NCBI GenBank assembly: GCA_910580105.1 | Contig: CAJTWN010000019.1 | Location: 1 to 26,211, forward strand | Direction of reading: 5' to 3' | DNA: 26,211 nt | DNA from: an uncultured Clostridia bacterium | GTDB taxonomy: Bacteria > Bacillota > Clostridia > Monoglobales > Monoglobaceae | Part shown: piece by piece, positions 1 through 26,211 of the stretch | Layout of the letters: each line of letters opens with the position of its first letter | How positions within the stretch are numbered: position 1 is the stretch's first letter | Notes under the pieces: generated by a model | What the model saw: the letters and a program-made list of their open reading frames with translations, nothing else | What the model was told of the DNA's origin: nothing | Database searches by the model: none | Position numbers and translations under genes: made by a program

Positions 1-62
1 GTATATAGAAATATTTGAATCAAGGCATGCCAGATTAAATTTTGATACTGAGAGATCATATG

Positions 63-107
63 AATCAAAAACACACACTGCGTAAAAGCTTGTGTGTGTT
101 TTTGATT
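63..107. terminator. Bidirectional hairpin terminator downstream of the GH38 gene
   Basis: Perfect 16-bp stem, aatcaaaaacacacac (63-78) pairing with gtgtgtgtttttgatt (92-107), 13-nt loop. U-rich tracts follow the GC/AC core on both strands. Confidence 0.5.
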
Positions 108-132
108 TTACATTATAGGTACAGTTTAAAAA

Positions 133-2994
133 TTATGCCTGCAGTTCAATGGTATAAATCTTTTTGGGGGCAATCTCCACATTGATCCAGCCGTCTTTAT
201 CAATTTTCAAATCTTCCTGGGGAATTTCTTCCAAAGTAACCAGTCGTGCAGACTGCCATTTGGATCCATCGCCTTTGGGCAGTTCATAATCTGCCATCTG
301 CCGGTCAATCAATGATTGCTCTGCCGGAACCGGCGCCAGCCCGCCATTGACCCGAACCGCTGTTTTTACCGTCTTTGTTGCCGGATTGAAGAGGCGGACA
401 ATATATCCTTCACCGCTTTCGCTGCGCTTTACACCGCTGACATGAAGGCCGGTGTCTTTTAATTCAATAAAGGATTTCTCCAACGGATTTTTTCCGCAGT
501 GGGTCGGTTCTATCTGTGCAGCAGCAATTTCCATATTAAACTGCTCTGCCGCCTGCCAGATACCGGCATCTTCCCAATCACCCTTATGCGGCATAAACGC
601 ATAGCGGAAACTGTGCTTACCAAGGGACTGGGAACCATTTTCAATTCTGGAATAGTTCTGTTCCTCCGGCGTAACATAAATTCTGAGCTGATAGCATCTG
701 AGCAAAGAAAGATACAGCGTATTTTGTGCATCGTCATCTGCTTCATATCCCTTCAGACCGGTGTTCAAAAGGGCAACGCCATTTTTGCCGTCGCTCAGAT
801 CGATGAAGGAATTCATCGGCTGTTCGGTCATCGGGATTTCGTCATATAGAGAATAGTCCAGCTTCTCAACTTGGCGCATTACAACGTCAAATTGCCCCTG
901 TGCGGCAACTTTTTCCGCATTGATTTGGGTTGGAAAAGCAACCTGCAAATAGTGATTCTCCACCTGATTATCAATGTTGGTGTTAAACGCAACCCAGCGT
1001 TCACCTTTGCGCAGGGTAACAAACGTCTCAATTTTATATGGCGCAAGCCGTGTGCTTCTGGATTTTTGATCCGGGTTCAGGTCTTCCGGGATTGCCCAGT
1101 TGAGGACAATGCGGTAGGTTGTTTCCAATTCACCGGTACGGACCAGGCTGACCATCGCATTTTCGCAAAGGGTGGTATAGGTTTCGTTTGTTTCGGGTGC
1201 CTTATGCTCCCAGGGGCTTCCGTTTTCTCCGGTATCTTTGAAATAACCGAGATTGTCATAGGTGCGTTTTGTTTCTTTGTCATAAACTTTAAGGGTACCA
1301 TTGGGATTGATGGTCACCACCAGATATTCATTTTCCATGGTCTGGGCCGCTGTAAGCATTGTTTTGGGCTGCGGCGCACGGGTGTTGTACAGCGGTGTTA
1401 CCTTCAGGGTTTTATAGCCCATAGAAGGAATATCCTTAACAAAAACACGGATGCTGTTCCGGCTTACAGGAAGGACATCTACGGCATCTGCCGGATCCTG
1501 CACAATCTGGTACATAGGATTGATGGTCGAGCAGTTTTGTACTGCACAAACCTCTCCTTTTTCATCACAGATGGCAAAACTGTCACACTTCCAATCCAGC
1601 GGAATTTCAAGTTCCAGCTGAACAACCTGACTTCTTTTAAAAGGCACCGGATTGTAGAGAACAAGCGCCATATCATTTTTATCCCATGCAGAGAGATCAA
1701 TATCTCCGGCAACATCCATCATCGCCCGTTCCAGTACACAGGTAGCAATTTCGCGGGACTGACGGAAACGATAATCCACATCCTCATAAACTACATCCCG
1801 ACCGCAGGCCCCAATGGAGTCATGACCATGGTTCTGCAGAAGATAATTATAGGAAAGGTCAAGGAATTCCTGGGGATACTTGGCGCCCAGGAAAGACGCA
1901 AATACACTCACTGGTTCTGCATAATAGGTGAGCAGCCGTTCTGTGTTGAAATTGTCCTGTTTTACCTTAGTTCTTGCGGAGAGAATCCATCCGAAGATTG
2001 CACTGACACTGCCCTTGGTATAAGGATAGCGCATTTCGCCCTTAAGTACCGGGGATTTGGGGTCAAAGTCCTTGATAACGCTCTGTTCAAAGTCATAGAT
2101 TGAACTGTGAAAAACATCTGCATCGTCAAAAACCTTATCACAATCTGCAATCATCTTTGCTTCCCGCATATCGGGAATAGATGAATCATGGCCGTTGGAC
2201 CAGAAACGGTGCGGCGTTGTCCATTCGCCGTCCTGTTCTGCCATGGCCTGTTTTGCCTTTTCGTCAATGAATTCCCCGTGATATTCATATTTCCGGTGGG
2301 TATACTGATACTCGTATTCACATCTTGCCGGATCTGCAAAACGGAAGATTCCATCGCCGTTGTTCCAGGCTACACGCCGGTTATCGCCGTCTTCCTTTCC
2401 ATAAAAGACGGGACGCTGCAAAATATACCATACATTATAGCGGGGCCGCTGACCAAGACGGGAAGCATAAATCCGCGTACCGTCCGCACCTTCCCAATAA
2501 AACTCTGAATGCGGCGCCATATATGTATTCAAGCCACGGTAGAAAGACGAAAAATGGATGTCAAATCCACTGTATAGCTGTGGTATCTGGGAAATTTGTC
2601 CCCAACCAAAGGGAGAATATCCCGTCTTGCTGACCTTGCCGAATTCCTTTGCAATCCGGTGACCCAGCAAAAGATTCCGCACCAGAGATTCGCCGCCGAC
2701 GCAGAATTCATCCGGCAGGCAAAACCATGGCCCGATTGCAAGCTTCCCCTCCTGCACGTATTTTTTGATAATTTCCTTTTTCTCCGGACGGATTTCAAGG
2801 TAATCCTGGATGGGAAGCGTCTGAGAATCCAGGTGGAAGTGTTTAAAATTTGGTTCCCGTTCAAAGATTTCCAGAAGCATATCCATCATATACACCAGCA
2901 TATGCCGGGTGCGCTGTGCGGAAAACTTCCATTCCCGGTCCCAATGGGTGTTGGATATAAAGTGACACTGTGTTTTTTTCTTATTTTCTGCCAT
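133..2994 (-). CDS. Glycoside hydrolase family 38 alpha-mannosidase (cytoplasmic, no signal peptide)
   Basis: 953-aa ORF. The N-terminal HFISNTHWDREW matches the GH38 catalytic-domain signature (compare MngB VPHTHWDREW). Size is typical of bacterial GH38. Stop-to-start gap to the upstream HAD gene is 3 nt. Confidence 0.9.
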   Translation of the reverse strand: MAENKKKTQCHFISNTHWDREWKFSAQRTRHMLVYMMDMLLEIFEREPNFKHFHLDSQTLPIQDYLEIRPEKKEIIKKYVQEGKLAIGPWFCLPDEFCVGGESLVRNLLLGHRIAKEFGKVSKTGYSPFGWGQISQIPQLYSGFDIHFSSFYRGLNTYMAPHSEFYWEGADGTRIYASRLGQRPRYNVWYILQRPVFYGKEDGDNRRVAWNNGDGIFRFADPARCEYEYQYTHRKYEYHGEFIDEKAKQAMAEQDGEWTTPHRFWSNGHDSSIPDMREAKMIADCDKVFDDADVFHSSIYDFEQSVIKDFDPKSPVLKGEMRYPYTKGSVSAIFGWILSARTKVKQDNFNTERLLTYYAEPVSVFASFLGAKYPQEFLDLSYNYLLQNHGHDSIGACGRDVVYEDVDYRFRQSREIATCVLERAMMDVAGDIDLSAWDKNDMALVLYNPVPFKRSQVVQLELEIPLDWKCDSFAICDEKGEVCAVQNCSTINPMYQIVQDPADAVDVLPVSRNSIRVFVKDIPSMGYKTLKVTPLYNTRAPQPKTMLTAAQTMENEYLVVTINPNGTLKVYDKETKRTYDNLGYFKDTGENGSPWEHKAPETNETYTTLCENAMVSLVRTGELETTYRIVLNWAIPEDLNPDQKSRSTRLAPYKIETFVTLRKGERWVAFNTNIDNQVENHYLQVAFPTQINAEKVAAQGQFDVVMRQVEKLDYSLYDEIPMTEQPMNSFIDLSDGKNGVALLNTGLKGYEADDDAQNTLYLSLLRCYQLRIYVTPEEQNYSRIENGSQSLGKHSFRYAFMPHKGDWEDAGIWQAAEQFNMEIAAAQIEPTHCGKNPLEKSFIELKDTGLHVSGVKRSESGEGYIVRLFNPATKTVKTAVRVNGGLAPVPAEQSLIDRQMADYELPKGDGSKWQSARLVTLEEIPQEDLKIDKDGWINVEIAPKKIYTIELQA

Positions 2995-2997
2995 TTA

Positions 2998-3990
2998 TTA
3001 CCCCTCCTTTATAATTTTCAGAATATCTTCCAACGTATTACAATAGTGCTGGCACATGGGCATGGTGCCGCTGCTTTCTATGTTGCCGCCTGCAAGACCG
3101 ATGGTCGGATAACCGGCAATACGCCCCGAGCAGACACCAGCGCCGCTGTCTTCGATACAGATGACATGATTCCGCTCTTCAAAACCAATTCCAAGACCCA
3201 CCGCACAGGTTTCGGCATAAAGCCATGGATGGGGCTTGGGCGACAATTCGCCAAGGGTGCCGACAGAGCCTTTTCTGAGCGGAAAACCGGCAGAAATGAT
3301 GGCGTCATAAAAATCTTTGGGATCACCCATCTTAAGAGTTTTGAATGCAGACAGGATTTCCGGCCAGGCCTTCTCATACAAGCCGGAGGTCACCAGGCCA
3401 ATCTTGATGCCCATCTCTTTTAACGCAAACAAAAAGTCCTTAAGCCCAGGGGTGGGCACAAACGCATTTTCTCTGCCCCGGCCCTCCATAATTTCTTTCA
3501 TTTCCCGATTAACATGTTCAAAATAGAAGTTTCTTGCATCCTCTAAAGACGCCTCCGGACAATACTTTTTGATACAATATTTCAAATGTTCGGACACACT
3601 ATGACCGGAGACGAAAGGAATGTCCTCCTGTTCCAGCTGGAATTTCGGGTTCTTCAGCAGACTGGCTGTGGTTTGTTCAATTATCCAAATCCAAAACTCC
3701 TCACTGCGTACGCTTGTTCCGTCCAAATCCATCAAAACTGCTTTTACCGGCCTTTCGATCTGGGCAGGATGAACCGGATAATAAGCCGGATAGCCCAATG
3801 CAGATTTCACATAGGCAAGGGTATGGGTACCAAAGTCCACAAACTCAACCTTTTTGTCTCCTGTTGTTACAATCGCCTGTACCCCCTGCTGTCCGGACTG
3901 AAATCTTCCGTCCGATGTTCTCTCAATTTTTGAAAAACCTGCGTCACCGGAAATATCCCCGATGCCAGGTAAGTTTAATAAGCTGCTCAT
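2998..3990 (-). CDS. HAD-superfamily (subfamily IA, beta-phosphoglucomutase-like) hydrolase with a ~90-aa N-terminal extension
   Basis: 330-aa ORF with HAD motif I LMDLDGTSV, motif II LVTSG and motif IV-like IEDSGAGV. A GGGAGG RBS lies 6 nt upstream of the ATG. Confidence 0.8.
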   Translation of the reverse strand: MSSLLNLPGIGDISGDAGFSKIERTSDGRFQSGQQGVQAIVTTGDKKVEFVDFGTHTLAYVKSALGYPAYYPVHPAQIERPVKAVLMDLDGTSVRSEEFWIWIIEQTTASLLKNPKFQLEQEDIPFVSGHSVSEHLKYCIKKYCPEASLEDARNFYFEHVNREMKEIMEGRGRENAFVPTPGLKDFLFALKEMGIKIGLVTSGLYEKAWPEILSAFKTLKMGDPKDFYDAIISAGFPLRKGSVGTLGELSPKPHPWLYAETCAVGLGIGFEERNHVICIEDSGAGVCSGRIAGYPTIGLAGGNIESSGTMPMCQHYCNTLEDILKIIKEG

Positions 3991-4031
3991 TTATTTCCTC
4001 CCATGTATGTACTTGATAAAATTTCCTTATA

Positions 4032-4059
4032 ATCATATCATATTCCCAGAATATTTCAA
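4032..4059 (-). promoter_or_regulatory. Candidate sigma-A promoter for the HAD-GH38 operon
   Basis: Minus strand reads TTGAAA (4059-4054), 16-nt spacer, TATGAT (4037-4032), about 40 nt upstream of the HAD start. Confidence 0.3.
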
Positions 4060-4085
4060 CAAAAAAAGGGTTGTTTGGGAAAGAA

Positions 4086-4117
4086 ACCAAAAAAAGTCCC
4101 CCCAAAAAGAGGAGACT
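4086..4117 (-). terminator. Rho-independent terminator after crcB
   Basis: Minus strand reads agtctcctc-ttttt-ggggggact (9-bp stem including two G-U pairs) followed by a 7-nt U run. Confidence 0.55.
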
Positions 4118-4253
4118 TTTGTACAAGAGAAAAAGTTTGTCCTACGATAACCCGAAATGGCGCACCGTCCGGAAAAAAGTGTTCTGTCAAAATAAGCCGT
4201 TCATTTTTTTGAACAGGACGATAAAAGATATAAAAAAGAAGACGCATTTTTAT

Positions 4254-4619
4254 TCAGGCAAAGGTTTTCGCCATGATACATCCAAGCCATACTCCTGCCA
4301 GGCAGAGAAAAACACTTCCGGCGGCATAGAGTACGCCAATTGTTGCTTTCCCCTGCTGAAAGAGAGAAAAAGTTTCCAAAGAAAATGTTGAAAAGGTGGT
4401 AAAACCACCACAGAAGCCAGTCTTTAAAAACAGCGATACATTATCAGGCCAGCCCTGTTTTTCAGCGATTCCGCTCAGCAAACCAATCAAAAATGCCCCT
4501 GTGAAATTAATGATCAGGGTTATGGCAGGAAATACTGTGTTCACAGGCAGCAGTCCCAAAACATATCTTGCCACGGCGCCAATACATCCGCCGGCACCTA
4601 CCCAAAGCGCCGCCGTCAC
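4254..4619 (-). CDS. crcB: Fluoride ion channel CrcB/FluC
   Basis: 121-aa, four-helix hydrophobic protein with CrcB signatures GGCIGAVARY and GFCGGFTTFSTFS. The GTG start overlaps the upstream stop (GTGA). Confidence 0.9.
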   Translation of the reverse strand: MTAALWVGAGGCIGAVARYVLGLLPVNTVFPAITLIINFTGAFLIGLLSGIAEKQGWPDNVSLFLKTGFCGGFTTFSTFSLETFSLFQQGKATIGVLYAAGSVFLCLAGVWLGCIMAKTFA

Positions 4620-5095
4620 GCCTGCTGCACCTCTTTGGTATCAAATGGATGTTCATTGATATATTGTTCCATAATTTCTGTGGCACAGCCCACCAGCTCT
4701 ACACAGGGACGTTTTTTATAATACCCTTCTGTGCGCGGGGCCGGTGTCGGGTCGTCCGGGCCGTTTTTCTGAAGGCCCAGCAAATCCCGGCAGATGATAG
4801 AGGGGTTGCTCTTTAAAAATTCCGCTGCCAGTTCCTGAATCCGCGCATAATGTTCTTTTTTTCCGGCACTGTCTTTGGGTGAATCATAGCCGTAAAGCAG
4901 TCCTGCCACCATAAACATGCCGGAAACCGTGCCGCAAACCTCACGGAGACGCCCCATGCCGCCGCCAAAGGAAGCGGAAATACGCATCGCTGTCTCTATA
5001 TCTAAACCACAGAGGTCGCAAAATGCGCCCACAACTGCCTGCGAACAGTTGTATCCCTCTTTGAATAATGCCATCGCATGTTCTTTTCTTGTCAT
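4616..5095 (-). CDS. C_GCAxxG_C_C family (putative redox-active) protein
   Basis: ORF with an N-terminal GYNCSQAV motif, a central VCGTVSG motif and a C-terminal CVELVGC cysteine pair. There are two adjacent ATGs (5098 and 5095). The AAGGAGG RBS spacing favours 5095. Confidence 0.6.
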   Translation of the reverse strand: MTRKEHAMALFKEGYNCSQAVVGAFCDLCGLDIETAMRISASFGGGMGRLREVCGTVSGMFMVAGLLYGYDSPKDSAGKKEHYARIQELAAEFLKSNPSIICRDLLGLQKNGPDDPTPAPRTEGYYKKRPCVELVGCATEIMEQYINEHPFDTKEVQQA

Positions 5096-5165
5096 CATGT
5101 CCTCCTTACAGTTTCACTGATTTACTTCTCTTTTTCATTGGAAAGGAAGCCGAATTTCATCTTTT

Positions 5166-5193
5166 ATTATAGCAAAGGCTGAAAAAAATGCAA
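5166..5193 (-). promoter_or_regulatory. Candidate sigma-A promoter for the C_GCAxxG_C_C-crcB operon
   Basis: Minus strand reads TTGCAT (5193-5188), 16-nt spacer, TATAAT (5171-5166). Confidence 0.4.
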
Positions 5194-5350
5194 CCATCTT
5201 TTCGCTTTTTCAACAAACAAGAAAAAGATTCAGCATAAATCTGATGATTTGAAAGGGAAATGTAATATCCATTACCAATTTTTATGGTATACTATGATGT
5301 GGTAGAGTAGCTCTATTTTTAGCAAATAGAGAGAAAAAGGAGAAAATTCA

Positions 5351-8110
5351 ATGGCGCAAACAAAAAAGAGCGGGACCGCAGCGAAAAAAAGAGGCCGTGC
5401 CCAGACGGCAAAAAAACCGCCTGCCAAAACAAATAAACGGACGACACCACAAAAATCGGCAGAAGAAATACAACAGCTGCGACGGCTGCGCAATGAAATC
5501 AAAGGAATCGTTTTAATCGCATTGGGATTGTTTTTGGGATTTGTCTTTTTGTTTCCGGACAGTACCGGCAGTGTGGGACATTTCTTAAAGGACTTGTTCT
5601 TCGGCCTGTTCGGCTGGATATGTACAATCACCTTTCTCTGCGTCATCCTGATGGGCGTCAATGTTTTAATGAACAAAGACGGCGGAAGCTGGAAAAAAAT
5701 CTGCCTGCTTTTGGGTTTGGTTATGCTGACTTCCGTGATTCTCAGCCTGTTTTCCGGAGACCGGACCTTTGACGATCCGGGTTTTGTGGGAAATATCAAA
5801 CAGATGTATGATTTGGGGACTTCCGGTCATGGCGGCGGCGTCATCGGCGGCGGATTGTGCCGAATTCTTGTGACCGCGATTGGAACGGCAGGTGCATGGG
5901 TTTTGGCTGTTGCGCTGGAGCTGATTCTTATTATTTTGCTGACAGGCGTATCGGTAATCGGACTTGTCCGGCAGTTTGCAGGATATGTACAGGAACGGGC
6001 ACAGATTTCCAGAGAAAGCCGGGAAGAACGAAAAGAAATTGAACGCAAACCTGAACCGGAACCAAAGAGGCCGCGTACAAAAGAGGGAACTGCAAAGAAA
6101 TCAGAGAAAAAGCCAAAAGCATCTGCCTTCTTTGATCAATATTTCACCGGCGAAAAGATAATTGATGATTCGCCAAAGGCAGAGCCGGAAGAAAACGACG
6201 GCAGTATAAAAGAACAATCTGCCTGGGAGGATATGCCCAAACGGTTCACTTTCGAAGAAGATGACCAACTGCTGAAAGATTTATTCCCGGAAGAAGAGAC
6301 AAAACAAATTTTTGACGAAGACCTGCCTTTTGAAATCGACAATATGAAGACCGGGGTACTCACCGCACTTCCGGATGAAAATGGTGAATATAAAAAGCCG
6401 GTGGAAAATGAAGAGGGGACGGACTATGAGCCCCCCAGCCAGGCGAAGCTTGAGGATGTGCTGGATCCTCTGACCAAAAAGGCACTGAAAACCGGCGCCG
6501 CTATGGACGAAGCCGTGGTGCGCGGACGGCATATGGCCACAGAGGAAACACAGACACCCGAAGAACAGATACAGAACCAGATTGAAGAAGACCGGTCGTT
6601 GCTGCCGAGAGTGATTCAGTATCATATGCCCACAACAGACCTGCTGGAAAAACCACAGGCAAAAAATAAAACCAAAGCAGAAGTTAAGCGTGAACTGGAG
6701 GAAAAAGCCAACCGCCTTCTTGCAACACTCAGCAGTTTTAAAGTAGACGCCAATATCATTAACATTACCCAGGGTCCTTCGGTCACACGGTTTGAACTAC
6801 AGCCCGGTTTCGGCGTGAAGGTTTCGAAAATTACCGGTCTTGCAGATGATATTGCACTCAGCCTTGCGGCTCCGGGTGTGCGGATTGAAGCGCCCATTCC
6901 CGGTAAATCCGCCATCGGTATTGAGATACCAAATGCCCATCCCAACCCGGTACATATCCGCGAAGTCATTGACAGTGATAAATTCAGAAACTTCAAATCT
7001 AAAACAGCATTTGCATTGGGAAAGGACATCAGCGGCAACAATGTCGTAGCAGACATTGCAAACTTCCCCCATGTTTTGATTGCCGGCGCGACCGGATCAG
7101 GAAAGAGTGTCTGTATCAATTCACTGATTACCAGTATTTTATTCAAAGCAAAACCGGACGAAGTCAAAATGATAATGGTTGACCCCAAAATGGTAGAACT
7201 TGGCGTCTATAATGGAATTCCCCATCTGCTGATTCCGGTGGTCACCGATCCGAAACATGCCGCCGGTGCCCTCAACTGGGCGGTGGGCGAAATGAAAAAC
7301 CGGTATAATCTGCTGAAAGACAACAAGGTAAGAAATTTAAAGGGCTATAATCAATTGATGGAGGAAAACGGAGAACCGGAAGCAAAACTGCCCGAAATTG
7401 TCATCATTATTGACGAGCTTGCCGATTTGATGATGGCAGCAAAAAATGAAGTGGAAGATGCCATCAACAGCCTTGCCGCCCTTGCCCGCGCGGCCGGAAT
7501 GTATCTGGTTATCGCAACCCAGCGTCCGTCTGTCAATGTCATTACCGGTGTTATCAAGGCCAATGTTCCATCGCGTATATCCTTTGCAGTATCTTCCCAG
7601 GTGGACAGCCGCACCATCATTGACTCTCCCGGCGCCGAAAAGCTTTTGGGAAAAGGTGATATGCTCTACAGCCCACGGGGAGAAATTAAACCATTGCGTG
7701 TACAGGGGAATTTTGTGTCCGATCATGAAATTGAAGACATAATTACGTTTATAAAAAGCCAATATGAGGCAGAATATGATGAAAGCATCATTGAAAATAT
7801 TGAAAAGGAACATGAACGCGTAGCGGCAGACCTGGACAGCAGCGGCACAGAAACAGCTGCGGCGGGAGAATCAGCCGGACAGGACCACAAGGATGCCCTT
7901 TTCTATGATGCAGTTGAAATGGTATTGGAAAGCGGCCAGGCTTCGGTGGCAATGTTCCAGCGGAAATTCAAAATCGGCTATCAGCGGGCTGCAAGATTAA
8001 TCGACCAGATGGAAGAACGCCGGATTATCGGCCCATATGAAGGGACAAAGCCGCGCCAGGTCTTGATTACACGCCAGGAATTCAATGAAATGCGTTTTCA
8101 TAATGAGTAA
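5351..8110 (+). CDS. ftsK: DNA translocase FtsK/SpoIIIE
   Basis: 919 aa. It has N-terminal TM helices, a charged linker, a motor domain with Walker A GATGSGKS and Walker B IIIDELADL, and a C-terminal gamma winged-helix (FQRKFKIGYQRAARLIDQMEERRIIGP). AAGGAG RBS. Confidence 0.92.
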   Translation: MAQTKKSGTAAKKRGRAQTAKKPPAKTNKRTTPQKSAEEIQQLRRLRNEIKGIVLIALGLFLGFVFLFPDSTGSVGHFLKDLFFGLFGWICTITFLCVILMGVNVLMNKDGGSWKKICLLLGLVMLTSVILSLFSGDRTFDDPGFVGNIKQMYDLGTSGHGGGVIGGGLCRILVTAIGTAGAWVLAVALELILIILLTGVSVIGLVRQFAGYVQERAQISRESREERKEIERKPEPEPKRPRTKEGTAKKSEKKPKASAFFDQYFTGEKIIDDSPKAEPEENDGSIKEQSAWEDMPKRFTFEEDDQLLKDLFPEEETKQIFDEDLPFEIDNMKTGVLTALPDENGEYKKPVENEEGTDYEPPSQAKLEDVLDPLTKKALKTGAAMDEAVVRGRHMATEETQTPEEQIQNQIEEDRSLLPRVIQYHMPTTDLLEKPQAKNKTKAEVKRELEEKANRLLATLSSFKVDANIINITQGPSVTRFELQPGFGVKVSKITGLADDIALSLAAPGVRIEAPIPGKSAIGIEIPNAHPNPVHIREVIDSDKFRNFKSKTAFALGKDISGNNVVADIANFPHVLIAGATGSGKSVCINSLITSILFKAKPDEVKMIMVDPKMVELGVYNGIPHLLIPVVTDPKHAAGALNWAVGEMKNRYNLLKDNKVRNLKGYNQLMEENGEPEAKLPEIVIIIDELADLMMAAKNEVEDAINSLAALARAAGMYLVIATQRPSVNVITGVIKANVPSRISFAVSSQVDSRTIIDSPGAEKLLGKGDMLYSPRGEIKPLRVQGNFVSDHEIEDIITFIKSQYEAEYDESIIENIEKEHERVAADLDSSGTETAAAGESAGQDHKDALFYDAVEMVLESGQASVAMFQRKFKIGYQRAARLIDQMEERRIIGPYEGTKPRQVLITRQEFNEMRFHNE

Positions 8111-8313
8111 TTTTGTTATTTATTTTGCACAATCCGTATCGAAAAAATAGAATTTTCAACGGTTTTTTCTCCGGAAATTTGTGCATTTATACAAAAATTG
8201 GTTTTTGAGTAATTTTTAATAAAAAACATATGGAAAAATTACAATTTTTGTAGTAATATGTTCATGTATTGGGAAAATAATATTATTAGATTTATAAAAG
8301 GAGATTTAAAAAA

Positions 8314-8589
8314 ATGAACAAACAGGAATTGATCTCAGCAATGGCTGAAAAGGCGAATCTTTCAAAGAAAGATGCAGAAGCAGCACTCGCAGCTTTCGTA
8401 TCTGCTGTTGAAGATACTTTGAAAGACGGCGACAAGGTGCAGTTGGTTGGTTTTGGCAGCTTTGAAGTAAGAGAAAGAGCTGCAAGAACCGGCAGAAATC
8501 CGCAGACAGGTGCTGAAATGAAGATCGCTGCTGCAAAAGTTCCCACTTTTAAAGCTGGCAAAGCGTTCAAAGATCTGATGAATAAATAA
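8314..8589 (+). CDS. hup: Nucleoid-associated DNA-binding protein HU
   Basis: 91 aa. MNKQELI...[28 protein letters not shown]...FKAGK is a near-canonical HU/IHF fold sequence. AAGGAG RBS. Confidence 0.92.
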
Positions 8590-8603
8590 ATTGGGGTTAT
8601 AAA

Positions 8604-8636
8604 AGACCGGGAACAATGTTCCCGGTCTTTTTTTTT
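8604..8636. terminator. Rho-independent terminator between convergent hup and the GGDEF gene
   Basis: agaccgggaac-aat-gttcccggtct (11-bp stem) followed by T8. A-rich on the 5' side, so it may act on both strands. Confidence 0.7.
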
Positions 8637-8650
8637 ACAAAAATAAGCGT

Positions 8651-9808
8651 TTATATATCTTTTCGTTTTTCAGTTTTATTTTTATACATCTCTCGGTCTG
8701 CCCGTTCAAAGACCTTTTCCAAAGCATCCTGCGGCGCATCCGATAAATGCGCATAACCTGCCGAGACAGACAGTGCAATCCCCAAAACCGCGCTTTCCTG
8801 TTCCATCAATTGCTGGACAGCCGCAATTTTACTGCGGATTTCCTGCTCGTTTTCTGCCCGCAAAAATACGGCAAATTCATCTCCGCCAAGACGGAACAAA
8901 TATGGAAACCATTCAGAAAAAACTTCTTTTAAAACCTTTGCAGTGGTCTGAATTGCCAAATCTCCAGTCAGATGGCCTTTGGAATCGTTGATTTGCTTTA
9001 AGCTGTCCAGATCCCATACGATACAAAATAAGCGTCCTTCCTCTGTCAGCGCTTCCCGCTGGGCATTTACTTTTTCAATATAGGAAGCACGATTATACAA
9101 ACCGGTCATCGCATCTGTGTAAGCAATTTTATAAATTTCCTTCTCTCTTTGCAGTGCTTTCTTCTGATCGTTAATCTTTTTCGTTTTCAATATAGAGTGG
9201 ATAAATACGATATAGCAGGATATAATTATGACAGAAAAAACAAAATAGGCCGGACCATACTCAATCCGTTCTATAAGGGGTTTTGGATAAGCCGCAAAAA
9301 ATAAAAGCCCGAAATAGATAAGCGCCGATGTAACCGCCATATCCAACCATCCCACATCTGGTATTTCCAGTAAATCATGATATTTTTTAAAATGGTTTTT
9401 CCCCACATATATAACAAAAAGAAACAAAAGAGTGGTGGTTATCAGCATGATAAGATTCCCGGTGGTATTTCCTGACAGAATTCCTATATACCGACCCAAA
9501 AAGGCAATAATAAGCGAAATAGAATCCACGAAACAGAAGGTCAGAAAAAAACGGCTGTCCTTATGTTTTGAAAGATAAAAAAACAGCAGGAAACTGGGAA
9601 TGCTCATACATACGGCCGAAGCAATAGAGGCAGGAATTTCCATCAGATAGACCGCTGTAAAATAAGCTAAAATAATGGTGGTGCATCCACTGTACATCAG
9701 GACCTTTTCAAAAAGCCGGTCTTTTTTTAAGATAATCAGCCGTGTAAATATAAAAAGGTCAAAAAAGATAACTATAATATCATTAAAGATAAAAAGCAGC
9801 TGCTGCAT
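8651..9808 (-). CDS. Membrane-anchored diguanylate cyclase (GGDEF domain)
   Basis: 385 aa. About seven hydrophobic helices in residues 1-205, then DAMTGLYNR, DLDSLKQINDSKGHLTGD and RLGGDEFAV motifs. GAGGAGG RBS. Confidence 0.85.
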   Translation of the reverse strand: MQQLLFIFNDIIVIFFDLFIFTRLIILKKDRLFEKVLMYSGCTTIILAYFTAVYLMEIPASIASAVCMSIPSFLLFFYLSKHKDSRFFLTFCFVDSISLIIAFLGRYIGILSGNTTGNLIMLITTTLLFLFVIYVGKNHFKKYHDLLEIPDVGWLDMAVTSALIYFGLLFFAAYPKPLIERIEYGPAYFVFSVIIISCYIVFIHSILKTKKINDQKKALQREKEIYKIAYTDAMTGLYNRASYIEKVNAQREALTEEGRLFCIVWDLDSLKQINDSKGHLTGDLAIQTTAKVLKEVFSEWFPYLFRLGGDEFAVFLRAENEQEIRSKIAAVQQLMEQESAVLGIALSVSAGYAHLSDAPQDALEKVFERADREMYKNKTEKRKDI

Positions 9809-9829
9809 TCGTACACCTCCTCGTCACCA

Positions 9830-9869
9830 ATAAAAGATAGAAAGCCGGGCAAGGAGACGTATGCCCGGC
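9830..9869 (-). terminator. Hairpin terminator after the lipoprotein gene
   Basis: gccgggca (9844-9851) pairs with tgcccggc (9862-9869). A U-rich tract (tttctatcttt) follows on the minus strand, and a T run also follows on the plus strand. Confidence 0.45.
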
Positions 9870-9878
9870 CATTCTTTT

Positions 9879-10739
9879 TTATCTGTCCGTGCGGATAACC
9901 CTGCCGTCTGAAAAAATCTGCACCGTAAAGGTTTCTCCGTTATATTGCATGGGAAGTTCGTAATATTTATGATTGTTATCATCATATTTTGCAGGAAGTT
10001 CTTCCAAACCTAAATCTCCGGCCATATCGGGATATTCCTCGCGCAGATATTCCATTGCCTTTTCCGGAGTAAAGTCCTTCTCGCCGGGATTTTCCTCGTC
10101 TTTGGCGGCCTCTTGCTTTTTCCCCTTCTCTGCCTTTTCTTTTATTTCATTATATTTGGTTTTCTGCTCTGTCTTTGCATAGGTCATGTCAAGGGCCTGC
10201 AAACTCTCCAGCGCGCTGTTATATAATTCTGTATTCAGTAGATTTTCTGCAATCTGTAGTTGCAGGTCAATCTCTTCCTGTGCGGAAAAAATATCCTTGT
10301 TCGGCACATCTGTCGCAGATGTTTTTCCGGGTTTTTCTGTGGAATCAGAATCCTTCTCCTTCTTTTCTGCATCCGGAAGGGAGGCCTTCAATGACCGCAG
10401 CAGACGGTTAATATCTTCCGCAATGGATAAATTCTGATACCGCTCCGGCAAATCTTCAAGATACTCCGCGGCGGCTTCGTCATCACCCAGTTCATGGGCT
10501 TCCTTGGCCTTCAGAAACTTATCCACAATCTGATATGTTTCTTTTGCCTGAACATTTTCCGGATCTTCCTGCGCCGCTTTTTTAAAAGCATTTCTGGCCT
10601 TTTCATACTGACCATTTTCGATGTATGTAAGCCCCTGCTGCACAAGATCATCCTTTTCCTTGCCGCATCCGGAAAGGGCGGCGGCAGAAAGAAGCATCAA
10701 GGTGCAGCAGATAAACAAAAGGAAAATACGCTTTGTCAT
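9879..10739 (-). CDS. Lipoprotein with TPR-like N-terminal region, function unknown
   Basis: 286 aa. Signal peptide plus lipobox (LSAAALSG-C), a TPR-like segment (ENGQYEKARNAFKKAAQEDPENVQA) and a highly charged middle. GAGGT RBS. Confidence 0.6.
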   Translation of the reverse strand: MTKRIFLLFICCTLMLLSAAALSGCGKEKDDLVQQGLTYIENGQYEKARNAFKKAAQEDPENVQAKETYQIVDKFLKAKEAHELGDDEAAAEYLEDLPERYQNLSIAEDINRLLRSLKASLPDAEKKEKDSDSTEKPGKTSATDVPNKDIFSAQEEIDLQLQIAENLLNTELYNSALESLQALDMTYAKTEQKTKYNEIKEKAEKGKKQEAAKDEENPGEKDFTPEKAMEYLREEYPDMAGDLGLEELPAKYDDNNHKYYELPMQYNGETFTVQIFSDGRVIRTDR

Positions 10740-10914
10740 AATTTTACCTCATTTCCATCAAGGGCGGTGCCCCATAATTTTATACCTCCGATAAATTCGG
10801 AAAGCTGTTTCTCCTCTGATTCCTATATGGATAATTTGTATATATTTATATAACCATTTTTCTGGAAATCATCCGTCCCCCGTCCAAAAGGTGGCGTTTA
10901 TCCATGATACGGTT

Positions 10915-13464
10915 TTACGCTTCTGTCACCGGTGCCGCTTCTTCCGTTGATATGGTTGTGTCATCTTCGCCGGTATCAGAATCGATCACTTCTTCTTCAT
11001 GGTCCTCTTTCTCGACGCGGGCAACCGAAACAAGGCTAACCCCTTCTGCCAGACGCATCAGGCGGACTCCCTTGGTCACACGGCCATAGGTGCTGATATC
11101 CTCTGTATCCAGACGGATAATGACACCCTCAGAGGTGATTAAAATAATATCATCTGTGGGTGCAACGACCTTGATCCCTGCCACACAACCGGTTGCTTCG
11201 CTGATTTTATAGGTTGTGGTTCCTTTACCGCCGCGGCTCTGGCATTTGTATTCCGAAAGTTCGGTTTTCTTTCCATAGCCGTTTTCGCTGACAATCAGCA
11301 TTTTGGCATCTTCGCGATAGACGCTCATACCAATGACATAATCCCCGTTCTCTAGGGTAATTGCGCGAACACCGCGGGAAACGCGGCCCATGGTGCGGAC
11401 ATCCTTTTCGTTAAACCGGATCATTTTTCCCTGATGTGTACCGATGAAGAGATCGGTATTTCCATCCGTTAATTTTACCCGGATTAATTCGTCACCCTCA
11501 TCCAGTTTAATTGCAATTTTGCCGCCTTTGGGAGCGTTTTGATATTCCATCAGATCGGTTTTCTTAATGATGCCGCCCCTTGTACACATAACCAAGTTCT
11601 TGCCCTCTTCATATTCCCGTACGGGAATCATAGCTGAGATACTCTCTCCCGGTTCAAGGGCAAGCAGATTGACAACCGCCGTCCCCTTTGCCTGTCGTCC
11701 TGCTTCCGGAATCTCATAGGCCTTGATGCGGTACATCCGGCCGGTATTGGTAAAGAACAGAATATGGGCATGGGTGGAAGAGATAAACATGGTGTCAACA
11801 AAGTCTTCTTCTTTGGTTTGCAGACCGATGATCCCTTTACCGCCGCGGCGCTGACTTTTATAGGTATCAACAGACAAACGCTTGATATATCCCTGATGGG
11901 TCATGGTAATAACGTTGTCTTCTTCTTCAATCAAATCTTCAATGTCGATATCGTCGGCAACCGGTTCGATGGAAGTTCTTCTGTCATCACCGTATTTATC
12001 ACCAATTGCAGTAATTTCTTCTTTGATAATATCCAGTATCATCTGTTCATTGCCGAGAATTTCTGCCAGATGCTGAATGAGCGCGGTCAATTCATTGTAC
12101 TCATTATCAATTTTTTCCCGTTCCATTCCTGCAAGCCGTCCGAGACGCATATCCAAAATGGCCTGTGCCTGCAAGTCTGTCAACGCAAATTCGTCAATTA
12201 ACCGTTGTTTTGCATCATTGTAACTGTTACGGATGATATTGATGACCGCATCAATGTGATCAAGGGCAATCTTCAATCCTTCCAGGATATGTGCCCGGGC
12301 TTCTGCTTTTTTCTTGTCATACTGGGTACGGCGGACAATCACATCCTTTTGAAAATCCACATAGTATTCCAGAACCTGCTTTAAATTCAGGATCTTCGGA
12401 TCGGTGGTATTGACAAGGGCCAGCATGATAATGCTGAAGGTGTCTTCCAATTGGGTATATTTATAAAGCTGGTTGAGGATGATGGTTGCATTTACATCCC
12501 GCTTCAGTTCAATGACAATCCGCATACCTTCACGGTCTGATTCATCACGTAAATCAGAGATGCCTTCAACCCGTTTGTCATGGACGAGTTCCGCGATTTT
12601 TTCAATCAGCCGGGCTTTATTGACCATATAGGGGATTTCCGTTATAATAATCCGCTGCCGGTTCTCTTTCCAGTCCTCAATTTCTGCCTTTGCCCGAACC
12701 TTTAATTTGCCGCGGCCGGTATGATAGGCCGCCCGGATTCCGCTCACACCCATAATCTGTGCGCCGGTGGGAAAATCAGGCGCCGGAATGTATTCCATCA
12801 GTTCATCAATGGTGATGTCCGGATTATCAATCAGGGCAACAATACCATTGATAACCTCCCGCAGATTGTGGGGTGGAATATTGGTTGCCATACCGACGGC
12901 AATACCATTGGAACCATTGACCAAAAGATGGGGGAAACGGGAAGGAAGAACGACAGGTTCTTTCCGGCTTTCATCAAAGTTTGGCATGAAGTCAACGGTT
13001 TCTTTTTCTATATCGGTCAGCATGTGCATGGACAGCTTTGACATCCTTGCCTCTGTATAACGATAGGCAGCCGCTCCGTCACCATCAATCGAACCAAAGT
13101 TACCATGGCCGTCTACCATAGGGTACCGCAGAGAGAAGTCCTGTGCCATACGGACCAGGGAATCATAAACTGCGGCGTCACCGTGGGGATGATACCGACC
13201 GAGAACGTTACCGACTGTCGTTGCACATTTTCTGTATGCTTTGTCCGGCGTGAAGCCGTCTTCGTACATCGCATAAAGGATCCTGCGGTGTACCGGCTTC
13301 AAGCCGTCGCGGACATCAGGAAGTGCACGGCCCACAATAACGGACATTGCGTAATCAATATAGGACTTGCGCATTTCATTATCAAGTTCTACCGGAATAA
13401 TTTTCAGATGATCGGGATTGAACATCTCTTTGTCCAGGCCCCGGTCATTTTCTTTCTTTGCCAT
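10915..13464 (-). CDS. gyrA: DNA gyrase subunit A
   Basis: 849 aa. It has the GRALPDVRDGLKPVHRRIL motif, active-site region AAAYRYTEARM, GyrA-box QRRGGKG in the C-terminal beta-pinwheel, and an acidic tail. AAGGAG RBS. Confidence 0.93.
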   Translation of the reverse strand: MAKKENDRGLDKEMFNPDHLKIIPVELDNEMRKSYIDYAMSVIVGRALPDVRDGLKPVHRRILYAMYEDGFTPDKAYRKCATTVGNVLGRYHPHGDAAVYDSLVRMAQDFSLRYPMVDGHGNFGSIDGDGAAAYRYTEARMSKLSMHMLTDIEKETVDFMPNFDESRKEPVVLPSRFPHLLVNGSNGIAVGMATNIPPHNLREVINGIVALIDNPDITIDELMEYIPAPDFPTGAQIMGVSGIRAAYHTGRGKLKVRAKAEIEDWKENRQRIIITEIPYMVNKARLIEKIAELVHDKRVEGISDLRDESDREGMRIVIELKRDVNATIILNQLYKYTQLEDTFSIIMLALVNTTDPKILNLKQVLEYYVDFQKDVIVRRTQYDKKKAEARAHILEGLKIALDHIDAVINIIRNSYNDAKQRLIDEFALTDLQAQAILDMRLGRLAGMEREKIDNEYNELTALIQHLAEILGNEQMILDIIKEEITAIGDKYGDDRRTSIEPVADDIDIEDLIEEEDNVITMTHQGYIKRLSVDTYKSQRRGGKGIIGLQTKEEDFVDTMFISSTHAHILFFTNTGRMYRIKAYEIPEAGRQAKGTAVVNLLALEPGESISAMIPVREYEEGKNLVMCTRGGIIKKTDLMEYQNAPKGGKIAIKLDEGDELIRVKLTDGNTDLFIGTHQGKMIRFNEKDVRTMGRVSRGVRAITLENGDYVIGMSVYREDAKMLIVSENGYGKKTELSEYKCQSRGGKGTTTYKISEATGCVAGIKVVAPTDDIILITSEGVIIRLDTEDISTYGRVTKGVRLMRLAEGVSLVSVARVEKEDHEEEVIDSDTGEDDTTISTEEAAPVTEA

Positions 13465-13697
13465 AAACAGCGCTCCTTATTTTATGTAAAATTTCAACAA
13501 ACAAAAAACTATATATAAAATATATTCGACGCAAAATCCCCATTTCCTTTTTATTCTCAAAAAATTATGCCTATTTTCCATTTTATAATTTTCATCCTTC
13601 CTTTTTTCCTCTTTTTGACGGATTGAAAATCACGGTGCTTCGATTGTTTCATTCTATGTACCGCACATTTTTCATATGAAAAGCCATGAATTAAGAC

Positions 13698-13727
13698 TTG
13701 ACAAAAGCAGGTGGATTATAGTATAAT
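13698..13727 (+). promoter_or_regulatory. Candidate sigma-A promoter upstream of tRNA-Thr
   Basis: TTGACA (13698-13703), 18-nt spacer, TATAAT (13722-13727). This implies a ~108-nt leader before the tRNA. Confidence 0.4.
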
Positions 13728-13841
13728 TCTAATGTTCTGTTCTGCCGGTGCGCAATTTCAGAACAGACAAATCTCGAAGAACTTTTATATAGAAGTCTTT
13801 CGTTTTAGGGAAGATGAAGATTTTATCATCGGGTATGATTT

Positions 13842-13917
13842 GCTACCGTGGCTCAGCAGGTAGAGCAGCTCACTCGTAATGAGCAGGTCGTCCGTTCAAA
13901 TCGGATCGGTAGCTCCA
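13842..13917 (+). tRNA. tRNA-Thr, anticodon CGU, with encoded CCA
   Basis: Hand-folded cloverleaf: acceptor gctaccg/cggtagc, D stem gctc/gagc, anticodon stem gctca/tgagc with loop ctCGTaa, T stem gtccg/cggat with loop ttcaaat, discriminator T plus CCA. Confidence 0.9.
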
Positions 13918-13942
13918 CGTCGCAGCGAACTACGCTGCATTC

Positions 13943-13972
13943 AAAAATCCCAGCCTTTGGCTGGGATTTTTT
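13943..13972 (+). terminator. Rho-independent terminator after tRNA-Thr
   Basis: atcccagcc-ttt-ggctgggat (9-bp stem) followed by T6. Confidence 0.7.
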
Positions 13973-13997
13973 CATATGCTTCGTTGCTGCTCCTCTT

Positions 13998-14078
13998 TCG
14001 CGAAAAGGCACGCTTGCTGCGGCTATGCCCTTGTAAACGCGGGCATCACGCCTCCGCTGCGCTACCACCTTTTCGCGA
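13998..14078. repeat. 11-bp inverted repeat enclosing an inner hairpin; each arm contains a TTCGCGA(A) palindrome core
   Basis: tcgcgaaaagg (13998-14008) versus ccttttcgcga (14068-14078). The inner hairpin is atgccc (14025-14030) pairing with gggcat (14041-14046). Confidence 0.5.
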
Positions 14079-14152
14079 GGTTGCGCCTACGGCACAAATA
14101 TCTATATTGTTCTATTTTCCCAAATCTCAAGTTTTTTAATTATTGACTTTAT

Positions 14153-14179
14153 GCGCCATTGCGGCGCTTTTTGTTTTTT
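14153..14179 (+). terminator. Possible short terminator with no associated ORF
   Basis: gcgcc-attgc-ggcgc (5-bp GC stem) followed by tttttgtttttt. Confidence 0.3.
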
Positions 14180-14347
14180 CAAACGTATGACCAAAAACTT
14201 TTGAAATAGATGCCCAAAAAGAAAAATTTATTCAATTGAACCATCTGTGCCAGAATCCCCAAACGCAATATCCGAATTATCTGAATTTTCAGATGCAAAA
14301 CAGATAAAAATCCGCTTCTGCCTTGGCGGATGTCCGGTGACGCAGGA

Positions 14348-14368
14348 CAGGGGGCAGGGGGCAGGGGG
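14348..14368. repeat. Tandem heptamer (CAGGGGG)x3
   Basis: Direct reading gives cagggggcagggggcaggggg. Confidence 0.9.
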
Positions 14369-14526
14369 CTGTGTCGGACTTTGTGCATTTGCAGTTATAT
14401 CTGGCAATATGTATATTGACGCCGCCTTCTTTGTCTTTCTTGCGGTGCGGGGAAATGCCTAAAATAAATTTACGCAGAATGCTGATTTCCTGTTTTCTAA
14501 TCACCATGCCTTACGTTGGCACGCCA

Positions 14527-14555
14527 TTGCACTTCATATGGGGTATACGCATAAT
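14527..14555 (+). promoter_or_regulatory. Candidate promoter for the toxin-immunity operon
   Basis: TTGCAC (14527-14532), 17-nt spacer, CATAAT (14550-14555), about 45 nt upstream of the toxin ATG. Confidence 0.3.
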
Positions 14556-14602
14556 CAGAGCTTGAAAAAAGTAAAGGTGTATGATACGATTGGAGTGATA
14601 AA

Positions 14603-15124
14603 ATGACGTATAGTAAAAACTGGGTGACTTGGATTGCAATTATCACAATGGGGATTTGCCCGGGATGTTATTTCCGTAATGGGAAGATCTATTCCTATGA
14701 CGAATTGCAAGCGATTGGTGAGCCGCAGCTGCATCCAAACTGCAAATGTTTTTTACAGCAGATGGAGGCAATCAAAGCAGGTCAAGCCACAAAATTGGGT
14801 ATGAACGGTGCAGATTGGTGGATAAAGTATCTCCAGAAATTACCGGATTACTACATTACGCGAGAAGAAGCGAAGGCGCTTGGCTGGAGAAAAAAGAAAG
14901 GCAATTTCGCACAGGCGGCGCCTGGATATATGCTCTTTGGCGGGGAGTATAGAAACAAAGATAATATACTGCCGCGAAAAGCAGGACGAATTTGGTATGA
15001 GACAGACCTGAATTATACTGACGGCTATCGTACAAATGACAGACTGATGTTTTCCAATGACGGACTTATTTTTGTGACATATGATCACTATCATACATTT
15101 GCAGAAATAATAGGGGAGGAATAG
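14603..15124 (+). CDS. Barnase-family ribonuclease toxin carrying only the C-terminal tail of a phage MuF/SPP1-gp7 head-morphogenesis domain
   Basis: Residues ~70-170 align with B. amyloliquefaciens barnase along most of their length (KLPDyYITreEAkALGW..KGN.A..APG..GG...LP..GR.W.E.D.NYT.G.R..DR...DHY.TF). Catalytic Glu73, Arg83, Arg87 and His102 equivalents are all present. Residues ~10-52 (WIAIITMGICPGCYFRNGK...PQLHPNCKC) match the spacing of the MuF C-terminal W..(x)C..C...GK...PP.HPNCRC motif. GGAG RBS 6 nt upstream. Confidence 0.85.
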   Translation: MTYSKNWVTWIAIITMGICPGCYFRNGKIYSYDELQAIGEPQLHPNCKCFLQQMEAIKAGQATKLGMNGADWWIKYLQKLPDYYITREEAKALGWRKKKGNFAQAAPGYMLFGGEYRNKDNILPRKAGRIWYETDLNYTDGYRTNDRLMFSNDGLIFVTYDHYHTFAEIIGEE

Positions 15125-15127
15125 AAA

Positions 15128-15403
15128 ATGGAGAAAATTACTTTGGATTTTACCGGCTGTAAATCGCCGCTGCTGCTGCATATGATTTTTAAAGAAACCT
15201 TTGGGTTTCCGGATTTCTATGGGAAAAACTTATATGCTTTATGGGACTGTCTCCGGGACTATTGTCCGGACGACTGCATCATTTACGTAAAAGGAACCCG
15301 GACACTCCCAAAGGAATTTGGAGAATATATGGAAAGGATTTATGAAATTTTTCATGATGTAGAAGAAGAAGGGGAAAATATTCAATTTGTGATTGTTTCC
15401 TGA
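15128..15403 (+). CDS. Barstar-family RNase inhibitor (immunity protein), allele A, copy 1
   Basis: 91 aa. FPDFYGKNLYALWDCL aligns with the barstar barnase-binding helix LPEYYGENLDALWDCL. A GGGGAGG RBS overlaps the toxin 3' end, and the ATG lies 3 nt after the toxin stop. Confidence 0.9.
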   Translation: MEKITLDFTGCKSPLLLHMIFKETFGFPDFYGKNLYALWDCLRDYCPDDCIIYVKGTRTLPKEFGEYMERIYEIFHDVEEEGENIQFVIVS

Positions 15404-15438
15404 GCATTATGCAATCCCTGTCACATCTGCGTTTCCGG
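15128..15438 (+). repeat. Perfect 311-bp direct repeat, copy 1 (identical to 15993-16303)
   Basis: Base-by-base comparison of the two stretches shows no mismatch. Identity breaks at -1 (a/g) and at +312 (a/c). Confidence 0.95.
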
Positions 15439-15557
15439 ATTTGAATTATACCGGCAGCTATCACACAAATGACCGGCTGTTGTTTTCAGATAATGGATTG
15501 GTCTTCGTGACATATGATCACTATCAAACGTTTGCAGAAATAATAGGGGAGGAATAG
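15432..15557 (+). pseudogene. Orphan barnase-toxin 3' fragment 1 (last ~39 codons, no start codon)
   Basis: Translates as FPDLNYTGSYHTNDRLLFSDNGLVFVTYDHYQTFAEIIGEE*, homologous to toxin residues 135-173. It lacks the N-terminal two-thirds including the catalytic Glu, and has no ATG or RBS. Confidence 0.75.
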
Positions 15558-15560
15558 AGA

Positions 15561-15836
15561 ATGAACGAAATTATATTGGATTTGACAGGGTGTAAATCGT
15601 TATTGGAATTACACCTGATTTTCAAAGAAACTTTTGGATTTCCTGATTTTTACGGAAAAAATTTGGATGCTTTATGGGATAGTCTTTGGGAATACTGTCC
15701 GGAAGATACCATTGTTTATGTAAAGGGAACCAAGACACTTCCAAAAGAATTTGGAGAATACATGGAAAAGATTTATGAAATCTTTCATGATGTAGAAGCA
15801 GAAGACGACAACATTCATTTTGTGATTGTTTCCTGA
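15561..15836 (+). CDS. Barstar-family RNase inhibitor (immunity protein), allele B
   Basis: 91 aa, identical to allele A at 71/91 positions by my count (20 differences). FPDFYGKNLDALWDSL retains the barstar Asp35 equivalent. GGGGAGG RBS. Confidence 0.9.
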   Translation: MNEIILDLTGCKSLLELHLIFKETFGFPDFYGKNLDALWDSLWEYCPEDTIVYVKGTKTLPKEFGEYMEKIYEIFHDVEAEDDNIHFVIVS

Positions 15837-15864
15837 GCATTATGCAATTCCTGTCACATCTGCG

Positions 15865-15975
15865 TTTCCGGATTTGAATTATGCCGGCAGCTATCACACA
15901 AATGACCGGCTGTTGTTTTCCAATGACGGACTTATTTTCGTGACATGTGATCACTATCAAACGTTTGTGAAATAA
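15865..15975 (+). pseudogene. Orphan barnase-toxin 3' fragment 2 (1-nt deletion, premature stop)
   Basis: Translates as FPDLNYAGSYHTNDRLLFSNDGLIFVTCDHYQTFVK*. Relative to fragment 1, a 1-nt deletion (tttgcagaaataa becomes tttgtgaaataa) gives an earlier TAA. No start codon. Confidence 0.75.
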
Positions 15976-15992
15976 CAGGGGAGGAATAGAAG

Positions 15993-16268
15993 ATGGAGAA
16001 AATTACTTTGGATTTTACCGGCTGTAAATCGCCGCTGCTGCTGCATATGATTTTTAAAGAAACCTTTGGGTTTCCGGATTTCTATGGGAAAAACTTATAT
16101 GCTTTATGGGACTGTCTCCGGGACTATTGTCCGGACGACTGCATCATTTACGTAAAAGGAACCCGGACACTCCCAAAGGAATTTGGAGAATATATGGAAA
16201 GGATTTATGAAATTTTTCATGATGTAGAAGAAGAAGGGGAAAATATTCAATTTGTGATTGTTTCCTGA
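15993..16268 (+). CDS. Barstar-family RNase inhibitor (immunity protein), allele A, copy 2
   Basis: Nucleotide-identical to 15128-15403, with the same RBS context. Confidence 0.9.
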   Translation: MEKITLDFTGCKSPLLLHMIFKETFGFPDFYGKNLYALWDCLRDYCPDDCIIYVKGTRTLPKEFGEYMERIYEIFHDVEEEGENIQFVIVS

Positions 16269-16303
16269 GCATTATGCAATCCCTGTCACATCTGCGTTTC
16301 CGG
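15993..16303 (+). repeat. Perfect 311-bp direct repeat, copy 2 (identical to 15128-15438)
   Basis: See copy 1. The offset is exactly 865 bp. Confidence 0.95.
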
Positions 16304-16342
16304 CAATGACAGTAAAGCAAATTTTCATCTTTTTTCAAAAAG

Positions 16343-16377
16343 ACCGCAAAGCGTTTGGCTTTGCGGTTTCTTGTATT
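16343..16377. terminator. Bidirectional terminator between the immunity array (+) and yyaL (-)
   Basis: accgcaaagc-gtttg-gctttgcggt (10-bp stem). ttcttgtattt follows on the plus strand and tcttttt on the minus strand. Confidence 0.65.
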
Positions 16378-16467
16378 TAAATCCTGTACGGTTCATATCT
16401 CCTTTTTGCACTTCCATGTGGAAATGAAAAAGAAATTTCCGGATTTATTAGTTACGGCCATATTTTT

Positions 16468-18417
16468 CTAGTCTTCCGATAGGTTATCAAGGGAAGTTAC
16501 CGGCGGCAGGCACATTTGATCTTTACATATATAAAATGTGGTTCGGCCATTCAACAGGGGAAATTCCGCACTTTCTGTCACCACAGCCACATTTGCCAGC
16601 AGGGGCAGCTGCCTTTGCAAATCAGTCATTTTCAAATGATTATTTGTGACGACTGTCACGTGTACAGGGGGATTTTCGTACATCAGCACGGCGGTCAGGA
16701 ACATACAATATCCGGCCGGATATCCATGGGCGCCGGCCGCCATAAAATGGAACTGTTTCTGTACAAGCGCCTGATACGGAGATTTATCCGTCAATTGGTA
16801 TAACCGGACAAGATTATAGGCCATGACAGAGTTGCCGCTGGGAATGGCACCGTCATAGGTTTCCTTCGGATTGATAAAGAGTTCGTCATTGTCTGCCGCA
16901 CAAAGATAAAATCCCCCGTTTTCATGATCAATAAACCGCTGCACTGTTTCATGACAAAAACATTCTGCCCTTTCAAGAAAGCGTTTTTCAAAAGTTGCAT
17001 TATACATTTCGAGCAAAGCGGTGATATAGAAGGCATAGTCGTCCAAAAATCCATGTTTTGAATGCTTTTCATCCCGAAAACTTGTATAGACTTCCAAGCC
17101 TTTGCACAAATTATTTTCAATAAATTGTAATGCCTTTTCTGCTGCATCTAAATATTTTTCGCTGCAGGTTACACGATACAGAACCGCGAGCGCTGTAATC
17201 ATCATGGAATTCCAGGATAACAAAATTTTATCATCAAGATGAAGTTTAAAGCGGTCCTTCCGATAGGTGTATAGCTTTTTGATTTCATCTTCGAATTCAC
17301 TGGACAATTCATTGCTTTTCAGCAAATTGGGTATATTTACATCCGCAAAATTTCCCTTTTCGGTAATATCAAAAATTTCAGCAAAACGTTTCCCCTGGGA
17401 TTGTCCTAAAACTTTCATAACCTCTTTTTGCGAAAAGGTATAGTATTTCCCTTCAACCCCCTCGCTGTCCGCATCCTGGGCGCTGTAAAAGCCACCATCC
17501 GGCGCGGACATTTCTTTCAGGATATATTCCGCCGTTTTTTCAGCGGTATCAAGATAAACGGGCCGTTTTGTCAACCGGTATGCAGACGCATATGCAATGA
17601 TCAGCAGTGCATTGTCATACAGCATTTTTTCAAAGTGAGGGGCAAGATAATATTTATCCGTTGAATATCTTGAAAATCCATAGCCGATATGATCAAAAAT
17701 GCCGCCTTTCCGCATTTGCAGCAATGTTTTTTCAACCATTTTCAGTATATCCGGCTGATGATTCTGCTTTGCATAGAACATCAGAAATAATAAATTATGC
17801 GGCGTTGGAAACTTGGGGGCGGAACCAAATCCCCCATGCACATGATCAAAACTATGGGCAAATATTTCGACCGCTTTTTGGGTCAGGTGGATGCTGTCTG
17901 TATGATCCTGTACGGGTTCTGTATTTTGCAGATGGGCAATGACTTCTTCCGCAGATTCCAAAAGCTCTGCTCGGCCTGTTTTCCATTGCTTTGCAATTGT
18001 ATGCAGCAAATCCGGAAATCCCGGCATACCATATCGTGTACGGGGCGGAAAATAAGTGCCTGCAAAAAACGGTTTCTTGTCCCAGGACATGAAAATGCTC
18101 ATGGGCCAGCCGCCGCTTCCGGTGAACGCCTGGCATACCGACATATACACACTGTCAATATCGGGTCGCTCCTCACGGTCAACTTTGATGGAAATAAAAT
18201 ATTTATTCAGAATTTCCGCCGTTTTTTCGTCTTCAAAACTTTCATGCGCCATCACATGGCACCAATGACAGGTACTGTAACCGATACTCAGAAAAATCGG
18301 TTTGTCCTCCTGCCGTGCTTTTTCAAAAGCCTCGTCACCCCACGGATACCAGTATACAGGGTTCCCTGCATGTTGTAAAAGGTATGGGCTTGTTTCATTC
18401 TGCAGCCGGTTGATCAT
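16468..18417 (-). CDS. Thioredoxin-domain protein of the YyaL/DUF255 family with a six-hairpin (N-acylglucosamine-epimerase-like) C-terminal domain
   Basis: About 649 aa. [18 protein letters not shown] and [15 protein letters not shown] are the family signatures. The ORF opens with a GTG at 18420, but the GAGGAGG RBS spacing favours the ATG at 18417. Confidence 0.85.
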
Positions 18418-18544
18418 CACTGCCTCCTCATAATACTTTTTTCTTTTTAGTATGTCCGAAAGAGACAGGAAAAACCCTGTAAATCCAATACAAAATGCAG
18501 ATACCGAAGCAGATGCCGGAAATGGAATTTTTTCTATCTTTTCA

Positions 18545-18573
18545 TAGACATTTCCAAGTTACTTTGTTATACT
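18545..18573 (+). promoter_or_regulatory. Candidate extended -10 promoter for the GH3 gene
   Basis: TAGACA (18545-18550), 17-nt spacer that ends in TGt, then TATACT (18568-18573). Confidence 0.4.
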
Positions 18574-18609
18574 AGCCATAAAATATTGTGGTAGATTGGA
18601 GATGTGGAA

Positions 18610-20763
18610 ATGAAAAACTATAAGGATAAGAATCTGTCCGTCCGTGTGCGGACAGAAGATTTATTGTCGCGGATGACCATAGAGGAAAAAATCGGCCAGT
18701 TGAATCAATTGTCTGCAAAGCTGTCCGATGCCGATGAAATGCGCAAAAATGCCGTACAGGGTCTGGTCAGTTCCAGAGTTATGGCCTCCACCGCCTTTGC
18801 AGGCAATGAGGAACAGGAAATCACCGGCTTTGATGAAATCAATCTTCTTCAAGAGCTTGCCCTGAACCAGAGCAGGCTGGGCATTCCTTTGATGGATGGC
18901 TGGGATATTGTCCATGGACAGCGCACCATCTTTCCTCTGCCCCTTGCCCAGGCGGCCGGATGGGCACCTGAATTGGTACAGCGTGCAGCAGAAATTGCCG
19001 CCCTTGAAACTGCCGAATGGGGTGTCCGCTGGACCTTTGCCCCCATGCTTGACATCGCACGGGATCCCCGCTGGGGACGCATTGTTGAAGGGTTTGGCGA
19101 AGATCCCTATTTATGCGCGCAAATGGCGGCGGCAAGCGTAAAGGGGTTCCAGGGTGAATCACTTTCAGACAAAAGGCGTATTGCCGCATGTGCCAAACAT
19201 TATATAGGCTATGGCATGTCCTGCGGCGGCCGGGATTACAGCGCCTGTGACTGCTCGGAGCATGAACTGCGCAATACTTATCTTCCGCCTTTTAAGGCCG
19301 CTGTGGAGGCCGGCGCTGCAACGGTGATGGCCTCTTTCAATGAAATAGGCGGCGAACCGGTCACAGGGAGTAAACACCTGCTTACGGATATATTAAAGGG
19401 GGAACTGGGCTTTCAGGGCTTTGTGGTCAGTGACTGGTATGCAATTCATCAGCTGATCAACCAGGGCGTTGCAGAAAACCGGAAGGAAGCAGCATATATT
19501 GCCTTTGACGCCGGTGTGGATATGGATATGCTGGATCTGTGTTATTCGGAACATCTGCCTGCGTTAATTGAAGAGGGACGGATAAGCAAAGAGCGGCTGG
19601 ATGATGCTGTGCGCAGGATATTGGAGGTGAAATTCCGCCTCGGTCTTTTTGACGATCCCTATGTTGATCCAAATGCAAGTCAACGCATCCGGGATGAACA
19701 TATGGAATTTGCAAAAGTCTTTGCCGAAAAGTGCATGGTTCTCTTGAAAAATGAGAACAATGTCCTGCCTCTTCCAAAATCCGGAAGAAAAATTGCTGTC
19801 ATCGGACCGCTGGCTGAAGCCAAAAGAGCCTTGATGGGCAGCTGGACTCAGAACAAAAGCGATGAGGGTATACAGACAATTGTCGAAGGCGTACAGGCCG
19901 CGGCGCCCGAGGCAGAAATAATAACTGCATCTTCCCTTTATGACGAGATGCTCATGGCGGCGCAAAGAGCAGAAATGGTTGTCCTGGTGCTGGGAGAAAG
20001 TGATCGGAGGAATGGTGAACACGCCTGCATTGCCGATATTGAACTGCCCGTTGGACAACTGGAGCTGCTGCGTGCAGTCCGGCGGCTGGGAAAACCGGTT
20101 GTTTCGGTCATCTGTTCCGGCAGGCCCCTTGTGCTGGAAGAAGTGGATCATCTTTCGGATGCGGTGCTGTATGCGTGGCATTCCGGTCATCAGACCGGGC
20201 CGGCGGCAGCGGAAATCCTGTTTGGAAACGTAAATCCCAGCGGGAAACTGCCGGTAACCTTCCCCCGGACAACCGGACAGATACCAATTTATTATAATCA
20301 CAAACCAAACGCACGGCAGATTGATGAATATTATTATCCGGAAAGCACCGATTACTTTGACACAACCGGCAAACCTATGTATCCTTTTGGGTATGGATTA
20401 AGTTATACCACCTTTGCCTACAGCGGGCTGACTATTGATAAAGAAAAAATAACAGCGGACGAGGTGCAGACCGTGCGTGTAACCGTAACCAATACAGGGA
20501 ATATGGAAGGCGATGAAATCGTTCAGTGCTATCTGCGTGATTGCTCTTCAGCCCTTACCAGACCGCTCAAAGAGTTAAAAGGGTTTCAGCGGATACACCT
20601 TGCCCCCGGTGCTTCGCAGGAGGTTGTATTTACGCTTGACAGAGAAAAACTTGGCTATTACGGAAAAGGCGGCAAATTCTGTGTTGAGCCGGGCAAATTT
20701 ATGGTCTATACCGGAGGAAATTGCCTAACCGAGATGTGTACACAATTTGAGATTGTAAAGTGA
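18610..20763 (+). CDS. bglX: Glycoside hydrolase family 3 beta-glucosidase/beta-hexosidase (BglX-like), cytoplasmic
   Basis: About 717 aa. It has a GH3 N-domain with KHYIGYG, the nucleophile motif GFQGFVVSDW, and C-terminal alpha/beta-sandwich plus Fn3-like regions. The ORF track opens at a GTG at 18604, but the GGAG RBS spacing favours the ATG at 18610. Confidence 0.9.
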   Translation: MKNYKDKNLSVRVRTEDLLSRMTIEEKIGQLNQLSAKLSDADEMRKNAVQGLVSSRVMASTAFAGNEEQEITGFDEINLLQELALNQSRLGIPLMDGWDIVHGQRTIFPLPLAQAAGWAPELVQRAAEIAALETAEWGVRWTFAPMLDIARDPRWGRIVEGFGEDPYLCAQMAAASVKGFQGESLSDKRRIAACAKHYIGYGMSCGGRDYSACDCSEHELRNTYLPPFKAAVEAGAATVMASFNEIGGEPVTGSKHLLTDILKGELGFQGFVVSDWYAIHQLINQGVAENRKEAAYIAFDAGVDMDMLDLCYSEHLPALIEEGRISKERLDDAVRRILEVKFRLGLFDDPYVDPNASQRIRDEHMEFAKVFAEKCMVLLKNENNVLPLPKSGRKIAVIGPLAEAKRALMGSWTQNKSDEGIQTIVEGVQAAAPEAEIITASSLYDEMLMAAQRAEMVVLVLGESDRRNGEHACIADIELPVGQLELLRAVRRLGKPVVSVICSGRPLVLEEVDHLSDAVLYAWHSGHQTGPAAAEILFGNVNPSGKLPVTFPRTTGQIPIYYNHKPNARQIDEYYYPESTDYFDTTGKPMYPFGYGLSYTTFAYSGLTIDKEKITADEVQTVRVTVTNTGNMEGDEIVQCYLRDCSSALTRPLKELKGFQRIHLAPGASQEVVFTLDREKLGYYGKGGKFCVEPGKFMVYTGGNCLTEMCTQFEIVK

Positions 20764-20819
20764 ACAGTGGAAAAATTTATTTTTGTAAAAACAATTTTAC
20801 AGTTTATTTGACATTTTTC

Positions 20820-20848
20820 TTGAAATAATTTCCTAAATGTGCTATACT
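20820..20848 (+). promoter_or_regulatory. Candidate extended -10 promoter for the secreted stalk-domain protein
   Basis: TTGAAA (20820-20825), 17-nt spacer that ends in TGc, then TATACT (20843-20848). The leader is ~140 nt and AT-rich. Confidence 0.45.
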
Positions 20849-20994
20849 ATAAAAAAATATATGTTTCATTATAAATTTTCAACTGTAAACTTTTGCATGA
20901 ATCAGAATTTTTTTATCTTATCCTCTTCTACAGTTGTTTTACGAAGGAAAAAATGAAAAATAATTTATAGAAATAGAATAGGGAGGATTTTAAA

Positions 20995-22134
20995 ATGGAA
21001 AAAGTGTTGAAAAACAAAGGCTGTGTTTCTTTGGTTATCTGTCTGCTTCTTTTGGTCTTTGCACAGTGGCAGCCAGTTGCGGCAGATGAGGAAATGCCGA
21101 TAACTGTAACCGTCGATGGAGTTCAAATTGCATTTGATGAACAGCCAATTTTTGAAAATGACCGGGTGCTGGTGCCTATGCGTTTTATTTTTGAAGCATT
21201 AGGGGCTGAAGTAACATGGGACGATGCACTGCAAAAAGCAACTGCGAAGAAGGGGACGGATACCATTGAAATAACAATTGACAATGATATTATGTTGAAA
21301 AACGGAGAAGAAGTTGTTTTGGATGTCCCCGCAAGAATGGTGGGAGACCGGACGTTGGTACCGGTAAGAGCAGTGTCAGAAGGAATGGGTGCAGATGTTG
21401 ATTGGATTGATGAAAAGCAGCAGGTGGTAATTGTATCCAACACCGCGGGGCAAACGGCCCCTGCGCCGCCACCAGCAGAACCAACGGCTACAAAAACTCC
21501 TGATGCAGAGAAACCAACAGAAGAACAAACGTATGAAGCAATTACGCTGTCTCCGGCTGACATGCAAACTTTAAAAAACAGCTATGACAATTTGATTCGG
21601 TATAACTTTGAACAAACGGCCCTGCCGCAAAGTGTATTAAAGGACAATACTGAAATTGTGAAAGAAATAACAGCCAAAAGTGAAAATGCGGTGACCTTTG
21701 TCAAGGATGTGTGGAACTGGGTCGTTATGCAAAGAATTATGCAAATTCAGCTTTTGTCTAAGGAAGTTTATAATTTTGGAAATGGCACAGAAGATATTTT
21801 GGATAAATATATGAACATCGTAGAAGATGCAGGTTTGGAAGCATCAAATTATTTTGATGTTTCTTTCGAGACCTTATCAGACAAAAGCACCATGATGCTA
21901 ATTTCGTTTAAAGAAACGGATACGCTGATGGCCTGTAAGTTTATCGGCGTTGTGGTAAGACCCAGTAAGTCGGTGCGTTATTTCACCGCGGAAACAGATC
22001 TTTTTGATAAAGACAATCTTTATTTTTGTGAAGTTACAATGAACGCAAGAGGAACCATTGGCTTAATAGGTTTTGAAAAGGACGAATTTATTACAGCCGC
22101 TGAAATCACATTGGAGAAGCATTTGGCCATATAA
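20995..22134 (+). CDS. Secreted protein with a copper-amine-oxidase N-terminal-like (stalk) domain and an uncharacterised C-terminal domain
   Basis: 379 aa. Signal peptide (VSLVICLLLLVFA), duplicated ...DRVLVPMRFIFEALGAEVTWDD... / ...DRTLVPVRAVSEGMGADVDWIDE... half-repeats typical of the Cu_amine_oxidN1 fold, a Pro/Ala/Thr linker, then ~190 aa with no motif I recognise. GGGAGG RBS. Confidence 0.75.
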   Translation: MEKVLKNKGCVSLVICLLLLVFAQWQPVAADEEMPITVTVDGVQIAFDEQPIFENDRVLVPMRFIFEALGAEVTWDDALQKATAKKGTDTIEITIDNDIMLKNGEEVVLDVPARMVGDRTLVPVRAVSEGMGADVDWIDEKQQVVIVSNTAGQTAPAPPPAEPTATKTPDAEKPTEEQTYEAITLSPADMQTLKNSYDNLIRYNFEQTALPQSVLKDNTEIVKEITAKSENAVTFVKDVWNWVVMQRIMQIQLLSKEVYNFGNGTEDILDKYMNIVEDAGLEASNYFDVSFETLSDKSTMMLISFKETDTLMACKFIGVVVRPSKSVRYFTAETDLFDKDNLYFCEVTMNARGTIGLIGFEKDEFITAAEITLEKHLAI

Positions 22135-22287
22135 CGAAACGGAAGATGTCTGCCGCCTCTATAGGCGTCGGGTTCCATTCCCATTTTTCGGCGGACAATC
22201 AATCTCCCGCCCAAACGTGATATGACGGGCTTTCAGCACCTATCGAATAAGTTACCTGCACAAAAATCTGATTATTTATAAACTGAA

Positions 22288-22316
22288 AGAACGGCAGATT
22301 TTCTGCCGTTCTTTTG
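22288..22316 (+). terminator. Rho-independent terminator
   Basis: agaacggcaga-ttt-tctgccgttct (11-bp stem) followed by a T run. It lies ~150 nt downstream of the preceding stop codon. Confidence 0.6.
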
Positions 22317-22445
22317 TATCATGGGTTTATAAACAAAAAAACGGTTTGATCTCCCTAAAAACGAAAAAAAAATATAAAGCATAGTTTTTCTGTTTTTTCA
22401 GTTCTGTAAAAAGCAGGGATGCTTTGTGTAAACTGCATGTATGTG

Positions 22446-22474
22446 TTGACTTTTTGGAAAAAAACGTTTAAAAT
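22446..22474 (+). promoter_or_regulatory. Candidate sigma-A promoter for gltX-metG
   Basis: TTGACT (22446-22451), 17-nt spacer, TAAAAT (22469-22474). Confidence 0.5.
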
Positions 22475-22518
22475 ATAAATTTAGGAAAAAACTATCAAAA
22501 AGACAGTGAGGTTTGGAA

Positions 22519-24162
22519 ATGGAGAATACAAAACTGGCGGAACTGCTCTTTCCGCATATTGATAAAGACCCCTCCTATTATGAAGCATTATATCCCCCGC
22601 GGGGGCTTAAAGAGGGGGCAAATGTCACCCGTATCGGACCGAGTCCAACCGGCTTTGTTCATCTTGGAAATTTATACAATGCAATTGTCGGTGAACGCCT
22701 TGCCCATCAGAGCGGCGGTACGTTTTATCTCAGGGTGGAAGATACCGATGCAAAACGCGAAGTAGAAGGAGCAGTGGAGTTGGTACTCTCTTCTATGCGC
22801 TATTTTGGAATTACCTTTGATGAAGGCGCCGTGATTGACGGTGATCATGGCAGTTATGGTCCCTATCGCCAGCGGCAGCGGAAGGAAATTTATCAGTGCT
22901 TTGCAAAACAGCTGGTACAGCGCGGGTTGGCTTATCCTTGTTTTTGCAGTGAAGAACAGCTTGCGGATATGCGTGAAAAGCAGATTTCAAAAAAATTGAA
23001 CTTTGGCTATTATGATGAATGGGCAGTCTGCCGGGATCTGCCCTATGAGGAAATTGAAAAAAGGGTGAAAAACGGAGAAGCCTATGTCCTCCGTTTCCGC
23101 TCGTCAGGAAATATAGAGAATACCGTTGAAGTTTTTGATGGTATCCGCGGCACATTAAAATTGCAGGAAAATTATCAGGATTTTGTTTTGCTGAAATCTG
23201 ATGGTATTCCAACCTACCATTTTGCACATGTTATAGACGACCATCTGATGCGAACCACCCATGTGGCCCGCGGTGAAGAATGGCTCTCTACCCTTCCCAT
23301 CCACGTACAGCTGTTTGATACCTTCGGCTGGGAACGTCCGGTTTATTGCCACACGCCCGTTTTGATGAAAATGGACGGTGAGACAAAGCGGAAACTTTCC
23401 AAACGGAAGGATCCCGAACTGGGTCTTGATTATTATCGAAAAGAGGGTTATGACCCAGCAGCAATTTGGGAATATCTGATGACGGTGCTGAATTCCAACT
23501 TCGAAGAATGGCGGACAGAACATCCGGATGTTCCCATTGGCGCGTTCCCCTTCCGCCTGGATAAGATGAGCAACAGCGGCGCCCTTTTTGATATGATGAA
23601 GTTTGAGGACATCAGCCGCGAAGTTCTGCTGCGGACACCGGCAAAGGAAATTTATCAGAAGATGGCCGCATGGCTGAAGGATTATGATCCGGAATTTTAT
23701 CCTGTCTTCACAAAAGATCCGGAATTTTCCACCCAGGCAATTGATGTGGGACGTTCCGGTGACCGGCCGAGAAAAGATTTGGTCAACTGGAAACAGGCAA
23801 AGGAATTTCTCTCTTTTTATTATGACGAAACCTTCCGCTATGAATCCCCTTTTCCTGAAAATGTTGATGCAACCGACCGGAAGGAGATTGCAAAGCGGTA
23901 CCTGGATACGCTGGACTTTGCGGACGATAAGGATACATGGTGGCAGAAGGTAAAAGATATTGCAGAAGATATGGGCTATGCCCTGCAACCCAAAAAATAC
24001 AAGAAGAATCCCGAACTTTATAAGGGAAGCATCACCGATGTAAGCAACGTTATCCGGATTGCACTGACCGGGCGTGCAAACTCACCGGATATTTATGAAA
24101 TCAGCCGGGTGCTTGGCGAAGAACGGGCAAGCGCCCGCGTACAGGCTCTTCTCACAGATTAA
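22519..24162 (+). CDS. gltX: Glutamate--tRNA ligase (long, ~547-aa form)
   Basis: Class I aaRS. SPTGFVHLGN (HIGH-type), YLRVEDTD, LLKSDGIPTYHFAHVIDDHLM and KLSKRK (KMSKS-type) align with bacterial GluRS along most of the protein. The ORF opens at a TTG at 22513, but the GAGG RBS favours the ATG at 22519. Confidence 0.85.
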   Translation: MENTKLAELLFPHIDKDPSYYEALYPPRGLKEGANVTRIGPSPTGFVHLGNLYNAIVGERLAHQSGGTFYLRVEDTDAKREVEGAVELVLSSMRYFGITFDEGAVIDGDHGSYGPYRQRQRKEIYQCFAKQLVQRGLAYPCFCSEEQLADMREKQISKKLNFGYYDEWAVCRDLPYEEIEKRVKNGEAYVLRFRSSGNIENTVEVFDGIRGTLKLQENYQDFVLLKSDGIPTYHFAHVIDDHLMRTTHVARGEEWLSTLPIHVQLFDTFGWERPVYCHTPVLMKMDGETKRKLSKRKDPELGLDYYRKEGYDPAAIWEYLMTVLNSNFEEWRTEHPDVPIGAFPFRLDKMSNSGALFDMMKFEDISREVLLRTPAKEIYQKMAAWLKDYDPEFYPVFTKDPEFSTQAIDVGRSGDRPRKDLVNWKQAKEFLSFYYDETFRYESPFPENVDATDRKEIAKRYLDTLDFADDKDTWWQKVKDIAEDMGYALQPKKYKKNPELYKGSITDVSNVIRIALTGRANSPDIYEISRVLGEERASARVQALLTD

Positions 24163-24177
24163 ATTGGAGGAAAAAAT

Positions 24178-26211
24178 ATGGCAAAGGAAAACAATAACCA
24201 TGCGTATCAAAAACCAAAGGAAGACATTTTTGCACTTCCGCGCCCCACGTTCCCAAAACGGGCTGTGGTTACGGGCGGTATGCCTTATGGAAACAAAAAA
24301 TTGCATTTTGGTCATGTGGGCGGCGTATTTGTGCAGGCCGATGTGCTTGCGCGGTTTTTGCGGGATCGTATTGGCAAAGACAATGTTCTCTTTGTATCCG
24401 GAACGGATTGTTATGGTTCCCCTATTGTGGAAAGCTATCGCAATCTGAAAGAGAGCGGAGAATTCACCGGCAGCATTGAAGATTTTGTGCAGATGAACCA
24501 CGAGAGCCAGAAAAAAACACTCGCCGCATATGACATTAGTTTAGATTTATTCGGCGCATCGGCCCTCGGTGCATCCGGCAAAATCCATAAGGAAATGAGT
24601 AAAGAGCTGATGGAATGCTGGTATAAGAACGGGTATCTGACCAAGATGGTCACCTCACAGTTTTATGACCCGGAAGCCGGGCAGTTTTTGAACGGCAGAC
24701 AGGTTGTCGGCAAGTGCCCGGTGGAAAACTGTAATTCGGATAAAGGTTATGCAGACGAATGCTCTATGGGCCATCAATATATGCCGGAAGACCTGATTGA
24801 CCCGAAGAGTACCCTTACCGGAAAAACGCCGGAAATGCGGGATGTAACCAACTGGTATATTGATTTGACCCGGTTTAAAGAATTGCTGGAAACCTATGTG
24901 GATGGATTGTCTGAACGGGAAGATGTCCGCCCGCTGGTGGCCAACACCATCAAAGAATTTATGATGCCGCCGATTCTCTATATCAAAAACGAATTTTTTG
25001 AAAACTATGAAGCAGTGAAAAACGAGATGCCGGCGCATACCTGTGATATGGGCGCCAATAAAACTTCTTTCGCGCTGGTCTTTAAAGACTTAGAAGAGCG
25101 GGATAAGGCGCGCCGGGTTTTGGGCGCCCATGATATTCGTTTTCGGGCGGGAAAGACGCTGGTTCCTTTCCGTCTGACCGGAAATATCGAATGGGGCGTA
25201 CCTGCGCCTGTTCTGGAGGGCGAGGATGGACTGACCATTTGGGTTTGGCCGGAATCTCTGTGGGCACCCATCTCGTTCTGCAAAACCTATTTAAAGGAAA
25301 AAGGTCTGCCGGATGATGAATGGAAAAAGTTTTGGTGCAGCAAAGATGCAAAAGTCTATCAGTTTATCGGGCAGGACAACATCTATTTTTATGGCATTGC
25401 AGAGATGGCAATGTTTATGGCGGCGCAGGGAAAAGAACCATTGACCGCAGAGCCGGAAGACGGGCAGCTCACACTGCCGACACTGGTTGCCAACAATCAT
25501 ATATTGTTTCTGAATAAAAAGGCAAGCAGCAGCGGAGCCGTCAAACCGCCGATGGCAGAAGATTTATTGGAATATTATACAGCCGAACAGCTGCGTGCGC
25601 ATTTTCTCGGCCTTGGGCTCAGTTTGAAGAGTGTAAGCTTTCAGCCCAAACCATTAAACCCGACCGCAGGAGAAAAAGACGCCGATCCAGTTGAAAAGGA
25701 GGGCAAACTCCTATGTAATGTGTTCAACCGCGTGGCACGTTCCTGTTTTTATACCGCGCAAAAGTATTGCGAAGGCAAACTTCCGATGCTGGATGTGGAT
25801 GCGGACATCCGCAAAGAGGGCGAAGAAGTAATTTTGAAATATGAACGGGCAATGTATAAGTCGGAATTCCATACCATTATGAATCTGATGGACACTTATA
25901 TCCGGAATGCAAACAAGTATTGGGCAAAAAATATTGCCGTTGCAGATAAAGAAGACAATCAGGATTTGCGGATGCAGGTGCTTACAAATGCGTTTCATAT
26001 GGTGCGGGTTGCAACCGTCCTGATGCACCCGATTGCGCCGAAAGGAACGGAACTTTTATGTTCTTATCTGAATTTTGATGAGGCATTTTGGGACTGGAAC
26101 CGGATTTTTGACACCATGAAAGACTTTACGGACGGAAAAGAACATACGCTTAAATTCTTGGAACCACGCTTCGATTTCTTTACCATGCACCGGGATGTGG
26201 AAAATATGTAA
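24178..26211 (+). CDS. metG: Methionine--tRNA ligase (E. coli-type core with zinc-knuckle insertion, no C-terminal EMAP/tRNA-binding domain)
   Basis: 677 aa, stop codon at the window end. HFGH (HIGH), QFYDPEAGQFLNGRQVVGKCPVENC...ECSMGH..LIDPKSTLTGKTPEMRD and YQFIGQDNIYFY align with E. coli MetRS. The KMSKS position reads KASSS. GGAGG RBS. It starts 15 nt after the gltX stop. Confidence 0.85.
   Translation: MAKENNNHAYQKPKEDIFALPRPTFPKRAVVTGGMPYGNKKLHFGHVGGVFVQADVLARFLRDRIGKDNVLFVSGTDCYGSPIVESYRNLKESGEFTGSIEDFVQMNHESQKKTLAAYDISLDLFGASALGASGKIHKEMSKELMECWYKNGYLTKMVTSQFYDPEAGQFLNGRQVVGKCPVENCNSDKGYADECSMGHQYMPEDLIDPKSTLTGKTPEMRDVTNWYIDLTRFKELLETYVDGLSEREDVRPLVANTIKEFMMPPILYIKNEFFENYEAVKNEMPAHTCDMGANKTSFALVFKDLEERDKARRVLGAHDIRFRAGKTLVPFRLTGNIEWGVPAPVLEGEDGLTIWVWPESLWAPISFCKTYLKEKGLPDDEWKKFWCSKDAKVYQFIGQDNIYFYGIAEMAMFMAAQGKEPLTAEPEDGQLTLPTLVANNHILFLNKKASSSGAVKPPMAEDLLEYYTAEQLRAHFLGLGLSLKSVSFQPKPLNPTAGEKDADPVEKEGKLLCNVFNRVARSCFYTAQKYCEGKLPMLDVDADIRKEGEEVILKYERAMYKSEFHTIMNLMDTYIRNANKYWAKNIAVADKEDNQDLRMQVLTNAFHMVRVATVLMHPIAPKGTELLCSYLNFDEAFWDWNRIFDTMKDFTDGKEHTLKFLEPRFDFFTMHRDVENM

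Follow-up and report, generated by a model that had tools for sequence, protein, structure and literature searches.

The 173-aa toxin gene and the three barstar genes described here would make up a working toxin/immunity cassette serving inter-strain conflict, one member of a large stand-alone family and not a decayed prophage toxin; from sequence comparison, we give this reading a probability of roughly 55%. The family, made of tiny chromosomal toxin/antidote cassettes in gut Clostridia, is apparently undescribed. The window (the whole stretch of DNA that was analysed, 26,211 nucleotides) contains the following features:

13842-13917, + strand: tRNA-Thr(CGT) (ARAGORN; Rfam tRNA, 65.1 bits)
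13943-13973, + strand: hairpin and T-run directly after tRNA-Thr, read from the sequence (AAAAATCCCAGCCtttgGGCTGGGATTTTTT)
13985-14086, + strand: conserved ~102-nt structured non-coding element ('tRNA trailer' repeat; blastn, covariance model)
14562-14590, + strand: weak promoter-like site (TTGAAA, 17 nt, TACGAT, with an upstream TG)
14603-15124, + strand: toxin gene, 173 aa (mini-MuF zinc-knuckle at residues ~1-60, invariant AGxAT linker, barnase RNase at ~68-169, from profile matches, alignment and model)
15128-15403, + strand: barstar 1, allele A, 91 aa (PF01337, 73.4 bits; PDB barstar, E 1e-7)
15438-15557, + strand: orphan toxin tail 2, last 38 codons and stop (toxin HMM positions 134-169, E 4e-14)
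15561-15836, + strand: barstar 2, allele B, 91 aa (PF01337, 71.7 bits)
15871-15989, + strand: orphan toxin tail 3, a mosaic of tails 1 and 2 (HMM E 4e-13)
15993-16268, + strand: barstar 3, equal to barstar 1 (PF01337, 73.4 bits)
16269-16306, + strand: post-barstar segment closing the third unit; the repeat breaks where GTTTCCGG is followed by CAATGAC
16341-16369, no strand assigned: bidirectional terminator-like hairpin, common to the convergent DUF255 gene

The toxin is predicted to be a single compact protein in which a zinc-knuckle subdomain derived from MuF precedes an endoribonuclease of the barnase type whose active site is intact. Pfam Ribonuclease (PF00545) matches residues 78-169 with 43.8 bits (E 3.8e-11, cut-off 24), and PDB barnase matches the toxin-family profile with an E-value of 1.3e-36, residues 68-168 corresponding to barnase 9-109 (101 residues); identity to barnase is 46-50%. 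As the initial annotation had proposed, all the catalytic residues are in place: Glu73, Arg83, Arg87 and His102 of barnase align with E133, R143, R147 and H162, which are invariant across 105 toxin homologues. The AlphaFold model (pLDDT 93, pTM 0.87) superimposes on barnase chains in Foldseek with TM-scores of 0.87-0.89 (target-normalised) and an rmsd of 1.6-2.0 Å.

Regarding the N-terminal domain, residues 8-50 correspond to positions 67-110 of the 112 in the Phage_Mu_F profile, with a score of 22.7 bits that lies below the cut-off of 29.6. The TIGR01641 profile (SPP1 gp7) gave 26.8 bits, also below its cut-off (39.65), and this sub-threshold gp7 match was the only one in an NCBIfam search of the locus. 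The modelled domain overlays phage minor-capsid/MuF proteins at 1.2-2.6 Å across ~50 residues, so the MuF derivation suggested at the outset holds, on sub-threshold matches and a structural overlay. The same annotation had taken the delivery domain to be reduced to its last ~50 residues, a view that does not survive comparison with the family: 102 of the 120 best homologues measure 165-179 aa with full-length coverage, and the ~170-aa form appears to be the conserved norm. The zinc-ligand Cys/His residues are invariant or almost so among homologues, and the alignments place the domain under purifying selection. A six-frame HMM scan of 13918-14602 and the rest of the window gave no further MuF, toxin or barstar remnants. 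The family has no conserved signal peptide (median N-terminal hydropathy of 0.71, with charged residues in that region in 75 of 102 members), and the PADLOC defence models matched neither the toxin nor the barstars.

The succession of genes after the toxin was found as first described, with a barstar homologue starting 3 nt past the toxin stop, followed by fragment, barstar, fragment and barstar. All three barstars score 72-73 bits against PF01337 (curated cut-off, 23.4 bits), which is their only Pfam match, with no DNA-binding domain. [quoted passage not shown] The claim that immunity genes outnumber toxins is right, with three genes to one, but barstars 1 and 3 are identical in DNA (276/276 nt), hence the locus holds two alleles and not three. 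Allele B shares 79.7% nucleotide identity with allele A (dS 1.21, dN 0.12, dN/dS 0.10), and by these values barstar 2 appears to be a long-standing allele kept by selection, not an extra copy for dosage. The position of barstar Asp39 is retained in all three copies, while that of Asp35 is occupied by Asp in copy 2, by Tyr in copies 1 and 3, and by Ser in some strains.

The array consists of three tandem copies of a 433/432-nt unit of toxin tail and barstar, each consisting of the final 38 codons of the toxin, a barstar gene and a further 38 nt. A single junction, GTTTCCGG followed by ATTTGAATTAT, is common to both repeats, and a repeat search of the window returned the array repeats only. The GC content is 0.37-0.39 in the array vs 0.43-0.50 in the flanks. 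The orphan toxin 3' pieces reported initially are present, with 84-89% nucleotide identity to the live tail. Tail 2 (84% identity) carries an Arg83-to-His change and lacks both a start codon and a ribosome-binding site of its own; tail 3 has His at the same invariant position, Cys at an invariant Tyr and a 1-nt deletion, and is a pseudogene on account of the deletion and the Tyr-to-Cys change. The ribosome-binding sites of barstars 2 and 3 sit in the 3' ends of tails 2 and 3, respectively. Since the tails show Arg83-to-His, belong to the same barnase type and carry strain-specific frameshifts, they look like decaying pseudogenes and by-products, retained for the barstar ribosome-binding site located in their 3' ends; the last ~15 nt of each tail, serving the next barstar, would be the sole reason for its persistence. 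The three-barstar array seems to have arisen once, through tandem duplication of the 433-nt unit. One junction common to all units points to tandem duplication and gene conversion, not to serial tip displacement.

Among conspecific strains we found arrays of the types A-B-A, A'-B-A', A-A-A and single-copy next to a nearly invariant toxin, with copy numbers taken from short-read assemblies that break or may collapse at the array repeat. Contigs from other samples end at the repeat edge, so their right-hand flank is uninformative on copy number. According to these comparisons, unequal crossing-over and gene conversion within the species appear to have later remodelled the array, which now has one to three copies and mosaic alleles, some of the changes falling on the residue that aligns with barstar Asp35. 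The tails had been proposed as a silent cassette reservoir, which is contradicted by their common barnase type, by the Arg83-to-His change and by frameshifts that differ between conspecific strains. One inter-strain toxin difference, M149L, matches a residue found in the tails.

Regarding expression, GGAG at 14592-14595, read from the sequence, lies 7 nt ahead of the toxin ATG. The promoter call at 14562-14590 is weak because promoter-like sites are no more numerous than in shuffles, and the hairpin at 16341-16369 is the only + strand terminator-like site after the toxin start. Toxin and barstars are probably one operon, read from a promoter immediately ahead of 14603 as far as this terminator. 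A candidate internal barstar promoter in the toxin tail, a consensus-like site at 15057-15085, was dropped, as such sites are no more numerous than in shuffles and it is absent from units 2 and 3.

In species-representative Clostridia genomes we detected at least 578 cassette loci, against just 2 cassette-bearing contigs among 2.9 million viral ones. The description of the locus as stranded had to be abandoned: homologues of ~170 aa number in the hundreds, and the cassettes, spread over hundreds of species, lie outside phages at unrelated positions on the chromosome. A barstar follows directly downstream of the toxin in 78 of 80 loci. Most loci have one barstar (63/80), fifteen have two or three and locus L005 has five, with 39-93% identity between copies within one array; inhibitor-only copies, with a barstar and no toxin, also occur. 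Distances between toxins co-vary with those between their adjacent barstars (r 0.63; as high in 0 of 2000 permutations). Together with the adjacency in 78 of 80 loci, this co-variation lends indirect support to the predicted inhibition of each RNase by its neighbouring barstar. Toxin alleles at one locus (P0010 vs P0019) diverge mainly in the RNase half. Phage or secretion genes were linked to the cassette in none of the 86 loci compared, and by clustering no flanking-ORF family recurs in more than 6 of them, be it secretion, holin, portal or integrase. The neighbours in the 26 kb are gyrA, FtsK, GGDEF, GH38, GH3, a DUF255/YyaL-like gene and GluRS; the annotation of the window agrees with the initial one in showing no phage, integrase or secretion genes, and portal/terminase genes are absent from it and from seven other Pfam-annotated contexts.

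An exhaustive HMMER search with the N-domain profile gave 171 clusters at E<=1e-10. The 49 matches inspected proved to be fusions with barnase or broken versions of them, the tails of two or three being unclear, and no long MuF proteins appeared among the matches sampled. A word-indexed search for other toxin domains on mini-MuF returned only short broken copies. As the toxin type is constant in the sampled N-domain relatives, the family is without the domain-level polymorphism of classical polymorphic toxins. The cassette was not found in sequenced phages, where the search gave one weak MuF-tail match in a Microcystis phage, and plasmid matches covered the barnase domain only (Bacillus and Clostridium plasmids). 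P0306, a 366-aa protein with two similar zinc motifs, turned out to be a different protein.

The cassette itself would be mobile, with relatives located at many tRNA 3' ends, some of them between att-like repeats. In 22 of 80 loci (27%), the cassette has the 3' end of a tRNA gene pointing towards it from within 1 kb, vs a background of 1.6%, and at least 13 different tRNA species are used. In L013, L039 and L050 the cassette lies between perfect repeats of the tRNA 3' end of 42, 60 and 71 nt (~158 nt, 3 mismatches), spanning ~1.1-1.4 kb with no recombinase inside; an att-like direct repeat at the far boundary is present in the relatives L013/L038, L039 and L050. In the window, tRNA-Thr ends 686 nt upstream of the toxin, on the same strand and with its 3' end pointing to the cassette, and no repeat of this 3' end was found with 3 mismatches allowed. 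No integrase or recombinase was detected in the window, nor does one recur near the cassettes in the 86 loci; L102 has recombinase fragments 4 kb away. In a prophage, the cassette was found as an opposite-strand moron.

Among the explanations weighed, an inter-strain toxin/immunity module with extra immunity alleles appears the most likely from the sequences compared. The RNase would kill relatives without a matching barstar, and extra diverged barstars would guard the producer against rival toxin alleles. Arrays of diverged immunity genes argue for such conflict. The absence of an export signal or machinery argues against it, as against any delivered toxin, and the constant toxin type and the single barstar in 63 of 80 loci also count against it. 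With neither a signal peptide nor linked export genes, the toxin would have to leave by a route encoded elsewhere, for example if the MuF piece loaded it into phage-type capsids made in trans, or by lysis. One could take this further and see mini-MuF as a minimal capsid-targeting tag, a possibility we regard as rather doubtful, in which a barnase encoded on the chromosome, not by a phage gene, would bind the portal and in this way be packaged in trans into the heads of MuF/portal-type phages or phage-like particles, whether resident or visiting, and then be injected into the next cell. The bacterium would thereby turn the virions of other elements into toxin syringes. Since the toxin and immunity genes would stay off the phage genome, newly lysogenised competitors would not inherit immunity; in such an arms race, the barstar arrays would serve as counter-measure.

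One could also argue that the RNase stays inside the cell, restrained by barstar until a trigger releases it, as a toxin-antitoxin, addiction or abortive-infection module; the trigger would be phage infection, perhaps sensed by the MuF-like piece binding a phage portal, or else the pair would stabilise its islet. We consider this unlikely, though it accounts well for the compact two-gene operon with its 3-nt spacing, the missing export signal, the absence of linked delivery genes (0/86 loci), the prevalence of one toxin with one barstar (63/80) and the setting as a small mobile islet at tRNA genes or a prophage moron, which is typical of toxin-antitoxin and defence genes. It sits badly with the toxin-first gene order, the barstars without a DNA-binding domain and the lack of a PADLOC match. 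Two to five diverged inhibitors and inhibitor-only copies would not be expected under it, being a hallmark of immunity to incoming toxins. Barnase and barstar also form one of the tightest complexes known, and release through antitoxin decay is hard to reconcile with this. An ordinary nutrient-scavenging RNase that is released while its protector stays inside the cell, as for barnase/barstar of Bacillus amyloliquefaciens, would explain the 46-50% identity and the TM-scores to barnase. Under it, barstar copies would represent dosage, and the identity of barstars 1 and 3 and a near-identical A-A-A strain do resemble dosage amplification. We find it improbable, as there is no family-wide signal peptide, the invariant MuF-derived zinc domain would be left without a role, barstar B appears old and selected (dS 1.2, dN/dS 0.1), arrays in other species are strongly diverged, and the cassette is patchy and mobile. 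The initial proposal of a stranded prophage MuF-barnase stump, which would have lost its delivery domain locally and kept the tails as a reservoir for tip/immunity swaps, is largely refuted and has very little probability left. In its favour, residues 8-50 are homologous to the final part of the MuF domain, crossovers are physically possible at 84-89% identity between the tails and the live tail, and M149L equals a tail residue. Against this stand the recurrence of the same length and start in 102 of 120 homologues and at 578 or more genome loci, the apparent purifying selection on the N-domain, sampled N-domain clusters (from the 171 at E<=1e-10) that are the same fusion or broken copies and not long MuF, the presence in only two viral contigs and no sequenced phage, and tails of one toxin type with Arg83-to-His and strain-specific frameshifts.

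MuF polymorphic toxins of temperate phages have been described, with 96% of bacterial muf genes lying in prophages or remnants, next to portal/terminase genes (Jamet et al. 2017, PMC5576092). A 'MuF' trafficking class, including Tox-Barnase with MuF and Imm-Barstar as immunity, is listed by Zhang et al. (2012, PMC3482391), who also noted 'simple barnase-barstar gene pairs' and the barstar DxxxD motif of the acidic interface residues Asp35 and Asp39. Like MuF toxins, our cassette occurs in gut Firmicutes and joins a MuF-homologous N-terminus to a C-terminal toxin domain of ~105 residues, here barnase, in line with the C-terminal extensions of at least 100 aa in that class, with a small immunity gene at once downstream (a 91-aa barstar, 3 nt away). 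It departs from them in its MuF part, since they have a complete MuF domain (PF04233, PF06152 or MuF3/4) at the N-terminus and it keeps just ~45 of the 112 profile positions, those at the end, with scores below the Pfam and TIGRFAM cut-offs, in having no portal/terminase neighbours in the Pfam-annotated contexts, in being nearly absent from viral collections and in a toxin domain that does not vary among the sampled N-domain relatives. With Bacillus barnase/barstar it shares close homology in sequence and fold, the catalytic residues, the Asp39 position and the toxin-then-immunity order, but instead of a secretion signal it has an extra, invariant N-terminal zinc-knuckle domain, its barstars are amplified and diversified into arrays, and the pair behaves as a mobile islet. 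The downstream units recall the orphan arrays of CDI, Rhs and Maf loci, in that a 3' toxin fragment homologous to the live toxin precedes an intact immunity gene and copy number and content vary between strains. Unlike orphan tips, which are distinct and potentially functional, these fragments cover only 38 codons of the same toxin type, are frameshifted, have the catalytic/interface Arg mutated and share one duplication junction in all units. Acquired interbacterial defence (AID) clusters of orphan immunity genes are known from gut Bacteroidales (Ross et al., bioRxiv 10.1101/471110). As in those, immunity-gene arrays of a gut commensal exceed its own toxins, vary between strains and are horizontally acquired; in contrast, the host here is Gram-positive, a live cognate toxin is attached, a single immunity family is involved and no recombinase gene is present. 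The cassettes of L013, L039 and L050, between perfect tRNA-3'-end repeats and with no recombinase inside, also resemble CIME-like elements, which are integrase-less tRNA-flanked islets. They differ in that at least 13 tRNA species are used, the window is without the repeat and no mobilising integrase was found.

According to predictions, MuF toxins are common in the gut, and we know of no demonstration of the mechanism by which they are delivered. The present family pares MuF down to a 60-residue invariant zinc-knuckle module detached from phages, which would be either a minimal targeting signal or a module with another job, such as RNA binding; the latter would alter the reading of MuF fusions as a whole. 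The family indicates that Gram-positive gut commensals build strain-variable immunity-gene arrays, as Bacteroidales do with AID clusters. For engineering, the barstars that naturally carry Tyr, Ser or Asp at the Asp35 interface position are candidates for orthogonal barnase/barstar pairs, and it is a minor puzzle how the ~1.3-kb att-flanked cassettes, found without an integrase at many different tRNA genes, move.

Finally, we examined the segment between tRNA-Thr and the cassette. The hairpin at 13943-13973 is probably the tRNA terminator, as judged from the sequence. The ~102-nt element that follows matches no Rfam family, shows compensatory changes in its closing stem in the alignment and gives covariance-model matches of 97-114 bits. 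It occurs at 63 metagenome loci, at a fixed distance after the tRNA in 20 of 55, and also adjoins related cassettes in other species. The idea that it marks one end of a mobile element that includes the cassette was mostly rejected, with a toxin or barstar nearby in only ~8 of 64 loci; the rest have ordinary host genes nearby.

The initial annotation had described a barnase-type toxin followed by barstar genes, and profile searches together with an AlphaFold model bore this out. The toxin gene lies as follows:

14603-15124, plus strand: toxin open reading frame, 173 aa (ORF call)

The Pfam Ribonuclease profile matched toxin residues 78-169 with 43.8 bits (cut-off 24), while Phage_Mu_F matched residues 8-50 at a sub-threshold 22.7 bits (cut-off 29.6) and only with its last third (profile positions 67-110 of 112). 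The match of TIGR01641 (SPP1 gp7) to the N-terminal part was likewise partial and sub-threshold, and PHROGs gave weak matches to head-morphogenesis and minor-head families across the same 45 residues. Searching the PDB with a family profile retrieved barnase at E 1.3e-36 (residues 68-168 on barnase 9-109); in this alignment barnase Glu73, Arg83, Arg87 and His102 correspond to toxin E133, R143, R147 and H162, which show no variation across 105 homologues. The AlphaFold model, built on the family-profile alignment, reached a pLDDT of 93 and a pTM of 0.87. Its C-terminal part superposed on barnase with a target-normalised TM-score of 0.87-0.89 and an rmsd of 1.6-2.0 Å (46-50% identity), and its first ~50 residues on phage minor-capsid/MuF proteins at 1.2-2.6 Å. 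Regarding the N-domain, W10, C19 and C49 are invariant in the alignment of 105 homologues, while C22, H44 and C47 are present in at least 90% of them and invariant in smaller alignments, a Cys/His pattern that probably forms a zinc knuckle. On the evidence of alignments and model, the toxin consists of an intact enzyme of the barnase type joined to a conserved zinc module derived from MuF.

The N-terminal part had been taken for a truncated delivery domain, but the 170-aa form proved to be common to the whole family. A protein search found 736 relatives of the toxin, and among the best 120 of them 102 measure 165-179 aa and all align over 92-100% of the query. Scanning one genome per species gave at least 578 confirmed loci, nearly all of those listed being in Clostridia from gut metagenomes. 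The carriers listed include Oscillospiraceae, Acutalibacteraceae, Ruminococcus and Monoglobus. Isolates are also among them, namely Acetivibrio sp. and Hydrogeniiclostridium mannosilyticum, whose cultured strain ASD2818 carries locus L043. With the N-domain alone as query, an exhaustive HMMER run returned 171 clusters at E ≤ 1e-10. On inspection, 49 sequences proved to be this barnase fusion or copies of it damaged by truncation, frameshift or internal deletion, and the idea of the mini-MuF module as a carrier of varied toxin domains was discarded. The uniform length, the number of loci and the outcome of the N-domain search mark the module as a distinct, old clade tied to barnase rather than a set of independent truncations.

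Many metagenome homologues (P0320, P0195, P0121, P0137 and P0198) are internally deleted or frameshifted: in P0320 the N-terminal part of the toxin is fused in frame to the C-terminus of a barstar, and P0121, P0137 and P0198 miss the middle of the RNase domain. Such copies suggest that the toxin is often inactivated while the locus stays. Besides, a sub-family of 185-200 aa (P0227, P0272, P0188, P0204 and the toxin of locus L096) has a conserved N-terminal extension of ~30 residues (MYIKKxCGYV...GLLDxFxPPT) ahead of the mini-MuF module, and this extension possibly represents another part of the MuF domain.

The three barstar genes of the window (91 aa each, starts at 15128, 15561 and 15993) match PF01337 above cut-off, with 72-73 bits, and also align with the PDB barstar. 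They belong to an array of three copies of a 433/432-nt unit (15009-16306), each comprising the last 38 toxin codons, a barstar gene and 38 nt past its stop. Both internal junctions are identical, with GTTTCCGG running directly into ATTTGAATTAT, and the third unit ends in GTTTCCGG followed by CAATGAC. This single junction common to both repeats argues for one illegitimate duplication event, and unequal crossing-over can account for the third unit. Barstars 1 and 3 (allele A) are identical (276/276 nt), while barstar 2 (allele B) shares 79.7% identity with them (dS 1.21, dN 0.12, dN/dS 0.10). The 38-nt post-barstar segments are 90-97% identical among units and tail 3, the orphan toxin fragment ahead of barstar 3, aligns as a patchwork of tails 1 and 2. 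Simple in-place divergence is ruled out by the identity of barstars 1 and 3 together with the divergence of barstar 2, and is also at odds with the similar post-barstar segments and the patchwork tail. These data point to allele B as an old allele under purifying selection, brought by recombination into a young scaffold. The GC content is 0.37-0.39 in the array versus 0.43-0.50 in the neighbouring genes.

Neither tail 2 nor tail 3 has its own start codon or ribosome-binding site, and their mechanical ORFs begin at a TTG within the preceding barstar. Both carry His at the invariant Arg83 position, and tail 3 has also lost 1 nt and has Cys in place of the nearly invariant Tyr160. All three tails keep the GGGGAGG ribosome-binding site 8 nt ahead of each barstar ATG. 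The only terminator-like hairpin on the plus strand past the toxin start is found at 16341-16369, and on the simplest reading toxin and barstars would be transcribed as one polycistronic unit.

We compared the tRNA-Thr/yyaL interval with six contigs from other samples, all of them short-read assemblies with flanks 99% identical to the window. The order gyrA, tRNA-Thr, toxin, barstar, DUF255 was the same in all six, while the copy number and the alleles of the array varied: two contigs were A-B-A, as in the window, two A'-B-A', one A-A-A and one had a single barstar. This last form may be a collapsed assembly, because contigs with the exact toxin or the exact DUF255 protein stop at repeat edges. 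The conspecific toxin differs from that of the window by two residues (G21E and M149L). In the classical barnase-barstar complex, Asp35 of barstar is an interface residue; at this position the conspecific alleles have Tyr (A), Ser (A') or Asp (B), and their C-terminal third is reshuffled. The frameshifts of the orphan tails differ from strain to strain, which marks these tails as unselected coding sequence. The array was thus built by duplication and recombination and is still in flux.

Across the family, a barstar lies directly downstream of the toxin in 78 of 80 loci, and 15 of the 80 have two or three. One locus carries five in tandem, while another contig with an identical toxin shows one. 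Identity among the copies of a single array is 39-93%. L045 and L101 have additional barstars upstream of the toxin, L018, L086 and L092 contain toxin fragments, and L070 and L082 each carry a tandem pair of whole modules. Distances between toxins co-vary with those between their adjacent barstars (r 0.63, reached by 0 of 2000 permutations), a figure to which shared ancestry contributes. P0010 and P0019, from one locus in two strains, have nearly identical N-terminal halves and diverged RNase halves.

The locus had also been seen as a stranded prophage remnant, and its surroundings speak against this. No portal, terminase or capsid genes were found within 8-10 kb in eight Pfam-annotated chromosomal settings, window included, and when every ORF up to 4 kb from 86 cassettes was clustered, no neighbour family was common to more than six loci. 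Only 2 of 2.9 million viral contigs contain the gene, and none of the sequenced phages of the GenBank set. On one IMG/VR contig (L096, 7899-8821), the cassette lies on the opposite strand inside a prophage structural module, between head-tail genes and the tape-measure gene; this phage encodes an HK97-type portal as well as a ClpP-capsid fusion and lacks a canonical MuF gene, and the toxin is a 200-aa variant with the N-terminal extension. The cassette of L103 (10001-10898) has glyS on one side and dnaA on the other, within the gene cluster of the replication origin. The window cassette adjoins gyrA and that of L103 the dnaA cluster, possibly by coincidence.

In 22 of 80 loci the cassette has a tRNA gene within 1 kb whose 3' end points towards it, against a background of 1.6% of flank positions; a tRNA 5' end points towards it in only 2 of 80. 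At least 13 kinds of tRNA are involved across the loci examined. Three unrelated loci have the cassette enclosed by a perfect direct repeat that covers the 3' part of the tRNA and its terminator:

L013 (L013/L038), 7595-7636 and 8971-9012: perfect direct repeat of 42 nt, tRNA-Arg
L039, 536-595 and 1634-1693: perfect direct repeat of 60 nt, tRNA-Glu
L050, 5579-5649 and 6893-6963: repeat of 71 nt exact (~158 nt with 3 mismatches), tRNA-Ala

The 1.1-1.4 kb between the repeats contain no recombinase, and the repeats are the att-like sites of a mini-element that lacks an integrase and occupies three different tRNA genes. The window has a tRNA-Thr, but no flanking repeat of its 3' end. The cassette family is phage-independent and probably mobile.

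Judging by its genes, the locus would work like a MuF polymorphic toxin locus and also like barnase/barstar. Zhang et al. 2012 (PMC3482391) name barnase among MuF-linked toxins and place MuF fusions in prophage remnants, together with genes for terminase, portal and capsid, and 96% of bacterial muf genes lie in prophages or remnants (Jamet et al. 2017, PMC5576092), whereas the present family occupies non-phage chromosomal settings. Published MuF toxins have a complete MuF domain, lie in prophages and vary in their toxin domains, none of which applies to the window locus, and CDI/Rhs orphan arrays hold distinct functional tips, which its array does not. The papers searched on MuF, barnase, barstar and polymorphic toxins contained no description of a short phage-less form, of which the window locus is one ordinary member.

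We favour a role of the cassette in inter-strain conflict (probability roughly 0.55), in which extra barstars would widen or raise immunity, because diverged inhibitor arrays, inhibitor-only copies and allelic variation of the RNase half look like immunity against incoming toxins. The same three features are unlike an antitoxin, and an intracellular toxin-antitoxin or abortive-infection role seems rather unlikely. Export is the weak point of the conflict reading: the family has no conserved signal peptide and no export genes are linked to the cassette. Candidate exit routes would be loading in trans into phage-type capsids via the MuF piece, or release by lysis. That the toxin is an ordinary released RNase we regard as improbable, and a stranded remnant or silent cassette reservoir as more improbable still: tails 2 and 3 are of the same barnase type, with the Arg83-to-His change and frameshifts that differ among strains.

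The window toxin has an unusually hydrophobic N-terminal stretch at residues 7-19 (WVTWIAIITMGIC, within 14603-14680). Its 12-residue hydropathy is 2.14 versus a family median of 0.71, and values above 1.6 occur in only 6 of 102 homologues. These residues form a MuF-like beta-hairpin in the AlphaFold model; the stretch may be a membrane or secretion feature peculiar to this lineage, or reflect mere drift within the hairpin. A short G-rich tandem repeat (three GGGGCAG, 14345-14370) lies in the non-coding stretch between tRNA and toxin gene, overlapped by a 72-codon ORF on the minus strand (14289-14507).

Finally, we detected a conserved structured non-coding element of ~102 nt near the tRNA:

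Window 13985-14086, plus strand: ~102-nt element
L019 6917-7018, minus strand: copy
L021 5140-5241, minus strand: copy
L024 5700-5803 and 6883-6987, plus strand: two copies
L101 8874-8973, plus strand: copy

Three pairs of its closing stem (CGCAAAAAGG / CCTTTTTGCG) have undergone compensatory changes, and Rfam contains no matching family. In three species its distance from the 3' end of the preceding tRNA (tRNA-Thr, tRNA-Pro and tRNA-Arg) is 64-68 nt. Of 55 metagenome loci, 20 have a tRNA ending 80-88 nt ahead of the element's core, and these tRNAs belong to at least 11 different kinds. Most copies have no toxin nearby; L024 and L163 have one copy on each side of the cassette. Possible identities of the element are a tRNA-trailer repeat, a recombination site and a small RNA.
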